IMG/VR virus record: IMGVR_UViG_3300036944_001289
Span: 62,001 to 126,000 of that record
Length of the DNA stretch: 64,000 bases
Strand: one strand, 5' to 3'
Shown here: one piece after another, positions 1 to 64,000 of the stretch
How the letters are laid out: each line of letters opens with the position of its first letter
Numbering within the stretch: the first letter of the stretch is position 1
Translations under genes and position numbers: made by a program
Notes under the pieces: model-generated
Databases searched by the model: none
The model's input: the letters and a program-made list of their open reading frames with translations, nothing else
What the model was told of the DNA's origin: nothing

Positions 1-1398
1 CATTCTATTAAACGTTATGTTATTAACGTAATCTTTTTGTAGTAAAATATTACTCTCATTGTATATACTAAAATGGTTCTTTTGTAATGTACTTGTTAGA
101 TCATTTTGCTCTTGAAACAGCATAAATCTATTGGTATCATATATCATGATATAATCGTAATTATTATCTGTAATTATACTAGAAAATGAAAGGCTTGATA
201 CAGAAGATATGGTGGTATTACCCCATATAAATTTGCCTATTTTATTCTGTAATTTGTTTAAGAATAGCTTATATACATTTTTAGTTGTACTAACATATAC
301 AATGTTACTATCATTATATGATATTTTGATTTTATTACAATATTCGCCTATATCAAGAATGATATTCGTACTAACAACCTCTGCTGTAGTATCTAATAAA
401 GGTGACGATTTTACAATTACACCTGTTTTGGTCAGTATATATAAGTTTCCATTTACATCTTTCTCTATATAACAGGGTTCGTTTGTTTGAAATACTTTAC
501 TATTAACGTATTTTGTAGTAAACGTCATCTTTGAGTTGTATATGTATACTGTAAAAGAAGATCTATCATAGACGTATAATAAATCGTCAATATAACGTAC
601 AACAGATGGTTCAATCAAACCACCTATTATGTGCACTAATTTCGGGTTATTTAAAGAAACTCTACTATTATTGAGTGTTGAGTTAATACTAATCTTATAA
701 ACCTGTTTATTATCCTTATCTGCAATATATAAGTTACCGTTGCTATCTGCATCTATTGAAGATATATTTAAGAAGTTTATTTTTGAAGTTGCGTCTACCG
801 CAGTTGCAGATGCAACTGCTCTAAATGTATTAAATTGATTATTAAAATTAAATATGAAATATGCGCTTGGTGTCTGTGTTACTACGTTTAGATTATCACC
901 GTAAAAATTCTTTACTAATAATATATCACTTATTGCAGTTAGTTGCGGGTTTACAGACTGTATACCATATGCACCGGAGTTAGCTGATGATTTCCAGTTT
1001 AATAAGGTGCCTCCGTTTGAAGTAACAGACGCATAGGCGGTATAACCATTCGGTAAGTTATTAGTTAATGCAGAGCATCGTCTGTATAAATCGAAAAAAT
1101 TACTAATGATTTTACCAATTTTTAAATTAATCGAATTCGAATTTACGATTTCATTACTGCTAAAGGTTATATCCTGTTCGTTATACGGTAACGATGTATC
1201 TGTGAGCGGGGTATAGTTAAAATATCCTTCGTTGATAATAAAATCATTTAAAATGTTAGATTGGTTCTGTAATTGTGCGGAAGTATTTGTATAATATCTA
1301 TTAACATATGCAATATTGTCTTTCAGGTTATAAAAACCTGTATATGCAGACCCGTTATAGGTAAACGTATCACCTTCTGTGTAATTATAAATGTTCAT
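1..1398 (-). CDS. Virion structural protein with NHL/beta-propeller-like repeats (runs off window start; absent from ORF track)
   Basis: Hand translation from ATG at 1398 (ATGA overlap with the upstream stop): MNIYNYTEGDTFTYNG...SSIDADSNGNLYIADKDNKQVYKI...IEKDVNGNLYILTKTG; open to position 1. Confidence 0.7.
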   Translation of the reverse strand, partial: MNIYNYTEGDTFTYNGSAYTGFYNLKDNIAYVNRYYTNTSAQLQNQSNILNDFIINEGYFNYTPLTDTSLPYNEQDITFSSNEIVNSNSINLKIGKIISNFFDLYRRCSALTNNLPNGYTAYASVTSNGGTLLNWKSSANSGAYGIQSVNPQLTAISDILLVKNFYGDNLNVVTQTPSAYFIFNFNNQFNTFRAVASATAVDATSKINFLNISSIDADSNGNLYIADKDNKQVYKISINSTLNNSRVSLNNPKLVHIIGGLIEPSVVRYIDDLLYVYDRSSFTVYIYNSKMTFTTKYVNSKVFQTNEPCYIEKDVNGNLYILTKTGVIVKSSPLLDTTAEVVSTNIILDIGEYCNKIKISYNDSNIVYVSTTKNVYKLFLNKLQNKIGKFIWGNTTISSVSSLSFSSIITDNNYDYIMIYDTNRFMLFQEQNDLTSTLQKNHFSIYNESNILLQKDYVNNITFNRM

Positions 1399-4300
1399 CG
1401 TATGTCAAGATTGTATGTAATATCGCTTATATTTGAAGGTAGTATAGATCTAACTCTATCATTAACTACACTTGTCAAAGAGCTTGCGGTTGTACTATCA
1501 ACGTCTAATCCTTTAATATAAACTAATACTTTATTAGATAATCTACCAGGTATGTTATACTTGAAGATATTATCTACGGTTTCTATAGAATTTCTATCAT
1601 CACAAGTGAAGTCGATGTTTATATTGTCTATAGTTATACCTCTCATATAGAGATACTTAATAAAGTCATCTGATAAGGATATGTTGTATATATTAAAATC
1701 TGATACATCGAAACCTGTTGCAATTATTTTTTGATTTGTTATGTAGTCTGTTATTGACTTGTCACTATAATTCTGATTACCTAAGTATAGAATATTTTTA
1801 ACTATAGTGTCAATAGATAATAAATTAGTAGGTGTACTAATGGAATTAGTTAGTACACCATTAACGTAAACATTAATTACACCGTCGAGTAAATTAAAGT
1901 CCATATCAATATGGTTATCTAGGTATTGTAATGGTATTACGTCAATAATTGAATTATCGTTCAGTACATTAACTGAAGAGTAATTAAACGCCCAATACGA
2001 TACAGGTGTGATTGCAGACCAACTGTGAGCATATGTACTCCATACTCTTGCAGATGTTTGTGTAATAAATGTATTTGGTAAGTTTACTGTTAAACAAAGC
2101 TTATCTTCGTAATTTTTATACGTATTTTCTGCGAAGTAAAATCCAGTACAGTTAACAAACGCGTTATTTCCAGACACTGAAGAAATTGATAGGCTATATG
2201 TTGATAGAATCTTACCTGTAGTAAGGGATATCTTATCAGCAATAATATTATTATTAGTGTCTCTTGAAAAGATTAAAGGTAGAGTTTTATAATCTTCGGA
2301 TATAAAGTCTATTTTGAAACCGTTGACAGCTGACTCTGAAAGGCTTATAGTAGATAATAGCTCTCTATCTGTATTAAAAATCTTTAAGCTATTGTTACTC
2401 TGAATATAGAGATTATTATCGTGACTACTTATATCGTCTATTTTATAGACTGTACTCAACCCGACATACGAGGTATTTGTAGGTAGATTAGTAAACAATA
2501 CATATTTGTCTGATGACAGACTTGCACCAAAAGTATCGTTAATATTTATACCTTTTTCTCCAGGTAATGTAAAGGTACTATCTGTTGATGTGGTAATTAC
2601 TGAACTTGCCCCGTTAGATAGTGTTGTTGAGAGAGCAGTTACGAGTGTCTGTAGATCTGTAATGTAGACAGGGCATGGTGATACATTTTTGGTGGTAAAT
2701 ATAGCTTTATTACCTTTACCATAAAAGTGTCTGCTAGCAACCGATGTTTTAATTCCGTCAGGTATATCTGTATTGTAATTAATTATTTGACCGGTAATGT
2801 CAGTTCTAAATAACCCGTTAGATGTGCGTAATACTATATCTGTTGTTTGTGAAACATAACAGATATCAGATATGTTACCTACAGCAACAGGGTCATATGT
2901 ATTCTTTTTTATAAGATTGAAATCAGTATCATAAAAATACACCGCATTGTTTTGCTGTATAATTATGAAAGGTGTAAAGTAAAAATTTTTACGTAATGCA
3001 AAACCTATATTATAATTGTTACCTAATAACTGATATGCTTTTGCATTTTCGAAATCTTTTGCTTTTATCCTAAAGGATACGTTAAATCTACCAGTACCTA
3101 TACTACCTATATCAAAGCTATCATATACAGAACCGTTAAGTAATAGTTGTTCAGTTTCAGGTTCTTCATTACCTGTATTTATATCGTAAGGTATAATAGT
3201 TTGTCTAAGTAAATTAACGTCTTTACCACTTAAAACATTTTCTATATATTTATTACCTATTCTTGCATAGTAGTAAGTACTATTTGGTTCGAACATTAGT
3301 GCTGACTGTATATCATAAAAATTTAATTTAGTTAGTCCGATATTTTCTACAAAACTATCTAGCTCTGATTTAAATGTAAACACCTGCGATGTACTAGAAC
3401 TGAGTGCATTTATGTATGATGTATTTTGTGGTATATAATATCTATCGTACCAAATACCATCTATGATATTAAACCATGAGCATAAAAATATACCATTTGA
3501 CTCGTTAGCAGTATTAACATTTTTGTTATTATCAAGTAATTTATAAACCCTATCACTAAAGTAAGGAGAAGTTGCAGCGTAAGCACCAGCTTCTTTTAAC
3601 CCGGAATCGTTTATATTAATTCTTGTAAAAGGTGCTATTGTATCAGGCAATGTAAATTTGGTATACTTATCAGGTGTTATTAAGTACTCTTTTGTAAAAA
3701 AATTAAAACCAAGCTGTAATTTTTCGTTAGATGTTTCTTGATAGTCGTTTGTTATAATTGCATTATAATTACGTTGTTGCTTGTTTTTAAAGAAAGGTAC
3801 TCTATTTACAAAGTTATTTTTAGAAGTATAATTTTTTAAGTTAAAAAGATCTACATTACCATCGACTGATGTTGCAGATGGTGTCCAGGTTTCGTAAGGT
3901 GAATATACTAAGAAGTTATTTTTTATATTGGTTAACGAATTATTATTATCTATATTAACACCTGATGTATATAATACAAAATTTTGAGTATTATATACAT
4001 TTGTGTCTCTTGCTTGTCGATTAGTTAAAAAATTTATTCTAGTTTTATTTAGCGCTGAAGGTGTACCTACACTTAAACTATAGACAGCGCTTGAAGGTGC
4101 ACCGTAAACTAACCACCCAGTGCCACTTGTAAGTGTGCAGAATAGGTTAATGATATTATTATCAGAGTCGTATAGATAATTAAAATATGTTGCTGATGCT
4201 GGTGAAAATATTAAGGTGTTGCTAATATTCTCTCGTACAAATAGATATTTTTTGTAATACTTATCATAACTCCAAAGTAAGCATATATTTTCACCACTAG

Positions 4301-4688
4301 TTAATGTATAAAAATCAATTACGAAATTTTGAGCATAACTTGAATTACTTGCTGTTATAGTTGCTTGCGATGCTGAAACCAAACTGTTTGGTATTAATGT
4401 AACGTATTGATTTGGTGTATCTTCTATATAAAGTTGTGTAACAATAGAGTTGTTTAAACGCTCAGGTAAGATCTCATCCATTATATCTTCTTTAGAAAAA
4501 TTAAATGTGAGATAGTTATCTGTATAATTCTTTATTATACAGTCGTTAGAACTTAAGAGAAAATTGTATTCTGTCAATATACTACCTTGCTGTGTACCAT
4601 ACGTAACACTATCAAGATTAGCGGTATCATCTGTAAGCGTGAGATTTACAGGTTTAAGCGTACTATAATATTCAATACCAATAGCCAT
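1395..4688 (-). CDS. Large beta-rich virion structural protein (1097 aa), possible LamG/ConA-like C-terminal domain
   Basis: S/T/N/Y-rich; C-terminal INVYVNG...LYLG...DFNIYN pattern; late-promoter TAAATA just upstream; structural gene context. Confidence 0.55.
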   Translation of the reverse strand: MAIGIEYYSTLKPVNLTLTDDTANLDSVTYGTQQGSILTEYNFLLSSNDCIIKNYTDNYLTFNFSKEDIMDEILPERLNNSIVTQLYIEDTPNQYVTLIPNSLVSASQATITASNSSYAQNFVIDFYTLTSGENICLLWSYDKYYKKYLFVRENISNTLIFSPASATYFNYLYDSDNNIINLFCTLTSGTGWLVYGAPSSAVYSLSVGTPSALNKTRINFLTNRQARDTNVYNTQNFVLYTSGVNIDNNNSLTNIKNNFLVYSPYETWTPSATSVDGNVDLFNLKNYTSKNNFVNRVPFFKNKQQRNYNAIITNDYQETSNEKLQLGFNFFTKEYLITPDKYTKFTLPDTIAPFTRININDSGLKEAGAYAATSPYFSDRVYKLLDNNKNVNTANESNGIFLCSWFNIIDGIWYDRYYIPQNTSYINALSSSTSQVFTFKSELDSFVENIGLTKLNFYDIQSALMFEPNSTYYYARIGNKYIENVLSGKDVNLLRQTIIPYDINTGNEEPETEQLLLNGSVYDSFDIGSIGTGRFNVSFRIKAKDFENAKAYQLLGNNYNIGFALRKNFYFTPFIIIQQNNAVYFYDTDFNLIKKNTYDPVAVGNISDICYVSQTTDIVLRTSNGLFRTDITGQIINYNTDIPDGIKTSVASRHFYGKGNKAIFTTKNVSPCPVYITDLQTLVTALSTTLSNGASSVITTSTDSTFTLPGEKGININDTFGASLSSDKYVLFTNLPTNTSYVGLSTVYKIDDISSHDNNLYIQSNNSLKIFNTDRELLSTISLSESAVNGFKIDFISEDYKTLPLIFSRDTNNNIIADKISLTTGKILSTYSLSISSVSGNNAFVNCTGFYFAENTYKNYEDKLCLTVNLPNTFITQTSARVWSTYAHSWSAITPVSYWAFNYSSVNVLNDNSIIDVIPLQYLDNHIDMDFNLLDGVINVYVNGVLTNSISTPTNLLSIDTIVKNILYLGNQNYSDKSITDYITNQKIIATGFDVSDFNIYNISLSDDFIKYLYMRGITIDNINIDFTCDDRNSIETVDNIFKYNIPGRLSNKVLVYIKGLDVDSTTASSLTSVVNDRVRSILPSNISDITYNLDIR

Positions 4689-4711
4689 TTAACAATATTT
4701 ACAAAATAGTA

Positions 4712-5530
4712 TTAGCTATCTACATCAGAATACCATTTTTGTAAAACTTCAGTTGAGATAAATTCGCTAAAATGATCAAAAACAGGCTTTGTATCTAAGT
4801 TTAATTCTTTATGACCTATAAAATAATTTTTTACCTTATCTTCAAGTGTTAGCCTATATGGTACACCGTTAGGTCTTGCAAATCTATGTAACCATCGTAA
4901 AAATGGTAGACATAAAACTTTTTTACCATTTTTACGATATTTTTCATGTATATAACCTTCTTCACCACCAAAACCTCTAAATTTAGAGTTAAATCCTAAC
5001 CATGCGTCTTTTCTGCAAGCAAATAGACCCATTCCTTGAGCAGGTATTTCAAACGGTTGATTATTTATATTCAATCCACGAGGATCTGTACCCCAGGTAC
5101 CCCACATTTGACCTCTCCAAACTAAGTCAAAATGTGTGGAAATGTGTTTTATATCATCATATAACAGTGGACCGTGTAATAGATTTCCTTCATCTAACCC
5201 TTTAACAAAAAAATCTATTAATATTTTTATTGATCCTGGATATAGTAGTACGTGACTATCGATACACATAACATACGGTGTATTTGCATATTCAAATATT
5301 TTACCTTTTACGAAAGTTGATGAGTACTCCCTAAAAGGTATAACTTTACCATTTGGAACTGAGGATATAAAACTTCTTAATGCCTCACCATGCTTACTAT
5401 CTGGATTGTTATCAACAACAATTATTTCAATATCGTTAAGTACTTCAGAATGATATAGTCTAATCGACTGTATCGTAAAGTACACACCATCATAATCATC
5501 AAACGTTGGAATTCCAATTGTTAGCTTCAT
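4712..5530 (-). CDS. Family 2 (GT-A) glycosyltransferase
   Basis: LTIGIPTF, IIVVDNNP, YVMCIDSH (DxD-like), FRGFGGEE motifs. Confidence 0.85.
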   Translation of the reverse strand: MKLTIGIPTFDDYDGVYFTIQSIRLYHSEVLNDIEIIVVDNNPDSKHGEALRSFISSVPNGKVIPFREYSSTFVKGKIFEYANTPYVMCIDSHVLLYPGSIKILIDFFVKGLDEGNLLHGPLLYDDIKHISTHFDLVWRGQMWGTWGTDPRGLNINNQPFEIPAQGMGLFACRKDAWLGFNSKFRGFGGEEGYIHEKYRKNGKKVLCLPFLRWLHRFARPNGVPYRLTLEDKVKNYFIGHKELNLDTKPVFDHFSEFISTEVLQKWYSDVDS

Positions 5531-8500
5531 TGTATGTATCTATTAATACCTGTTGTAGTTTATTTTCAACTTCTACAATTTCGAGTTCATTTACAGTTAT
5601 ATCTCTACTATAATAGGAAAATACTCTGCTTGAATAATAATTAATACCATCTAGTCTAGAAGTTGGATTAGGTGGGTATACAACACTAAGTGATTGGTTG
5701 AAATATATTTCTTCTATAGGTACTCTATTAGATATTGGTGTACTGTATACATTAGGTGCTGGGTAATAAGTTCTGGAGGTTAATGCAAAAGAATTTGTTA
5801 ACCCACTATTATAAAACGCCATCACATGGCACCCGTCTGATAATGAAGGTGTACGGGTATTTAAAGGTAATATATCTACTGCTACATCATTACATATTAT
5901 AAGTTGCCACACTCTATAAAGGTAGTAATCTATACCGTTTACTGTTATATTTGTGGCACATGCCGGGAAAGTATGCGTTGTATTTCCTGGTATAATATCC
6001 CGTCTAGACGTAAATTGTAAGGGTGAGTTAAATTCAAGATATTGAGGTGTGTTTGATTGAGTTGTAGTAGTCGTTGTGCTAGTAGTTGTGGTAGGTGTGT
6101 TTGATTGAGTTGTAGTAGTCGTTGTGCTAGTAGTTGTGGTAGGTGCTGTAGATAATGCTATTGTGTTTAATCCAATATTGTAAAATTGTCTACCGGATAA
6201 TGTTATTGTATGTGGTGTCTCAGTTTGAGTCTCTACACTTATGTTTTTTATAACAGGTATATGAGATGGTATCGTTCCAGACCAAGGTGATATATTTAAT
6301 GAGTCTACTATACGGTCTATTCTACAAATAAATCCACTTGCATCGTTAGTAGGCGTTCTACCCGCAAATATCAAACCCACACATTTCCATGTTGATAATG
6401 AAGGTATAGTTGAGCTTAATAAAGCAAATACAGCTGTTCCAGAATCTCCACCCTGGGTTACTGGAAATGCTTTTTCTTTACTTCTCAATGTAATACAGTC
6501 TTTAAATAATAAAGGTTTAGTGTTAGTGTAAACATTTACAAGTGAACTTGCACCTATGCTATCAATTATAATCTTATCGTTCGTTCTATTATTAATACCA
6601 AAACAACCATCTACATTATAGCCTAAAACACTAAAACTACTATTGGAGTTAAAAAGTAGAGTTTCCTTGTTACTGTTACTTGAAGAAAATACACCATATA
6701 CATCATCCGCTGTAATCCCTGGTATTTTCGTAAACGTGTTAGAGTTAGCTTGTGCTTGTATAGCAGTTAAAGGGTTTGTGCTGTATGTTACATTGTAATT
6801 ACTATTACTATCTGTATTCTTTTTAACATAAATTTCACCACCAGATAGAATACCTGTAACTGAATTGTATCCATCATTTACCGCTTTTATATTACCTTTA
6901 AAACTTGGATAAAATATTATACTTGTGCCTTGACTAGATGAACTAAAAATTTCACATAATACATCATTTGTAGATAGTGCAAATAACCTCGAAGATAATA
7001 AATTACAGTCTAATATTTTTTTAAAATTACCAACATTTAAAATATTGCTATTTAATGAATAAGGGGTATTAGTAACAGGAAATGAAGAAAAAGATGCGTA
7101 GTTATAGTAAGAAGGTATAGAATAAAAGATTTTATTACCTGATAATGCAACAAGTGAGTAGTTAAATAAAGCTATTTGGTCCCACTCACCAGGTAACTCA
7201 ACCCAAGTAGTTGTACTATCTGCAGATAGACCATAACCAATAGTCTGACTAGTACTATTGTTTCCTATCACATTTATCTTCTTGTCTTTTAAGATATAAA
7301 TATTTCCGGAATATATTTTTAAATCTATATTATCATAATTAGGTAATTGATTCGGTAGTACGCTGTACCTGTCAGAATAATTATATTGGTATCTAGTGCT
7401 AGTTCCTGACGAGTATAGTTTATTATCTACACCTAAACCTACAAAAAAAGTATTATCTAACCAAACGTCTTTAAACTTCATAGGTAATAGACCAAATTCT
7501 AATCTACTACCACCTGGTACTATATTTATATTACCAAAAAAAAGCAAATTAAAAGAACCATGACCACAGTGATATACGTCTGTACCACTAAAACCAAATA
7601 GAGTTGTACCGTAATATGTTTTATAGTGTTTTACCTTTGTAAATATGCTAGACAATTGTGTTTGATTGGTTATAAGATCTATTGGTACTGCATGGGTATC
7701 TTTTGTATATATGTTTCCAGGAAACCCCATAGGCCCTAATGTTCTACCACTTCTGAATACAGGTGATTGAAAATTAGGTGAATTAGGGTCAAGTAAAGAA
7801 TCAATCTCTTGTGTTGTTGCAAATTGATAAGGTCCAGGTACATTAAACCCTATAACTTGATTAGAAGATGTATCTATAATGTTATAATTTTGTATATGTA
7901 CAAGGGCTGCATCAATGTAATTATTATCTAAATTAAATGTTTGACACCTCTTATGTCTACCTATAGTATGTTGAGGCCATATTGATATAGCACCATAAGG
8001 TGTGTATTGTGAAGATGCTGGCTGCCTTGCAGATAAAATAGCTGTATTTAAATTTGTACCAGATACAGATAGATAACCAGACATTTGACTCTGCGCATAC
8101 ACGTGGTTGTTTGAAAGACAGCAAATCGAGTTATCTGTATTATCTTTAACGATCAATCCTAATGTAGCGTCGGAACCTAATGTATGAATTGATGATACAC
8201 CACTTTTCAATGGTCTATGTATGTTTCTTGAAATACTTAGAGGTATTACAAGAGGGTCCATGGTATTAAAATAGGTTGTTGCTTGGATTTTAATATCTTC
8301 TACTTGGTGCGGTACGTATATAGGTAATTCACCGCTCAAATTCTCTACATTATTATAACTATCTAAAGTACTAATCGTACCAGTCTCTAACACATCTGTA
8401 ATAACGTCTGTACCATCTAAAGTAATTGTTAGAGGTAATATCTCTTCAGGTAACAACTCTTCGATTGATTTCTTTTTTGTAACAAAAAACTTAACACATA

Positions 8501-8618
8501 TCTCATCAGTATCAATTAAATCTACTTCTTTGGTAGATATGCACCAGCCTACAACGTTAGGGTATTGATCTGAAAAATTCTGTGCGTTTAGAAACTCTTT
8601 TAAGCTCGTTATATTCAT
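5499..8618 (-). CDS. Nal1-type trypsin-like serine protease with a large internal insertion and Thr-rich stalk (1039 aa)
   Basis: N-terminal VVG...CVKFFVTKK...ILP...TDVLETG domain; TLG...LSNNHV (His172), IDAAL (Asp236), RSGRTLG, GGDSG (Ser726), VGLIFAG. Confidence 0.75.
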   Translation of the reverse strand: MNITSLKEFLNAQNFSDQYPNVVGWCISTKEVDLIDTDEICVKFFVTKKKSIEELLPEEILPLTITLDGTDVITDVLETGTISTLDSYNNVENLSGELPIYVPHQVEDIKIQATTYFNTMDPLVIPLSISRNIHRPLKSGVSSIHTLGSDATLGLIVKDNTDNSICCLSNNHVYAQSQMSGYLSVSGTNLNTAILSARQPASSQYTPYGAISIWPQHTIGRHKRCQTFNLDNNYIDAALVHIQNYNIIDTSSNQVIGFNVPGPYQFATTQEIDSLLDPNSPNFQSPVFRSGRTLGPMGFPGNIYTKDTHAVPIDLITNQTQLSSIFTKVKHYKTYYGTTLFGFSGTDVYHCGHGSFNLLFFGNINIVPGGSRLEFGLLPMKFKDVWLDNTFFVGLGVDNKLYSSGTSTRYQYNYSDRYSVLPNQLPNYDNIDLKIYSGNIYILKDKKINVIGNNSTSQTIGYGLSADSTTTWVELPGEWDQIALFNYSLVALSGNKIFYSIPSYYNYASFSSFPVTNTPYSLNSNILNVGNFKKILDCNLLSSRLFALSTNDVLCEIFSSSSQGTSIIFYPSFKGNIKAVNDGYNSVTGILSGGEIYVKKNTDSNSNYNVTYSTNPLTAIQAQANSNTFTKIPGITADDVYGVFSSSNSNKETLLFNSNSSFSVLGYNVDGCFGINNRTNDKIIIDSIGASSLVNVYTNTKPLLFKDCITLRSKEKAFPVTQGGDSGTAVFALLSSTIPSLSTWKCVGLIFAGRTPTNDASGFICRIDRIVDSLNISPWSGTIPSHIPVIKNISVETQTETPHTITLSGRQFYNIGLNTIALSTAPTTTTSTTTTTTQSNTPTTTTSTTTTTTQSNTPQYLEFNSPLQFTSRRDIIPGNTTHTFPACATNITVNGIDYYLYRVWQLIICNDVAVDILPLNTRTPSLSDGCHVMAFYNSGLTNSFALTSRTYYPAPNVYSTPISNRVPIEEIYFNQSLSVVYPPNPTSRLDGINYYSSRVFSYYSRDITVNELEIVEVENKLQQVLIDTYNEANNWNSNV
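6045..6145. repeat. Perfect 48-bp tandem duplication encoding PTTTTSTTTTTTQSNT x2
   Basis: aggtgtgtttgattgagttgtagtagtcgttgtgctagtagttgtggt at 6045 and 6093, then a partial third copy. Confidence 0.95.
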
Positions 8619-8619
8619 T

Positions 8620-9846
8620 TTATATTATATTTATATTACCTGAAACTGACGGTGTTAATGCGTTTACGTAGCATATAGTACCTGTAGATGATGGTGTCCA
8701 CATGATTGTACCTGTGGTTATACCTGAGGTACTGTTGTTACCGTATATATCTGTTATTGACGATGTGTCAAGTGCACTATTTCTTATTGCAAACGGTATA
8801 GATGTACCTACTATGAGGTCGTAATTAGTGTTAGCAGATAGTGTAATTGTTGGATTACTACCTGATGATTGATCTGTTCTAAATTCACCACTAAAAGACG
8901 ATACGTTTATAACTACAGAGCTTGAAGTAAACAACATACTATAAACTGTAGTAGTTGGTGAGGGTGTAGTAGTTGTGGTCGTTGTCGTTGTAGTTGTGGT
9001 CGTTGTGGTTGTTGTGGGGTCGGGTGGGTCGATCGGTGGTAGAGTTGTTGTAGTTGTAGTAGTTGTTATTGGTATTTCAGGTTCTGGTATTATAATAGGT
9101 GGTAGGGATATTATAGGATCCGGTGCACTGCCTAATGAAAATAGTAAGTTACCGTCAATACTACCATTAAAATTTATATTTTTAACCTTTATAGGAAAAT
9201 TACCAGACCATGTTATACCTACACGCACACTATCAGGTACTTTACTTAAATCTATATTCGTATTATATGTTACAACTTGTTTATATATATCGTCTTCATA
9301 CGTATATAACGTTACCTGTTGCATATTGTTTTTAAATGCAACTCTAAATACATTCCATTCATCATTGAATGGTTTTGCAAAACCAGGTATATAATTCGAA
9401 CCAACGTATTCAAATGAGGATAGTTTTCTTACAACAAAGCTACTAGGCTGTAATGTATTAGTACCTGTATTAAATTGTTGTAATCCACCGTTTGATGTAA
9501 AAATACCATCTACATCATACATCGCACACATAAAAAAACCACTAACTGCTGAAAAAGGTGTTGTGTTAGTATCCGTAATAATACCTAAACCACCACCAGC
9601 ACCACCACCAGTTAATGTAGTTACTCTGCTATCTAATAGAAATACACCAAAACCATCATATATTGTGGAGAACTGCAAACCTAAAAAGTCATCATTTTGC
9701 AATAAGAGTCTGTCACCTGTTTGCAATAATAAGTTACCTAAAGATACTCTTTCTTCAGGGTCTTGTATCAAAAACGAAACAGTTATATCATTATCTGTTT
9801 TAAATGCTTGTTTATAAAGTATATTGCTACAAAAACCTGATGACAT
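8620..9846 (-). CDS. Virion protein: lectin/ConA-like N-domain, Pro/Thr-rich linker, small beta-sandwich C-domain
   Basis: DGFGVFL...GGGLG and VRVGITWSG resemble legume-lectin-type motifs; PIITTTTTTTTT/PDPTTTT(18) linker; WTP..GTICY...SGNI C-terminus; TAAATA-N5-ATG. Confidence 0.55.
   Translation of the reverse strand: MSSGFCSNILYKQAFKTDNDITVSFLIQDPEERVSLGNLLLQTGDRLLLQNDDFLGLQFSTIYDGFGVFLLDSRVTTLTGGGAGGGLGIITDTNTTPFSAVSGFFMCAMYDVDGIFTSNGGLQQFNTGTNTLQPSSFVVRKLSSFEYVGSNYIPGFAKPFNDEWNVFRVAFKNNMQQVTLYTYEDDIYKQVVTYNTNIDLSKVPDSVRVGITWSGNFPIKVKNINFNGSIDGNLLFSLGSAPDPIISLPPIIIPEPEIPITTTTTTTTLPPIDPPDPTTTTTTTTTTTTTTTTTPSPTTTVYSMLFTSSSVVINVSSFSGEFRTDQSSGSNPTITLSANTNYDLIVGTSIPFAIRNSALDTSSITDIYGNNSTSGITTGTIMWTPSSTGTICYVNALTPSVSGNINII
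8945..9070. repeat. Low-complexity poly-Thr codon tract
   Basis: Runs of (gtt/gta/gtg/gtc) on the + strand are ACN codons on the - strand. Confidence 0.9.
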
Positions 9847-9867
9847 GTAATTATTTAGTAAGTATTA

Positions 9868-10347
9868 TCAATTAGTAAAGAACCCGGATTTATCTAAAGT
9901 ACCTTTAAATTTAACTTGTTGTGTTTTGAATCTTGGTATTACAATTGTAAAATCGATAATATATTGAGATTCATCAAAAAGAGGTGTGACATTTATATTT
10001 TTAATAGATATCCTAGGTTCAAACTTGGTAACTGCATTTAATATTGTTTCACCTACGAGTCTTGCACGTTGCTCTGTTACAGGTAAGAATAGAAGGTCCC
10101 CAAAGTTGCAGCCAAAAGGTGGATTTAATATTTTTTCCCCTGGTGATGTAGTTAGTATACTCGTTATTGAGTTCTTAATTGCACCTTCGTTATTGTCAAC
10201 TTGTATATCAGCAATTTGACGTATTTTAGCTAGCTCATCACTAAACGTTCTATTTAGCTGTAAATCCATTCTAATATCGGTGTATATATTAGTGTTACTT
10301 CTATTTGCATCTGTATTTTGTAAAAAATCTAGCACAATCTTTGCCAT
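9868..10347 (-). CDS. gp25: Baseplate wedge protein gp25-like
   Basis: AIKNSITSILTTSPGEKILNPPFG...FEPRI signature. Confidence 0.9.
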   Translation of the reverse strand: MAKIVLDFLQNTDANRSNTNIYTDIRMDLQLNRTFSDELAKIRQIADIQVDNNEGAIKNSITSILTTSPGEKILNPPFGCNFGDLLFLPVTEQRARLVGETILNAVTKFEPRISIKNINVTPLFDESQYIIDFTIVIPRFKTQQVKFKGTLDKSGFFTN

Positions 10348-10395
10348 TTAAATATTTACATAGAGAGAAAAATATCAAACTTAATAAATAATAAT

Positions 10396-11010
10396 ATGCA
10401 GAAAAAGTTTCTCACCCTTATAGAAAACACTATCGTACGTAATACTAATGGAGGCTTACTTGTTGGTGATGTTGTAAAATTAGCTGATGGCTTTAAAACT
10501 AAAGAAAAATTTAAGGAATTACCTGATATTACAAAGGAGAAAATATTAGACTTTTCTAAAAGTGATCTCAACTTGTTTATAACAGCAATTAAAACAGAAT
10601 ATCCTTCAAGCTACACTTCAAGTGAATTAAATAGGGGTGGTTGTTTTTATGTCGAAATAGCCCCAGAGTTAGCTCCAGGTTTACTAGATAGACAAAATAA
10701 AGTAACAGTTTGTGCTTCATTACTTATCCCAGATAATAATTACCCTAACTTACCAAAAATACCAGATTCAATAAGAAGAAAAGAAAAGATCAACATGAAA
10801 CCTATACCTGTTGGTGCTTATGAAGAGAATGAAGAGACTATAAATTCACCACATAACCAAACTTGCAAAACACAGCAAGGTGATAAACTAGGTTTAACAC
10901 AAAAGACATTACCCACAAAGAATACAGTTATTCCTTCTGAGACAGCAAAAGACCCCAAGATCAAACCGATCAAGGAGTCTTATGTTAATAACTATATGAA
11001 TGGTTTCTAA
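10396..11010 (+). CDS. Hypothetical late protein
   Basis: 204-aa ORF; TAAATA-N5-ATG; N-terminus MQKKFLTLIE. Confidence 0.65.
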   Translation: MQKKFLTLIENTIVRNTNGGLLVGDVVKLADGFKTKEKFKELPDITKEKILDFSKSDLNLFITAIKTEYPSSYTSSELNRGGCFYVEIAPELAPGLLDRQNKVTVCASLLIPDNNYPNLPKIPDSIRRKEKINMKPIPVGAYEENEETINSPHNQTCKTQQGDKLGLTQKTLPTKNTVIPSETAKDPKIKPIKESYVNNYMNGF

Positions 11011-11930
11011 ACCTTTTCTATTTGACAAAAGCAAGCAAACGCATTTATCTCTTTATCAACTACAAACGCATCTCTATATAAGTACTCACTAACTATTAAC
11101 ACAACCTGACGTTTAAAATCGTCAGGTTTTTCACTGTTATATATAAAGTTTAGGTACGACTTAAGCAAATTACTGTAGTCACCTTGAAATAGAGATTCAT
11201 TCTCTATTAGATGCTTTCTTAAATCTAAAACTTTCTTAGATGTTAATAGTTCATCTATCTTTTGTATGAGTGTATTATTTAACTTGATATCAGGAATTGA
11301 AAGAGTACCTGTTATCGAATATTTTTGAATACTATTGATAGCTTTTCTTAAATCAGGATAACTGTCTTTTATTACTTGGATTAAATATGGCTTTTGCTCT
11401 TGTGGTACGTTTATCTTTTCACTAACTAGTATAGATAGTAATTTCTTACCTATTGCGTTTATAGGTGGTGTAAGGTCAAAGTATTGAGTTCTACTTTGTA
11501 TCGCTGTTATATTTTTATGTTTATAGTTAGCTGTTAAAATAAATCTTGTATAAGATGCATGCTCTTCAATAGCGTTACGAAGACATTTCTGACCCTCGAG
11601 AGTTATACCATCAGCTTCATCTAATATAATAACCTTAATACCACCATCTATGGATCGTATTTGTGCAAAGTTTGTTACTTTATTTCTAATAGTATCGATA
11701 CCATTTTCATCTGACGCATTTATATATAGATACTGACATTTTAATATATCTTGTACAATTATTTTAGCAAGTGTTGTCTTACCAATACCAGGTGGGCCAA
11801 CAAACATTAGATGAGGAATATCATCTTTAATAGAAGAGAAGTACTTTCTATTCTCGTCGGTAAGTACCATATCATCTAATGTTTTAGGTCTAAATTTTTC
11901 AACCCACAATTTTTCAAAATTTTCAATCAT
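11007..11930 (-). CDS. gp44: Clamp loader AAA+ subunit (gp44/RFC-small-like)
   Basis: LWVEKFRP, GPPGIGKTT, INASDENG, ILDEADG. Confidence 0.95.
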   Translation of the reverse strand: MIENFEKLWVEKFRPKTLDDMVLTDENRKYFSSIKDDIPHLMFVGPPGIGKTTLAKIIVQDILKCQYLYINASDENGIDTIRNKVTNFAQIRSIDGGIKVIILDEADGITLEGQKCLRNAIEEHASYTRFILTANYKHKNITAIQSRTQYFDLTPPINAIGKKLLSILVSEKINVPQEQKPYLIQVIKDSYPDLRKAINSIQKYSITGTLSIPDIKLNNTLIQKIDELLTSKKVLDLRKHLIENESLFQGDYSNLLKSYLNFIYNSEKPDDFKRQVVLIVSEYLYRDAFVVDKEINAFACFCQIEKV

Positions 11931-12217
11931 ATTATTTTATTATCTAAGATAAACTCACCTACGCAACCTAATATATAATCTACACGTTCCTTATCATCTT
12001 TTGGTAAATCAAATAAATCAAGAGATAAAGTACTGTCATTAATCCAAACAGTGATATCACTGTTTGGATGTATTACAACTTTAAACGAATAACCTTCCCA
12101 ATTTTTATTAAGTATGTCCATAATAATCCAGGAATCACACATATCACAAATCTGGCTACTCGATAAAATTTCTTTGTTTTTACTTTTTGACATCAGATGA
12201 TCCAAAACCTTTTTCAC
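11927..12217 (-). CDS. Hypothetical protein
   Basis: 96-aa ORF overlapping both neighbours. Confidence 0.55.
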   Translation of the reverse strand: MKKVLDHLMSKSKNKEILSSSQICDMCDSWIIMDILNKNWEGYSFKVVIHPNSDITVWINDSTLSLDLFDLPKDDKERVDYILGCVGEFILDNKII

Positions 12218-12632
12218 CTCGATTAGTTTCGGTTACTTCAGTTGTCCATTCTGTATTTGCTTGTATTAGTGGATAAATTACAAACTGGGCAATTTTATCA
12301 CCAGCTTTAATTGACTGATCTTCAGTTCCAAAATTATATAACTTTATACCGCAATCTCCTCTGTAAGGGTTATCGATAATTCCTGCGTGTGGGAATATGT
12401 GTTTCTTAAAACCTATTCCAGACCTACCTTCTACTTTAAACCAGAATCCGGGCGTTATATAGCCCACCTTAAGACCTACAGGTACTACAGCCCACCCCTT
12501 TGCTGGAATTACCATATCTTCAACCGCTGTAACGTCATAACCAGAATCACCTACATAGGGTTCTTTATGATTAGGCATAGGTAATACAGCCTTTTCATTC
12601 GTTTTAATAAATTTAATTGTAACAGGATACAT
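12180..12632 (-). CDS. dut: Trimeric dUTPase
   Basis: SGYDV, GRSG, GIIDNPYRG, KIAQFV, RGEKGFGSS; start moved to MYPVT, just downstream of a TTGAAT-N15-TATAAT promoter. Confidence 0.95.
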   Translation of the reverse strand: MYPVTIKFIKTNEKAVLPMPNHKEPYVGDSGYDVTAVEDMVIPAKGWAVVPVGLKVGYITPGFWFKVEGRSGIGFKKHIFPHAGIIDNPYRGDCGIKLYNFGTEDQSIKAGDKIAQFVIYPLIQANTEWTTEVTETNRGEKGFGSSDVKK

Positions 12633-12692
12633 ATATATTCTATTATATAATAAAAATATTGAATTCAAGGGTATTTCAGATAAGTATTATTG

Positions 12693-13175
12693 ATGGATAA
12701 CAATACAGATACTAGTGACGTTGTTTCACAACTTATAGAACAGTTGAAAACTACTGCTTCTATTATAGATAAGAAGCAAAAAGATAGTGTTAGAGAAAGG
12801 TTATCCACAGATGATATTGAATCTTTAATTATCGATTCAAGTGCCAAATTAATAAAAGGTTCCGTAGACGCTGTAGATGATCTTAAACAGCTTGTACTTA
12901 CAGCTCCAAATGCTGAAGACGTTGAGGCATTATCTAAATTAGTAGCAGCTGCAGCTGCAGCAATAGAAAGTCTTAATAAAGTTTATAATACAAATCGTAA
13001 AGTTGAAGCTGCTAAGATGCTAAAGCAAATGGATATCGATAATAGACAAAAATTACAGCAAGTCGAAATTCAAGGTAAACTGACGATAAACCGTGAAGAG
13101 CTTATTAAGCAAATGTTAAACGATGCTAAGACAATCGATGTTACTGTAACAACGGTTACGCAAGAGTCTGCTTAA
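12693..13175 (+). CDS. Probable terminase small subunit (gp16-like)
   Basis: Helical LIKGSVDAVDDLKQLVLTAPNAEDVEALSKLV...INREELIKQML pattern resembles T4-like gp16; recognised by eye only. Confidence 0.45.
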   Translation: MDNNTDTSDVVSQLIEQLKTTASIIDKKQKDSVRERLSTDDIESLIIDSSAKLIKGSVDAVDDLKQLVLTAPNAEDVEALSKLVAAAAAAIESLNKVYNTNRKVEAAKMLKQMDIDNRQKLQQVEIQGKLTINREELIKQMLNDAKTIDVTVTTVTQESA

Positions 13176-14040
13176 TTGTATTCTTAACGATGTTGAGGTC
13201 GTTTTTAAGTATATCTACATTTTTTGATATACCTTCCATATTTGTTATAGTGTACTTATAAAATATGGACTTTCTTTCAGGGTCTAAATCTTTAGGATTA
13301 AGCTGTTTGAAGAATGATATAAACTCATATAAATTTCCTAACACTAACTGCAACTTGTCTAGTATATCTAGTTGGTAGTAATTAATTCTATCGAAATATA
13401 ATATATCTGTAACAAGGTTATTACCATGAGGTGTAGTTGCAGTGTCTTTCGTATTGTTTACGATACCTGATAGAGAATATCTTAATAAAGAGTCTGTGGT
13501 ATAGGAAGCGCTTTTCAAAATAGATAATTCAGGTTTGGATATCTTATTCAATATTGTAGTAGGAATGCTATTTAAAATAAAATAGTTATCTTGATATACA
13601 TCGTAATATGGTGAGGTATTATTATCAAGTATACATGTAGTATCACCTATAATGCCTACATCGTCAGAAAAATCTACGAAAAGATTATTATTCTGAATAA
13701 TAGAAGAAACTATTGTTTTATATTGTTCAGATAGTGACTGATATTTTTCAATAAAGAACAATTTAAAAGTGTCGTCTATTTTTTTAGTACTTATTGGAGT
13801 ACCGGTATTATCGTATTGAGGTACAATAAAATTTGTAGAGTTTAGTAGGTTATATATTTTACCGTATTCTGATAGTACATTAGTGCTTGTTTTAGCCCGC
13901 TCAAAATCAATACTAAGTTTAAGCTCCGCAATATAGTTACTAAACGCACTTAATATTGTTGTTGTGTTGTTGTAATATTGTATTGATGTGTTTTGAATAA
14001 CATCTATATAATCCGGTAAAAGTGTGGTTTTATAACTCAT
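13156..14040 (-). CDS. Hypothetical protein (baseplate operon)
   Basis: 294-aa ORF coupled by ATGA overlap to the upstream gene. Confidence 0.6.
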   Translation of the reverse strand: MSYKTTLLPDYIDVIQNTSIQYYNNTTTILSAFSNYIAELKLSIDFERAKTSTNVLSEYGKIYNLLNSTNFIVPQYDNTGTPISTKKIDDTFKLFFIEKYQSLSEQYKTIVSSIIQNNNLFVDFSDDVGIIGDTTCILDNNTSPYYDVYQDNYFILNSIPTTILNKISKPELSILKSASYTTDSLLRYSLSGIVNNTKDTATTPHGNNLVTDILYFDRINYYQLDILDKLQLVLGNLYEFISFFKQLNPKDLDPERKSIFYKYTITNMEGISKNVDILKNDLNIVKNTIKQTLA

Positions 14041-15581
14041 ATAATATCCTCATTTATCTTTGGGTCAGTAAAATGATATGTCTTTACTGCAATTATTTTA
14101 TCGTAAAATGAATTGTCCTTAAATACATGCTTTACATCTATGGTATAATAAATTCCAAGAAATTTATTATCAAAATCATTATCAATATACGAACCTCTTC
14201 TATCGATAGAAAAAAACCTACCACCACCTCTTGCTAAATTACCTTTTACTAATATCTCTACACCCATATTAAGAATAAGGGCGTTAAATAGTGCTTTATT
14301 TCTACCTTGACTTAAAAGTACTAAAGGGTCGTGATATGTTGAAAATATATTGTCAAATGTTTGATTTGTTTTCTTTAGTATATTGTTTATAAAGCTAGGG
14401 TATGGTTTTTGAAATTTACCTTTAAGCACATTAACATAGTTTGAAGTAAAATCTCTTTTTACTTCTTCAATATCACCATCTACACAATCCATTATAAACG
14501 ACTTATTTTCAAAATCATATGCATGCACTATCTTAGTTTTAACTTTGTTGGTATATATATCTGCAGGTACGTTGAAGAAATTTACTTCAATTACATCACT
14601 CATATCACCCATTTCAAGTGTTAAACTTGGCTTTTTAATATCATTTATAGATACGTTATCACTATTTTGTGCACCAGTTATGTTGAAATTTTCAATAAAC
14701 TCTGAACCACCTGCATCTAAATCTCCACGTTTAATATAAGCATTTCTAAATATATCAGCAGTACTTCTTAAAGTAAACTCACCAGTATAACTGTTCTTTT
14801 TAAATAAAGAAAAATCATTACTACTATCACCAGATACGTGTAAGCTTAAAAAGTAGTCAATATCATCCATTGCAGACATATCTGACGGTGATGAGAAAAA
14901 TAATTTATACGATCCTTGTTCAAAATTAGGAGTTGATCCATCTGCTGCAGTTTCAAACAGACTGTCTTCTTCAAGCGCTTTTGTAAGTATTGCTTTTATG
15001 CAATCACCTGTATAAGCTTCTCTAAGCGTATCACTTGACTGTGCTGTATTTACATTTTTAACTAAATCAGATGTTGTAAAGAATACTTTACGTTCTTTTA
15101 GAATTTGATAATCTAAGTCAACTATATCATATCTCTTTAATTTACCTTTATCCGAAGGTAAATTAGTTTCATTAGACAATACAAAGTAATAGTTTAACCC
15201 GAAGAATTCATTGAACTTATCATTGGGAGCGTTAAATTGATCTTCACCATCTAATAATGGTATTATAGTGATATATAAAATATCTCTACCATCACCTCTT
15301 ACCTTAAATCCAAAATTACGCTCAAAGTCACTGTTTAACTCTTTATTTGTGTCTTCTGATACGTATCTTTCTATAACGTCGTCGGTGTTATCTACTATAA
15401 TATAACCATCTAAGTAGAAATTAAAAATATTATCACTTAATGAAAGTTCTTTAATAGATGTTTTTGTTAGTGTAACTGCTGAATCAGCATTAAACAATAT
15501 AGCTCTAAATATATAATATTTGTTATCTATTATATATTTAAATTGATCGAATAACGATGTATCTCCTACTTTATACCTCAT
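14037..15581 (-). CDS. Probable baseplate hub protein (gp27-like)
   Basis: LSLSDNIFNFYLDGYIIVDN start; C-terminal ILVKGN...FLGIYYTIDVKHVF; follows gp53. Confidence 0.55.
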   Translation of the reverse strand: MRYKVGDTSLFDQFKYIIDNKYYIFRAILFNADSAVTLTKTSIKELSLSDNIFNFYLDGYIIVDNTDDVIERYVSEDTNKELNSDFERNFGFKVRGDGRDILYITIIPLLDGEDQFNAPNDKFNEFFGLNYYFVLSNETNLPSDKGKLKRYDIVDLDYQILKERKVFFTTSDLVKNVNTAQSSDTLREAYTGDCIKAILTKALEEDSLFETAADGSTPNFEQGSYKLFFSSPSDMSAMDDIDYFLSLHVSGDSSNDFSLFKKNSYTGEFTLRSTADIFRNAYIKRGDLDAGGSEFIENFNITGAQNSDNVSINDIKKPSLTLEMGDMSDVIEVNFFNVPADIYTNKVKTKIVHAYDFENKSFIMDCVDGDIEEVKRDFTSNYVNVLKGKFQKPYPSFINNILKKTNQTFDNIFSTYHDPLVLLSQGRNKALFNALILNMGVEILVKGNLARGGGRFFSIDRRGSYIDNDFDNKFLGIYYTIDVKHVFKDNSFYDKIIAVKTYHFTDPKINEDII

Positions 15582-15943
15582 TGTAATTGTGCTTTAATAC
15601 TATCTAGTATGGGTTTTATAAATTCTTTTTTAATAATTTTAATTGTTTTTCCTACTAATTTAGGGTCTTGTGGGTATTTAATTTCATTTACCACACATAT
15701 CAACCACCACAACTGCGTGGTACCATAAGCTTGATAACTCAATACAGAGAATGGTGTATTTTTTTGTATGTTATATGTGAAAAAATAATCATTATTGATA
15801 TCTTTAGGTAATGTAATCTTTTTTATAATGTTATAAAAATAAAAGTCTTTTTCACCTGTTTGATATAATTTGAATATGTTTTCATAACGATATAGCTCTA
15901 ACTCTTGTAAATCGTCTATATTATTCTGATAGTTACCGTCCAT
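15578..15943 (-). CDS. gp53: Baseplate wedge gp53-like (LysM-like)
   Basis: LSYQAYGTTQLWWLICVVNEI motif. Confidence 0.8.
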   Translation of the reverse strand: MDGNYQNNIDDLQELELYRYENIFKLYQTGEKDFYFYNIIKKITLPKDINNDYFFTYNIQKNTPFSVLSYQAYGTTQLWWLICVVNEIKYPQDPKLVGKTIKIIKKEFIKPILDSIKAQLQ

Positions 15944-15955
15944 ATGTATATTTAA

Positions 15956-17092
15956 TTATAAGGTTTGTTTTGTTATGGTTACAACGTTTCGTTGTAATCC
16001 TGCGAATAAGAAGTTTCTTGTCTCTTCATTTAGACCTGTAATTGTCATAGTTAGTTGATAAGCATCAGGTACAATAGTTGTAATATTTTCTATTATGCTG
16101 TTATCTTTACTTACTACATTGGGTACAGGTATCACCATTAATCTTCTATTACCTAAAAATTCTATATTTAGATTCTGAATATATGCATACGGTAATGATA
16201 CTACACCTGGTATATCAATACTGTATATTACAGGTAAGTCTATTATATTTTTATCATAACGACCCGGTCTATTTTGATATATTAAAGCAAATAATAATTG
16301 CCAATTATTCGATATATCTGAAAATGTACCTGTATTTAATAATGGAATTTTTACTGTGATAGATCTACCACTTTGACCGAATGCAAATTGCTGAGATTTT
16401 TCAATATAAGTACCTGGTTTAAGTAGACCTGCAAGATTTTTTGATATCTCACCTACATCTGAAACTATATCTAGTAGACCTGTGAATAGACCACCACTGC
16501 TCTCTAAATTGTATGATGCATTTGAATCAAAGTACTTATTATCAAAGTAAGGAAAGATATATTTGAATCCTGTGTCTTCGGTTATATACAACCCAGAGTA
16601 AGGTTCGAGTGCAGGATTATTAAAGGTACCTACAGCTGATTTAATACCATCAATCCCCCTTTTTAACGACTCTATAGACTGTTTACCAATTTCTGACTCT
16701 TTAAATGCCTGTATTGCTTTATCAGTTATCCCACCTGTTGCGATACCACCTAGCTCAGTAAGTGATTTTGCAATAGTTGCACCACCGTCCAATGTTGCAA
16801 AAACGCTATAAGCAGCATTAGCTATAGAATTATTTACAAGAATTCTTTTTTCATACATGTAAATTGGTGGTACGTCTAATCTAGCATTTTTTGGACTTTT
16901 AGTCCATTGAAAATCTTTTATTACATCTATGTAGTCTGTAGACGCGGCATCGGCTCCGTAATTTTTAAAACGTAACTGAGATACATCTGCACCATTTACT
17001 TGTGCAGATGTAACAGGTGAAGAATTACCTCTTGTTAATATAGGTAAAGCGCCGTTTCCTTGCGGTGGTAATGTTAAGGTCCAAAGATTCAT
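15956..17092 (-). CDS. Baseplate tail-tube cap (gp48-like)
   Basis: RSITVKIPL...PVIYSIDIPG...AYIQNLNIEF...YQLTMTI tube-fold pattern; gene position. Confidence 0.55.
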   Translation of the reverse strand: MNLWTLTLPPQGNGALPILTRGNSSPVTSAQVNGADVSQLRFKNYGADAASTDYIDVIKDFQWTKSPKNARLDVPPIYMYEKRILVNNSIANAAYSVFATLDGGATIAKSLTELGGIATGGITDKAIQAFKESEIGKQSIESLKRGIDGIKSAVGTFNNPALEPYSGLYITEDTGFKYIFPYFDNKYFDSNASYNLESSGGLFTGLLDIVSDVGEISKNLAGLLKPGTYIEKSQQFAFGQSGRSITVKIPLLNTGTFSDISNNWQLLFALIYQNRPGRYDKNIIDLPVIYSIDIPGVVSLPYAYIQNLNIEFLGNRRLMVIPVPNVVSKDNSIIENITTIVPDAYQLTMTITGLNEETRNFLFAGLQRNVVTITKQTL

Positions 17093-17093
17093 A

Positions 17094-18716
17094 TTATGTG
17101 TAAGCTCGTTGTAGGTCTCTTATAGAGGTTGTTTGAAATACATTTGTGACAGTATTATTTGTAGATACTACGCTATTATTGTTATTATTAATATTGGATA
17201 TTTTATTAGCTAATTCAGCTAATAATCTCTTGCTTTCATCTAATATTTCTAATTGCTTATATAATAGCTTATTGGATTCATCTGTTGCCTGTTTTAGTTT
17301 AACTAAATCTTGACTATTACTATCTACACCACCATCTACAGACTCGTAATTGATTGGGTTGATAGATTCGTCTGCATCTTCAGGGAAAGGATCTTTGTTA
17401 GTATCTTCTATATCTATTTTAGTCGGGAAGGGTATTTGATTAGGAGATGCTTCATCGGTTAGTGCATCTATGTTTTCTTCTTTATTTGCTTTTGCTTTTT
17501 CTATTTTAAGTTTTTCTGTAGCTGCTTTTTCTTCTGCTTCAGACTTTGCAATCTCTGCTTCTATACCTGGTATATCCAGACCCATTACAGACGCTAGTTT
17601 ACCTTTGACACTAACACCAAAGATTTCAAAATCGGGTATCATATTCCAAAGACCTAGTACTAGTTTATTTTTTATCTTTTTAAAGAAATCTACTAACATT
17701 ACACCTTTTGGTTTTGCTTTACCTCCTGCTACATCTGAACCACCTGCTTTATAATCCAAGAAAGCATTTAATACGCCTAGACCTATACTTAAAGCGGTTC
17801 CATAACCAGGTACTATACTTGCTATACCCGAGGCTACGTCAATTAACCCACCAACGACATCACCCTTTTTAAATCTAGTATATGCAGAGTACCAATCAAT
17901 TAAACTTCCAATACCTGGTATTCTTCTCAAGATCGGTTTAAGTATTTTTGAAGCACCACTAAGAATTTTTGTAAAAAGGTCTTTACCTAAACCTTTAGTG
18001 ATACCTATAAAAGGCTTTAATAGTCCTGTTGTAAGTCTTTTAAAACCTTCTTTTATAGGTCCAAATATTTTTTTGAAAAAATCTATAGGCATTATAGACT
18101 TTACTTTATTTAAAATAAAACCTATACCTTTCATTACTGTTAATGCAACTTTCTTAAATGCACCTTTTAGTCCAGAAAAACCACTCTCAATCAAATCGAG
18201 TGGTAGTAGATTTTTGATAAACTTTAATAACCCTGAAACCTTTTTAAGTAAAACGTTACGCATCCACTTTATACCCGCTAATATACCACCTTTACCTAGT
18301 AGTGTGAGTAAACCTTTTAGTGGGCCATCATTTAATAACCCCATAATAAGTGCCGCTAATCCGCTAAGTATTAATAGTGCAGGCCCTATTAAACCTTTTA
18401 TAAATTTCATAAAACCACTGTCCTCCTTAACAGCTTCTTCCTTTTTAATTGTTTTTGCTGTAGGTATTAGTGATTTTAACTTTCTTAAAGCTTTAACCCC
18501 GATATCATCTAAAGACATCGGTATCAACTCCTTAACAACACTTTCTTGTTTAGGATTTTGTCGAATATTGTTACCTAAGACATTTTTTACATTTTCAGGT
18601 GCCTTTTTTGATTTATCAGAGATAGGCTTATCTTTAGACGCAGCAATATGTTCTGACAATCTTCCTGTTGTTTGTGTTAGTAATAATAATACATCAGCTA
18701 GACTTCTATCTGCCAT
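17094..18716 (-). CDS. Tape-measure-like protein
   Basis: Amphipathic G/K/L/F repeats, hydrophobic segments, RIPGIGSLI...GDVVGGLI motif, baseplate context. Confidence 0.6.
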   Translation of the reverse strand: MADRSLADVLLLLTQTTGRLSEHIAASKDKPISDKSKKAPENVKNVLGNNIRQNPKQESVVKELIPMSLDDIGVKALRKLKSLIPTAKTIKKEEAVKEDSGFMKFIKGLIGPALLILSGLAALIMGLLNDGPLKGLLTLLGKGGILAGIKWMRNVLLKKVSGLLKFIKNLLPLDLIESGFSGLKGAFKKVALTVMKGIGFILNKVKSIMPIDFFKKIFGPIKEGFKRLTTGLLKPFIGITKGLGKDLFTKILSGASKILKPILRRIPGIGSLIDWYSAYTRFKKGDVVGGLIDVASGIASIVPGYGTALSIGLGVLNAFLDYKAGGSDVAGGKAKPKGVMLVDFFKKIKNKLVLGLWNMIPDFEIFGVSVKGKLASVMGLDIPGIEAEIAKSEAEEKAATEKLKIEKAKANKEENIDALTDEASPNQIPFPTKIDIEDTNKDPFPEDADESINPINYESVDGGVDSNSQDLVKLKQATDESNKLLYKQLEILDESKRLLAELANKISNINNNNNSVVSTNNTVTNVFQTTSIRDLQRAYT

Positions 18717-18735
18717 GTAATTATTTAATACTAGA

Positions 18736-19470
18736 TTATATTACAAATAGATCAGGCAAAATATCTACGTAATATTCTGTATTAGGTATTCTGGTTAGCT
18801 CTTTTTCTAATTCTCTTATATCTGTTATAAATTTTATAATATTAATAAACTCTGATGAATCTATAGCTTCTAGTATTGTAAAATTGTTAGCAGTAGAAGA
18901 TGTTGATGTTGTAATAACAGTATCAGAAGATAGTATTTTTATTGATTCTACGAATTTAAGTATCTCTCCAACGTATAAATCACTTATAAACCCCTTAATC
19001 CTTTCATCGTTATCTTTATGTATTTTAAGGATATGTTGATTTACCTTATTATCTATCTCAATAGTTGGTACTTTTAATGTAAATAAAAAATTGTTACTTG
19101 CTACAGTCTTTGTAAGAGAGGGTATTTTTACACTAGAGTTTTTATCAATTATACTAGATAGACTAAAAGATTTATCGTCAATTTTTATTACATCTTGCAT
19201 TTGCTGTCTTAGCGTTAGTACTAGATTAACTCTATCGATTGTTGTTATCTGCTGTGTATCAGGTGTATTTTGGTTTATTATCTTATATATATTAGAGTTA
19301 AAATTTAGTAAAGATATAGTTGTGTCTATAGTAGATTCGATAATAGTTTTTTGTTGAGATAAGCTAACAGGTAGAATATCTACGCTTTTGTTGAGAGTTG
19401 GTAAAAACCCGCTTATAGGCTTTTTTATCTTTTTTACCTCATTTAGAATATTATCAAATTTTTCGCTCAT
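18736..19470 (-). CDS. Baseplate hub assembly protein (gp26-like)
   Basis: LPTLNKSV..PVSLSQQKTII...IDR...LR pattern; context. Confidence 0.5.
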   Translation of the reverse strand: MSEKFDNILNEVKKIKKPISGFLPTLNKSVDILPVSLSQQKTIIESTIDTTISLLNFNSNIYKIINQNTPDTQQITTIDRVNLVLTLRQQMQDVIKIDDKSFSLSSIIDKNSSVKIPSLTKTVASNNFLFTLKVPTIEIDNKVNQHILKIHKDNDERIKGFISDLYVGEILKFVESIKILSSDTVITTSTSSTANNFTILEAIDSSEFINIIKFITDIRELEKELTRIPNTEYYVDILPDLFVI

Positions 19471-19499
19471 GTATTATTTTATGATTGGCTTTGTATTAA

Positions 19500-20309
19500 T
19501 CAATCATCCTGTTGTTTTTCTTGTGTTTTAATCTCTTCTTTAAATTTGTCTATTAAAATTTTACATTCAGGGTAAGGCATTGTTTCGAAATCATAAGTAT
19601 TAAATCTAAGATGCCTTCTTAGATCGTATTCAAAGTTGAGTACATTTTGATACTTCTCGTCGTATATGTACTTAAAAAAGTGAATAAATGAACCATCAAG
19701 TAAATGAACTACATATTCTTTATCTAATTTTATTGTAACTGAGTAATTTGAATATTTGGAAGTTATTTTTGAATGTATGTCTGTTACTGGTATTGTAGGT
19801 AGATACGACAGTATTTTTTCTCGTTCATCTTCTGTTAGTGATCGTAGATCTACTGTAGTACCTTCTTTTAGCGTAACTGAAGATATACTATTTTGTATAA
19901 ATCTTACTGGATTTGCTAATGTGTCAGTAAAATTAGTAGGTAGTTCTATATGATATATAATACCATCTACAGCTACATCTATAGGCTCTATCTTTTTATT
20001 AATTTTATCTAGAATAATATCTGTTGGAATATTTACTGTAACATTATCAGTCAGAAGGGATATGTGTTTACCAATAGTTATTTCTCTTATAAAAATTAGG
20101 ATAACTATTTTATCTAAAATGTTAGGTATAAAGGTTATATCTGTTGTTTTTAGTATTATATTATCAAATAGTTCTGAAAGATCTGATATATTTTCGTGTG
20201 AAAATAAGCTCTTACAAAACGACTTATATTCTACAAACGACAACTCTCTTATTTTTATATCTATACCTTTAGTGCACAGTCTAACTTTTGTGTGTGGATA
20301 TAGGTGCAT
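19500..20309 (-). CDS. Baseplate hub assembly protein (gp26/gp51-like)
   Basis: IRELSFVEYK start; C-terminal FETMPYPECKILID resembles gp51. Confidence 0.45.
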   Translation of the reverse strand: MHLYPHTKVRLCTKGIDIKIRELSFVEYKSFCKSLFSHENISDLSELFDNIILKTTDITFIPNILDKIVILIFIREITIGKHISLLTDNVTVNIPTDIILDKINKKIEPIDVAVDGIIYHIELPTNFTDTLANPVRFIQNSISSVTLKEGTTVDLRSLTEDEREKILSYLPTIPVTDIHSKITSKYSNYSVTIKLDKEYVVHLLDGSFIHFFKYIYDEKYQNVLNFEYDLRRHLRFNTYDFETMPYPECKILIDKFKEEIKTQEKQQDD

Positions 20310-21184
20310 TATTTCTGGAATGGAGATATACGAGGAACGATACCTTTGATACCTCTATTAGATATAGCGTCAATTATATCTGGTAAAGGTAAATAAAGTG
20401 TATCTTTTAAAGCATATCTACTATATGTAAAAGATACGTTGTAGGTATCCATACCTTCTGTATCATATTTTAGGTTTCTTGTTGACAGATTTAACGGTAC
20501 ACAATCATAAAAACTCCAGACTTTTCTTGGAATCATTGATAGGTTTTGATAGGATCTGGAGTATTGTATAAGAGTTATATTACATTTAGGGTTTTTTCTT
20601 ATTTCTTCCTTATTATTGGGATCTCTTGCAACATAACCATAATGTGAAGCCATTATTAGCCATGGTCTGATAACTAGATCAGTAAATGAAGTGTTTGTTT
20701 CCATGAACTGAAGAGTTAATTGTTGATCAGTAAATGGTGATCTATTAGTTAATACACTACCAGGTATAAATCCTCTATTATTATCAATAGTTGCTGTTTC
20801 TACTCCAAGATTTTCGGAGGGTATATCTGCACCTTGTAAAAAGATACAACCTACTACACCTTGCATTGGTGTAGATGTTAATATTTTTTTAGCTCTATCA
20901 ATGTCGAAGTTTTTCTTATCACCATCTACGAACTCTAAACTTCTCATCATTGATGTGTTGAGGCCTGATGGAAATGTATCGAATATAGCTATAAATTGTG
21001 TTCTTAAGGGTATGGTACCTACCCATGATTGTAAAGAGGTTAAAAAATAATCTCTAAAACTTATTAATGGCACACCAGGTATGTTCATACCAAAAAGCTG
21101 TACATTAGGTTGTGCTAGTGTACCACCAGCAAATTGGGACGCACCTGTTATAAAATTACCTGTAGCATTTAAGATACCGGACAT
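20309..21184 (-). CDS. Baseplate-tube initiator (gp54-like)
   Basis: QGADIPSEN, LTLQFMET, WSFYDCVP, NVSFTYS tube-family motifs. Confidence 0.65.
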   Translation of the reverse strand: MSGILNATGNFITGASQFAGGTLAQPNVQLFGMNIPGVPLISFRDYFLTSLQSWVGTIPLRTQFIAIFDTFPSGLNTSMMRSLEFVDGDKKNFDIDRAKKILTSTPMQGVVGCIFLQGADIPSENLGVETATIDNNRGFIPGSVLTNRSPFTDQQLTLQFMETNTSFTDLVIRPWLIMASHYGYVARDPNNKEEIRKNPKCNITLIQYSRSYQNLSMIPRKVWSFYDCVPLNLSTRNLKYDTEGMDTYNVSFTYSRYALKDTLYLPLPDIIDAISNRGIKGIVPRISPFQK

Positions 21185-21196
21185 ACTAATATTTAG

Positions 21197-21388
21197 TTAC
21201 AAACCTGCTTTTATGAGTTTTGTATAATATTTTGGATCTTCTGACAAGTGATCTAAAGCAATTTTAGCCGCTATCTTTTCATCGGTCGTGTGTTCTTTTT
21301 CAACCTTAATACCTTTTTGTAGTTCGTTTCTATCTACATTGTACTTTTTTGATAGTTCTTCTATATTATAATATGTTTTAAATTTCAT
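21197..21388 (-). CDS. DUF5661-like small protein
   Basis: ELQKGIKVEKEHT...IALDHLSEDPKYYTKL. Confidence 0.75.
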   Translation of the reverse strand: MKFKTYYNIEELSKKYNVDRNELQKGIKVEKEHTTDEKIAAKIALDHLSEDPKYYTKLIKAGL

Positions 21389-21397
21389 ATAGATATT

Positions 21398-21428
21398 AAA
21401 AAACCTTACGATATCGTAAGGTTTTTTT
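21398..21428. terminator. Bidirectional intrinsic terminator downstream of the tail tube gene
   Basis: AAAAAACCTTACG-ATAT-CGTAAGGTTTTTT perfect inverted repeat. Confidence 0.85.
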
Positions 21429-21440
21429 ATTAAAAGTATA

Positions 21441-21986
21441 TTAACCTGTTTTGCGCCAGTAATGGTAGGCTACTGTAACGTTAAAATTTTGCAACTCACC
21501 AGTAGCAGTCATATCATATTCAAGTGCTGCAACATCTCTAATACTAACACCTACGAGTTGATATTGTGCTATTTTATTAAGCTGTTTGTCTAATTGAACT
21601 AAGTCAATTACTGCTGACTTTTTAGGTGTAAAATAGTTACCTGTCGAATTAGCATCGTTAAATGTATCGTCAACAACTCTTAAGAATTTCTCTCTTAATT
21701 GCTGTGCAGCATCACAATAAAAGTTTATTGAGTATGATTCACTGCCAGGGTATTGGACAACACCAGGTATGTTGAAATTCAACCCCATATAAGGTGCTTG
21801 GAAGTTTACGATTGATTTTGCAGGTAAAGATGCTGTTCTGCAGTAAACTAAATCTGTTTCACCAATTACAGTGCTGCTGCCATCACCAAAGTTAATATTC
21901 AATACTCTAAAGAGGTTATTTCTTGAAAAGTCCTTAACCTGGGCTTGTGTGTAAAAGTCTTGTATACCTTGTTTGACGTCTGCCAT
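21441..21986 (-). CDS. gp19: Tail tube protein
   Basis: RNNLFRV, CRTASLP, PYMG..F..PG, LVQLD, FNVTVAYHYW. Confidence 0.9.
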   Translation of the reverse strand: MADVKQGIQDFYTQAQVKDFSRNNLFRVLNINFGDGSSTVIGETDLVYCRTASLPAKSIVNFQAPYMGLNFNIPGVVQYPGSESYSINFYCDAAQQLREKFLRVVDDTFNDANSTGNYFTPKKSAVIDLVQLDKQLNKIAQYQLVGVSIRDVAALEYDMTATGELQNFNVTVAYHYWRKTG

Positions 21987-22002
21987 ATGTATTATTATTT
22001 AA

Positions 22003-22200
22003 TCACCCGAACAATAATTGACTATTATTTGAATGAATTTTGCTATCTAAAAGAACGTTCTTAATAGTTATATCACCTGTAGAGTACCATGTTCCACTAA
22101 TCTTAAATCCTAAAGATGTCTGTTCTTCTAAAATACCTGATTTTTCTTCTGTGCTAAATTTTGTAAAAAAGTATACTGTTTGTCCTGTATATATGCTCAT
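22003..22200 (-). CDS. Small hypothetical protein
   Basis: 65-aa ORF with TAAATA upstream. Confidence 0.55.
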   Translation of the reverse strand: MSIYTGQTVYFFTKFSTEEKSGILEEQTSLGFKISGTWYSTGDITIKNVLLDSKIHSNNSQLLFG

Positions 22201-22211
22201 ATTAATAATAT

Positions 22212-22358
22212 TTATTTGCGGGCGTGTTCAGACCAGTCGTTTCTATAGGAACCTTGTATATAAAATCTACGTCTATTGCGCTTAGCCCTTGTTTCTTTTA
22301 TTCTTTCCCGTTTCGATTTATTACGACATGCATCAGGATCATGTTTATAAGGTCTCAT
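22212..22358 (-). CDS. Small Arg/Lys-rich peptide (48 aa; absent from ORF track)
   Basis: MRPYKHDPDACRNKSKRERIKETRAKRNRRRFYIQGSYRNDWSEHARK*; its stop overlaps the next gene's TAAATA. Confidence 0.5.
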   Translation of the reverse strand: MRPYKHDPDACRNKSKRERIKETRAKRNRRRFYIQGSYRNDWSEHARK

Positions 22359-22476
22359 AAATATTCTTAAAATTTTTAAATTGTTCTACTTCAATACTAT
22401 TGCTGTTATGTATTTGTTGTAAATACTATATTAAATTTATATGATATAATAGTATATAACTAAAAATATCCATGAA

Positions 22477-22504
22477 AAATCCCTTAGAATATTCTAAGGG
22501 ATTT
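22477..22504. terminator. Hairpin terminator downstream of the sheath gene
   Basis: AAATCCCTTAGAATATTCTAAGGGATTT palindrome with a T-tract on the - strand. Confidence 0.8.
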
Positions 22505-22532
22505 AATTTAATTTATGAGATGTATTTTATAG

Positions 22533-24887
22533 TTAACCAACTAATTCTTGGAAGTTGGTATCGGTACGTGTAGCGTAAAAGTTTACTAATATAAACTCTG
22601 CAGCGCGTACAGGCTTTAAATAAATGTCAACAACCAGCTCGTTATTATCAATAACAGCAGGTGGATTATTTCTTTCATCACATACGATTAGGTAATCATA
22701 AACACCTTCTGTATTCTTAGCATTTTCAAATATAGGTGTTAATGTATTGATTACTCTTGTTCTTGTTAAGAGGGTATTTGGTTCAAATACGAAGTACTTT
22801 ACTGTATCACGTACTGCCTTCTCAAGATTTAAGAACAATCTACGTACATTAATTCTATCAAATGCACTTGGTTTCTTTTGTAGTGTCTTCTGACCGTATA
22901 TAACGAAACCGTCATTTGGGAAGAATGCTACTGGGTTTATTGATACTCTGTATAGCTGATCTCTTTGCTTTTGTGTTGGATATATTGCAATATCGTTAAC
23001 ACCAGTTACTAAACCTCTTGTAAAGCCTGCTGGTGCAAACCATGGCTGGAAGTTTGTATCAGTATTTACCATATTAGATGCAGCTGTACCTGAGAAAGGT
23101 ACCCATGTCTGATCGTCAAGAGCTGTATCATATACTTTAACCCAGTTAGCGTAAACTGTTGCGTAACTTGTATTACAAACGCTTACAATGTTACGTAATG
23201 GATTAAACATATTTTGTGAGAAATTAGCATTTGAATCTTCTAATACCTTGAAGTTTGCGCCTTGAACAAATACATGTCTTGGTGCATCAGCAACAAAGAA
23301 GCAATCTTGTCTTGCAAATTGTGCAAAATTAGCAAATCTATCAAATATTGTTTTCCAATCATCTCTAAATGTTAGACCTGCACCTGTTACATTTGAAGGG
23401 TCAGTAACGTATAGTCCAGAAATTGCTGATACGTTTACTGTGTCATCAAAATATTTTACACCTGTTGTAGCAGATAAATACTGGCTGACAGCATTGATTG
23501 TAGATATACCACCATCAACTACAAGATCAAAATTGAATAATTCAACGTTAGATACAACATCGAGTAATCTATCGATTTTTGATGGAATTGTTCCTAATTC
23601 TGCTGTCTTTGGATTGCTATCTAGAAAAGAACCAGCTGCAAATAAGCTATCAGCATTACCTAAATTATTACTAATTGCAGTTAGTGCATATCGCATAGTG
23701 GATAACTGCTGATTAGTTGTTATACCAAATCTGCTAGATACTGTTGAGAAGTAAGTATCATCTACAAACTTTCTAGAAGTCATTCTTACTTTATTGGTTG
23801 GTTTACCATCTAGACCTAACCATGTAGAACCATTCTTGTGTGAAAGATTTTCGTTTACAAGTAATGTAATATTTGGTGATTGATCTTCTGATGTTTCTAA
23901 GAAGAAGCTTAGTGGAGCACCACCAGTTTGTGAATTTATTTGTCTATAGTAGTCTAGGGAAGCAACGTATTGTTCTGATAGAATATAATCTAGTGTAATA
24001 GTATCAGGTGCAAATACTGACTGTCTAAGTTTAAACATACCTAAACTTAATGTATCATCATAATCGGAAGTTGAAACGTCGAACTTGCTCAAGTTCTCCA
24101 TTACTTCTGATATACTATCGTTATTTTGACCAAATGTTATTGTATTAGCATCTGATATGGCTGATAGTGCAAAACCGAGTCTGGTTTCAGGTATAGTTGT
24201 GTAATTTGTTGTTTGATTTGCAGATTGTGATACAGATCTTACATCTAATATACCATCAAAGTTAGTAGCAGGTGAAAGATTAGAATTATCAATAACACCC
24301 ACATAGTAACCTTGGTAAAGATTATCAATTGTAGTTTGTGATTTGTTTAGTATGATTATTGCAGCTTTACCTAAATCAGCGCTGGATGCAAATGTAGATG
24401 TAAAATTATTTGACCAGCTAAATGTTTTTTGCTGTAATATATCATTATATTGATCACGGCTTAGCTCAAAGTGTGTTGGTCTACCGATTACATATAATGC
24501 ACCTGATTGTTGTTGTGTATATGTTGATAATGCTGTTCCAAAATTATCACTTCTAATGCTTACAGCGGATGCTGGATAAACAAGGGCACCATATGCTGCA
24601 CCGAACCCATTACCGGAATTCCCACCGTATGGTAATCTATATGTAAATATCTTACCTGCTGTGTTAAATAATGGTCTAGCAGTGTGATAAAAATATCTTT
24701 CTGCAGGAGTTTGTGGGATACCATATATTTGTTCAAACTCACTTAATGTAGTTACTTGGATTATTTCATCTGAAGGACCTTTTTGAGCGAAACCAGTAAC
24801 GAGTACATTTGTACCCACTGGAGTTGTAGCTCTGAGAGATAGATCGATTTCATTAATTTGTACGCCTGGCGACTCAATAGTTTTCAT
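22533..24887 (-). CDS. gp18: Tail sheath protein
   Basis: SPGVQINEIDLS; PWFAPAGFTRG; QRDQLY..INPV; SAFDRINVRRLF; YLKPVRAAEFI. Confidence 0.95.
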   Translation of the reverse strand: MKTIESPGVQINEIDLSLRATTPVGTNVLVTGFAQKGPSDEIIQVTTLSEFEQIYGIPQTPAERYFYHTARPLFNTAGKIFTYRLPYGGNSGNGFGAAYGALVYPASAVSIRSDNFGTALSTYTQQQSGALYVIGRPTHFELSRDQYNDILQQKTFSWSNNFTSTFASSADLGKAAIIILNKSQTTIDNLYQGYYVGVIDNSNLSPATNFDGILDVRSVSQSANQTTNYTTIPETRLGFALSAISDANTITFGQNNDSISEVMENLSKFDVSTSDYDDTLSLGMFKLRQSVFAPDTITLDYILSEQYVASLDYYRQINSQTGGAPLSFFLETSEDQSPNITLLVNENLSHKNGSTWLGLDGKPTNKVRMTSRKFVDDTYFSTVSSRFGITTNQQLSTMRYALTAISNNLGNADSLFAAGSFLDSNPKTAELGTIPSKIDRLLDVVSNVELFNFDLVVDGGISTINAVSQYLSATTGVKYFDDTVNVSAISGLYVTDPSNVTGAGLTFRDDWKTIFDRFANFAQFARQDCFFVADAPRHVFVQGANFKVLEDSNANFSQNMFNPLRNIVSVCNTSYATVYANWVKVYDTALDDQTWVPFSGTAASNMVNTDTNFQPWFAPAGFTRGLVTGVNDIAIYPTQKQRDQLYRVSINPVAFFPNDGFVIYGQKTLQKKPSAFDRINVRRLFLNLEKAVRDTVKYFVFEPNTLLTRTRVINTLTPIFENAKNTEGVYDYLIVCDERNNPPAVIDNNELVVDIYLKPVRAAEFILVNFYATRTDTNFQELVG

Positions 24888-24967
24888 TCTATAGTTATTT
24901 ATGTCTCCCTTGCCTGTTTTTTTATGACACTAAAAATAAAACACCGGGTGTTTCAATAAATAATATT

Positions 24968-25672
24968 ATGTGGATATATAAGATAAATATAGATGATTAT
25001 GAATACATAGGATCAACATATAATAAAAAAGGCCCTGAAGAAAGAAGAAGACAACATGTAAGAGGGTTAATCAAGGGCACACACGTTAACAAGAAGATGC
25101 AAAATGTCTTTAATAAACATCAAACTTTTAGATATACCGTTTTATGTTCCTGTCTTAAATTAGAGCACTTAATACATATTGAGGAAGAATTTATATTGCA
25201 ATCTATGAACGTATTAAAAGATAAATGTCTTAACTTAACGTTATCTTATTCAGGTGGTAGTGGTTGGATGAAGTTTAAGAGCTCGGAAGAGATTCAAAAA
25301 ATACATAGCAAAAGAAGATTATCACCCAGCAGACAACAAATAAGAAATTTAGCCCATAAACAAACGTTACAGGCTAAGTCTGAAGAGGAAAAAGAAAAGA
25401 TATATAAAAAGCAATCTGATGGTCGTAAAAAGAATTTAGTAAACCGTAAAAATTATACACCTATTAATTTAGAAATAACAATACCTGGCGGAAGACCTAG
25501 TGTAGATATATACCATACAGAGCAGGATTTTTTTAAAAAGACAAGATTTGAAACCTCTACACTTTGCACATTAAAGCAGCATGGAATACATGTAGTAAAA
25601 AGAATTTTACCTAACACAAAACACAACTACCCAAAGGGTACTATTGTAAAGTTTATAGAGGTTCAGAAATAA
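24968..25672 (+). CDS. Free-standing GIY-YIG homing endonuclease
   Basis: WIYKI...YIGST...RRQH...H.NKKMQNVFNK...IEEE; inserted antisense between gp3 and gp18 with its own TAAATA-N5-ATG. Confidence 0.75.
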   Translation: MWIYKINIDDYEYIGSTYNKKGPEERRRQHVRGLIKGTHVNKKMQNVFNKHQTFRYTVLCSCLKLEHLIHIEEEFILQSMNVLKDKCLNLTLSYSGGSGWMKFKSSEEIQKIHSKRRLSPSRQQIRNLAHKQTLQAKSEEEKEKIYKKQSDGRKKNLVNRKNYTPINLEITIPGGRPSVDIYHTEQDFFKKTRFETSTLCTLKQHGIHVVKRILPNTKHNYPKGTIVKFIEVQK

Positions 25673-26225
25673 ATTGGGAGAATGCGAAAGTAACGTTAGA
25701 TCCTATTTCTTCGGAATCTCTATAAGAATAGTCAAAACCACCTAACCCGGTAGGAAATGCTTTAGTATATGTAAACTTCATAATATTCTTATCAAATTCA
25801 TCTTTTGCATAAACTACAATATCTGTTTGATAATTAGCAGGTATATTTTTACCTGCTAAATCGTCAGCATTATAATAAGATTTAGAGTCATCATTTAGTA
25901 GATCTAACCATTTATATATTACCCAGTAGTTTGTAAATAGGTTATCTACAGTAAAGTTTACTGTTAAATCATCATAAGGCGGCCTGCTATGTGTTGATAC
26001 TTTATAATTTTGACCTGCATATCCAGCAACTGCAGGTGGTACAATAACTGAAGGTATAACAGTACCGTATATGGAGAATTGTAGCGAATTTAAGTTTAGA
26101 ATACTCTTTGATCTCTCACTCAAGTTAGATGTATTAATCTTCTTTAAGATAGTAGGTAGGCTTAATACCATTAAAAACTTATCTTTTCTGCTTTTGTTTA
26201 ATTGTGACTGTTGAAATGTATCCAT
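25653..26225 (-). CDS. gp3: Tail completion/tube terminator (gp3-like)
   Basis: YDDLTVNFTVDN..NYWVIYKW...AFPTGLG; start ATG overlaps the terminase stop (TAATG). Confidence 0.75.
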   Translation of the reverse strand: MDTFQQSQLNKSRKDKFLMVLSLPTILKKINTSNLSERSKSILNLNSLQFSIYGTVIPSVIVPPAVAGYAGQNYKVSTHSRPPYDDLTVNFTVDNLFTNYWVIYKWLDLLNDDSKSYYNADDLAGKNIPANYQTDIVVYAKDEFDKNIMKFTYTKAFPTGLGGFDYSYRDSEEIGSNVTFAFSQFISEPL

Positions 26226-27913
26226 TATAGAGTTTTCCATCCTTGAGCTTGCAGCCAGTTTACTTCATCTGAATTATCACTGACTAAACCGCCCATTATT
26301 GTAGGCATACCACTATTTATATTATCTGTTTCGTTATACATGCTATTCGACATTACATTATATTTGATACCATAGTCTAGAGCTTTAATCTCAAGTGGGC
26401 GTCTATTATCATCAACACGTGTAACTTCAAAGTATTTTTGAACTAATGAATCTTCTAATACAATTAGTGCCCATACCATTGACATTACTAAATCATCATG
26501 ATAGTTTGCACCTTTTTTAGCTGCCCAAGTACCATTTGGGTATCTGATAAAGTCTTTAAGTTCTTTAACTATATTAATATCTCTAAACTCCACACATCTT
26601 AGAGTGTTAACCCAATATCTCATATTACCCACACCTTTTTGCTTAGTATTTGTGTGATTTATAATACCTAGTTGTGATTTTGATCTACCAGCTTCAGATG
26701 CACCCCAAGATACTATATTTTCGTAACTGTATATGTTCCTTAGATTATCTACAACTTGTGCCCCTTGATTGTTGCGTTCAATACAAACTAGAGGTTTACC
26801 CCATTGTGTTAGCACTTCATCAAGCTTTTTGGTAAAAAGATGTGGTGTAATAGTATTGTTGGCATAATAAGCTACCTGTTTGATCTCTAATAAGTTAGTT
26901 ATATCAAATATATTAATAGCTGAGTAATCTCCACCAACACCTTCACTTACATCTACACCTGCTACATATATTCTATTATCTTTAGGTTCGTCAAATATCT
27001 TGTAGCAACCTTCATCCATTATATATAGCGGGTCTCTTACAAAAGACTTCAATCTATCGTATAACTCTTCATTAATAGTACTATCACCACTATCAAGAAA
27101 TACAGCTTCAAACTCTTGAAGGTAGGAATTATAGTCACCCATAGCTAATATTTGATCTCTCTTCCATCTCTCATCTCTTCCAGGTACTTCTTTCCAATCT
27201 ACTCTATCAAACCCCCAACCATTTATGCTTGCTTCAGCTTCAGTAAAAGTCTTATGAAAAAGGTTACCTGTACCATTTGGCGTAGATACCATAAAAATTT
27301 TAGCTTTCTTAGAAGAAGAAACTACTGGGAATACAGATCTCCAAAAAGCTTCAAGCATACTTGCAGGCTCAATATGCGCAGCTTCATCAATAATTAAAAC
27401 ATTTATTGACATACCTCTTGCAGCTGAACTGGTTGTGGTAGATATTAAAATCTCTGAACCATTTTCAAAGACAACAGATGTTTCTGCCCATTTTTTAACA
27501 CCCGGCTTTAACCAGTTAGGTAATTCTTCATATGCAAGTTTGATTCTCTTAAGAATTTCAATAGCTGTAGATTCTTTATTGGCAACAATTAAAACATTCT
27601 GCCACTCTTGAAAACATGCTATCCAGAGTGCATATATTGTCATGATTGTAGATTTTCCGGCCTGTCTCCCTGATAACAAAACAAAGAACCTACTATCTCT
27701 TAATTTTCTTAATATCCTTTTTTGATATTTGTGTAAATTAATCTTTATTTTACCTTCATCTACGTTACGTATAAAAAAGTAGTTCTCAGCAAAATGTAAT
27801 ATGTTTTGCTGACATTTTTTTAACTCTTTTACCTTTTCAGCATCATACTCATGAACAGCACCCTCTGCAGGTAAATTCGGATTATTTAAGTAATTTTGAT
27901 TATTCTTTATCAT
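26225..27913 (-). CDS. gp17: Terminase large subunit
   Basis: YLNNPNLP, GRQAGKS, IIDEAAHI, STPNG, GVDVSEG, HDDLVMS. Confidence 0.95.
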   Translation of the reverse strand: MIKNNQNYLNNPNLPAEGAVHEYDAEKVKELKKCQQNILHFAENYFFIRNVDEGKIKINLHKYQKRILRKLRDSRFFVLLSGRQAGKSTIMTIYALWIACFQEWQNVLIVANKESTAIEILKRIKLAYEELPNWLKPGVKKWAETSVVFENGSEILISTTTSSAARGMSINVLIIDEAAHIEPASMLEAFWRSVFPVVSSSKKAKIFMVSTPNGTGNLFHKTFTEAEASINGWGFDRVDWKEVPGRDERWKRDQILAMGDYNSYLQEFEAVFLDSGDSTINEELYDRLKSFVRDPLYIMDEGCYKIFDEPKDNRIYVAGVDVSEGVGGDYSAINIFDITNLLEIKQVAYYANNTITPHLFTKKLDEVLTQWGKPLVCIERNNQGAQVVDNLRNIYSYENIVSWGASEAGRSKSQLGIINHTNTKQKGVGNMRYWVNTLRCVEFRDINIVKELKDFIRYPNGTWAAKKGANYHDDLVMSMVWALIVLEDSLVQKYFEVTRVDDNRRPLEIKALDYGIKYNVMSNSMYNETDNINSGMPTIMGGLVSDNSDEVNWLQAQGWKTL

Positions 27914-27920
27914 GATGCAT

Positions 27921-27930
27921 TAAATATTTA
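27921..27930. promoter_or_regulatory. Palindromic TAAATATTTA: probable bidirectional late promoter for gp17 and the divergent gene
   Basis: Reads TAAATA on both strands, between ATGs at 27913 (-) and 27932 (+); matches the core of the T4 late promoter TATAAATA; gp55 is in the window. Confidence 0.65.
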
Positions 27931-27931
27931 C

Positions 27932-28765
27932 ATGTCTAAATCAAATAATCTTCTTGAAATATGGGATACATATAAGAATTCCGTAATTTTAGAAAAAAAG
28001 TCAGCAAAAATGAATACAAAGCCTGGTACTGGTGCAAAGGAGCTTAATGACGAAGCAAATAAAAAGTTTCAACACAAAGATTCAGGTCCTGAAAATGCTG
28101 ATGGTGTTAAGGATATATTAGACCCTAGAAAAAAATCGAGTAAAGAATCTAAAGAAATAGCTAAATTCTCATTGAGTGATGAAAAAATCGATGAGGGTAT
28201 TGAAAAAACAGCATCAAATACGATAAATAATTATATGAAATCTATTTTCGACAAATTGTTTGAAGAGGTAATGAATGATCAAGAGCTCCAAGATGCAGAG
28301 GCACTTGGTGTAGATATGGCAGATGAATCTGATACAGAAGCATCCGACGAAGGCACAGTAACAATTACATTATCACCTGAACATGTATCTCTTCTAAGAG
28401 ATATTTTAGCACAGGTAGATGGTGGTTCTACCGAAACTGAAGAAGATGTCGGTACCGAAGAAGGTGCTAGTGAAGATGAAGAAATGTACGAAGATGAAGA
28501 ACACTCAATGGGTGAAGCAACTGAAGTTGAAGAAATTGGACATGCTATCAAAGATGAAGCAAAGCTCGAAAAAGGCTTAAACAAGGCAAAGAACAACGAA
28601 GTTGGTACCGTAAAGGCCGTAAAAGGTAAGGCCGATGCAAAGGTTACCGATAAAGTAGGTAATGACGGTACACTTGCTGATTCAAAGGGTGAGTCTTTAA
28701 TTAAGCCTTCAAATCATAAGGTTTCAGCTTCTAAGATCAAAGCTGGTGCATCAGCTTTTGAATAA
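27932..28765 (+). CDS. Acidic/basic late protein (head-internal or scaffold-like), with a probable internal second start at 28235
   Basis: TAAATA-N5-ATG at 27932 and again in frame at 28235; strong terminator downstream. Confidence 0.65.
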   Translation: MSKSNNLLEIWDTYKNSVILEKKSAKMNTKPGTGAKELNDEANKKFQHKDSGPENADGVKDILDPRKKSSKESKEIAKFSLSDEKIDEGIEKTASNTINNYMKSIFDKLFEEVMNDQELQDAEALGVDMADESDTEASDEGTVTITLSPEHVSLLRDILAQVDGGSTETEEDVGTEEGASEDEEMYEDEEHSMGEATEVEEIGHAIKDEAKLEKGLNKAKNNEVGTVKAVKGKADAKVTDKVGNDGTLADSKGESLIKPSNHKVSASKIKAGASAFE

Positions 28766-28783
28766 GAATTAGTTTAGTTTAAT

Positions 28784-28818
28784 AAAATACCTGCTAAAAA
28801 TTTAGCAGGTATTTTTTT
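28784..28818 (+). terminator. Intrinsic terminator
   Basis: AAAATACCTGCTAAA-aa-TTTAGCAGGTATTTTTTT. Confidence 0.85.
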
Positions 28819-28834
28819 GTACATAAATAATAAT

Positions 28835-29182
28835 ATGAACAATTTTAAGACATTTTATAACGATATGTTTACCAAAACAGGTACACGACGTTATGTAAAT
28901 GGGCCAAGACACCGTAAAGATGGATTTACAGATACAGATAGATATTACAGACGCCAGCGTCAGAATCTAGTTGCTGATGTATATAAAAAGGATAACTCTA
29001 AAAATCAAAAAATAGAGCAGCTAAAAGTAAGAGGTGGTCAGCAACTTTGCGGCCCTCAAGACCTACAATATATCAAACAAACATTTGGTATAAATTTTGA
29101 CGGTAAACCTAAGCGTTTAGGTAGAACAGGGGTGACATTACTAAAGTGTCCAAAAACAGGTAACTTACTACTAAAGAAATAA
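28835..29182 (+). CDS. Basic hypothetical late protein
   Basis: TAAATA-N5-ATG; MNNFKTFY start. Confidence 0.65.
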   Translation: MNNFKTFYNDMFTKTGTRRYVNGPRHRKDGFTDTDRYYRRQRQNLVADVYKKDNSKNQKIEQLKVRGGQQLCGPQDLQYIKQTFGINFDGKPKRLGRTGVTLLKCPKTGNLLLKK

Positions 29183-29183
29183 T

Positions 29184-29951
29184 ATGTCAACAATTAATTT
29201 TAACGATAATTGTTATCCAGGAATGACATCTGACGGTACTTTTTGCTTTAGATTCAATGATAAAGATACTAATAGCAACGAACAGATGTTATATAGTAAT
29301 TATTGGCAAGAAATATTAAACATGTATGGTCAAAAGGTTACATACTATGTTAATACATATAATATTTTATCAGCTGATAATCTCTATGGTGAGAGTCCTG
29401 CAAAGCAATTTGCGCCGCCGGTAGAGGTTGTAATGGCTATCGAATTGAATGAAAATGCTGATACATTATCTAAATTCGGTTTCTCAAGTGATGATGAAAT
29501 AACAGCTACAATTCATGTATCTGCTTTCTACTCTGCATTTAATATCTTGTCCAGCGTTTATGCAACGCAGTTTAATTTAATTGAACCACGCTCTGGCGAT
29601 GTATTTGCTCTTACTGAATATGGTAGAGGCAGACTAAACGGTAGAGGTGCAAAATATTTTGAAGTTACAGATAGAATTGATGAGGATATATCTTCAATAA
29701 ATCAATTGGGTGGTCATTATGTTTGGAGATTAAAAGCTAAGAGATTCGAATACAGTTTCGAGCCTGGATTATCTGCAGAGAAAGCAGATGCACAAGTGTA
29801 CGAAAATGCATTCTCTGGTGTATTATCTGGAGTGGGTAATAACCCTACAGATGAAAAACGTTACCCAGGTGACATTAACGAAACAAGTAGAACTGTAGTA
29901 TTCGATATGTCTGCAAATGAAGCAACGGACGTATATGGTGGATACTATTAA
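29184..29951 (+). CDS. gp14: Neck protein gp14-like
   Basis: EILNMYGQKVTYY...DNLYGE...LSKFGFSSDDE...PRSGD...FEYS. Confidence 0.85.
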   Translation: MSTINFNDNCYPGMTSDGTFCFRFNDKDTNSNEQMLYSNYWQEILNMYGQKVTYYVNTYNILSADNLYGESPAKQFAPPVEVVMAIELNENADTLSKFGFSSDDEITATIHVSAFYSAFNILSSVYATQFNLIEPRSGDVFALTEYGRGRLNGRGAKYFEVTDRIDEDISSINQLGGHYVWRLKAKRFEYSFEPGLSAEKADAQVYENAFSGVLSGVGNNPTDEKRYPGDINETSRTVVFDMSANEATDVYGGYY

Positions 29952-30220
29952 TCTTTTCTTTCTTCGTTATCCCAATAACTTTGCTGTTGGATAACACGAC
30001 CAGTTATTAGATAATCTATTATTGTATCCCCGGATACGAAGTTAGGTTGTCGAATTGTAAATTCACTACTACTACCTACAAAAGTATATTCTATTTCATT
30101 TTCTGAGAGTTTACGTACGTTTTTAAGGTAATATGATTTACCTGGTTCAAAAAACCCTTTAATGGATCCCTTTAGTGGTAAATTAGCAACTAAAATCGTT
30201 GTACCTGGGATATACTTCAT
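29948..30220 (-). CDS. Hypothetical protein
   Basis: 90-aa ORF in an overlapping - strand run. Confidence 0.6.
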   Translation of the reverse strand: MKYIPGTTILVANLPLKGSIKGFFEPGKSYYLKNVRKLSENEIEYTFVGSSSEFTIRQPNFVSGDTIIDYLITGRVIQQQSYWDNEERKD

Positions 30221-30459
30221 ATATTTTCACCTTTTAGAAACATTTCTATATTATACCTCATGTCCTTTTGTCGCTCATCTATATAATGGTGAAATGCTAT
30301 AGGTTTGATCCATAGTGATGATGTTTCAGTATCCATACCTAACTGTTCTGCTTTATCACATGTCAGATTTACAGCTTCTATTAAACATGCAAACCTTGCT
30401 AAGAATTCTATACCGTGCTCTTGTTCAAGTTGTTTCAATCTCTCAGTTTTTTGATTCAT
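30217..30459 (-). CDS. Hypothetical protein
   Basis: 80-aa ORF overlapping neighbours. Confidence 0.6.
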   Translation of the reverse strand: MNQKTERLKQLEQEHGIEFLARFACLIEAVNLTCDKAEQLGMDTETSSLWIKPIAFHHYIDERQKDMRYNIEMFLKGENI

Positions 30460-30853
30460 ATAATGATTGTATCAATTTTCCTGTTAGCATTAATTTAACC
30501 TTTTTGTCATCAATGCTATAATGTTTAATACTATTCAAAAGTAGTGTTAGTGAATCCTTGATGAATTTTTTATTTTGCCTATGTATTACAATCTCGTTCG
30601 GATTATCTACTTTAGTATCATCTTGATCTAAGACAAATGTTATCACATCTATTAGAATCTTTGAGTAATTATTAACTTTATTTTTTTCAGTGAAAATACC
30701 TTCATCAAAAACTCTCTGCTGTTCGCTACTTGTTTTTAGTAGCTGTTGTAGTAAACGTAAACAATCATCGTATTTTACCTCGTTTGTTTCGATTTTTGGA
30801 GTTTCAAATGATGTAGGTTTAACCTCTGTTGTTATCTTTTGGAGTTCTGTCAT
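30443..30853 (-). CDS. Hypothetical protein
   Basis: 136-aa ORF overlapping neighbours. Confidence 0.6.
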   Translation of the reverse strand: MTELQKITTEVKPTSFETPKIETNEVKYDDCLRLLQQLLKTSSEQQRVFDEGIFTEKNKVNNYSKILIDVITFVLDQDDTKVDNPNEIVIHRQNKKFIKDSLTLLLNSIKHYSIDDKKVKLMLTGKLIQSLYESKN

Positions 30854-31217
30854 GAAAGTATATAGGTTGAGTTGTTATAAAGTTTTTTACTTCGTGGGTT
30901 GCTTTAATATTTTTATCACATTTATCACATTTGTAAATGATATCAGAATCGATTTTTATATCCACTATTTGCTTATTACCTTCTGAGCAAGGGCATGTTA
31001 CAGTTACGTGTTGTTTTTGTATTTCTTTTATTTGCTCCAGTTTAATTGCTTCAATTTTTGTAATAATATGATTATTGTATACTGTATTTCCTATATAGAA
31101 TATTACAAGTTGTAGAAAAAATGCCAACACAAAACCAGCAATAAAATTGCTAGACAGTACACCTACTAAGGTACTAACTAGACATGTTAGTACAAAAGAT
31201 ATTAAAATGTTTCTCAT
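30819..31217 (-). CDS. Membrane protein with C-terminal Zn-ribbon
   Basis: Two N-terminal hydrophobic helices; CPC...CDKC. Confidence 0.65.
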   Translation of the reverse strand: MRNILISFVLTCLVSTLVGVLSSNFIAGFVLAFFLQLVIFYIGNTVYNNHIITKIEAIKLEQIKEIQKQHVTVTCPCSEGNKQIVDIKIDSDIIYKCDKCDKNIKATHEVKNFITTQPIYFHDRTPKDNNRG

Positions 31218-31564
31218 TAATTAATTGTATCTACAATTTTGGATAATTCAACCATTGTTTTACCCATATTTTCTAAATGATTATTAAGAATAGAGAGCTT
31301 TTCACTGTTTTTCTTTTTAATAGAAGGATTGTTTTTAGCTGTTTCTATTATCTTACGTAAATTTAATAGACCAACAAAAACATCTGTTGAAATATCATCA
31401 AATCTATCTAAAGGGTAAGGTTTTACAGGAGGTGCGAAGTCACTAGCTTGATTAGTTAAGTTGCCTACCTTATTAGGTTGTGGTAAGTCTTCACTCTTTT
31501 TAATACCTGCTTGTTGACGCTGCACATTGTAAATGGTACTGTCTTCTCTAATAAAGTTACTCAT
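31217..31564 (-). CDS. Hypothetical late protein
   Basis: TAAATA-N5-ATG; 115 aa. Confidence 0.65.
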   Translation of the reverse strand: MSNFIREDSTIYNVQRQQAGIKKSEDLPQPNKVGNLTNQASDFAPPVKPYPLDRFDDISTDVFVGLLNLRKIIETAKNNPSIKKKNSEKLSILNNHLENMGKTMVELSKIVDTIN

Positions 31565-31593
31565 CTTTATATTTAATCGATTAAATATAAATA
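31554..31593. repeat. Direct repeat copy 1 (divergent late-promoter region)
   Basis: aagttactcatctttatatttAATCgattaaatataaata; 37/40 identical to 32028-32067. Confidence 0.85.
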
Positions 31594-31757
31594 TGAACGC
31601 GTTTAATAGTCTTGTAGAGTCAATTCTAGAGGAAAAAACTAAAAAAGATCGATGCGCAAGAAAAGCAGATCGAGTATATGGTAAGAAAACTTCTGCTTAT
31701 AAATCTGGAGCTATTGTTCGTTGCCGTGGTGGTAAAATATGGAAAAAGAAAAAATGA
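31593..31757 (+). CDS. Small basic Cys-containing late protein
   Basis: MNAFNSLVESILEE-KTKKDRCARKADRVYGKKTSAYKSGAIVRCR; TAAATA-N5-ATG. Confidence 0.7.
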   Translation: MNAFNSLVESILEEKTKKDRCARKADRVYGKKTSAYKSGAIVRCRGGKIWKKKK

Positions 31758-32026
31758 GCAAAATTAATAAAAATTTTGATGTAGCTGTTAATTTTCTTTT
31801 AGAAAAATTCGAAAAGGAGAAAAAGCAAGGGTTACATGGTTGGTTCTCAAGAAATAAAGGAAAGGGATGGATAGATTGCAAGACTGGCAAACCATGTGGT
31901 AGACAAAAAGGTGAAAAAAGAAAAGGGTACCCTGCATGTAGGCCTACAATGGCTCAATGTAATTCAAGATCAAAGTATAAAAAAGGTACGAAGAGAATTT
32001 CTTGGAAGAAAGGTGATAAAACATAA
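31754..32026 (+). CDS. Small basic Cys-containing late protein
   Basis: ...NFLLE...GLHGWF...WIDCKTGKPCGR...GYPACRPT; ATGA-coupled to the upstream ORF. Confidence 0.7.
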   Translation: MSKINKNFDVAVNFLLEKFEKEKKQGLHGWFSRNKGKGWIDCKTGKPCGRQKGEKRKGYPACRPTMAQCNSRSKYKKGTKRISWKKGDKT

Positions 32027-32027
32027 T

Positions 32028-32067
32028 AAGTTACTCATCTTTATATTTTGTTGATTAAATATAAATA
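32028..32067. repeat. Direct repeat copy 2
   Basis: aagttactcatctttatatttTGTTgattaaatataaata. Confidence 0.85.
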
Positions 32068-32072
32068 ATAAT

Positions 32073-32498
32073 ATGAATAATTATCAGAAAAGATTTCAAA
32101 AGTTTCTTTTAGAGCAAGATGAAGCAGAGATCACAGATAGAGATGCAATGGCTTCAACTTTAGATAAAGGAACATCACCTGAAGATTTTGATGTAGATGC
32201 ACCAAAAGGCGCAGTCGGTCAAGTACCTGCTGAATTAACAGCATTCCAGAAGCAAATGTATGATGAGTTAAGAAACTGGTTAGGTCAGATGGAAAACTTT
32301 AAAGAATTTCTTAATGGTACCGATTCTGCAAGTATTCAAACTAAGCTAAACTCAGCATCACCTGAAACACTCTTTAAGAAGATCAGCGATGCTGAAACAA
32401 AGAAGATTTCAAGAGTTGCAATGGAATTAGGATCCTTAATAGAAATTATGAAGGGTTACCTAGCAGGTGCAGCCGATAGTAAATATAAGGGTCAGTAG
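32073..32498 (+). CDS. Hypothetical late protein
   Basis: MNNYQKRFQKFLLEQDE; TAAATA-N5-ATG. Confidence 0.7.
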   Translation: MNNYQKRFQKFLLEQDEAEITDRDAMASTLDKGTSPEDFDVDAPKGAVGQVPAELTAFQKQMYDELRNWLGQMENFKEFLNGTDSASIQTKLNSASPETLFKKISDAETKKISRVAMELGSLIEIMKGYLAGAADSKYKGQ

Positions 32499-32564
32499 CC
32501 CCTGCTGCGGAATTAACTTACTATTTTTAAGTTGATTCCAACTCACAAGCAAATAAATAATTAT

Positions 32565-33587
32565 GTGAGTATAATATATAAAGCAAAACATAAAAACGTT
32601 AAAGATAAAGAAGAAGAAATTATAACAGCGTATTTGCAGGGAGAATCGATTGGTGATTTAGCTCGCAAATACGCTGTTTCTCTATATGTGGTTGATCAAA
32701 TTCTAATCAAAAACAACATCCAAAAAAGAACATATGAGGAAGCTAATGATCTCAAAGTTCAAAAATTATATTATAATGATAATATCTTAGAAAAATATAA
32801 AGAAGGAGCTTTGCTATATCAACAAGGTATACCTCTTTACAAAATCATTAAACAACTCAACATTGCTGAGTATAGATTAGTGCAATTCCTTAAAGAAAAT
32901 AGCATACCTTTACGTACACGTTCTGAAATTCAATCTGCATTATCAGTTAGACCTTGGGGTCAGAAAATTAAAGGTCCTGACATAATTCAAAAAATTATAG
33001 AAGAATATAATCAAGGTGTAGGTTGTGTTGAGTTAGCACAAAAATATAATGTTGTTCATGGTACTATTCGATTACTATTAAAACGTAATGGTATTAAGTT
33101 TAGAACATGTAAAGAAACACAGTCTTCTGAATACACTAAAAACTACATTAAACAGAAAAATCTAAATAAATACGGTGTGGTTAGCACTATGCAACTACCT
33201 GAAGTTTTTGAGAAGGCTCAAAAATCTATGTTCAAGTATAAAACCACTATAATAGAAGGTGTAGAGTTTCAACATTTACGTGGTTATGAAGAGTATGGTA
33301 TCCGATATATCCTAGAGCATTTTGATGATGTAATTGTTACTGATATACTTGCAGGTAATGATGTTTATAATCTTAATATTCCTTACAACCATCAAGGTAA
33401 AGATAGGGTGTATTTTCCTGATATTTTTATACCGAAATTTAATTGTTTGGTTGAAGTAAAAAGTGATTACACTTATAACCTAGACATCGATCGCAACATT
33501 GCTAAAAAAGAAGCTGCTGAAAAGATAGGTTATACACATATTACTTTAATTTTTGATAAAAAAGGTAATTTGATAAAACGACTTTAA
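32565..33587 (+). CDS. Free-standing PD-(D/E)XK endonuclease with HTH repeats (putative homing endonuclease)
   Basis: Three Y..G.....LA.KY.V HTH-like repeats, KYGV..MQ, RGYE, YFPDIF...LVEVKS; GTG start 5 nt after TAAATA. Confidence 0.75.
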   Translation: MSIIYKAKHKNVKDKEEEIITAYLQGESIGDLARKYAVSLYVVDQILIKNNIQKRTYEEANDLKVQKLYYNDNILEKYKEGALLYQQGIPLYKIIKQLNIAEYRLVQFLKENSIPLRTRSEIQSALSVRPWGQKIKGPDIIQKIIEEYNQGVGCVELAQKYNVVHGTIRLLLKRNGIKFRTCKETQSSEYTKNYIKQKNLNKYGVVSTMQLPEVFEKAQKSMFKYKTTIIEGVEFQHLRGYEEYGIRYILEHFDDVIVTDILAGNDVYNLNIPYNHQGKDRVYFPDIFIPKFNCLVEVKSDYTYNLDIDRNIAKKEAAEKIGYTHITLIFDKKGNLIKRL

Positions 33588-34624
33588 ATATTATTAGATT
33601 TTAACATCTGTAACATCAACAGACCTTCTAATCCTTGATATACATTATCAAGGATTATTTTTTGTGAAAATTCATCAATCTGTTTGTCTATACAATACTC
33701 ATTGATATCTTTATATTTTCTTAAGTTTTCAGGCCATATAAATACATTCTCACCTAAGTTTAATAATACCTCACTCTTCTTAAGAGAAGCATCATCACAC
33801 CACTGATTATCGAGTACCCATACTCTATTGTATGTAGAGAAACCTAACAATTGCTGTTGTTGTAACTCATTATACATTTTGTCTGATTCATCTTGAATAC
33901 CACCAACTGCTAACCCGTTTTTAATAAAGAAGCTATCTATAGGACCCTCTAGAAGAAAAATATTTTCGTTATCTTTATCTACAGAATGAACACCGTATAA
34001 GCTGCGAACACCACCTACTTTAGAAAGATATTTTGGCTTTTTAAAGTTATCTGAATCAAGTAAGGTACGCGTCTGGTAAAAGATTATATCATCAAGAGCA
34101 TTATAAAAAGGTAGAATTAATCTATTTTTATGTACTTTATCTACTAATGATAAATAAAAAGTTTTAGGTCTATTTACTGCAGTATATAATCTACGCTTTA
34201 CTATAAACTCTAGTGCAATTCTAACTATTGCATTACCATCATAAAACTGTAATTGTGTTGGATCTAAAAGATTTATACAATCTTCTGGAAGAGTTTTTAA
34301 CTCGATTTCTACCTTCTTTTCTTGTTGTTTCGGTATTTCTATCTCATCATAACCATTCGTTTGTATCTCATCTACAACAACATTAAACGGTTTACCGGTT
34401 ATATCTAAGACAAAATTTAATACTTTTTTACTATACCCGCAGTTATGACAATAGCATGTTTCAGTTTTAGGTATATAAAAGAAACGTTTCTTTTTACCAA
34501 AGCTCTTACCTTCTTTACAGAACGGGCATGAACCGTTATATGTTCTAGTAATTTTACTATAACTAGTGTGGCTTACATGCTGATAAAATACTTGTACAGC
34601 ATATTGTTCAGGTACCGCTATCAT
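33584..34624 (-). CDS. gp61: DNA primase
   Basis: CPFC...CHNC zinc finger; PKY; EGPIDS; LDN; KDINE. Confidence 0.92.
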   Translation of the reverse strand: MIAVPEQYAVQVFYQHVSHTSYSKITRTYNGSCPFCKEGKSFGKKKRFFYIPKTETCYCHNCGYSKKVLNFVLDITGKPFNVVVDEIQTNGYDEIEIPKQQEKKVEIELKTLPEDCINLLDPTQLQFYDGNAIVRIALEFIVKRRLYTAVNRPKTFYLSLVDKVHKNRLILPFYNALDDIIFYQTRTLLDSDNFKKPKYLSKVGGVRSLYGVHSVDKDNENIFLLEGPIDSFFIKNGLAVGGIQDESDKMYNELQQQQLLGFSTYNRVWVLDNQWCDDASLKKSEVLLNLGENVFIWPENLRKYKDINEYCIDKQIDEFSQKIILDNVYQGLEGLLMLQMLKSNNI

Positions 34625-34668
34625 ATTTAGTAAAGAATAATATAGTTCCTTTACCGAATATCAAGTTC

Positions 34669-35004
34669 TTATTTATCGTTTATACTTTCGATATCTATCT
34701 TTTGCAATGGTTTCTCAAGATTCATTGAAGATAGTCTTTCATTCTGTATTACTAACTTTGTACCACCGGTAACTACGCCGTTTTTAATGGTATAAAGGAA
34801 AAATGTAGATTTCCATAAACCTACACGTACAATACGGGCTGGTTTACCGTTTAATAATATTATATCATCTTCATTATAATCATTACCAATGAAGACAAAT
34901 AATGCTGCTACTATTTTTTGTATGGTTGATTGAAACATTAAACCAACAATACCTACTATGAAAAGCCAGGTATTGTCAGCAAAAAGTTTCTTAATAGTCT
35001 CCAT
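34669..35004 (-). CDS. Small membrane protein with MscS-like TM and beta-domain
   Basis: Hydrophobic N-terminus, then DIILLNGKPARIVRVGLWKSTF...VIQNERL. Confidence 0.5.
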   Translation of the reverse strand: METIKKLFADNTWLFIVGIVGLMFQSTIQKIVAALFVFIGNDYNEDDIILLNGKPARIVRVGLWKSTFFLYTIKNGVVTGGTKLVIQNERLSSMNLEKPLQKIDIESINDK

Positions 35005-35020
35005 GTTCAGCCGGAGATGA

Positions 35021-35227
35021 TTATACTCTTGCGTTACTTAGCGTGGTGGTTTCTTTTGTATTCTTATCTACTACTGAAACAACACCTTTATGTAAAAAGG
35101 TACCACTGTTAGGGTCATAGTAATGAGCCTCAGTAACAATTTTACCTTCTATCTCTCTTATTACCATTTTAGGTATTACTATATTACCTGATATTGGTGA
35201 AACGATTTTTTTAGGTTGGACGAACAT
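35021..35227 (-). CDS. Hypothetical protein
   Basis: Probable start MFVQPKKIVSP just after the upstream stop. Confidence 0.55.
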   Translation of the reverse strand: MFVQPKKIVSPISGNIVIPKMVIREIEGKIVTEAHYYDPNSGTFLHKGVVSVVDKNTKETTTLSNARV

Positions 35228-35231
35228 ACAA

Positions 35232-35534
35232 TTATTTATTCTCTCGATTCCTTTTATACTGAGCTGTACATAAACTATAAACTTGCTTAGGTAATTCTTC
35301 ATTTACCTTTTCCACAATATTATTGTCTATTGCAAATTTAAATTTATCGAATGATATAACCCTATTTACCATATTCGGAATCGAAAGGAAACAATGGGAA
35401 TCGTTAATATCTTCTATGTATATAAACATCTCTCCTGCATAGTCCCCAGTTTGGACTGCATATATGTCCTTAGACTTTAGGTGTATTTTGTTTGTACCAA
35501 TCGATTGTTTCTTGAATGCTTTTATTAAATTCAT
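35232..35534 (-). CDS. Hypothetical protein
   Basis: 100-aa ORF. Confidence 0.55.
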   Translation of the reverse strand: MNLIKAFKKQSIGTNKIHLKSKDIYAVQTGDYAGEMFIYIEDINDSHCFLSIPNMVNRVISFDKFKFAIDNNIVEKVNEELPKQVYSLCTAQYKRNRENK

Positions 35535-36441
35535 ACTTAGGCTTCCAGTTTGTTAGTAGTTTAATCTTTGTAGAATCAATTGCGTATCTAAAATCATGTC
35601 CTTTTCTATCTTCTACAAACTTTATAGTATCCTCAGGTAACACGTTCATATGTTTACATATGGTCGTAATAACATCTAAGTTAGTCATCTCTTCCCCAGA
35701 CCCAATATTATAAACATTACCTGATTTACCTTGATTATATAAATTCCATATTGCATCTACATGATCAACCACATGAATCCACTCTCGTACATTTTTACCA
35801 GTACCATAAACAGGTACGCTTTTACCATTAAGTATATTTGTGATTGTTTTCGGAATAAGTTTTTCATGATGCTGTTTTGAGCCGTAATTATTGCTACATC
35901 TTGTTATTATTGTATCTAACCCGTATGTATCATTATATGATTTTACTATAAGATCGCTACTCGCTTTAGATGCAGAGTATGGTGATCTCGGTGATAATGG
36001 TGTATATTCTGTAAATGGTTTATCATTTTCATGTAAATGCCCATAGACTTCATCCGTACTTACATGTATAAATCTACCATGTGCACCGTTTTTTCTCCAA
36101 CCTTCTAGTAGTTTGTGTGTACCTATGACATTAGATTCTGTAAAAACAAGTGGCCCTGTAATACTATTATCAACATGACTTTCTGCAGCGAAATGAAAGA
36201 TAGCATCGAACTGCTTATACTTACAGCTTTCGAAAAAAATATCAGTTGAGCATGTAGCAAGGTCAAACTCAAAGTTTATCATGCCGATAGTATCGTATTG
36301 TTTCTTTAAATTGTTTTTATTAGATGCGTAACCTTTTTTATCAATGGTATAAATCTCTGCATCGACTTTATTATCGAGAAAATCTATAAAATGGCTACCT
36401 ATAAAGCCATATGCTCCTGTTACTAAAAATCTTTTCATCAT
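35470..36441 (-). CDS. rmlB: dTDP-glucose 4,6-dehydratase
   Basis: VTGAYGFIG, HFAAESHVD, STDEVYG, YSASK, NNYG, DRKGHDFRY. Confidence 0.95.
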   Translation of the reverse strand: MMKRFLVTGAYGFIGSHFIDFLDNKVDAEIYTIDKKGYASNKNNLKKQYDTIGMINFEFDLATCSTDIFFESCKYKQFDAIFHFAAESHVDNSITGPLVFTESNVIGTHKLLEGWRKNGAHGRFIHVSTDEVYGHLHENDKPFTEYTPLSPRSPYSASKASSDLIVKSYNDTYGLDTIITRCSNNYGSKQHHEKLIPKTITNILNGKSVPVYGTGKNVREWIHVVDHVDAIWNLYNQGKSGNVYNIGSGEEMTNLDVITTICKHMNVLPEDTIKFVEDRKGHDFRYAIDSTKIKLLTNWKPKYEFNKSIQETIDWYKQNTPKV

Positions 36442-37349
36442 ATTTTGCATACTGTTGTATTTGTTCTAGTTTCTATTGCTCTTACAAAGTTAGCAGCATC
36501 AAGTAGATCTGCGTGTGTACCGCAATCAAACCATGCTGTGTGGTTATCGAGTAAATGAAGTGCTATATTTTTTTCTTTAATGTATTGATTGATAACATCA
36601 ACGATTTCAAGTTCACCTCTTTTAGATGGTTTACAATTTTTTGCTTTTTCTATGCAGGTTTCATCAAAAAAGTATAGACCAGGTATTGCGTAATTAGTCG
36701 GTGGTATCTCAGGTTTTTCTACAACACCTGCAATATCACCACTTTCATCTAAAACTGCTACACCGTAAGCAGATGGGTTCTTTACTTTATAACCAAATAT
36801 AACATTCTCATTAGGCATTATATTTTTTATATCTGTATCGAATTGCGAACCGTAAAAAAGATTATCTCCAAGTACGAGAGCAGTAGGGCAACCTTTAATA
36901 TATTGTTCTGCAAGAATAAAAGCTTCAGATAAACCTTTTGGATCGTCTTGAATAACAAACCTATACGTAAACTTAATATTATCTGGGTTTATATTATTTA
37001 GAAGATTTTGAAATGCCGGCTTATCTATAGTTTTCACTATAAAAGTAATATCTTCAACTCCAGCTGCTAGTAATGTACTAATTGGGTATTCTACCATTAC
37101 ATGATTATAAACAGGTAATAACTGCTTACAAGTGCAATAGGTAAGTGGTCTTAGTCTAGTGCCATGCCCTCCTGCTAAAATTATACCTTTTCTTTTCATC
37201 TCTTTATTAACGCTATTTTTTTCGGATTTCAAGTACTTTTCTGCGAGAGGTGTTAATTGCATTTTAAACGCTTTGAGCTGTCTGATTGCTTCTTCTCTAG
37301 TTTTAAGAGTATTCCTTAATCTGTCTGCAAGTGTTGGCCATTTACTCAT
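36438..37349 (-). CDS. rmlA: Glucose-1-phosphate thymidylyltransferase (50-aa N-terminal extension; core starts at 37199)
   Basis: KGIILAGGHGTRLRPLT, KQLLPV, LGDNLF, EKP, RGELEI, WFDCGT. Confidence 0.93.
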   Translation of the reverse strand: MSKWPTLADRLRNTLKTREEAIRQLKAFKMQLTPLAEKYLKSEKNSVNKEMKRKGIILAGGHGTRLRPLTYCTCKQLLPVYNHVMVEYPISTLLAAGVEDITFIVKTIDKPAFQNLLNNINPDNIKFTYRFVIQDDPKGLSEAFILAEQYIKGCPTALVLGDNLFYGSQFDTDIKNIMPNENVIFGYKVKNPSAYGVAVLDESGDIAGVVEKPEIPPTNYAIPGLYFFDETCIEKAKNCKPSKRGELEIVDVINQYIKEKNIALHLLDNHTAWFDCGTHADLLDAANFVRAIETRTNTTVCKI

Positions 37350-37831
37350 TATATAAAAGATAATTTAAAAAATTGTTTAAATTTGTCTAAGTCACCTTCT
37401 CGTCCTAGATTATAAATAGGTATCCAATAGTACTCTGCAATACGAAGAGCTTGTGCAGTACCGCCCTGTAGTTCACCATTTACTGTCCAGCACACTACAA
37501 AATCGCTAGGTGTCGTTAAATTACTACCTAGTATTTGATATACATTTCTTGTATGTAATCTCTTACTGAATTCATTACAAGCCTCCCAATTTGGATGAAA
37601 TTGTTTTGTTATTTCTCTTGCTTTATCGTCATTATCAAGAGAATTTTGTGGTAGAAATATTTCTTTTCTACCACAAACTAAATCACAACCTTGTTCAAAA
37701 GCAGTATCAGCACCTTTTGCTCCACCACTTCTCAAGATGCAGTTTTTAAGTGCAAGTAATTTACCTATACTTCTCATTACATCAAGTACATTTTCAGGTG
37801 TCTCTCTTGAACCTATTCCAGCGTATATCAT
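37349..37831 (-). CDS. SLOG-superfamily (DprA/Smf-like) protein
   Basis: YAGIGSRETP, LRSGGAKGAD, RNVYQILG, GGTAQA. Confidence 0.8.
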   Translation of the reverse strand: MIYAGIGSRETPENVLDVMRSIGKLLALKNCILRSGGAKGADTAFEQGCDLVCGRKEIFLPQNSLDNDDKAREITKQFHPNWEACNEFSKRLHTRNVYQILGSNLTTPSDFVVCWTVNGELQGGTAQALRIAEYYWIPIYNLGREGDLDKFKQFFKLSFI

Positions 37832-38283
37832 TCTGTGCTGAGTGTGTTCATGATATACTCTTCAAGATCTTTACCATGTTTGAAAGATGATGCTGATTTG
37901 TAAGAAACGTTCTTCATTATCATTTTAAATTTTGCTAACATGGAATGAGCAGGGTGTGAATACCTTATACCTTCCTTTACACGTGAAAAACATATAAGCT
38001 CCTCCCAGTGTATCTCACTATCGATATATAGTATATCTATTTTGTTTTTGTAAAATACTCTCTGATCATTAAATTCAGGATCTATTTTAGAACCTTCATT
38101 CTTTTTATCATCATCTCTTTCGATTATTTTATCTACAGATGCTGCATGTTTTTTTAATATTATCAAATCTACATCAGAAGGCTCGACATCACTTTGATAC
38201 GAGTATCTACCAGTGATAATGAATGGTATATTATTTTTAGATAGATTTACCAGAGCGTTATTTTGCTCTACTGTAATATTCAT
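37828..38283 (-). CDS. Putative nucleotidyltransferase-fold protein
   Basis: IITG...PSDVDLII...KIDIL (hG..DxD..D pattern). Confidence 0.55.
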   Translation of the reverse strand: MNITVEQNNALVNLSKNNIPFIITGRYSYQSDVEPSDVDLIILKKHAASVDKIIERDDDKKNEGSKIDPEFNDQRVFYKNKIDILYIDSEIHWEELICFSRVKEGIRYSHPAHSMLAKFKMIMKNVSYKSASSFKHGKDLEEYIMNTLSTE

Positions 38284-38289
38284 AATAAT

Positions 38290-38961
38290 TTATAGATTAA
38301 AAGCAGCAATAGTATGTTTGAATGGATCTCCAGGGATTTCTTTGACTAACTTAAGCATCTCTGCTGCAATATCTCTAATCTCTTCTTGTGCATCGAGTTT
38401 GTTTCTAAGATTTAGGAAATGATAAAAACTTCTCCAGTTAAACATTATATCGCAATCAATTTGTGAATTATACGTTTTAAAGAAACGTGCAGATTCTTTA
38501 GCACGTTTACGTCCTAAAGTCTTTTCTAAATCCTTGAGTGCAGCGTGATAAAGATCATTACTAATCTCTGTATGGATTTGCAGAATATCATACCAATCTT
38601 TACCATTATGCTTCTCTAAATACTTTCCTGTAAGTGACACTGCTTTAATATTCTTCCAGTCTTCAGGTAAATAAAACTTATCCTCTTTTAGCTCTTTGTA
38701 GCGTGCAGATTCACCATTAATTGATACTCCAATACGGTGCTTTAATTTATGTATATGTGATGCAATGTCACTAGTTACTAAGAAATGTAGAGATGATTTT
38801 TCAAAAGGAGTATGATGACCATTTTCTGCTAACATTTTTAACAAACTTGGTATTCTTTCACGCTTATCATTGGTTATTTCTCTACTTGTTGAAGTCCACG
38901 CAGAACATGCATGTACTTCATCACTACCGTAAAAACCTAAAAGCTTTATTTCGTTATTCAT
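38290..38961 (-). CDS. thyX: Flavin-dependent thymidylate synthase
   Basis: H.TPFE, KHR...SINGESARY, KESARF, NWRS...LR...AQEEIR. Confidence 0.92.
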   Translation of the reverse strand: MNNEIKLLGFYGSDEVHACSAWTSTSREITNDKRERIPSLLKMLAENGHHTPFEKSSLHFLVTSDIASHIHKLKHRIGVSINGESARYKELKEDKFYLPEDWKNIKAVSLTGKYLEKHNGKDWYDILQIHTEISNDLYHAALKDLEKTLGRKRAKESARFFKTYNSQIDCDIMFNWRSFYHFLNLRNKLDAQEEIRDIAAEMLKLVKEIPGDPFKHTIAAFNL

Positions 38962-39785
38962 AGTTTAAATTTTTCTAGTGCTTCTCTAATTGCTACTTCT
39001 TCATCACCAAAATCAAAACCCCAACTCCTTACCTTTTTGTTTGATAATACACAATTTGATCTATTAGCTTTAATTGGAATATCCTTATATTCTACAATCT
39101 TCCAGTTAGGATTATATAAGTCATACTCTACCATAATATCTAAAACTTGCTGTGTTGTAAGAGCGTTGCTATGTACTGCATTAAAGATACCTGGTGTAAA
39201 GTTTTGAGCTAACTTATGTATGAATCTACAAAGATAACGTAAATCTGTCTTGCTGTTCCTAAAGTCAATAAGATTATTATATCCAAGTAACTTATTGAAG
39301 TAGTTCTTTCTAGAACTAACGTAATCGAATGGTATGCGTAGTCTTACTATTGCAACCTCATCTAATGTCTTATTTATAATTGTCTCAGCAATATGCTTTG
39401 TTTTACTATAGAAACTACTCTTATCGTTGAATATACCAAAATTAGGTATATCCTCTTCGTTAAAGACCTTTTCATAACCATCATATATGCAACCAGAACT
39501 TATATGTATAATCTTGACACCTACACAAGATCTCTGTAAAGATCTTACAAGCTCAACATTCTGTTTATAGCAGTTTTCTTTATCACTCTCGCAAGCATCA
39601 ACATTAGGGTTACCTGTATATCCTGCACAATTGATAACCAATTTTATTTTCTTTTCACATAGGTAACTTATAAGGGTCATCTCATCAAAATAATTCAACT
39701 CTTTCCTGGAAACTATAAAAGCATCAGGCATTTCTTCTTTAAGAGCATTACCTACAAACCCCTTACCTAAGATTAGAACATTCAT
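38958..39785 (-). CDS. rmlD: dTDP-4-keto-6-deoxyglucose reductase, NRS/ER (3,5-epimerase/4-reductase)-like
   Basis: GKGFVG, INCAGYTGNPNVDACE, SGCIY, EEDIPNF, SFYSKTK, RSNCVL. Confidence 0.8.
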   Translation of the reverse strand: MNVLILGKGFVGNALKEEMPDAFIVSRKELNYFDEMTLISYLCEKKIKLVINCAGYTGNPNVDACESDKENCYKQNVELVRSLQRSCVGVKIIHISSGCIYDGYEKVFNEEDIPNFGIFNDKSSFYSKTKHIAETIINKTLDEVAIVRLRIPFDYVSSRKNYFNKLLGYNNLIDFRNSKTDLRYLCRFIHKLAQNFTPGIFNAVHSNALTTQQVLDIMVEYDLYNPNWKIVEYKDIPIKANRSNCVLSNKKVRSWGFDFGDEEVAIREALEKFKL

Positions 39786-39815
39786 TATAGAAATATAATG
39801 AATGTTCCTTTATAT

Positions 39816-40172
39816 TCAACTACCTTGTCTTTGAATTTGAGACGATATAAACTTATTAAGGTAGGCACCTAGCGAATCAGCTTCCTGCTGTGAGTGTGCC
39901 ACTACGATAGGATCAACTGCATTGCCATCAAAATCATAACCTAATATAATGAAGCTGTTCATGAATTCTTCACATGTAGCTACCATAGCTTCTAATTCAT
40001 CTTTAGACTTTTTACGTTGTAATTGTTTTCTAAATTGAATCGCGAGTGCGTCTTTAATTAAATCTGATAATTGCTCATTAGTTATCGGTTGCGGAACCTG
40101 CTGAGCTTTTGTTTTCTTTTTTTCTTTTTTCTTAGGCTCTTGCTTTGGTGTTTCCATATTATCTGGTTCCAT
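39816..40172 (-). CDS. Hypothetical protein
   Basis: 118 aa; TAAATA-N5-ATG. Confidence 0.65.
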   Translation of the reverse strand: MEPDNMETPKQEPKKKEKKKTKAQQVPQPITNEQLSDLIKDALAIQFRKQLQRKKSKDELEAMVATCEEFMNSFIILGYDFDGNAVDPIVVAHSQQEADSLGAYLNKFISSQIQRQGS

Positions 40173-40176
40173 ACAG

Positions 40177-40533
40177 TTATTTATGCATTACAAAAGGGTT
40201 ATTGGCTGGTATATTGTTAACACCTTTTTCGATTAAATATGTAACAATAGTTTCTATACTTTCTGTTTTAAGAAATGAACCTTTTGTAAACTTACGACCA
40301 CCATCGTCAAATTCAAACAAGATTTCATTCATTTCATCTTTGTTTTGATAACAAGTAACATATACTGAAGTTAGTCCTGGATCTACCAACACAGTCCATC
40401 TACGTGGGTCAGTAATAGAGTACGCATTAAAGATTTTAAAAACAACAAAACCACTGTCTTTGAGTCTTTTGATGAAGTACCCAGCAGTCTTTATTTTGTT
40501 GGATATTCGTCTCTCTTTGAGTCTGTGTTTCAT
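40177..40533 (-). CDS. Hypothetical protein
   Basis: 118-aa ORF in operon. Confidence 0.65.
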   Translation of the reverse strand: MKHRLKERRISNKIKTAGYFIKRLKDSGFVVFKIFNAYSITDPRRWTVLVDPGLTSVYVTCYQNKDEMNEILFEFDDGGRKFTKGSFLKTESIETIVTYLIEKGVNNIPANNPFVMHK

Positions 40534-40534
40534 G

Positions 40535-41263
40535 TTAGTTAATTAATGCTGACATTATATAAGTCAAGTTTGTGTTACCTTTAACTATATCCATTTTTAT
40601 AATACCATAACTTGTATTGATAGAGCATTTTATACTAGTAGCACCATTAAAGTAGATTAATCTAAACGTATCAAGATTAATCGGTAGTGGTTTATTAATT
40701 AAATTACCTGAATACTTATCTGCAACCACGGTTATAAAATTATCAACATTATGTTTTGTTTTATCTCCTAACTCTGCGTATATTTTATCATTCTCAGTAT
40801 ATAAATAGATTTTGTTAGTCGCTGCAGCAAAAGATGTTCCTTTAAGCAGTGTGTCTAAATTCTGTTCTGATATATCAAAGCAGATATTATACTCAAGTTT
40901 ATTTACTTTATCTACATTTATGGTTGTCTTTTTGATAATACCGCTCTCTAAAAGATGATAAGAAAACTTAAATGTACCATCATTATACTTAATATTGTTA
41001 TCAACTACATTGAACTCTATATCTTTCGTTTTGATTAGAGATAAAGCTCCGCTTAATCTCTTGACGTCAGGTAGGTTTAATGTTCTTACTTCATCGCTTA
41101 ACACAGGTTGAGATGATATCAAACATAACGTATTATCAGGTGATGAGCATGTCGTTTTTAATTCATTATTCTGTACATCAATACAGCACACTGAATTCAG
41201 TGTGCTGATTGGTGATAGAAAATTTTGAATAAACTCTTTTTTATCGAAAATTTTTATCTTCAT
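40535..41263 (-). CDS. gp45: Sliding clamp (gp45-like)
   Basis: 242 aa with clamp-like alternating secondary-structure pattern; replication cluster downstream of gp32. Confidence 0.65.
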   Translation of the reverse strand: MKIKIFDKKEFIQNFLSPISTLNSVCCIDVQNNELKTTCSSPDNTLCLISSQPVLSDEVRTLNLPDVKRLSGALSLIKTKDIEFNVVDNNIKYNDGTFKFSYHLLESGIIKKTTINVDKVNKLEYNICFDISEQNLDTLLKGTSFAAATNKIYLYTENDKIYAELGDKTKHNVDNFITVVADKYSGNLINKPLPINLDTFRLIYFNGATSIKCSINTSYGIIKMDIVKGNTNLTYIMSALIN

Positions 41264-41646
41264 AGACCTCTTTTGCGAGATATAGTATATGAAGATTCAA
41301 TTTTATCAAGTCTTTTCAAAATTAAATCTTGTTTTTCAATAACAGTGTCTAATAGATCATAAATCTTATCTCTTTCATCAAAAGATAACCATAGTTGGCC
41401 ATCATCTTGTTGCACTTGTACTTGCGGTTGTACTTGTACTTGTGGTTGTACTTGATGAACAGGTGGTAGATTTTGCTGTATTTGTGGTGCAATATTATGA
41501 CGTAAAGCATCACTTAGTACCTTTTTGACATCTTCACTACGTCTTTGTAAAGTACTAGACGACCCTATGATCTGGTCATCTAGACTTTTCATTAATCCGT
41601 AATTTGAGCCTATAAAATTAACTAGAATTTCTTGCTCGTTTGCCAT
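41260..41646 (-). CDS. Hypothetical protein with QVQPQV repeats
   Basis: 128 aa; short tandem repeats at about 41411-41455. Confidence 0.6.
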   Translation of the reverse strand: MANEQEILVNFIGSNYGLMKSLDDQIIGSSSTLQRRSEDVKKVLSDALRHNIAPQIQQNLPPVHQVQPQVQVQPQVQVQQDDGQLWLSFDERDKIYDLLDTVIEKQDLILKRLDKIESSYTISRKRGL

Positions 41647-41650
41647 TTTA

Positions 41651-42481
41651 TTAAGTTAGGTCTAGACCATCAAGCAACTTAGATACTTCATCATCATTAT
41701 CTGTCGATACTCTTACAGGTGCTTCTTTAGCTTGTACTGGTTTTTCTTCTACAGGAGCTTTATCTGTCTTCTCAGCATGGAAGTGTTCCTTTAACATTAG
41801 TCTTAGATCATCAGCACTCTTAACTGTAAAGATTTTATCTAATTCAAATACACTATCGTATACTTTTTGGTATTTATCTTCATCTAGATCTTTGATTTCA
41901 AATGGCAATGAAAACTTTGAAGCTACATATGAAGGAAAGTCGCCTTGCTTTTCTACTTTGATTCTTAGATTAACACCATTTGGTGATAGATCGAAGATGC
42001 GAGGACCGATGCTCTCAGATTCATCACCTTCAATCGCATCAGCAATTACTGTTTGAAGTTGCTTACCGTAACGTACAATCTTTACCTTACCGTTATTATC
42101 GGGATTGGTAGGATCGTTTATAACGTATACATTTACAAGCCACTTTTCAGCTCTCTTAACTGTCTCGGCTTTCTTTTTTTGTACTTCTGTACCTGTTTTG
42201 AGAATACGGAATCTTTCTTCTGCAATTGGATCTCTTTCACCAAAAGTTTGTAAGCTTAATGCAGAGACGTATTGTCCTGTTGAAAAGCTTGTCCACCCAT
42301 GTTGATAATAGTGGAAAAATGTCTTTTTTGGTTCTTTTGCAGGTAGCAATCTTACTGTGTAAGTATTGCCTGGCTCTAGCTTAAGGATGTCACCTGTACC
42401 TCCTGATTGTTTGTCTTGTGCAATTGCACCTTTAATACTTTGGAATATATCGTTTATGTTATTTTTGTTATATGTTGTCAT
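41651..42481 (-). CDS. gp32: Single-stranded DNA-binding protein
   Basis: VRLLP, YYQHG, NVYVINDPTNPDNNGKVK, IFDL, YVASKF, acidic tail. Confidence 0.9.
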   Translation of the reverse strand: MTTYNKNNINDIFQSIKGAIAQDKQSGGTGDILKLEPGNTYTVRLLPAKEPKKTFFHYYQHGWTSFSTGQYVSALSLQTFGERDPIAEERFRILKTGTEVQKKKAETVKRAEKWLVNVYVINDPTNPDNNGKVKIVRYGKQLQTVIADAIEGDESESIGPRIFDLSPNGVNLRIKVEKQGDFPSYVASKFSLPFEIKDLDEDKYQKVYDSVFELDKIFTVKSADDLRLMLKEHFHAEKTDKAPVEEKPVQAKEAPVRVSTDNDDEVSKLLDGLDLT

Positions 42482-42490
42482 AAGAAAATT

Positions 42491-43132
42491 TTAGAAATTG
42501 GAAATTAGTTTATTAAAAATAAGATTACAAGCTTTTTTACATTTAGAACTGGTATAATATTTGGTACGAAAGAAATTTAAGTTTGATATTTCTTTACCAA
42601 ACATAAACCTCTTAATATCACTTTCATATTCTGATATTATTTTATCAACACCATCATATGAAAACAACGGGTAAAGACAAATTTTTCTCTCCTTTAGGTG
42701 AAGTAAAAAACTATGACAGTTACTGCCTTGTTGTTTATATTTAATGTAATCTGTCATGTTTATACCGTGTTCTTTACAAAATTTGTATATAAAAATAAAG
42801 CTATCTTTTATTTTTTCTAGCGTCTGGTCATGATCTGGATTGTTCGGAATGAATGTGTTATGATAGATTGTATATGCTTTTATCGCTCTTTGTGATAGAT
42901 AAAAAGCTAAATCAAAATATTTTTCACCATATACAAAATATGGTGCTTCAAAAAAATCTTTTATCACTAGATGTTGGAATTTATCAAAGAATTTACCGAG
43001 TTTTGCTACACATACATACTCTGTTGTATTTTCAAAACCTTCAAAGTTTTTGCGATATCTAAAAGGCTTATCGTTAAACTTGCGTATGGTTTCTATATAG
43101 CAGTTGTATATGTACTTTTCTTGATTATCCAT
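42491..43132 (-). CDS. Putative helicase loader (gp59-like)
   Basis: Size, position directly upstream of gp32, aromatic/basic composition. Confidence 0.45.
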   Translation of the reverse strand: MDNQEKYIYNCYIETIRKFNDKPFRYRKNFEGFENTTEYVCVAKLGKFFDKFQHLVIKDFFEAPYFVYGEKYFDLAFYLSQRAIKAYTIYHNTFIPNNPDHDQTLEKIKDSFIFIYKFCKEHGINMTDYIKYKQQGSNCHSFLLHLKERKICLYPLFSYDGVDKIISEYESDIKRFMFGKEISNLNFFRTKYYTSSKCKKACNLIFNKLISNF

Positions 43133-43424
43133 CTAGTTTTACTTTATTCTTGTTTATTATTTTTGTTATATATTTGCTTTTTGTTACTGACGGCTCTATA
43201 ATCATGAATTTCTTTAAAGCTTCGAAATCACTATCTTCACCTATAGCCATCTTATATAATTTTTTAATTTTGGGATTTGTTATAATTTTAGTAAAAACTG
43301 TTGCAAAATTTATTTTTTTACCATAATAAAGATGACAGAAGGTGCAGAAAGAATAAAATGCATGGTTAAATTCAGTATCTTCAATCGTTGCGCTAGGTAA
43401 CTTAGGCTTAGATGTATTACTCAT
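43125..43424 (-). CDS. Hypothetical protein
   Basis: Start MSNTSK after a TTGAAT...CATAAT promoter. Confidence 0.55.
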   Translation of the reverse strand: MSNTSKPKLPSATIEDTEFNHAFYSFCTFCHLYYGKKINFATVFTKIITNPKIKKLYKMAIGEDSDFEALKKFMIIEPSVTKSKYITKIINKNKVKLDG

Positions 43425-43453
43425 ATTGTATATTATGAATAATGTACCAGGAT

Positions 43454-44776
43454 TCAACTACTTAGAATTTGAAGTGCTCTTGCGTTATCACTTAAATCAC
43501 CACCGCTCTCTAAACTGTCGTCTTCATATATAGTGAGGGTTTTATAATCAATACGCAGTGTAGTTGTACCGTAATTTGGACCAAATCTATTTTTCGCTAT
43601 ATTCATTCTAGTTATATTAAGTTCTCGATCTTCGTCAGATTGTGTTATTATCCCTATAAAATCAGCAGTCGCAGCTAAACCTATACTCTCACTTATACTC
43701 TCTAATCCAGGTTTATCGGTATCATAGCCTGAACGATTCAACTGTGTGGCTGTAATTATAGGGCAATTAAAGATATAACTTAATGCTCTAACTTGTTCAG
43801 TAACAATCTTTACACGTTCGTATGAATTATCACCTGTAGGACCTTTTAGTAGATTAATATAATCCAATACTATTGCATCTATATGTACACCAGTACTTTG
43901 TATATTTTTTAGGTAACCTTGTAATTGCGAGGGTGTAATAGTACTAGGCGGAAACTCTTTTATTACAAGTTTACTAGTAGGGTTATCTTTAGTGTGTTCA
44001 AGTATTTGAGTCTTTAATGTTTGAGATTCAACCTTGAGTTCTGATATAGGTATCTTACTAACACTGGATGCTAATCTCTTAGCATATACTAACTCACTCA
44101 TTTCAAGAGTTATCAGTAATACGGTCTTACCATTATTTGCGATATTAGTTGCAAAATTACCCAAGAATATACTCTTACCAACGTTTGTTTCACCAGCAAA
44201 AATATAAATTGCTCTTCCGTTCTTCAACCAGCCACCACCTAGCTTTCTATCTAAGAATTTATAACCCGTAGGTATTACAGGTTGTTCTGTATTCAGATCA
44301 TCTATTAGAATATTAATATCTTTGAATAGATCTAAACCTATATTTGTTTTTAAGTTTACATTACAGCTCTTTTCAAACTTATCTAAGATGAAACCTGTAT
44401 CTATTTTGCCATTCGAAACGTCCTTAGAGATATCGAGCATTGTATGCCATATAGAACGCTCCTTAATATATCTTTCTGTATTCTCAATAAGTTCGTCATT
44501 GTTAAATGACTTATCCATCTCAGAAAACTTATTAACTACAGTCTTAAATGCTTCTCTTGAATCTGAATCAATGAGATATGTCTTTAGTTCTGTAATTGTA
44601 GGTGGTACATTTCTCTTGTTATAAAAATCTTTAATGATAGTATATATAGTTTTTATATTCTTATCCTTAAAGTGTGCAGGGTTAACCGCACTTATAACAG
44701 TAGAAAGATACTTCTCATCTGTAAGAGATTTGTAAATTAAAATCTGTTCGAAAAAATCTAAATTGATTTTCTGCAT
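43454..44776 (-). CDS. gp41: Replicative DnaB-like helicase
   Basis: AGETNVGKS, ITLEMSE, IKEFPP, VLDYINL, TATQLNRSG, SESIGL, KNRFG. Confidence 0.95.
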   Translation of the reverse strand: MQKINLDFFEQILIYKSLTDEKYLSTVISAVNPAHFKDKNIKTIYTIIKDFYNKRNVPPTITELKTYLIDSDSREAFKTVVNKFSEMDKSFNNDELIENTERYIKERSIWHTMLDISKDVSNGKIDTGFILDKFEKSCNVNLKTNIGLDLFKDINILIDDLNTEQPVIPTGYKFLDRKLGGGWLKNGRAIYIFAGETNVGKSIFLGNFATNIANNGKTVLLITLEMSELVYAKRLASSVSKIPISELKVESQTLKTQILEHTKDNPTSKLVIKEFPPSTITPSQLQGYLKNIQSTGVHIDAIVLDYINLLKGPTGDNSYERVKIVTEQVRALSYIFNCPIITATQLNRSGYDTDKPGLESISESIGLAATADFIGIITQSDEDRELNITRMNIAKNRFGPNYGTTTLRIDYKTLTIYEDDSLESGGDLSDNARALQILSS

Positions 44777-44788
44777 TAGTTTATGATA

Positions 44789-45505
44789 TTATACTGTTAA
44801 TAATTTACCAGTGTAAGCTTTGTATTTTTCTTTGAAGTACTTCTCTCCGGCTCTCCACTCTTCGGTAAACTCTCTGAGGCCTGGTGATTGATGTATTACT
44901 GGTAAATCGATTACACCTGTCTTGAGCTTTTTGATAGCAGCATCCATACTAAAGATGAGATCATAATAGTGAAATCTAGCTGGATTTTTTTCATCGAATC
45001 TCAAATCTCCAAGTTTTTTGAGATTAACACCAATAAACAAACCATCTATAAGAAGTGCTTGCTTATTTAGTGGTCCAAAAGATGTATACATATAATCATC
45101 TGGGGATCCATGACCAACACAACCAAGATGATCTTTTCTTTCTGACATAAGATGCCATAGCATAGGATTGTTATGATATCCGAAATTTGCTACTTTTGAT
45201 CCAGCTAGACCAATAACATCAAACTGTTCGAAACCTTTATAAATACGTTCAAGAAAATCTAAGCAATTTACAAATATATCATCATGCATAAAAATAGCAT
45301 GTGTATAACACTCTTTGAATGTCTCGACATAATTTATATGTCTATTATAAACAGATGCCAAACTTTCATTGTTCTGATATACCCATGAAATATGATGTCC
45401 AAATAGCCCATAAAAAATACTAGGTAAATTCTTTTCTAAACATTCACCTAAAATAGTATCACTTCTATCTTTATGTTTTGTTGCTACTACAAATTTTATA
45501 TTCAT
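44789..45505 (-). CDS. GT-A fold glycosyltransferase-like protein
   Basis: LASVYN, IFMHDD, VIGLAG, LIDGLFIG, FHYYD, VIHQSPG. Confidence 0.75.
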   Translation of the reverse strand: MNIKFVVATKHKDRSDTILGECLEKNLPSIFYGLFGHHISWVYQNNESLASVYNRHINYVETFKECYTHAIFMHDDIFVNCLDFLERIYKGFEQFDVIGLAGSKVANFGYHNNPMLWHLMSERKDHLGCVGHGSPDDYMYTSFGPLNKQALLIDGLFIGVNLKKLGDLRFDEKNPARFHYYDLIFSMDAAIKKLKTGVIDLPVIHQSPGLREFTEEWRAGEKYFKEKYKAYTGKLLTV

Positions 45506-45975
45506 TTTAAAATATGATTAAACTTACATTCAAACTCACAATCTTCACCACCAAATTCATTATACTTTCTACTAAACGGTTCACCTACTAATTTTTTATA
45601 AAACGCTATTCCTTCTACTGAATTTGAGTTAACATAAAAAGTACCACACCAAAGCTGACTGTCCTGCAGAGCTCGTTTCGTAAGCATTTTAGCTATACCT
45701 TGACCTTTAAACTTTTCATCTGTTACGATATAATAAGTTTTTAATGTGCAATTAGCTTTTGTATTACAAGTAAACGCGTGTAAACCTACTATTATATCAG
45801 TAGCTTCATAAAAAGCTACTAATATTGGAAATTCCTTCCACCACCCTCTTGTTTCCCATAAGTAACCAAAAGTATTCATAACAAAAGAGTCTGTGTTATT
45901 ATACATAAACTCCATTAGTTTATACTTTTGGTCTTGTGTATTAGGTGTTATATATTCAAGTCTAAATTTTGTCAT
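45502..45975 (-). CDS. GNAT-family acetyltransferase
   Basis: IVTDEKFKGQGIAKML (motif A) and N...IAFYKK (motif B). Confidence 0.8.
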   Translation of the reverse strand: MTKFRLEYITPNTQDQKYKLMEFMYNNTDSFVMNTFGYLWETRGWWKEFPILVAFYEATDIIVGLHAFTCNTKANCTLKTYYIVTDEKFKGQGIAKMLTKRALQDSQLWCGTFYVNSNSVEGIAFYKKLVGEPFSRKYNEFGGEDCEFECKFNHILK

Positions 45976-46634
45976 AGCTCTAGAAAAGGGGACTTACACT
46001 CAAAGCCACCAACTGGTTTGATACCTTTTTTAGTCATCCTATATAAGATACCTTCTTCTATTTTTTTAAACCCTTCTCCTGGTATAGAGGAAAAACTATT
46101 ATGATCATAGAATAGTGTACTACCTTGCCTTGCAAGGTATACATTTAGTGTTTTAATATTCATTATCCATAAACCAAATGTTCCTTGTAACATACTTAGT
46201 ACATATTCGATATTGAGTATTTCATTTGAAATAGTTGTGCATTTATCAAATCTATTTTCAAAAAGATCTAGTAATGCTGGTATTATACTAGTATCTACTA
46301 AATTATCGTGATCAGGTATATTCTCGTCTTTTAATTGCTTAAAGTTAGTTAACACCCCATTATGAGCGACGATCCAATTATTTTTTTCAAAAGGGTGACA
46401 ATTATGTAATTTCCATTTTCGCTCAAATGAAGTAGGTGCTTGATTGTGCCCTAAATATAGGAAGCCTTCTGGTAGTTTTATCGTATTCCAATCAAAACTA
46501 CCTTCTGTCTTTTGTATATCGTATGATTCACCATTAGTATAACATACTCCAGAAGCAAAATTCCCACGTTGCTTATTCGCCTCATCTAAAATTTCAAATT
46601 TATTCGTATTAAACGATCCAAATATGCCGCAAAT
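45972..46634 (-). CDS. Class II (Ntn) glutamine amidotransferase with non-canonical ATT start (220 aa)
   Basis: The frame extends 93 codons upstream of the ORF-track start to ATT-TGC-GGC-ATA-TTT-GGA = (M)CGIFG; RG, GH.QAPT, HPF, AHNG, VDT motifs; an in-frame TAG lies 4 codons upstream. Confidence 0.85.
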   Translation of the reverse strand: MCGIFGSFNTNKFEILDEANKQRGNFASGVCYTNGESYDIQKTEGSFDWNTIKLPEGFLYLGHNQAPTSFERKWKLHNCHPFEKNNWIVAHNGVLTNFKQLKDENIPDHDNLVDTSIIPALLDLFENRFDKCTTISNEILNIEYVLSMLQGTFGLWIMNIKTLNVYLARQGSTLFYDHNSFSSIPGEGFKKIEEGILYRMTKKGIKPVGGFECKSPFLEL

Positions 46635-46638
46635 ATAG

Positions 46639-46668
46639 TTACCCTACCTTCCTTGTTAGATTAAACAT
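46639..46668 (-). other. Putative 9-codon leaderless uORF (MFNLTRKVG*)
   Basis: TTGAAA-N16-TATCAT-N5-ATG; stop lies 4 nt before the ATT start; contains AAGGAAGG. Confidence 0.45.
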
Positions 46669-46715
46669 ACTGAATGATATTAACTTATTTTTGGTTTTCA
46701 AGATTAAATAATAAT

Positions 46716-48539
46716 ATGAGTTTTACAAAATTAGGATGGGCTAACAAAGCAATTATAGGTTACAGTTTCTTACTCGAACAAGATGAAGAAATAAAACAAT
46801 CTACACCACCCGCACCGAGTGCTGAACTTTCACAGGATGCTATTATTGGTCCTATGTTAAAATTCATTCATCAAAAAATGTTGGCGTATATTAAGAAATC
46901 TCAAGAAGAAGGTAAGGCTGCTAAACTTACACCTTATAGAGATCGCTCTATTTATTTTTTACAATTTATTAAAGATAATTTCCCCGAGCTTGTTAATAAT
47001 AAATTAGCAGAGATTGAAAAAAAGAAGCCAAGAGAGAAGAGAGAGGGTGCACAAGACGTCACACCTATTGATGCTGAAGGTATTGTTCAAAAGAAGCGCA
47101 TTCCTTCTGCTACAGAAATTAACTGGTGGTTTGGAAATACTTTAAGAAGTTTACCAAATGGTAGAGAAGTTTATGATAAAGTAAAAAACGAGCTGATTGC
47201 AAAAACAGATAATAAATCAATACAGGACTATATTAACGTTACCGCAACCACGCGCGGTGAAAGATTTAAAATAGATGCTGGTTCTTTCTTACCTACTTCA
47301 GATATAACAACGGCTCTTGCTACACCTTTATCTGCATTTAAATCACCTGAAGAGAGATTCGAACAACAAATAACTGATGAGCCTCGTGTTAGTTTAGAGG
47401 AGATTAAGGATTTTCTTATACAAGCACTCGTAGCGTTTAAAGAAGATGAAAAAGGTGATCCGTATATTAGTGATGAAGTTAATGATGTAATATCTGGCGT
47501 ATATGGAAATGAAACTGCAGAAGATTTAGAAGGATATGTGACAAGTAAAGCTCGTAAATATAATAAATTAGCTCAACGTGGAGGTGACGCAGGTGCGAAA
47601 AAGTTGTATGAAATATTAAGCGATATTATCGAAAATTTCACACACTTTAAGCTCTTTGGTGTTTTAAGAACAACACCTGAAACATCGGATATTGCACTGG
47701 GTTCAATACAAGATATTAAGGATGATGTTGTTTATGGTATTGAAGACTTTAAAGAAAATAATGAAGAGTTTGCTGCAAGTTTTGATAAAATGATTGCAAA
47801 AATCGAAAATATGGATACAATATCTGAAATATTGACATATTTGGAAGGTCGTATAGAAGTATTACCTACACACAGTAACCCTACCATTCAAAGATTTGCA
47901 AAGAAGCTCGAAAGTATATACAATTCAATAAAAAATAAGATATCTACCGCTAAAAAGTTAAAAAGTGATGAATTGAGTGCTGTTGTATCACCTAGTAGTG
48001 AAATTAAATCAAAGGTAGAATTATCTACACCGTCTGAAGAAGATGTTGCGAATTCTTGGAAGAAGAACGAAGCTTTCGTGACTAATCTATTTAATATATT
48101 GAGGACATCAGGTGGTTCTTACCAAGCAGCAAAGTCAAAGATAGCCGATATGTCTAGTGACCGCACTAAACCTAAGAGAAATGAAAGAGGTGAGGTTGAG
48201 CTTGACGATAATGGCAATCCTATTGAAGTACCTGTAAAGAAAAACAAAATAGCTGTTGAGATGTTAGCTTGGTTAAATAATATCTCTTCAAAAATTGATG
48301 ATGCTGGTAGTATAATCACGAATCTATTTACCCGCTCGTATAATGAACAGGAGTTTTACGAAAACGGTAGTTCTCCTGAAAGATGGATTACCTATAGCAA
48401 ATTTGATACAGGTAGCGGCGACTATATCAATACCGAATCTGTAAAAATTACACCTAAACAGGTAAATAACCTTCTCGTTGAGAACTATCGCAATAGTATC
48501 AGAAAGAAGGTTATTGCTCAGCAAAGATATCTATATTAA
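46716..48539 (+). CDS. Large helical late protein (607 aa), candidate head-internal/ejected protein
   Basis: TAAATA-N5-ATG; N-terminal ...SFLLEQDEE; antisense insertion between queC and the GATase gene. Confidence 0.7.
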   Translation: MSFTKLGWANKAIIGYSFLLEQDEEIKQSTPPAPSAELSQDAIIGPMLKFIHQKMLAYIKKSQEEGKAAKLTPYRDRSIYFLQFIKDNFPELVNNKLAEIEKKKPREKREGAQDVTPIDAEGIVQKKRIPSATEINWWFGNTLRSLPNGREVYDKVKNELIAKTDNKSIQDYINVTATTRGERFKIDAGSFLPTSDITTALATPLSAFKSPEERFEQQITDEPRVSLEEIKDFLIQALVAFKEDEKGDPYISDEVNDVISGVYGNETAEDLEGYVTSKARKYNKLAQRGGDAGAKKLYEILSDIIENFTHFKLFGVLRTTPETSDIALGSIQDIKDDVVYGIEDFKENNEEFAASFDKMIAKIENMDTISEILTYLEGRIEVLPTHSNPTIQRFAKKLESIYNSIKNKISTAKKLKSDELSAVVSPSSEIKSKVELSTPSEEDVANSWKKNEAFVTNLFNILRTSGGSYQAAKSKIADMSSDRTKPKRNERGEVELDDNGNPIEVPVKKNKIAVEMLAWLNNISSKIDDAGSIITNLFTRSYNEQEFYENGSSPERWITYSKFDTGSGDYINTESVKITPKQVNNLLVENYRNSIRKKVIAQQRYLY

Positions 48540-49288
48540 TTTATATAAGGTATATCTCTACAACCTTTTTGTTTATAGACCTCATCAAGTCGTTCTTGTT
48601 GAACGTATTTGATGGGGTCTTTATATTTGGCTTCAATAAAACCTCTAAGTCTTAGACTACTCGAAGGTGTATCAGCATCGGCTAATTTATCTTCTCTATT
48701 CGAGTAGCAGGTCCAAGTCTTACTAAAATCCACACCGAGTCTAATACCTTCTTCAATGATTGATTTCTTACTCATCTCAATGAGAGGAGCTTCAATCTTT
48801 ATCTTTGATTTACGGTTTAGTGATATAAGATTATTAACTGAATTAATAAATTCCCCGCTACCATCCCAGTAGCCAGCTAGTGAGTCCGCTTCAGCAGCAC
48901 CATACCAAACAGTATCTGCACCTACGGACTCTGCATATGCAGAACATATAGATAAGAACATCAGATTTCTAAATGGAACGTATGATACGGGTTGAGCATC
49001 TCCTGCCATTTTCTTAACATTTGGATTATCAATATTAAGATTAGTAAGTGATGAAACTGGTGCGATATCTTTTATATACCTAACATCAAGTACTTTATTG
49101 GTAATTGTTACAGTATAAACATCTTGTAACATATTAGTATGGTGAGGTACGCACTCAAGTTCTCTAGAGTGTCTCTGACCATAATCAAAAGTTATAGTAT
49201 GTATTTCATTAAATCCCTGTGCTACTGCCATATACAGTAGCACTGTTGAATCTGCACCTCCACTAACTGTTAATACTAATTTACTCAT
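48536..49288 (-). CDS. queC: QueC-family (7-cyano-7-deazaguanine synthase-like) protein, divergent
   Basis: SGGADS, FDYGQRH..E, YVPFRN, APL...K..I, TWTCY; the CxxCxxC motif is absent. Confidence 0.85.
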   Translation of the reverse strand: MSKLVLTVSGGADSTVLLYMAVAQGFNEIHTITFDYGQRHSRELECVPHHTNMLQDVYTVTITNKVLDVRYIKDIAPVSSLTNLNIDNPNVKKMAGDAQPVSYVPFRNLMFLSICSAYAESVGADTVWYGAAEADSLAGYWDGSGEFINSVNNLISLNRKSKIKIEAPLIEMSKKSIIEEGIRLGVDFSKTWTCYSNREDKLADADTPSSSLRLRGFIEAKYKDPIKYVQQERLDEVYKQKGCRDIPYIN

Positions 49289-49297
49289 TTTATTAGA

Positions 49298-50410
49298 TTA
49301 CTTTTGTTCCGGTTCATCACCATCTTCAACCTCTGAAGGTACTTCAGTTTGTAGTTGTGAACCGTAAGACCACGCAATCTTCATTTTCTCTTCCATGCCA
49401 GGTAAGATAATCTTATTCCAGATGTCTTCATCTTTACCCCACTTAGAGAAGTATCCAAGCTTAGTACCATCAAGTAGCGAGTAAGTTGGTCCAGATTGGT
49501 TTATTACACCAAGCCCAACAGCTAATTCTACAAGCCCGTAGTATCTATCTAAACCAGTAGAGAATGACAAGAACATTTCACCTTCAAGATATTGCTTGAT
49601 AAATCTATTCTTTACTGTGAGAGCTCTCAGAATTACACCAGAATAGTTCTTTTGACCAGGTGCAAGCTTTGCATTTTCATTCTTACCGTCATCCTTTTGA
49701 GGTTTTCTTGCAAGCTGAATAGTTACTGATGGAAGATAGACTACTGATCGACCACCTGGCATATTCTTTTCTAGTGATGGATACATTGCCATTGGGTCAT
49801 CATAGACGTGATTGGTCATTACAATGGTCGTTTGGGTCATTGCACCAAGATTAGTACAAGTCTGCATTAGTGTTTTCATTGCACGTGCTTTGGTACCGGT
49901 ATCTTGAGATGTGCTTTCTTTTTCCATTCTGTTTATATCCATCTCAGACTGTAGATTGCCAAGGGAATCTATAACAATAAAGAATTTGCCATGCATTTTA
50001 GCTTCTCTTACGGAATTTAAGAACTTATAGATTGCATTTCTGGTTTGTTCAATCGTAATACAAGGTACGTATTTTACCTTTGAGATATCGAGACCTAGAC
50101 GTTGTGCACCTTCTGGGTCAATAGCGTTTTCTGTATCAAAAATAACAACCGTCATACCTTTTTTCTGTGCATTTGCAGCCATCTGCTGCACGAAAAAGGA
50201 TTTACCAGACATTGAAGGTCCAGCTAAAACTGTTACTCTTCCCTTTGGAATACCACCGTGTACTGAGCCGGATACAATCGCATTCAATACATAACTACCA
50301 GTGTCGATATACTCTTTTACTGTACTTAACGTATTATCATTAAGATAAGTTGCGAACGGATTGACACTATTAATCGATTCTAATACTTTTGAAATTTCTT
50401 TGTCTATCAT
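49298..50410 (-). CDS. uvsX: RecA-like recombinase
   Basis: DTGSYVLN, GPSMSGKS, FDTE, IDSLG, TNHVY, KNRF. Confidence 0.95.
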   Translation of the reverse strand: MIDKEISKVLESINSVNPFATYLNDNTLSTVKEYIDTGSYVLNAIVSGSVHGGIPKGRVTVLAGPSMSGKSFFVQQMAANAQKKGMTVVIFDTENAIDPEGAQRLGLDISKVKYVPCITIEQTRNAIYKFLNSVREAKMHGKFFIVIDSLGNLQSEMDINRMEKESTSQDTGTKARAMKTLMQTCTNLGAMTQTTIVMTNHVYDDPMAMYPSLEKNMPGGRSVVYLPSVTIQLARKPQKDDGKNENAKLAPGQKNYSGVILRALTVKNRFIKQYLEGEMFLSFSTGLDRYYGLVELAVGLGVINQSGPTYSLLDGTKLGYFSKWGKDEDIWNKIILPGMEEKMKIAWSYGSQLQTEVPSEVEDGDEPEQK

Positions 50411-50425
50411 AGATAAGCATTATAT

Positions 50426-50593
50426 CTATTTTTTGAGATCTTCAAGTAATAATTTTATCTTTTTACTGATATAATTATTTCTACCCTTGTGTTCTTCTAA
50501 AAATTTTATAACTTTATCGTATTTATATTGATACTCAGCTTTACCTTTTTCGTAAGCTTCTCTTATAGCTAAATCGTAATATATTTTATTCAT
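50426..50593 (-). CDS. Small hypothetical protein (55 aa; absent from ORF track)
   Basis: MNKIYYDLAIREAYEKGKAEYQYKYDKVIKFLEEHKGRNNYISKKIKLLLEDLKK*. Confidence 0.45.
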   Translation of the reverse strand: MNKIYYDLAIREAYEKGKAEYQYKYDKVIKFLEEHKGRNNYISKKIKLLLEDLKK

Positions 50594-50598
50594 TACAT

Positions 50599-50630
50599 AA
50601 AAAAGCCCTCTTTTTAAGAGGGCTTTTTTT
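50599..50630. terminator. Bidirectional intrinsic terminator
   Basis: AAAAAAGCCCTCTT-ttt-AAGAGGGCTTTTTTT. Confidence 0.85.
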
Positions 50631-50635
50631 ATTTT

Positions 50636-50998
50636 TTATTCAAAAAGCTTAATAACTTTAGGTTCTTCCGTTACTGGTGTCACCGGTTGAACGTTAAATG
50701 TACCTGATACAATTCTTTCGTATTGCGATGCAATCTTTTCATCAACTTCAAAATTAGAGCCTAAGGCTATAGAATTTAATGAGTATGTAAATTCAAAATT
50801 TCTCTTGTTAATTTCGCTATATTTAACGAATTCAGCAAAGAATAGAGGAACTAGTTGAATTTGCAATTGACCGTTAGCTGGTTGAACCGCAATCATTACA
50901 GGATTAACGACTGTTAATGTGCCTTCTTGTTTACTCGGTGCGCTGATACCTAGAATATTTCTACCTACTTGATCTATGAATGTAATATATTTAGACAT
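50636..50998 (-). CDS. Hypothetical protein (possible Sm-like fold)
   Basis: GRNILG...LTVVNPVMI...QIQLVP...IASQYERI; has its own promoter and terminator. Confidence 0.6.
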   Translation of the reverse strand: MSKYITFIDQVGRNILGISAPSKQEGTLTVVNPVMIAVQPANGQLQIQLVPLFFAEFVKYSEINKRNFEFTYSLNSIALGSNFEVDEKIASQYERIVSGTFNVQPVTPVTEEPKVIKLFE

Positions 50999-51028
50999 AT
51001 ATGTATATTATATTATAATAAGAGATTT

Positions 51029-53608
51029 TCAACTGAATAAATCAAATAAATTAGTTTGAACAATAGAACCTGGCCGTTGTAATTCCCATCTGACATTTTC
51101 ATATAGTCTTTCTACAGCTGCGAGTACAGTCTTTTCAAAGATTAATTCGTAGTCTGGCTGAAAGATCTGTTTAAATTCTTCAGGGTAGTAGTATTTATAA
51201 GCAATTTTTTCGATATTATATTTGTTAGGTGTCTGTAGTTGTAATAATCTAACTTTATCACCGGATGATATCTTTTCGTATTTGTTAGTTAACTGTAGCT
51301 TTTCAATAAGTCTATTATAAAATATTGCTGCTTTAATATGATGCGGTGTACCTTTGGCTATTTCGAAACCATTACTGAGTTGTTCTCTTGCTTCATAATT
51401 ATTTAGATTACTAACCGTTGCAATAGATTCGATCGGTAGTGTCTTAAATATCTCCCACACGTTATTAATTGATATATTCGTTTTAGAATAATCCTGAGTA
51501 GAGAGCATCGTTTCAATTATATCTTTAATATAAGGTTTAACAGCAGATGGTATTGTACTACGTACAACATCTACACCTACGTATTTGTATTTATTACAAG
51601 GTATTTCTTCAATATCTAAGACATGTATTATATATCTTTTCTTCTGTAAGAAGATACCGGTATCAGCTATTGCTTCTCTTTTAAATACAAACCTACTATC
51701 TTCTGAGAATAATTCACGTTCACCCCATACTTTTATTTCGTTATTGAGCATATCACCTAGCTCTTTTACTTTATCGTAAAACTCTTTACTAATCTTGCCA
51801 GGTTTGTTAGAAAATATTACACCGTTTTGTACAATATTATCTAAAGTAAGATAAATAGAATCTGTATCGCCATATACTACGATATCATTATTATCTTGCT
51901 CTGTTATATTTGGTACATTCTCTTTTACGAACTTTTTAGCAACCTCTCCTGCAAATTTAATTACTTCTTGACCGGTTAAGGTTACAGATGAGGCTATATC
52001 GTCGTCACCTAATGGATTGTTTTTGTTACCAAATGCACCATAAGTTGCATTAATATATATCTTTTGAGCCAATTGCTTAGAGTCTAATTGAACACTCTCG
52101 TTCTTTAGATTATTATACTCTTCGCATTCTGTTTGATTTAGTTCTTCTAATTCTTTAATACGAAGTTTTACTTTCTTAAGTTTAGCTTGCGTCTTTTTAC
52201 GCTCCTTGTAGTAATAATCTAATACCTCAGGAAATATACCACGCTTTTTCTGTGTGAATATAATATTTGCCTTACTTATAGTAAGTCTCTCCTTTTGTAT
52301 AAAAAGAGCAAACTTGTCTTCAGTAAGTGTAAATGTTTGACCTGTAACGTGTCGTATTACCACATTACCATCTTCTCGTTTAATTATTTTACCTATCTTT
52401 GTCTCTGGTGATGTATTTAGAGTAATCATCACATTAGGATATAGAGAGTTAGCGTCAAATGATACTATATGCTTTTTAAATCCAGGTAATGGTTCACGAA
52501 CAAACGCACCGGGGTTAACGCCACTCTCTACATTGCGTATAAATGTAGGCAGTATTTGATTCTTATGTTTAGCGCGTATTGCTGCTGCTCCATTTATAAC
52601 TGATATAGAACCCATTGCTGCTTCAAATGTAGTTAGTCCTATATATGCAAACATTCTCACTAGGTTTAAATATCTTAGTTTGAACTCAAGGTTCTTAAGT
52701 AGTCTTACGTCTTGAATATTGTACTCTACAAACTTCTGCCAATTTTCATTGTATAGATCTATTAGATTACCTGTACCAATATCTACCTTTGATTCACCTA
52801 GTTCTAATTTAGCAATACTGTTTAGCTTGTAACTCTCTTTTTCACCTGGTGAGAACCTCTTATATATGTCAAGATAATCTATAAGAGATACACCTTCTAT
52901 AAACCAGCGCTGCAAGTCTTGACCTTTATCGTTGTGTATTTCACGGAAGTACGTTTTACCTGCTGGTGATAAACTATTACGTGTATTATCACCAAAAAGG
53001 TTTTGTACCCTATTCATGATATATGGAATATCGAATCCCATACTATTCCATCCACTTACAATATCGGGTGGATCAGATTTAAACCAATCTATAAACTTAG
53101 TAAGTAATTCTACTTCATTTTTACAATATATAAAGTCTACATCACTATCGACTACATTAAAAGGTTTTTCGCCCCAGCATATAAATCTCTTTGTAGTTGA
53201 ATCATATATAGTAATGACATTGATAGGGTATTTCGAATATCTTGCGTCAGGAAACTCTTCTGCAATAACTTCAATGTCAATAAATACTACTCTTACATCA
53301 TTTTTACTAAAGTCGGGTGTTTCGTTATCTTTATAGAATCGCTCTATAAGAAACTGTTGAACACATGGAAAATTATCGAATACTCTTGTTATACCTGTAT
53401 TGGTGATAAAAGAGCTTCTGTCAAATTGAGTATTAAATATACGTTTAACTAGCTTAGTACCGAATATTGAATCATATTCACCAGGACCTTCTATATAGAG
53501 GTGGGGTTTATAGGTAAAATCTTGTACATTTCTTTTACCATTTTCATCCCACCCTAATATAGTTATCTTCTGTTCTTTGCTGTTATAAAAAGCGTTCCTA
53601 TAACTCAT
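51029..53608 (-). CDS. gp43: Family B DNA polymerase
   Basis: IDIE, GWNSMGFD, YNIQDV, SFDANSLYP, KIYINATYG, YGDTDS, KKRY. Confidence 0.97.
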   Translation of the reverse strand: MSYRNAFYNSKEQKITILGWDENGKRNVQDFTYKPHLYIEGPGEYDSIFGTKLVKRIFNTQFDRSSFITNTGITRVFDNFPCVQQFLIERFYKDNETPDFSKNDVRVVFIDIEVIAEEFPDARYSKYPINVITIYDSTTKRFICWGEKPFNVVDSDVDFIYCKNEVELLTKFIDWFKSDPPDIVSGWNSMGFDIPYIMNRVQNLFGDNTRNSLSPAGKTYFREIHNDKGQDLQRWFIEGVSLIDYLDIYKRFSPGEKESYKLNSIAKLELGESKVDIGTGNLIDLYNENWQKFVEYNIQDVRLLKNLEFKLRYLNLVRMFAYIGLTTFEAAMGSISVINGAAAIRAKHKNQILPTFIRNVESGVNPGAFVREPLPGFKKHIVSFDANSLYPNVMITLNTSPETKIGKIIKREDGNVVIRHVTGQTFTLTEDKFALFIQKERLTISKANIIFTQKKRGIFPEVLDYYYKERKKTQAKLKKVKLRIKELEELNQTECEEYNNLKNESVQLDSKQLAQKIYINATYGAFGNKNNPLGDDDIASSVTLTGQEVIKFAGEVAKKFVKENVPNITEQDNNDIVVYGDTDSIYLTLDNIVQNGVIFSNKPGKISKEFYDKVKELGDMLNNEIKVWGERELFSEDSRFVFKREAIADTGIFLQKKRYIIHVLDIEEIPCNKYKYVGVDVVRSTIPSAVKPYIKDIIETMLSTQDYSKTNISINNVWEIFKTLPIESIATVSNLNNYEAREQLSNGFEIAKGTPHHIKAAIFYNRLIEKLQLTNKYEKISSGDKVRLLQLQTPNKYNIEKIAYKYYYPEEFKQIFQPDYELIFEKTVLAAVERLYENVRWELQRPGSIVQTNLFDLFS

Positions 53609-53623
53609 GCAGAAATATTATAA

Positions 53624-55090
53624 TTATTCCCGATTGTATTTTGTTATATTTTTTCTTGCACTGCTACCATAAGGTGTGCTGTATAGCTCTAAGTAACAAT
53701 CTATATTGGTATCCGTTTCAAGCCAGCGTGTTTCTGCATACTGTCTTGCACGTTTTGATATTGCCTTATATTGTTTGTGGTCTTTAAGAGTTTCGTTGAT
53801 TCTGTCTATCATTTCATCACCAGTCTTGAACTTAATAGGAGCATTTGAGTATGTTACTATATCTTGACATGCAATAGGTAGACCAAAAGCACACGCTTCA
53901 ATATACTTGAGATCGCTCTTAGCTTTATTAAAGTTGTTATCTTGTAGTGGTGCTATCATCATATTTGCTTTAATATTAGCAATATCTTGACCATAGTTAT
54001 ATAACTTAGACCATGGATGAAATTCGATCTTACCAGATTTTACGAGATCCATTAACGGTAATGGAAATGCACCTAAGAATATCCACTGAAACTTATCAAC
54101 AGTCTTACGAATTACATTATTCACATGGAAAAAGTCATCGTTATAATTTCCTGTTCTGTTTTCTACATCGAAATGTGCACCTGAACCTGTATAGAGAATA
54201 CGTGGCTTCTTCTTATTATTATCATAACTTGTCATTATTTCAGTACCATCGTAATAATTACCTAACCAGAACTTAGGCATGAAGTTTGGAATTACTGTAA
54301 CATTCTTATTACCTGTCTTACTCTTGTAGTAATCTTTCATGAAATCACAAGTAACTGTAATTTCATCACACAGAGCCATAATTGCACATGCTGATTCTCT
54401 TATCTCTGGATTATCAAAAGCTGGCTTAAACTTGTTATAGTCTGGTATGTCCTCTTTGAAACAGATATCATCTATTTCATAAATTATTTTCATCCCGTTT
54501 TGTTTTGAAACATCACGTAAGAATCTTACAAATTCAAGCTGTTGTCTTGTTGCTTGTCTTTGAATTCTTACGGACTTTACCATAGTATAATATCTTGGAT
54601 CTAGATTCATTACTGTTGTACCATGCACAACAGCCTTTTGATGAGCGTTGAGTACTTGCTCAGGCCAGATCATTCTCCAGTGACCACCATTTATATTCAG
54701 TTTAAATCGTTAATTAAAACCCGCTTATTAAAGCTGCTATATATTTCTATATAGATTAGACTATATCATCACCTCGTAAGGTGCTCCCCATTTCCACATC
54801 ACTTGATGTGTACTCACTTTTGTGATAGTCGTTGAACGTTCCGTTATGGCTTCGCTGCTGATTACCAGTTAAGGTTTCCAGCAATTAAAGGAGTTTGCAT
54901 TATATATTACTATATAATGGGCCAAGGTTTAGCCTGAGTAGTCTGCGTAGTAGTTTAAAAATCTTGGCAAAGATAGTTCTGGTGGAAGCATTTCTTCACT
55001 CTGTCGTTGAGGCTGTACTGTTTGTTGTATTTGCTGTGTAGGGTCACTAAACGGTAGTCTAGGTCTATTTATTGAATTAGGTACGAACAT
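53624..55090 (-). CDS. GT-B glycosyltransferase, spliced: exon 1 55090-54931, exon 2 54687-53624 (407 aa)
   Basis: Joining the exons gives YYADYSGC-GHWRMIWP in frame (1224 nt); IYEIDD, VIPNF, APLQDNNFNKAKSDLKYIE. Confidence 0.88.
54688..54930 (-). ncRNA. Group I self-splicing intron (243 nt, IA-like, no ORF)
   Basis: Exon ends in U within a GGCU/GGCC P1 (U-G pair); intron ends in G; P AAUUGCUGGAAA, Q AAUCAGCAGCGAAG, R UUCAACGACUA, S GAUAUAGUCU; P7.1 and P7.2 hairpins, P8, P9. Confidence 0.92.
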
Positions 55091-55112
55091 AATTTATATA
55101 CAGTATATTATT

Positions 55113-55982
55113 TTAAAATATTAAGAAATCAAATTTATAACCGTTTTCTTCTACACATTTCTTTTTTGCTAAATTTCTTTCCAAATCAATTTTAAATGTG
55201 TATTCACTTTTAACTTCAATTATTCTTTTTTCTTTAATTATAAAAATATCTGGATAATATCTATGCTCTTTACCATTATATGTATACGTAAAGGGAGGCA
55301 TGTTACATTTACCTGTTTCGATATCATCTTCTGTATAACCTTTAGCTAATAATAAATTAATTGCTTTATTTTCATAGCCTTGTGTTTTAAATTCCTTCTC
55401 TCCTACTATAAATGTTTTTATAGAAAAAGCGCTATTTTGTTGTTTTTCAAAATACTCTGCAACTTGCATAGGGTTAATAACTCCATACTCTTCTTTAAAT
55501 TTTTCTTGATATCTCTTTATTAATTCACCCCAACCATTATATTTTAATATAATGGTCTGTTTAAACAATTCGTTAGTAACATTTTTATAATTATATTGTT
55601 CTTTTCTGTTTCTTTTTTTAATACCATTTTCATTTAAAACTCTAATAATAACACAATTATCTACGCTGTATTTTTTGGATACATAATTGACACCCTTACC
55701 GTTGGAATACTCCTGAATAATATCTTTTATCTCATCTTCTGTAAATTTTTTGTAAATTGTATTGTTTCTTTTTTCATTATATCTTAATATGTTTCTGGAT
55801 TCTTTTTTATTACGTAACGAAACACCGTTTTTAATTATTATTTCTCTAATTACAGATACATTAACGGCATATAGGTTAGCAAGTTCTGACGCTGAGTAAC
55901 CTTCAATATAATTTATTATAATTTCTTTAGCTTTACCTTTTGTATTTTGATGCCTACTTTCATAAACAATATCTATGTTCAT
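55113..55982 (-). CDS. Free-standing PD-(D/E)XK endonuclease with HTH repeats (paralogue of 32565-33587)
   Basis: YGVINPMQ, QGYE, YYPDIF...IIEVKS; TAAATA-N5-ATG. Confidence 0.78.
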   Translation of the reverse strand: MNIDIVYESRHQNTKGKAKEIIINYIEGYSASELANLYAVNVSVIREIIIKNGVSLRNKKESRNILRYNEKRNNTIYKKFTEDEIKDIIQEYSNGKGVNYVSKKYSVDNCVIIRVLNENGIKKRNRKEQYNYKNVTNELFKQTIILKYNGWGELIKRYQEKFKEEYGVINPMQVAEYFEKQQNSAFSIKTFIVGEKEFKTQGYENKAINLLLAKGYTEDDIETGKCNMPPFTYTYNGKEHRYYPDIFIIKEKRIIEVKSEYTFKIDLERNLAKKKCVEENGYKFDFLIF

Positions 55983-56017
55983 ATATATATTTATTGTTTT
56001 GGTTATTGTATTCTTAA

Positions 56018-58042
56018 TTAATCAACAAAGTTTACACGTTTTGTTATTCCGTTATGCTTTTCAAGAAAGATTATATCTCCGTTTACAGCTTTTACACTCT
56101 CTTTTCTATGCGAGATAATTAAAATAGATTCTTTAAACGTTTCTACTCTTTCTTTTAGAATATCTACTACTAGCTCTACACCACGTTGGTCTAAGCTGGT
56201 ATCAAATAGTTCATCATATACAGTTACATTATAGTATACATCTCCGTGAGTCTTTCTCATATCAATAAATGAGAAAAGACATGCTAAATCAATAGCTTTT
56301 CTTTCTGCACCAGAGAAGTTATTATAAAGGCATATCTTACCTTTTTCGTTTAATATCTCTTCTTCAAAATACTCGTTAAATATGCATATACTATTACTAT
56401 CTAGCTTCTTGAGGTAGAATGCTAATTTTGCGTTAAAGTTTTGTAGAATTTTCTTTACTAGGAAACTCTTTACACCTTCTTCACTTATTACAAACTTTAC
56501 AACCTCAAGCATATCAGCTTTCTTTTTAAGACTTTGAATTGTATTATTGGATGTTTCTATCTTTGTATTTGCCTCTTTTATTAATTCATCAAAAGTCGTG
56601 ACATCGTTTGATATAGTTATGCTACCTTCTTGTAACTGTTTATTTAAATTCTGTAAATCTGTAATTCTTTTCTTATTTGACTGTCTTGTAGTTTCTTGCA
56701 CTGCTGCAAGCTTTATATCTTTATTAAGACTATCTATGTGTTTCTTTATTTTGGACTTTTTATCTTCTAAACCATTTGCCTCTTTTACATATGCAGATAA
56801 TGTCTCTACTAATTTTAGCACATCGTTATGCATATTTTTCTTTTCTTTTTCTATCTCCTCTATATCGTGTTCTGATATTGGACGTAAGCATGTAGGGCAA
56901 ATCTGTTCAGTAGTACCTACTTTTTGTAATTGCTCTTTTTTGGTTTTGATTTCGTTTTTTACTGTTGCTACATTTCCAAGTGTCTGATTGCATAGTTCTT
57001 CTACCTTAACCAAAGCCTTAGTATATTTTTCTAATTCTGTATTCTTTTCAGTCTGATTTATTATAACTTCATTTTGAATATCAGTTTCAATCTTTTGTAT
57101 CTCTGCCTCGTTATCTTTGATTTTTTTATTAATCGCTAATATCTTGGTCTCTTTTTCTTTAGACTTTAACTCCTTTTGCTTTTCAAAGGCAGATACACTG
57201 TTTTTAATTTCACTAAGTCTGGCATTTTCTATGTCTAGTTCTCTCTTTGTGCTGTTTTGGTCTTCTCTAAGAGAAGACATCATTGCAGAGAAAACCTGCA
57301 AATTGAATATTTGTTCAATAAACTTTCTTTTCTCTACTTTAGACTTTGACATGAAAGGTAGAGTATCATTTAATGTCATCAGTACACAATTTCTAAATAC
57401 TTCAGGTGATGATGATAGTACAGTTTCAATATACGAATTTGTATTTGCAATAGTATCTAATGTTATATCATTACCATCTTTATAAAGAAACAATCTAGAC
57501 GGTGATAATGTTCTTATTATGTTGTATGTGTTTGTATTACCGTTTTGATTAACATCGAATTCTAATTGCACTTCGCATGTATTTTGAGTTATATTGTTTG
57601 ATATAAACTCTTTCTTAAGTTCTCTTAATGTAGTACCAAATATAGCAAAGTATAATGCATCTGCTATAGTGGAATTGTGTGATGTAATACCGTTACTATA
57701 ATATTCCTTAACGTTTCTAACTTGCAAATCATATAAATTTTTAAATAAATTAGTACCTCTTACGTATTTTATAGTTTCACAACCGTCCTTTGTATGAACA
57801 ATTTCATTTACATTTAAATGTTGAACCTTTACAAACTCTACACCTGTAAATACTCTATGGTTACCTGAACATTTAAGGTTTTTTCCGGCATCAGTTTCAA
57901 TTTCATAAACTTGTTCATTGTATGCTGTTACATCTGCTTCATCGATAGGGTTAAACCCAAATCTTGTCTCTACATCAATATGACCTTTATATTGAGGATA
58001 TACTTTATAAAAATCAGCTATTTGTTTTACAGTAGCTTTCAT
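56018..58042 (-). CDS. gp46: gp46 (Rad50/SbcC) C-terminal precursor: 123-aa IntC plus C-extein
   Basis: Intein block B CSGNH, block F LYDLQV, block G YYSNGITSHN|S; then STIADAL, CPTC zinc hook, FSGAE signature, YDE, IISH. Confidence 0.92.
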   Translation of the reverse strand: MKATVKQIADFYKVYPQYKGHIDVETRFGFNPIDEADVTAYNEQVYEIETDAGKNLKCSGNHRVFTGVEFVKVQHLNVNEIVHTKDGCETIKYVRGTNLFKNLYDLQVRNVKEYYSNGITSHNSTIADALYFAIFGTTLRELKKEFISNNITQNTCEVQLEFDVNQNGNTNTYNIIRTLSPSRLFLYKDGNDITLDTIANTNSYIETVLSSSPEVFRNCVLMTLNDTLPFMSKSKVEKRKFIEQIFNLQVFSAMMSSLREDQNSTKRELDIENARLSEIKNSVSAFEKQKELKSKEKETKILAINKKIKDNEAEIQKIETDIQNEVIINQTEKNTELEKYTKALVKVEELCNQTLGNVATVKNEIKTKKEQLQKVGTTEQICPTCLRPISEHDIEEIEKEKKNMHNDVLKLVETLSAYVKEANGLEDKKSKIKKHIDSLNKDIKLAAVQETTRQSNKKRITDLQNLNKQLQEGSITISNDVTTFDELIKEANTKIETSNNTIQSLKKKADMLEVVKFVISEEGVKSFLVKKILQNFNAKLAFYLKKLDSNSICIFNEYFEEEILNEKGKICLYNNFSGAERKAIDLACLFSFIDMRKTHGDVYYNVTVYDELFDTSLDQRGVELVVDILKERVETFKESILIISHRKESVKAVNGDIIFLEKHNGITKRVNFVD
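57674..58042 (-). mobile_element. Split intein C-fragment (IntC, 123 aa)
   Basis: Ends in HN followed by Ser+1; contains block B, so the split site is atypical. Confidence 0.9.
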
Positions 58043-59095
58043 TAATTTCTTTTTTTATACTTTCTATTTGACTGTTATATGGTTTGTGTGACCAAAATTT
58101 AATAATATTATATCCATTGTCTTTAGCAATTAAATGTTTCTTTTTTTCATGTTCTATTTTTGATGTTATGGAGATGTTTTTATATGGGTATTTAAAATTT
58201 TTAATTTCATCATGTGACATAATTTCAGGATCTGGGTGAAATTCATATCTGTTGTATTCGATAATAATCTTAAGAGAAGATATTGTAAAATCAAAGTAAA
58301 ATATTTTTTTATTATCTCTTAATGAGAACTCCTTAGACCCTGTAATTCCTATCATGATATCATTACGTTGTATACCTAATTTCCTACAAAACTTATATAA
58401 AGGTATTAAAATCTTTAAACTTTCTTTAGAGGCTTTGCCGCGTTTCTTATATGTAATATATTTAAAATTATAATAGTGTGTGTTAAAATTTTCTGTTGTT
58501 TGTTCTATTTTGTTTTCTAAAATATACTTTTTTGTTTTGTGTATGATGTATTGATCTGAACCTTTTTGTACCCTAAATTTACAATAATCATCTAAATTAC
58601 AATTTCGTAATATAAACGACTCTAAACTATGTTGTTTAAGTTTGTTTATTAACTCAATTTCTTTACTACTTTTACAAAGTAATGTAATTTGCCACTTTTT
58701 CTGTCGGTTATTAAAAACTTTTAAACCTTCTAATTCTCCATACTTTTCAATACATTTTTTAAGTGAAAACGTAGACTGCCTTTCCTTAACCTTATTAATT
58801 GCATCTTGCGTTGTTAATCCTTTTTAACCCAATAACCAACTTGATTATTTCTCCAATCCTTTCGTCCTGTATTTTTGCTTTTACTTTTTTGCGATAATAT
58901 TTGTTGATGCTCTAATACTTTTTTAATAGCCTCATCTTCTGTATACCCTTTTTTAATCCAAAAGTACTTTGAGGATTTTCTAAATGAGCTTACATGCCTT
59001 TTTGCTTCTTCTTCTGTAAAAACTATTCCAGTATCAGGGTTGATTCTTTTTCTAGTTACCCAAAATTGCCATTGTTGTGGTGAATTGTAACTCAT
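58014..59095 (-). pseudogene. Vsr/DUF559-like homing endonuclease with a -1 frameshift at ~58820 (about 360 aa if restored)
   Basis: YWVKK|D* becomes YWVKKGLTTQDAINKV in the -1 frame, open to 58014; FYFDF...IIIEYN.YEFH...K...A..NGY.II.FW; own TAAATA-N5-ATG. Confidence 0.8.
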
Positions 59096-59103
59096 ATAAT
59101 TAT

Positions 59104-59337
59104 TTATTGATTCTCAATAAATTTTTTAAACTTTTCCAAAACCATTGCATCCTTTATTTGAATAGTTACTTCAGTCTGCGGATCAACACACTTACCTACA
59201 CCGTTTCTTCTGTCTTCCTTATCTCTATTAATACCGGTGATAATATTTAAACCTGTATTAAAGTCTAAACTAACCACATCATCACCTACTGATAGGAAGT
59301 TTTTTATCTTTATGTTTTTAAAGTTTACGTACTTCAT
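59104..59337 (-). CDS. gp46: gp46 N-terminal precursor: 49-aa N-extein plus 28-aa IntN
   Basis: IKNFLSVG...NIITGIN...NGVGK|CVDPQTEVTIQI...; ATGA-coupled to gp47. Confidence 0.92.
   Translation of the reverse strand: MKYVNFKNIKIKNFLSVGDDVVSLDFNTGLNIITGINRDKEDRRNGVGKCVDPQTEVTIQIKDAMVLEKFKKFIENQ
59107..59190 (-). mobile_element. Split intein N-fragment (IntN, 28 aa)
   Basis: Block A CVDPQTEV directly after the Walker A Lys. Confidence 0.88.
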
Positions 59338-60404
59338 GTAATTACCTTATTGTATAAGGATAAAGTATATTTTATAATTTCCTGTTTGTTATTTATATCT
59401 AACATGCTTACAAATTCTGTTACAATATTTTCTATTTCAGCGCCCTTTATGTCAGAGTCTACTACATCTTCGTGTACTTTTAGTTTATTGTAGTTAACAT
59501 CGTAATCTATTTTAAGATCTGCAGGTTTAAATGTTGTTATTTTACCGACTAAAAGATCTAGATGGTCTGTTGATATATTTTTATCTACTATTAGCTTAAT
59601 AATATTACCTTTAAAGTTATTGCTAAAATATGTGATTGGGTCTTTGTTCGTAATAATCTCTGAAAGAGAAACTTTTAGATGTTTAGGTGTTAATGTGTTT
59701 TCTTTAAATTCAAATTGTAGTGTATCTGTATCTAATAGATAATAACCTTTTGTTTGATAGGCATCACCGAAGTCTGTCTGGAATGGGTTACCTACGTAAA
59801 TTATTTTGCAGATGTTTGAAAATACCTTTTCATCTCGTTGATGAAAGTGTCCTGAAAATACTAGCTTACTTTTTGCTGTTAAATCATCTGGGTTATCTCC
59901 ATGTTCGCAGATTTTATGACCGTTCATTCTAAAATTCTGTAGTTCAAAATGACCAAACACTACATCACTTTGCGGAATATCTTTTATGTCACATCCCCAA
60001 GGGCAGAATGTAAATCGTTTACCATTAAAATCTACACTGGTTATATTATCAAAAATTTGTATATTAGAATTACCTTTCATTATTGAAAGGCTATGAACAT
60101 CTGATGTGTTCTTATAATAGCAGCAATGGTTACCTGGTATCATAATAATCTTAAATTTACTTAATTTTTGTAAAATTAGTGAGTGATAATGTAGAGTTTT
60201 AACTTCTACTGCATCTCTATAATGCATCCAATCACCACAAAATATAACAGTATCTATATTATTAGATTCGAGCTCAGATACAAACCAATTTGCCCAGTTT
60301 AAAGCAACATTTAACCAAAAATCGCTATTTTGATGTACCCCTAAATGTAAGTCCGTAAATATTGCTATTTTATTATTCAGAGGAGTCACTGTCATAATCA
60401 TCAC
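59334..60404 (-). CDS. gp47: Recombination nuclease (Mre11/SbcD-like)
   Basis: TDLHLG, CGD, PGNH, GHFE, SGHFH, YVGNP. Confidence 0.93.
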   Translation of the reverse strand: MMIMTVTPLNNKIAIFTDLHLGVHQNSDFWLNVALNWANWFVSELESNNIDTVIFCGDWMHYRDAVEVKTLHYHSLILQKLSKFKIIMIPGNHCCYYKNTSDVHSLSIMKGNSNIQIFDNITSVDFNGKRFTFCPWGCDIKDIPQSDVVFGHFELQNFRMNGHKICEHGDNPDDLTAKSKLVFSGHFHQRDEKVFSNICKIIYVGNPFQTDFGDAYQTKGYYLLDTDTLQFEFKENTLTPKHLKVSLSEIITNKDPITYFSNNFKGNIIKLIVDKNISTDHLDLLVGKITTFKPADLKIDYDVNYNKLKVHEDVVDSDIKGAEIENIVTEFVSMLDINNKQEIIKYTLSLYNKVIT

Positions 60405-60822
60405 TAATTGGCTTTACGTAGAGGTCAACATCGCAATTTTCTGTTAACTCTTGCTCATACATTCTTTCTTTATACTCTGTTATCGTATCGTGATGCTTCT
60501 TTTCTTTTTTGATTCTATTAATGAATGCATTGAATGCTATTGTTGTAAAGTAACTGAAAGGGTTAAATTCTGATTTAATATCGAACTTTTTATTCTTAAC
60601 TGCAGTATACATCTTTACTATTGCATCGCCTACCATTTCATCTCTATATGTATAGTTAATAAAATTTGAGGAATAACTTAGACCTGTTGCAATTTTATTA
60701 ATATATTCAGCTAACTCATTTGTAATTTCATTAGATTTATAATATATAACAAGTTTCTGTTTAAACTCTTCAGGGTCTACATAATATTCTGTCTTTTTAG
60801 GTTTTGGACCTCGTTTTGCCAT
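60373..60822 (-). CDS. gp55: Late-transcription sigma factor
   Basis: YVD...KIATGLS..NFINYTYRDEMVGD...NPFSYFTTIAFNAFINRIKKEKK. Confidence 0.92.
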   Translation of the reverse strand: MAKRGPKPKKTEYYVDPEEFKQKLVIYYKSNEITNELAEYINKIATGLSYSSNFINYTYRDEMVGDAIVKMYTAVKNKKFDIKSEFNPFSYFTTIAFNAFINRIKKEKKHHDTITEYKERMYEQELTENCDVDLYVKPISDDYDSDSSE

Positions 60823-60835
60823 AGTGAGATTATAT

Positions 60836-62281
60836 TTAATCTAGAGGTTTTTCAACCAGTTTTGTTGAAGAATAATTAATTTTTTCTCTATCGTAAATAG
60901 ATTTGCGATGCATACCGTGAGCACCACCGTATTTTAGATTATCTACTATATCTACAATAGTCAATTTTTGTTTGTTGTTGTGTAATCTTAAACCTCTACC
61001 AATCGATTGTATAATTCTTATAAAGCTTTTACCACCTGATCCAAAAACTATCATATGTATATTTTTTACATTAATACCAGTAGAAAATATGGCACTTATT
61101 GCAACGCAAACTATATTATCTTTAACTTCCATCTCCTTAATAACTCTGTCTCTCTCATCTACATCTACATCACCTCGTATAAAATATACGATTTTATCTT
61201 GTAATTTAGCTTTAAGATTATCGTAAATTAACTGGCCGTGTGATATATGATTTACTAGTATTAGAGTATTGTTATTAAAGTTTTTGCATAGTGTATTAAT
61301 TATATTGTTTCTAAATTTATTATTATAGATGTGTTCTAATTCTGATTTATACTTATTAGTGCCAGGTATTTGAGGAACTTTAGTAGTATAATCTATATCT
61401 AATACTTTAATAGATACTTGTGTAAGATATTTCTCTTCTCTTAATTCAAAACTACTCTTTTCATAGATAATAGTACCTAATTTACTTATAATATTTAGCT
61501 CTTCACCTCTATCATCAGGTAATGTACCTGTAAGACCAAATTTATGGTATGTTTTAATTTCATCTACAAGTTTACATATTTTGTTTTTACCTTTTAATTT
61601 GTGCGTTTCATCAACAATAACTAAATCTACATCGTTTATCCATAGATTTTCTGCATATTTGCTTTGTAATATACCTATATTTGCTATGATAACATCACTG
61701 CTAAGATCAGGTTCTATATTTCCAGTCCATCTTGTAACAGTAAATGGTACTTTATAGCTTAGAAAATCAGAGTGTGTTTGGTTTACAAGTGATAGATCTG
61801 GAACTATCATTAGTGCTTTTAGTTTCTTAACCTTATAATTATAAAACGTACTCAATAAACTTGCTGAGATTAAAGTCTTACCACCACCTGTACCTATTTT
61901 AATTATACCTCTACCGAATGAAAGCGCGTTCTTTATTGTTTCGCTTTGAAAATCTCTAAGTTTAAGAGATAGATCATCATAAACATCAACACCGGTTACT
62001 GTTGGTCTAACTACCTTTGGTATATCTTTATCAATATCTAGGTTTACATCAGTAAAACTTACAGATATAAATTTACATATATCAAAAAATAGCCCCGGCT
62101 CAAACATACCTGTAGGTGTTATAAAGTATTTTCTATCAGCAACAAACCTCATCCCTTTTTTTCTCATAAAAAAGGCACCTTCGTTCTTTACACTGAAATG
62201 TTCCCTTATTTCAGTTAGAAAATCACCAGATAACCTACAAAGTCCACGATTTTTTAGATAATCTATACGTATACTTTTCAT
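60836..62281 (-). CDS. uvsW: SF2 DNA helicase
   Basis: LRDFQ, TGGGKT, VDETH, GLTGT, STGIN, QSIGRGLR. Confidence 0.93.
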   Translation of the reverse strand: MKSIRIDYLKNRGLCRLSGDFLTEIREHFSVKNEGAFFMRKKGMRFVADRKYFITPTGMFEPGLFFDICKFISVSFTDVNLDIDKDIPKVVRPTVTGVDVYDDLSLKLRDFQSETIKNALSFGRGIIKIGTGGGKTLISASLLSTFYNYKVKKLKALMIVPDLSLVNQTHSDFLSYKVPFTVTRWTGNIEPDLSSDVIIANIGILQSKYAENLWINDVDLVIVDETHKLKGKNKICKLVDEIKTYHKFGLTGTLPDDRGEELNIISKLGTIIYEKSSFELREEKYLTQVSIKVLDIDYTTKVPQIPGTNKYKSELEHIYNNKFRNNIINTLCKNFNNNTLILVNHISHGQLIYDNLKAKLQDKIVYFIRGDVDVDERDRVIKEMEVKDNIVCVAISAIFSTGINVKNIHMIVFGSGGKSFIRIIQSIGRGLRLHNNKQKLTIVDIVDNLKYGGAHGMHRKSIYDREKINYSSTKLVEKPLD

Positions 62282-62676
62282 TACAATTGCTCTAATTGCA
62301 TTATTTTTATAATATTTGAAACATCGTAGGTCATAGATGAAAATGTCTTTTCTGTCTTTTCAAGAAATTCTATGATTATTTTCTCTTCACCTATTTTAAT
62401 ATTCATCTCTCTCATTTTATCATGGTTTTCAGCAGCATTTTCTGCTGTAATCAAACTTAATTTAACAGGTGACTGTGTTTGTAGTTCAGTCATTACAGTT
62501 TTTTTAAAAAAATTCTTATCGTTTTCGAGCTTTAATAGATTACGTTTATGATTGATCAGTCTACTAACCCAAAAATGTTTACGAGCAGGTATTCTTAGGC
62601 CTACTTCTTTTATGTTAAATTCGTCAATCTTAAGATCTTCTTCGATTTCTTTTATATATCGTTCTAACAATTCCAT
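62281..62676 (-). CDS. uvsY: Recombination mediator (UvsY-like)
   Basis: EEDLKID...RIPARKHFW...FLEK...YDVSNII; adjacent to uvsW. Confidence 0.8.
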   Translation of the reverse strand: MELLERYIKEIEEDLKIDEFNIKEVGLRIPARKHFWVSRLINHKRNLLKLENDKNFFKKTVMTELQTQSPVKLSLITAENAAENHDKMREMNIKIGEEKIIIEFLEKTEKTFSSMTYDVSNIIKIMQLEQL

Positions 62677-62707
62677 ATTATATTATAAATATATAATACA
62701 ATTATCA

Positions 62708-62917
62708 ATGATAAGTTTTAAAAAATTCTATGCTATTTTTAAAGAAGATAGCTCTTACTCAGATGGTACATTAGGGCCTGCTGCAAATGTATCTCACAAT
62801 GCAATAGCCAATAGCGATTGGTATGCACCTGGTGACTATAGAATACCAAAAGGTGGTAGAGTATATAGACGCAGTGGTGTTGTAAAGCGTAAAAAGAGAC
62901 GTAAATACAAAAAATGA
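62708..62917 (+). CDS. Small basic late protein (69 aa)
   Basis: MISFKKFYAIFKED...KRKKRRKYKK; TATAAATA upstream. Confidence 0.6.
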   Translation: MISFKKFYAIFKEDSSYSDGTLGPAANVSHNAIANSDWYAPGDYRIPKGGRVYRRSGVVKRKKRRKYKK

Positions 62918-63339
62918 TAACAGATTTTGGTCATTGGATTAATTGCACATCATTAAATGTTGAGGAGTTACCCTATGGCTTTATCTATTTGATAGAGAAT
63001 AAAGTAACAAATAAAAAGTATATAGGTAAAAAACAAATTAAAAGTGTAAAAAAGCTTAAACCATTAAAAGGTAAGAAGAATAAAAGGCATTTTGACGTTG
63101 AGACAGATTGGAAGACTTATACATCTTCTTCTAATGAGGTTAATAGTGACATAGAAAAGTACGGAAAAGATAACTTTTCGTTCTCAATTATAAAATTTTG
63201 TGATTCTAAAAGTGAATTAGCATACTTTGAAGCAAAATTACAATTCGAAGAGAACGTACTATTACGTGAGGATTACTATAACGGTATCATAAATTTGAGA
63301 ATAGGTAAAAATTGTTTTATAAAAAAGTTGAAAACATAA
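62914..63339 (+). CDS. Small GIY-YIG-fold nuclease
   Basis: YGFIYLIEN...KYIGKK...WKTYTSS...E...YYN. Confidence 0.75.
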   Translation: MITDFGHWINCTSLNVEELPYGFIYLIENKVTNKKYIGKKQIKSVKKLKPLKGKKNKRHFDVETDWKTYTSSSNEVNSDIEKYGKDNFSFSIIKFCDSKSELAYFEAKLQFEENVLLREDYYNGIINLRIGKNCFIKKLKT

Positions 63340-63359
63340 AATACAGTATATAATACAGT
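63328..63359 (+). promoter_or_regulatory. Representative sigma70-type promoter TTGAAA-N15-TATAAT-N5-ATG
   Basis: The same 15-nt spacer layout precedes dut, uvsX, gp55 and uvsY. Confidence 0.65.
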
Positions 63360-63917
63360 ATGTCTGTTATATACGATGTTGCTGATGATATTAATATAAT
63401 CGACGTTAATTCGATGTTTGTTGAAAAAACCTACGTAGATATAGTTAATGATTTATATAAGCTAGATCTATTGAAACCTAAAATAACTACAGATGTTAAG
63501 CGAATAATGTATCATCATGTAATACATGATATTTGTGAGTTTTATTTATGTAGTCCTCTTAGAAAACCTGTGGTATTATTCAATAATACTCAGTTAGAAG
63601 ACTGTCTAATCTTTCAATACTTTACAGAAGAAGATATATTGGGCATATTAACAAGTGTATTTGCAAAAATACAAAAGACTTTACCTATTAGATGCTACTT
63701 AAGTAAGTATAGTGGCAAGCATCTAAAGTACAAATCTAACTCTGATGATGGTAAAATACTAAATACCTTGAATTTAATAAAGGAAATTAGTAATTCACCT
63801 GTTAAATCTGATATAACATTCGAGAATATTAAAAAATTTACTAAGAAATACGGATTGATATACTTAAATCAAGAATACTTTACCAGGCTTGCAACTAAAC
63901 ATCTTTATATTCGTTAA
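63360..63917 (+). CDS. Hypothetical protein, possibly a degenerate RNase H/FEN N-domain
   Basis: IIDVNSMF...KRIMYHHVIHDI...PVVLFN...KIQKTLPI pattern. Confidence 0.55.
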   Translation: MSVIYDVADDINIIDVNSMFVEKTYVDIVNDLYKLDLLKPKITTDVKRIMYHHVIHDICEFYLCSPLRKPVVLFNNTQLEDCLIFQYFTEEDILGILTSVFAKIQKTLPIRCYLSKYSGKHLKYKSNSDDGKILNTLNLIKEISNSPVKSDITFENIKKFTKKYGLIYLNQEYFTRLATKHLYIR

Positions 63918-63934
63918 TAAATATAAATATTATT

Positions 63935-64000
63935 ATGAGTATTTTCGATAAAAAAGCTAACCAGATCATTTCATCATTTTTATTAGAAGGTGTAGATTCC
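63935..64000 (+). CDS. Late protein, N-terminus only (runs off window end)
   Basis: TAAATA-N5-ATG; MSIFDKKANQIISSFLLEGVDS. Confidence 0.55.
   Translation, partial: MSIFDKKANQIISSFLLEGVDS

Follow-up and report, generated by a model that had tools for sequence, protein, structure and literature searches.

To our knowledge, natural split inteins with a short N-terminal fragment (IntN) are rare, with about five characterised (AceL-TerL, GOS-TerL, the VidaL inteins and PolB16); a short intein half is a synthesizable peptide suited to protein semisynthesis and labelling, and such inteins are therefore sought. VidaL and PolB16 OarG are atypically split at the S1 site, with an IntN of 15–16 aa (PDB 6vgv; PMC10189870, PMC13014065; the VidaL details used here are taken from PMC13014065 and the PDB entry), and inteins of the AceL-TerL/GOS-TerL type break after α1, at the S2 site (PMC13014065). 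Split inteins are also the hallmark of the fractured genes described by Dassa, London, Stoddard, Schueler-Furman and Pietrokovski (NAR 2009; PMC2677866), in which a phage DNA-metabolism gene is broken by a split intein and a free-standing endonuclease, Vsr-like in half of the loci, lies between the halves. Vsr-like (EDxHD) homing endonucleases, e.g. I-Bth0305I (PDB 3r3p; PMC3239194), join N-terminal helical DNA-binding repeats to a small C-terminal nuclease domain.

The locus described here is likewise a DNA-metabolism gene, from a T4-like phage, with a split intein and an intervening endonuclease gene, i.e. a known kind of selfish element, in a host gene, gp46 (a Rad50-type repair ATPase), without earlier description. 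The host types of the published fractured genes include no gp46, Rad50 or SbcC (PMC2677866), and our search of the literature accessible to us found no paper on a split intein in gp46, SbcC or Rad50, in keeping with the sequence-only reading of this DNA, which knew of no characterised atypical split intein in gp46. The published inteins, all but one (a terminase), break at the canonical site of homing endonuclease insertion, whereas the gp46 intein breaks near its N-terminus.

In the window (the whole 64,000-nt stretch of DNA analysed), the ORF list gives gp46 as two minus-strand ORFs, whose coordinates and motifs match exactly those of the sequence-only reading, in which they lay about 1.06 kb apart; from the stop codon of the first to the ATG of the second there are 1061 nt (Table 1). 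The evidence supports a naturally split intein that divides gp46 within its Walker A motif, after the Lys of GVGK|ST and before the Ser, and the predicted spliced product has 49 + 551 = 600 aa. The gp46 start codon overlaps the stop codon of gp47 (ATGA), and the N-extein is 57–73% identical to the N-termini of uninterrupted gp46 (loci L001–L040). The C-extein, in which the signature/Walker B regions and the CxxC zinc hook lie, has tblastn matches to gp46 of cyanophages and pelagiphages. On the PHROG SbcC-like profile, residues 1–49 of the N-ORF cover positions 293–333, and residues 124–668 of the C-ORF resume at position 334 and extend to 951 (E 8e-68).

Table 1. Features of the split gp46 locus (window coordinates)
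Feature	Position	Strand	Description
gp47	59334..60404	-	Mre11/SbcD-like phosphoesterase, partner of gp46; Pfam Metallophos E 2e-9
N-ORF	59104..59337	-	77 aa; ends ..RRNGVGK, then CVDPQTEVTIQIKDAMVLEKFKKFIENQ and stop
gp46 N-extein	59191..59337	-	codons 1–49; last residues are GVGK of Walker A
IntN	59107..59190	-	28 codons; Cys1; strands β1-β2 (residues 1–12), amphipathic helix (~15–26); stop 59104–59106
Endonuclease gene (HEG), 5' piece	58814..59095	-	93 codons and premature stop; N-terminal DNA-binding-type repeats (YW..GY.E.EA)
HEG frameshift site	58821..58825	-	run of 5 A, vs 6 A in the intact allele of the sister strain
HEG, 3' piece (-1 frame)	58014..58823	-	FSL..CIEKYG..RQ.KWQ module; putative Vsr/DUF559-like nuclease domain (FDF .. 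IIEYN .. H-P .. W)
Overlap of HEG 3' end and start of IntC-gp46C	58014..58042	-	29 nt
C-ORF	56018..58042	-	674 aa; begins MKATVKQIADFY; CSGNH (SxxH), LYDLQV, SHN (residues 121–123), directly followed by STIADAL
IntC	57674..58042	-	123 codons; β3/α1 (MKATVKQIADFY), block B S59..H62, block F D105, block G H122-N123
gp46 C-extein	56018..57673	-	551 codons and stop; first residues are Ser+1-Thr of Walker A
Low-divergence tract vs sister strain	57576..59196	-	IntN-HEG-IntC cassette (57674..59190) and ~100 nt of C-extein

That this arrangement arose by chance can be dismissed because the two exteins abut at profile positions 333/334, because uninterrupted alleles exist and because protein fragments of close relatives read GVGKST across the junction (RRNGVGKSTVADALYF or ..STIADALYF). 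A comparison with metagenomic gp46 loci had been suggested along with the sequence-only reading; it shows the N-extein joined directly to the C-extein in about 35 related IMG/VR loci and the same split point in at least 11 other loci, in three states. The split point is found together with an intact HEG (L082, L083, L086 and L097), without a HEG, the halves lying 59–112 bp apart (L084/85 and L087/88), and as the position of a contiguous intein (L089, L093 and L094). More broadly, 161 proteins were classified (150 representatives and 11 earlier matches), 94 of which begin with IntC and 43 of which are contiguous. The locus is a member of a large and diverse short-IntN family, so far uncharacterised, which falls into dozens of clusters at 50% identity and has Cys1 and Ser+1 and an IntN of 25–32 aa. 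None of the cultured phages in the collection searched has an intein of this family in gp46; a tblastn match that seemed to reach IntC in gp46 of S-SSM7 and of a Bacillus phage was discarded, the S-SSM7 gp46 being an ordinary, intein-free protein of 574 aa.

Two circumstances had been named at the outset as fatal to the idea of a split intein, namely a spacer produced by faulty assembly or one that is an RNA-spliced intron, and we consider this explanation vanishingly improbable. A real group I intron does occupy the following gene, 1.1 kb downstream, so introns occur in this genome; an Rfam search of positions 55000–60500 at E ≤ 1, however, gave no match and no group I intron in the region, the spacer is flanked by sequences encoding intein halves, and relatives without the HEG have the short gaps given above, which together bring the intron close to refutation. 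An artefact is ruled against by the assemblies themselves: three assemblies made independently, from one JGI metagenome and from two SRA runs, agree at 100% identity over a 5.5-kb region, and a 95%-identical sister strain has the same split in at least five further samples. The search of the region for tRNAs and ncRNAs found none.

The two halves have the features of a class 1 intein. The nucleophile is a Cys directly after GVGK, present in all 41 of the split and contiguous relatives compared, block B of the phage IntC reads C-S-G-N-H, and S59, H62, D105 and S121-H122-N123-S124-T125 show no variation among 13 relatives with full-length proteins down to 23% identical to that of the window. In distant relatives, IntC identity (43–49%) exceeds C-extein identity (22–28%). 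The phage IntC matches Pfam Intein_splicing with E 6.5e-4 (20 bits, below the cut-off of 35.8), and its sequence matches in the PDB are Cat, NrdJ-1 and VidaL. The fold was modelled on a natural contiguous relative, P0008, which is 45% identical to the window and stands in for the window's two fragments. The AlphaFold2 model of this contiguous intein (pLDDT 90.8, pTM 0.85) has VidaL as its best PDB match in Foldseek (6vgv; E 7e-10, TMt 0.83), followed by NrdJ-1, Npu DnaB and gp41-1; the top matches are all inteins, and the best 50 of the 62 PDB matches at E ≤ 0.001 are all Hint-fold proteins, mostly inteins. Given the invariant catalytic residues and the Hint fold of the contiguous relative, the proposed split intein, short in IntN at 28 aa and long in IntC at 123 aa, is borne out, and these lengths fit natural atypical inteins, in which the short IntN has 15–37 aa.

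By sequence, the closest inteins are AceL-TerL, GOS-TerL, Cat and the TerL inteins of cultured phages. The phage IntC matches the IntC of the consensus intein Cat (PDB 6dsl) with E 0.007 and is 33–37% identical to TerL inteins of Vibrio phage Kuja and Ackermannviridae, and the top structural match in BFVD is Kuja TerL. These inteins also share with the gp46 intein a short IntN of similar length (25–37 aa) and an origin in T4-like phages; on the other hand, they sit in a terminase gene, break after α1 and resemble the gp46 intein only past IntC residue ~20. Similarity to VidaL, with which the gp46 intein shares the Cys1 nucleophile, is marginal in sequence (E 0.13, 17% identity), and the host protein differs.

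Where, then, does the break fall? The model supports a break after β2 and before β3/α1, as in VidaL and PolB16, which would leave α1 and blocks B, F and G in IntC in all three. In the P0008 model, β2 (strand 15–20 in construct numbering) is followed by an extra helix (23–33), a loop, a strand (44–47) and, right after that strand, a second helix (48–57). The alternative is a break of the AceL/GOS-TerL type, at S2, the helix in the IntN tail being the canonical α1, and the strand and helix with which IntC opens (MKATVKQIADFY) being the extra element. The lead for this interpretation is the IntN tail MVLEKFKKFI, which we take, by eye, to resemble AceL-TerL α1, and it gains from the fact that the matches of IntC in Cat (6dsl_B) and in cultured-phage TerL inteins begin only at about residue 20, past the helix in question. 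We nevertheless judge it unlikely: the strand directly before the second helix gives the canonical β3-α1 order, the first helix follows directly on β2, HMMER pairs IntC residues 5–12 with VidaL residues 28–35, VidaL is the best structural match, and three contiguous members (P0145, P0084 and P0108) are without the first helix yet keep the second. The VidaL-like break is the one favoured in the sequence-only reading, which placed the element ATVKQIADFY in IntC; in the model the equivalent element is a strand plus helix, corresponding to β3/α1.

The same reading had suggested that the functional IntN may be as short as 12–16 aa, and this part now appears doubtful because IntN contains the extra amphipathic helix. 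The IntN of VidaL and PolB16 consists of β1-β2 only, whereas about 12 residues of helix follow β2 in all 11 split IntNs of the gp46 family, at residues ~15–26. IntN conservation is ungapped across the 11 split and 30 contiguous relatives, position 21 is hydrophobic in 82% of these 41 sequences, and the helix is modelled at pLDDT ~95 in P0008. Judged from secondary structure alone, the IntN helix may dock onto IntC, and β2 may pair with β3.

The sequence-only reading had treated the gene as bare halves of a split intein; the split stands, yet the content of the spacer had been missed. Six-frame translation, together with colinear intact homologs, shows that the 1.06-kb spacer is one HEG, probably Vsr/DUF559-like, in two frames, so that the locus is a fractured gene. 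The 5' piece is colinear with residues 1–92 of the intact 357-aa HEG of L086 (52% identity) and with the 360-aa HEG, likewise intact, of the sister strain L097; the 3' piece is 46% identical to the L086 HEG and matches phrog_22677 with E 5e-11. We provisionally class the HEG as Vsr/DUF559-like from several individually weak matches: DUF559 of Pfam with E 0.002, below its cut-off; the DUF559-like structure 3hrl with E 0.11 and colinear motifs, using a 21-sequence profile (one protein or a 3-sequence profile gave no PDB match by sequence); and I-Bth0305I (3r3p) with a Foldseek probability of 0.60, a hint at most with a model as poor as pLDDT 63.3. Among its homologs, two carry PF04480, and four are named very-short-patch-repair (Vsr) endonuclease by JGI. 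As in Vsr-like homing endonucleases, the HEG is free-standing inside a fractured gene and has N-terminal repeats and a small C-terminal nuclease domain, in which conserved Asp (FDF), Glu (IEYN), His (H-P) and Trp residues follow the Vsr motif order. As a side observation, the nuclease domain varies behind the same N-terminal module, being PD-ExK-like in L082 and L083 and unclassified in L041.

As in the published fractured genes (PMC2677866), the HEG runs at its 3' end into the start of the downstream half, here by 29 nt. A hairpin with a late-promoter element upstream of the HEG start is described for many, though not all, of those loci, and such a 5' hairpin, with TATAAATA, sequesters the HEG start in L082 (z -4.6) and L083 (z -5.4). 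In the window it is absent: no significant hairpin was found upstream of the HEG (z -0.45) or IntC starts, and TATAAATA is not enriched. Promoter and terminator scans of the region gave no enrichment over shuffles, with no minus-strand terminator between the two ORFs.

Unlike the published fractured genes, the window has a frameshifted HEG. Aligned with L097 over 4491 nt, the window shows no gap other than the frameshift, which is the same in all three assemblies. Is the enzyme still made? The frame junction sits inside U-AAA-AAG, exactly on a slippery sequence of the A-AAG type, and a programmed -1 slip there would give ..GYWVKK-GLTTQD.., colinear with intact homologs, and a 359-aa enzyme at a low level, i.e. 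regulation with no decay. Both pieces are otherwise stop-free, and the allele is identical in three assemblies. Nevertheless, we find this distinctly unlikely. Loss of one base in a homopolymer is the commonest of mutations, the HEG is in a single frame in the sister strain and in every other relative, and we found no stimulatory structure; furthermore, the copy is so young, with one other mismatch to the sister strain in 1.08 kb, that the lack of further stops is uninformative.

A more drastic alternative is that insertion of the HEG broke gp46 and that nothing is spliced, leaving the phage without gp46 or dependent on host SbcCD. In its favour, the translation signals of the C-fragment are weak, with no clear Shine-Dalgarno sequence upstream of the IntC start (AAAGAAATTAATG) and any translational coupling to this start abolished by the HEG frameshift. 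We still regard inactivation as highly improbable, as both ORFs are intact over 77 + 674 codons, pN/pS against the sister strain is ~0.05 in both exteins, the catalytic residues of the intein are invariant in dozens of lineages, and in the loci without a HEG both halves persist and have good ribosome-binding sites.

The sister strain also bears on how the element moves. Over the 1517 nt of the cassette, L097 differs by 7 mismatches, where ~107 would be expected at the rate of the flanks, whose synonymous divergence is substantial (pS 0.24–0.35). Near identity of the cassette amid diverged flanks points to its recent transfer as a unit and lends indirect support to a putative site-specific cleavage of HEG-less alleles.

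Taken together, we propose that this is very probably a fractured gp46, with a mobile IntN-HEG-IntC cassette inserted between Lys49 and Ser of the Walker A P-loop and trans-splicing to 600 aa. Two polypeptides would be made, gp46(1–49)-IntN and IntC-gp46(50–600), of 77 and 674 aa. IntN (β1-β2 and the amphipathic helix) would dock onto IntC (β3/α1 onward, with blocks B, F and G), and class 1 splicing would proceed by an N-S acyl shift at Cys1, transesterification to Ser+1, cyclisation of Asn123 and an O-N shift; the outcome would be a Rad50-like ATPase with an intact GVGKST loop, able to partner gp47. We infer fragment association, trans-splicing and the role of the IntN helix from the features described earlier. 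The HEG would spread the cassette to gp46 alleles without an intein, its presumed targets, in phages infecting the same cell. In the window, loss of one A from an A6 run has only just broken the HEG frame, which would put this copy at the onset of decay in the homing cycle. Other stages are seen in relatives: HEG intact, HEG lost with the halves close together, and contiguous intein.

The gp46 family preserves a contiguous intein without the helix, a contiguous intein with it, a split with a HEG and a split without one. We tentatively suggest that the IntN helix may be a dedicated docking module, born in the β2-β3 loop, that made this loop breakable by a HEG; the family would then be a natural record of the birth of a split intein at a non-canonical site and, if so, would yield short-IntN inteins with a new affinity handle, unlike that of VidaL or AceL-TerL. 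All states of the homing cycle occur in closely related genomes, and with the sister pair they offer natural material on which to test the gene-breaking model for the origin of split inteins. The choice of host gene may matter as well. Since gp46 and gp47 resect the breaks on which homing depends, splicing of gp46 could tie the spread of the element to the infected cell's capacity for recombination. Finally, the 77-aa and 674-aa ORFs deserve annotation as one gp46; in the source names of our search matches, the small ORFs are called 'hypothetical protein' or are nameless.

The gene for gp46, a Rad50/SbcC-like ATPase, is divided in the window between an N-ORF and a C-ORF that lie 1061 nt apart and carry the two halves of an intein, IntN and IntC, at their facing ends. 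As the sequence-only reading had claimed, this split is real, for the ORFs themselves, the way in which their host parts (the exteins) abut, and the uninterrupted genes of relatives all agree. N-ORF residues 1-49 correspond to positions 293-333 of a PHROG SbcC-like subunit profile and C-ORF residues 124-668 to positions 334-951; since positions 333 and 334 are contiguous, the join of the host pieces is exact and falls in the Walker A loop, with Lys on one side and Ser/Thr on the other. Inteins are known to favour the P-loops of ATPases. Among 80 IMG/VR loci from a family-profile search, the N-extein runs uninterrupted into the C-extein in ~35 closer relatives (36-55% identity), and in very close relatives the junction is seen in protein fragments as ..RRNGVGKSTVADALYF.. 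or ..RRNGVGKSTIADALYF.. Could the break be an artefact of assembly? A 5.5-kb region is 100% identical across one JGI metagenome and two SRA assemblies, which rules this out. Additionally, one related protein, P0029 (49 aa, on a 6.4-kb contig), is called as stopping exactly at the splice junction, ..RRNGVGK; the site may be broken in yet another way there, or gene calling may be the cause.

Features of the gp46 region (positions in the window)
Feature	Location	Strand	Details
gp46 N-ORF	59104..59337	-	77 aa; ..RRNGVGK, then 28-residue segment (IntN) with Cys first
gp46 C-ORF	56018..58042	-	674 aa; 123-residue segment (IntC) with C-S-G-N-H, LYDLQV and terminal S-H-N, then S-T-I-A-D-A-L
HEG 5' piece	58814..59095	-	93 codons
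HEG 3' piece	58014..58823	-	269-codon open stretch, -1 frame
IntN-HEG-IntC cassette	59190..57674		1517 nt
Free-standing DUF7487 / PD-ExK-type endonuclease-like gene	55113..55982	-	289 aa; Pfam PF24308, E 1.5e-26
Intron-bearing gene, exon 1	54931..55090	-	
Group I intron, ORF-less	54688..54930	-	243 nt; Rfam RF00028, 96.6 bits, E 1.5e-25; match spans 54737..54941
Intron-bearing gene, exon 2	53624..54687	-	
Family B DNA polymerase	51029..53608		
gp55-like late sigma factor	60373..60822	-	Sigma70_r2 match weak (E 0.003); upstream of gp47
UvsW-type helicase	60836..62281	-	upstream of gp47

Trans-splicing by the gp46 intein is predicted from its conserved residues and a structure model. S59, H62, D105, H122, N123, S+1 and T+2 are invariant in 13 relatives whose full-length identity to the window falls as low as 23%, and Cys1 is found in all 41 N-parts compared. 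By sequence, the window IntC gives a sub-threshold Pfam match and weak PDB matches to Cat, NrdJ-1 and VidaL. The protein modelled was not the window's pair of fragments but a natural contiguous relative, P0008 (L093:3100-3621), with an alignment of three contiguous rows, eight IntC rows and seven trimmed IntN rows. The resulting model (pLDDT 90.8, pTM 0.85) has only inteins as its best PDB matches, VidaL 6vgv first (E 7e-10, TMt 0.83), followed by NrdJ-1, Npu DnaB, Ssp DnaB and gp41-1.

Where in the intein fold does the break fall? The model shows, in order, beta1, beta2 (intein residues 7-12), a helix (15-25), a less confident loop, a short strand that is the M-K-A-T at the start of the split IntC, and a second helix, ..KQIADFY... 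Apart from the extra helix in the hairpin loop, this is the canonical order, beta2 followed by beta3-alpha1, which places the break at S1, after beta2, as in VidaL and PolB16, and not at S2, after alpha1, where AceL-TerL and GOS-TerL are broken (PMC13014065); in this model-based assignment, the strand pairing and the packing of the extra helix are inferred from secondary structure. The same placement is supported by some contiguous family members, in which the first helix is absent and the second kept, and by HMMER, which aligns IntC residues 5-12 to VidaL residues 28-35. A VidaL-like break after the first strands, as originally proposed, is thus supported. The accompanying suggestion of a functional IntN of only 12-16 aa, though possible, is argued against by the extra helix, which is present in 11/11 split IntNs (25-32 aa). 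Hydrophobic residues occupy its positions 17, 21 and 24/25 in 56-82% of 41 N-part sequences.

Six-frame translation of the spacer reveals a single homing endonuclease gene (HEG) in two frames, both pieces of which are colinear with intact HEG-like genes at the same place in relatives: the 357-aa HEG of locus L086, to which the window pieces are 52% and 46% identical, and those of L083 (359 aa), L082 (433 aa) and the sister strain L097 (360 aa). The window and L097 are 95% identical over 4.5 kb, and the sole gap in their alignment comes from an A run, A6 in L097 and A5 in the window (58821..58825). The N-terminal part of the HEG combines helical repeats with a conserved FSL..CIEKYG..RQ.KWQ module, and its C-terminal domain carries FDF, IIEYN, H-P and W motifs. 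Several items, each weak, are consistent with a Vsr/DUF559-like C-terminal domain: a Pfam DUF559 match for the L086 HEG (E 0.002); PF04480 in two, and the JGI name very-short-patch-repair endonuclease on four, of 353 HEG homologs; a PDB match to 3hrl (E 0.11) in which the two motif blocks keep their order; and a low-confidence HEG model, whose top Foldseek matches include a single nuclease, I-Bth0305I. HEGs at this gp46 site are alike in their N-terminal part, a DNA-binding module with YW..GY.E.EA repeats and FSL..CIEKYG..RQ.KWQ, and differ in their C-terminal nuclease domains. The window, L086 and L097 have a Vsr/DUF559-like domain, L082 (2457-3758) and L083 (2971-4050) a PD-ExK-like one of the D..E type, and L041 (2990-4000) an unclassified one that looks like GIY-YIG/T5orf172, without Pfam confirmation. 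This suggests exchange of the nuclease domain, with the targeting module kept constant.

The comparison with L097 also bears on mobility. Between the two genomes, pS is 0.35 in gp47 (the partner of gp46), 0.27 in the N-extein and 0.24 in the C-extein, with pN/pS ~0.05 in each. The cassette differs by 7 mismatches and the A-run indel, where the flank rate would predict ~107 mismatches. The low-divergence tract has a sharp 5' edge (mismatches at 59203, 59200 and 59197; Cys1 codon at 59188-59190) and a gradual 3' edge, with ~100 nt of C-extein free of mismatches. Such a pattern would be expected if the entire cassette had recently been acquired or converted between diverged genomes, and it fits an endonuclease active until very recently. 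Given the gradual 3' edge, the HEG may have cut on the C-extein side of the insertion site. In distant relatives, IntC is 43-49% conserved vs 22-28% for the C-extein.

The split point is widespread. It recurs with a HEG in L041, L082, L083, L086 and L097-L101, without one in L084/85 (112-bp gap) and L087/88 (59-bp gap), and in four further N-fragments (P0016, P0017, P0019 and P0020). The intein is contiguous in L089, L093 and L094/95, the latter two loci sharing a metagenome with the split L082. Searching 1.84 billion representatives with a profile yielded 69 proteins at E <= 1e-30. We classified 161 proteins, namely the best 150 representatives and 11 earlier matches: the match begins within the first 12 residues, i.e. 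with IntC at the N-terminus, in 94, the intein is contiguous in 43, and 79 are recognisably gp46-like, and many of the remainder have the ..SHN-S(T/S)..(F/Y)G(K) junction that Rad50/SMC heads typically show. Among cultured phages, the best 25 of 256 matching records include no gp46 counterpart of the intein; all fall under terminase genes or unannotated ORFs (Vibrio phage Kuja, Vi1-like phages), at 33-37% identity from IntC residue ~21 on. A BFVD search gave the same picture.

The arrangement is that of the fractured genes of Dassa et al. 2009 (PMC2677866), whose hosts are gp41, IMPDH, DnaE, NrdA, NrdJ, ligase, terminase and one unknown; gp46/SbcC/Rad50 is absent from this list, and an SbcD-like gene, the partner subunit, is described there in which a Vsr-like gene makes the break and no intein is present. 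The Vsr-like family, putative kin of the window HEG, occurs in half of those fractured genes, and an overlap of HEG stop and downstream start, which spans 29 nt with the IntC start in the window, was noted there too. Our open-access literature search found no description of a split intein in gp46/SbcC, nor anything on gp46 in work on atypically split metagenomic inteins. The gp46 locus is a further case of a known arrangement, set apart by the IntN helix as a structural twist and by a homing cycle documented unusually fully in nature.

Expression signals vary among the loci. Strong RNA hairpins precede the intact HEGs at L082:2390-2470 (z -4.6) and L083:2900-2985 (z -5.4); they hold a T4-type late-promoter box, TATAAATA, bury the Shine-Dalgarno sequence and HEG start codon, and resemble those described for Aeh1 mobE-type regulation. 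This hairpin is absent in the window (z -0.45) and in L086. The C-fragment start has an unstructured A-rich leader with no clear Shine-Dalgarno sequence; HEG-less loci have AAGGA or TAGGTAA there. Upstream, gp47 is probably co-transcribed with gp46, because its stop overlaps the gp46 start (ATGA), both lie on one strand and a terminator scan found none.

The gp46 region is a T4-like replication/recombination module of an uncultured AT-rich (~30% GC) myovirus, whose gp46 reaches only ~25% identity to its counterpart in any cultured phage. Just downstream of gp46, the group I intron interrupts a gene by splitting a Cys codon (T|GT), with U (54931) before the intron and G (54688) as its last base. 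Uninterrupted versions occur in L089 (402 aa, 72% identity) and in L097 (..DYSGCGHWRM..); the called 349-aa ORF (53624..54673) thus accounts for only part of a protein of ~403 aa with no known function. The DUF7487 gene lies directly upstream of exon 1, and L097 lacks both this gene (~1.0 kb) and the intron at these sites. A free-standing HEG beside an ORF-less intron is the layout of 'collaborative homing', which this pair matches, so that, with the gp46 cassette, two different selfish splicing elements lie within 5 kb.

What the first reader, a model, noticed from the sequence alone, without database searches (positions are those of the whole stretch)
58014..59095. Decaying Vsr-like homing endonuclease between the two intein halves
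Seen: an ORF with its own TAAATA-N5-ATG (overlapping the IntN stop) stops at TGG GTT AAA AAG GAT TAA. A -1 shift restores YWVKKGLTTQDAINKV, matching the earlier repeat YFWIKKGYTEDEAIKKV, and runs on to a D...E-x-x-x-x-x-F-H nuclease domain. The usual Gly of ExxG is Arg here (AGA, one change from GGA). Known: split intein plus intervening Vsr-like endonuclease is the 'fractured gene' architecture. Inference: two lesions suggest post-fixation decay, but A_AAG directly before a stop could also be a programmed -1 site. The nuclease 3' end overlaps the IntC start by 29 nt, so the frameshift could affect translational coupling and the IntN:IntC ratio.
Basis: partly seen in the sequence, partly recalled or inferred. 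Interest (0 to 1): 0.65.

Follow-up and report, generated by a model that had tools for sequence, protein, structure and literature searches.

The report
Frameshifted homing endonuclease in split gp46
A selfish DNA-cutting gene sits between the two halves of a split intein in a phage repair gene (gp46/Rad50); in this genome it has just lost one A from an A6 run, and sister phages carry the otherwise identical gene intact, so this is an ordinary, very young knockout and not long decay or a programmed frameshift.

Summary
On the minus strand a 93-codon ORF (59095-58814) stops at AAG GAT TAA. The -1 frame then runs open for 269 codons to 58017 and restores a conserved WxKKG(Y/L)T..A repeat.

The joined 360-aa protein is a Vsr-like (EDxHD) homing endonuclease. 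It lies between a 28-aa IntN and a 123-aa IntC that split the Walker-A loop of gp46 (NGVGK|STIADA). This is the published "fractured gene" layout, in a host gene I did not find reported.

- **One lesion, not two.** Five metagenome contigs from three lineages carry the gene intact with A6 and 0-1 other differences. This genome, in contigs from two samples and one IMG/VR contig, has A5.
- **The "Gly to Arg" change is not damage.** The intact, evidently mobile alleles share it, as does a 59%-identical intact homologue at the same site.
- **The cassette spread recently.** It differs by 0-0.46% between phages whose flanks differ by 5-9%.
- **No support for programmed frameshifting.** There is no canonical heptamer, no stimulatory structure and no conservation, and the stop is not adjacent to AAG.

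Best reading: a real, very recent null or leaky one-base deletion.

The parts
59191..59337 (-). gp46 (Rad50/SbcC-like) N-extein, 49 aa, ending in Walker A ...NGVGK
   Evidence: ORF and translation. phrog_77 SbcC-like and AAA_23 hits. Uninterrupted 600-aa homologues read NGVGK|STIADA.
59104..59190 (-). IntN: 28 aa starting at Cys1 (59190-59188), plus the TAA stop. This is an unusually short N-half.
   Evidence: The blastn breakpoint against the empty-site locus L011 falls at 59192. The complex model places residues 47-77 of this chain against IntC: ipSAE 0.84, best control 0.00.
59102..59122 (-). 9-bp hairpin just upstream of the endonuclease start. Its 3' arm carries AATAAATA.
   Evidence: A hairpin at the same place but with a different sequence occurs in L009/L010, and a similar one in L008. 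This matches the hairpin plus late-promoter feature of fractured genes (PMC2677866).
59093..59106 (-). TAAATA-N5-ATG start motif of the endonuclease, overlapping the IntN stop
   Evidence: 20 matches in the window against 3.6 expected. 51 matches in the genome, of which 48 precede ORFs of 60 aa or more, and only at spacing 5.
58814..59095 (-). Endonuclease gene, part 1: 93-codon ORF (residues 1-92 of the intact protein, then Asp and stop). Helical N-terminal repeats.
58821..58825 (-). The lesion: A5 on the coding strand (T5 on +). Intact alleles have A6.
58014..58820 (-). Endonuclease gene, part 2 in the -1 frame: residues G93-S360 plus the TGA stop
   Evidence: phrog_22677 hit, E 7.6e-11.
58029..58430 (-). 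EDxHD / Vsr-like nuclease domain (residues 223-356). Includes E256, D269 (58292-58290), E280 (58259-58257), R283 (58250-58248), H287 (58238-58236) and E317.
   Evidence: AlphaFold2 model with pLDDT 92.7. 3R3P Z 9.4, rmsd 2.9 A, 95 of 97 residues; 1CW0 Z 9.1; 1VSR Z 8.7. Invariant columns.
58014..58042 (-). 29-nt overlap of the endonuclease's 3' end with the IntC start
   Evidence: The overlap is also 29 nt in L008 and 17 nt in L009. The published range is 6-69 bp.
57674..58042 (-). IntC: 123 aa ending in His-Asn. It contains all the splicing blocks except block A.
   Evidence: Weak Intein_splicing hit. Similar to contiguous terminase mini-inteins of Vibrio, Salmonella and Escherichia phages. 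Complex model.
56018..57673 (-). gp46 C-extein, 551 aa plus stop, beginning STIADA. Carries the CxxC zinc hook and the ABC signature.
   Evidence: phrog_77 E 8.3e-68. More than 3000 homologues; all but a few of the 120 listed are 599-603 aa.

Best explanation
**What is there.** The region holds a mobile cassette, IntN - free-standing EDxHD (Vsr-like) homing endonuclease gene (HEG) - IntC. It is inserted precisely between Lys and Ser of the Walker-A loop of the phage's gp46 (Rad50/SbcC-like) gene.

**How it works (inferred).**
- The two gp46 pieces are rejoined by protein trans-splicing through an atypically split intein (28 + 123 aa).
- The endonuclease cuts intein-less gp46 alleles near NGVGK|STIADA during co-infection. 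Repair then copies the whole cassette in.

**The lesion.**
- This cassette spread recently through a clade of freshwater T4-like phages.
- In the lineage of this genome, replication slippage removed one A from an A6 run in a gene that is 46% A on its coding strand.
- Translation now stops after residue 92 plus Asp, before the nuclease domain.
- It is a very young loss-of-function allele, at most leaky through rare ribosome slippage on AAA-AAG. This is the first step expected once no empty target sites remain.

**Shown:** the anatomy, fold and family, the intact A6 alleles, the A5 consensus in the source samples, the identity island and the empty-site allele.

**Inferred:** cleavage and homing activity, trans-splicing, loss of function, and the reason the lesion is tolerated.
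For: **The lesion is one missing A.**
- Five loci (L001-L005) carry a 360-aa ORF with A6. The window, L006, L007 and L012 carry A5.
- Otherwise there are 0 (L003) or 1 synonymous (L001 group) differences in 1083 nt.

**It is real at consensus level.** Contigs of runs X1 (depth 262) and X2 (depth 17) show A5. Runs X3 and X4 from other studies show the extra base.

**The protein is a Vsr-like nuclease.**
- Top structural matches are the I-Bth0305I catalytic domain (Z 9.4) and Vsr (Z 9.1 and 8.7).
- The profile's best PDB sequence hit is 3R3P.
- 9 of 41 family members hit DUF559.
- S223, E256, D269, E280, H287 and G328 are invariant.

**The cassette spread recently.** Over 1517 nt it differs by 0-0.46% between three lineages whose gp47/N-extein differ by 5.7-9.0%. 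Between the window and the other two lineages the C-extein differs by 4.8-5.0%. The boundary on the N side lies within 7-13 nt of the intein junction.

**The insertion is precise.**
- The syntenic locus L011 has an uninterrupted 600-aa gp46.
- Alignment to it breaks at 59192 and 57676.

**Long-term selection acts on the HEG.** Against the intact homologue in L008, dN is 0.35 with saturated synonymous sites (pS 0.76). The HEG and IntC are 59% identical between these phages while the C-extein is 44%.

**No close relative has an empty site.** The nearest uninterrupted gp46 is 72% identical.

**The intein halves are modelled as a complex.** ipSAE 0.84 against a best control of 0.00. That mark was reached by 51 of 78 solved complexes and 2 of 108 mismatched pairs. 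The three runs agree in at least 85% of contacts, and partner pLDDT is at least 63.
Against: - Only assembled contigs were available, no raw reads, so a minority A6 sub-population in the source samples cannot be excluded.
- X1, X2, L006, L007 and L012 may all come from one sampling campaign, so the A5 allele may have been sampled only once in nature.
- Loss of function is inferred. P-site slippage of tRNA-Lys from AAG to AAA would produce exactly the intact protein, and its rate here is unknown.
- The last catalytic acid is Glu317 where 37 of 41 relatives have Asp, and residue 283 is Arg where 35 of 41 have Gly. Activity even of the intact allele is therefore inferred from its recent spread, not measured.
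- The identity island could in principle come from ordinary recombination rather than endonuclease-driven homing.
Confidence: 0.8

Rival explanations
1. Leaky or programmed -1 ribosomal frameshifting. Ribosomes slip on AAA-AAG and make a set fraction of full-length endonuclease, so the A5 allele is an attenuated but working gene.
For: A_AAG is a known shift-prone tetramer in bacteria (my own knowledge of dnaX and IS911-type sites). The -1 product would be identical to the intact protein. A stop lies two codons downstream.
Against: - The heptamer is T_AAA_AAG, so P-site re-pairing is poor.
- The stop is not adjacent, because GAT intervenes.
- No stable downstream structure is predicted: z -0.71, and 45 of 200 shuffles fold as well.
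- The sequence around the site is identical in alleles that need no frameshift.
- All 120 listed homologues from the search are single ORFs, and only this lineage has A5.
Confidence: 0.08
2. Sequencing or assembly error in a homopolymer; the gene is really intact (A6) in this phage.
For: Homopolymer length is a classic error type. Near-identical intact alleles exist.
Against: A5 is the consensus in contigs of two runs from two samples, at depths 262 and 17. It is also the consensus in a separately assembled IMG/VR contig and in the 209-kb genome. A 5-versus-6 homopolymer is not error-prone at such depth with short-read data.
Confidence: 0.05
3. One reading: a long-fixed endonuclease gene in progressive decay that already carries two lesions, the frameshift and a catalytic-motif Gly to Arg change.
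For: 35 of 41 relatives have Gly at position 283. No empty target site was seen in close relatives. The homing-cycle model predicts decay after fixation.
Against: - Arg283 is present in all the intact alleles and in the intact 59%-identical homologue P0002 at the same site. Asn or Ser occurs in other intact relatives.
- There are zero substitutions against L003 across 1517 nt.
- The cassette is 10-20 times less diverged than its flanks, which points to recent spread, not old residence.
Confidence: 0.05

Closest known systems
Fractured genes (Dassa, London, Stoddard, Schueler-Furman, Pietrokovski 2009, PMC2677866)
   Same: [quoted passage not shown] There is a hairpin with a late-promoter-like element before the endonuclease start. 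The 3' end overlaps the IntC start by 29 nt (published range 6-69 bp). The setting is a phage.
   Different: The host gene is gp46/Rad50-SbcC. That paper mentions no gp46, Rad50 or SbcC, and I found no report in the held library. The intein is split after about 28 residues rather than 88-105. This copy carries a frameshift.
I-Bth0305I, prototype of the EDxHD homing endonuclease family (Taylor et al. 2011, PMC3239194; PDB 3R3P)
   Same: It is the best structural match: Z 9.4, 95 of 97 residues, rmsd 2.9 A. By motif spacing, D269, N282, H287 and E317 correspond to D196, N208, H213 and D222. Both have a multidomain layout with an N-terminal DNA-binding region and a C-terminal nuclease.
   Different: I-Bth0305I is encoded in a group I intron in recA, whereas this gene stands free between intein halves. 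There is an insertion of about 20 residues between His and the last acid. The last acid is Glu rather than Asp, and Arg follows the Asn. Sequence identity is only about 13%.
Aeromonas phage split DNA polymerase with an intervening 'putative VSR endonuclease' (Aes508, Aes123, AS-gz)
   Same: A homologous endonuclease, 26% identical over 98% of the C-terminal part, lies between split-intein halves of a T4-like replication gene.
   Different: The host gene is different (gp43), as is the intein (the cysteine-less PolB1 intein described in PMC11923092).
Atypically split inteins of the Terminase / AceL-TerL type
   Same: A very short IntN and a long IntC that carries every block except A. Dassa 2009 notes a terminase intein with a 122-residue C part. 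IntC here is most similar to terminase mini-inteins.
   Different: The host protein is gp46. Splicing was not tested.
dnaX / IS911-type -1 frameshift sites (A_AAA_AAG)
   Same: AAA-AAG lysine codons at the shift point.
   Different: The first base of the heptamer is missing, there is no stimulator, there is no conservation, and relatives are in frame.

Membership tests
EDxHD / Vsr-like homing endonucleases | Vsr-like (PD-(D/E)xK-derived) nuclease fold in the C-terminal domain | tested here: met
   AlphaFold2 model with pLDDT 92.7. 3R3P Z 9.4, 1CW0 Z 9.1 and 1VSR Z 8.7 are the top three matches. Foldseek probability 0.96-0.99.
EDxHD / Vsr-like homing endonucleases | Conserved catalytic residues: Glu, Asp, His and Asp, plus the family's invariant Glu at the position of Vsr Phe62 | tested here: met
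   E256, D269, E280 and H287 are invariant in all 41 sequences. The last acid is E317, where 37 of 41 have Asp, a conservative change shared with P0002. The residue mapping rests on motif spacing and partial alignments.
EDxHD / Vsr-like homing endonucleases | Site-specific double-strand cleavage next to its own insertion site | not testable with these tools
   Indirect only: the cassette is nearly identical in diverged genomes, and a precise empty site exists in L011.
Fractured gene | One conserved enzyme gene split into two ORFs that end and begin with split-intein halves | tested here: met
   49-aa N-extein plus 28-aa IntN, then 123-aa IntC plus 551-aa C-extein. The exteins sum to the 600 aa of uninterrupted homologues.
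Fractured gene | A free-standing endonuclease gene between the halves, with its own start signals and a 3' overlap with the IntC ORF | tested here: met
Split intein (trans-splicing) | Cys1, a block-B His, terminal His-Asn and a +1 nucleophile | tested here: met
   Cys at 59190-59188, an SGNH motif in IntC, and ...SHN|S at the junction. By sequence only.
Split intein (trans-splicing) | The two halves associate and splice | tested here: inconclusive
   The complex model supports association: ipSAE 0.84 against a best control of 0.00. That mark was reached by 51 of 78 solved complexes and 2 of 108 mismatched pairs. The runs agree in at least 85% of contacts, and partner pLDDT is at least 63. Similar complexes are solved, so the pass may partly reflect memory. 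Splicing itself is not testable here.
Programmed -1 ribosomal frameshift site | Slippery heptamer X_XXY_YYZ | tested here: not met
   The zero-frame sequence is GTT AAA AAG, giving T_AAA_AAG.
Programmed -1 ribosomal frameshift site | A stimulatory downstream structure or upstream SD-like element | tested here: not met
   Minimum free energy -14 kcal/mol, z -0.71. No SD-like run upstream.
Programmed -1 ribosomal frameshift site | Two-frame arrangement conserved in relatives | tested here: not met
   The nearest alleles have A6 in one frame. More distant homologues are single ORFs of 341-364 aa.
Decayed pseudogene | Several independent disabling lesions or relaxed constraint | tested here: not met
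   One indel and 0 substitutions against L003. Arg283 is not lineage-specific damage.

The most novel reading that the evidence does not exclude
The A5 allele is not dead but attenuated. Rare tRNA-Lys slippage on AAA-AAG makes a trickle of full-length endonuclease, while most ribosomes stop 770 nt before the IntC start. That would uncouple IntC-gp46 translation from endonuclease translation. The one-base change would then be a selected dial on both endonuclease dose and the IntN:IntC ratio of an essential recombination protein.
Probability: 0.07. Interest if true: 0.55.

Novelty: new member of a known kind. Interest (0 to 1): 0.35.

Why it matters
- It adds gp46/Rad50 to the enzymes known to be "fractured" by a split intein plus a Vsr-like endonuclease.
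- It adds a natural intein split after only 28 residues. Short N-fragments are sought for protein semi-synthesis.
- It gives an unusually clean natural snapshot of the homing cycle. The same cassette is seen intact and nearly identical in diverged genomes (recent invasion), absent from a syntenic relative (the empty target), and freshly knocked out by one base in one lineage.

The frameshift itself is an ordinary mutation and is no evidence of a new recoding mechanism.

Tried and rejected
- **megablast against phage records** found nothing. The closest cultured phages share only about 26-28% identity in gp46.
- **Pfam** gave no hit for either part of the endonuclease or for the intact protein. 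The family assignment therefore rests on PHROG, the profile search, the fold and transitive DUF559 hits.
- **Foldseek E-values** with the whole model were weak (0.1-0.2). The VIA-align second look gave clear Z-scores.
- **tblastn of the genome** found no second copy of this endonuclease.
- **Raw reads** were not available. All 14 runs are held as contigs, so allele frequencies within the source sample could not be measured.
- **Folding around the shift site** gave nothing above shuffles.
- **The 113-aa downstream ORF** (58355-58014), which gene callers report, starts at M248. It lacks invariant S223 and the first helix of the nuclease domain, so I did not accept it as a working stand-alone nuclease.
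- **Literature searches** for a gp46/Rad50 split intein and for leaderless T4-type late genes returned nothing relevant in the held library. This is not proof of absence.
Full report
**Setting.** The window lies in a single 209,282-bp contig of 33% G+C. It is a T4-like phage genome, distant from cultured phages: gp46 is about 26-28% identical to the nearest cyanophage and pelagiphage proteins. All genes discussed are on the minus strand. In order they are:
- gp47/Mre11-like, 60404-59334
- a 77-aa ORF, 59337-59104
- the finding, 59095-58014
- a 674-aa ORF, 58042-56018

**The observation.**
- The 93-codon ORF from ATG 59095 ends ...TGG GTT AAA AAG GAT TAA, with the stop at 58816-58814.
- The -1 frame is then open for 269 codons down to 58017, in a region where the other frames are full of stops.
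- Reading K92 and then G93 in the -1 frame gives YWVKKGLTTQDAINKV. This copies the earlier YFWIKKGYTEDEAIKKV and matches a conserved family motif, with G93 in 37 of 41 relatives.
- The one inaccuracy is that a GAT codon separates AAG from the stop.

**What the gene is.**
- The C-terminal part hits phrog_22677, a profile of about 353 positions (E 7.6e-11).
- It also hits the 'putative VSR endonuclease' genes that sit between the split-intein halves of Aeromonas phage DNA polymerases (26% identity over 98% of the C-terminal part).
- A word-based protein search found 159 relatives, mostly 340-440 aa.
- An AlphaFold2 model of the intact 360-aa protein, built on 41 relatives, has pLDDT 92.7.
- The best structural matches of residues 223-356 are the catalytic domain of I-Bth0305I (3R3P: Z 9.4, rmsd 2.9 A, 95 of 97 residues) and E. 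coli Vsr (1CW0: Z 9.1; 1VSR: Z 8.7). 3R3P is also the top sequence-profile hit in the PDB, though weakly (E 0.063).
- S223, E256, D269, E280, H287 and G328 are invariant. This fits the EDxHD/Vsr active site described in PMC3239194 and the extra invariant Glu noted in PMC2677866.

**The host gene and intein.**
- The 77-aa ORF is the first 49 residues of gp46 (Rad50/SbcC-like), ending NGVGK, followed by 28 residues that begin with Cys.
- The 674-aa ORF begins with 123 residues ending His-Asn, followed by STIADA... and a 551-aa Rad50-like body (phrog_77, E 8e-68).
- Uninterrupted homologues are 600 aa, which equals 49 + 551, and they are the rule.
- One of them, L011, has the same gene order as the window. 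It reads NGVGK|STIADA without interruption, and its DNA alignment to the window breaks at 59192 and 57676.
- The cassette is therefore a precise 1517-nt insertion in the Walker-A loop.
- The intein is split after only 28 residues, like the unusual terminase intein in PMC2677866. IntC is most similar to terminase mini-inteins.
- A complex model supports association of the halves. ipSAE is 0.84 against a best control of 0.00. That mark was reached by 51 of 78 solved complexes and 2 of 108 mismatched pairs. The runs agree in at least 85% of contacts, and partner pLDDT is at least 63. This supports binding but does not prove it, and similar complexes are solved.

**The frameshift is one missing A, and it is young.**
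- The search returned an intact 360-aa protein that is 100% identical to the -1 frame part (P0001). Its 90% cluster holds three 360-aa members together with the 93-aa and 113-aa fragments of the broken form.
- Five contigs from different samples and assemblers (L001-L005) encode it with GTT AAA AAA GGA. The window, L006, L007 and L012 read GTT AAA AAG GA.
- Apart from that base, the 1083-nt gene differs at 0 positions from L003 and at one synonymous position from the L001 group.
- Laying public runs on the region gave A5 in the contigs of two shale-gas metagenome runs, at k-mer depth 262 and 17. These are probably the source. Two runs from other studies carried the extra base.
- These are contigs, not reads, so a minority allele cannot be excluded. 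A consensus error is very unlikely.
- The coding strand is 46% A, with 17 runs of five or more A. A one-base slip is the most expected kind of mutation here.

**The cassette spread recently.**
- Three lineages were compared: the window, the L001 group and L003.
- gp47 plus the N-extein differ by 5.7-9.0% between the three lineages.
- The C-extein differs by 4.8-5.0% between the window and the other two lineages.
- The 1517-nt cassette differs by 0-0.46%.
- On the N side, differences stop 7-13 nt before the Cys1 codon. On the C side they resume about 100 nt into the extein.
- Against a much more distant phage (L008) that carries an intact homologue at the same site, the endonuclease and IntC are 59% identical while the C-extein is 44%. 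dN is 0.35 with saturated synonymous sites.
- A 72%-identical relative lacks the cassette.
- Patchy distribution, lower divergence than the host gene and sharp boundaries are the marks of a mobile, selected element, not an old pseudogene.
- All sampled close relatives carry it, so empty targets may now be scarce. That would make a fresh null allele tolerable, as the homing-cycle model predicts (my own knowledge).

**The second 'lesion'.**
- Residue 283 (AGA) follows N282, which by spacing corresponds to I-Bth0305I N208.
- 35 of 41 relatives have Gly there. Arg is shared by every intact allele and by P0002 in L008. Asn or Ser occurs in four other intact relatives.
- It is a clade trait compatible with recent spread, not decay.

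**Programmed frameshifting.**
- The zero-frame heptamer is T_AAA_AAG, not X_XXY_YYZ.
- The stop is not adjacent to AAG.
- The 106-nt context folds no better than shuffles (z -0.71).
- The flanking sequence is identical in alleles that need no shift.
- No relative has the two-frame arrangement.
- Low-level slippage of tRNA-Lys from AAG to AAA would produce the intact protein, so the allele may be slightly leaky. I rate a functional recoding role at under 10%.

**Expression signals.**
- TAAATA-N5-ATG before the endonuclease is a genome-wide start signal. There are 20 matches in the window against 3.6 expected, and 51 in the genome. Of those, 48 precede ORFs of 60 aa or more, and the enrichment is seen only at spacing 5.
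- A 9-bp hairpin ends just upstream (59122-59102). It recurs with a different sequence in L009/L010. This matches the hairpin plus late-promoter feature of fractured genes.
- IntC has no such motif and starts inside the endonuclease ORF. Premature termination 770 nt upstream could therefore lower IntC-gp46 translation. This is plausible but untested.

**Verdict.** This is a known architecture in a host gene I did not find reported, with an atypical split point. It carries a single, real, very recent one-base deletion. The 'two lesions / decaying' and 'programmed -1' readings are not supported.

Noticed in passing
whole genome; in the window e.g. 59093-59106 (-), 55980-55993 (-), 63924-63937 (+): (A/T)TAAATA-N5-ATG with a strict 5-nt spacer occurs 51 times in the 209-kb genome, and 48 of these precede ORFs of 60 aa or more. 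Other spacings show no such enrichment. The motif matches 6-7 of the 8 bases of the T4 late promoter TATAAATA. If the T4 spacing holds, transcription would start at the A of the ATG, giving leaderless late mRNAs. It could instead be a non-SD translation signal.
   Followed up: partly
window 55113-55982 (-): A 289-aa DUF7487 protein (E 1.5e-26) with a weak TnsA-like endonuclease hit lies just downstream of gp46. It looks like a second free-standing homing endonuclease. It is present in the window and in the empty-site relative L011, but absent from L001, L002 and L004, where about 100 nt replace about 1 kb.
   Followed up: partly
window 59104-59190 and 57674-58042 (-): The intein is naturally split after only 28 residues, with a 123-aa IntC, Cys1 and Ser+1. 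This is the same unusual split point as the terminase (AceL-TerL-type) inteins. It could interest protein-ligation work.
   Followed up: partly
window 62914-63339 (+): A 141-aa GIY-YIG (SegE-like) endonuclease gene, a third homing-type nuclease within 9 kb.
   Followed up: no
window 58640-58790 (-), residues about 104-150 of the joined protein: A helical module (ERQSTFSLKKCIEKYGE.EG...RQKKWQ) is 56-69% identical to segments of many proteins. Several of these carry other nuclease domains (DUF559, MTES_1575) or zinc fingers, and Caulobacter phage Cr30 has such a segment. It looks like a shuffled DNA-binding module.
   Followed up: no
L001 vs L003, region matching window 57673-56644: These two lineages differ by 5.7% in gp47 but only 0.39% in the gp46 C-extein. 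The near-identity tract extends at least 1 kb beyond the cassette on that side, which suggests long co-conversion or a separate recombination event.
   Followed up: no
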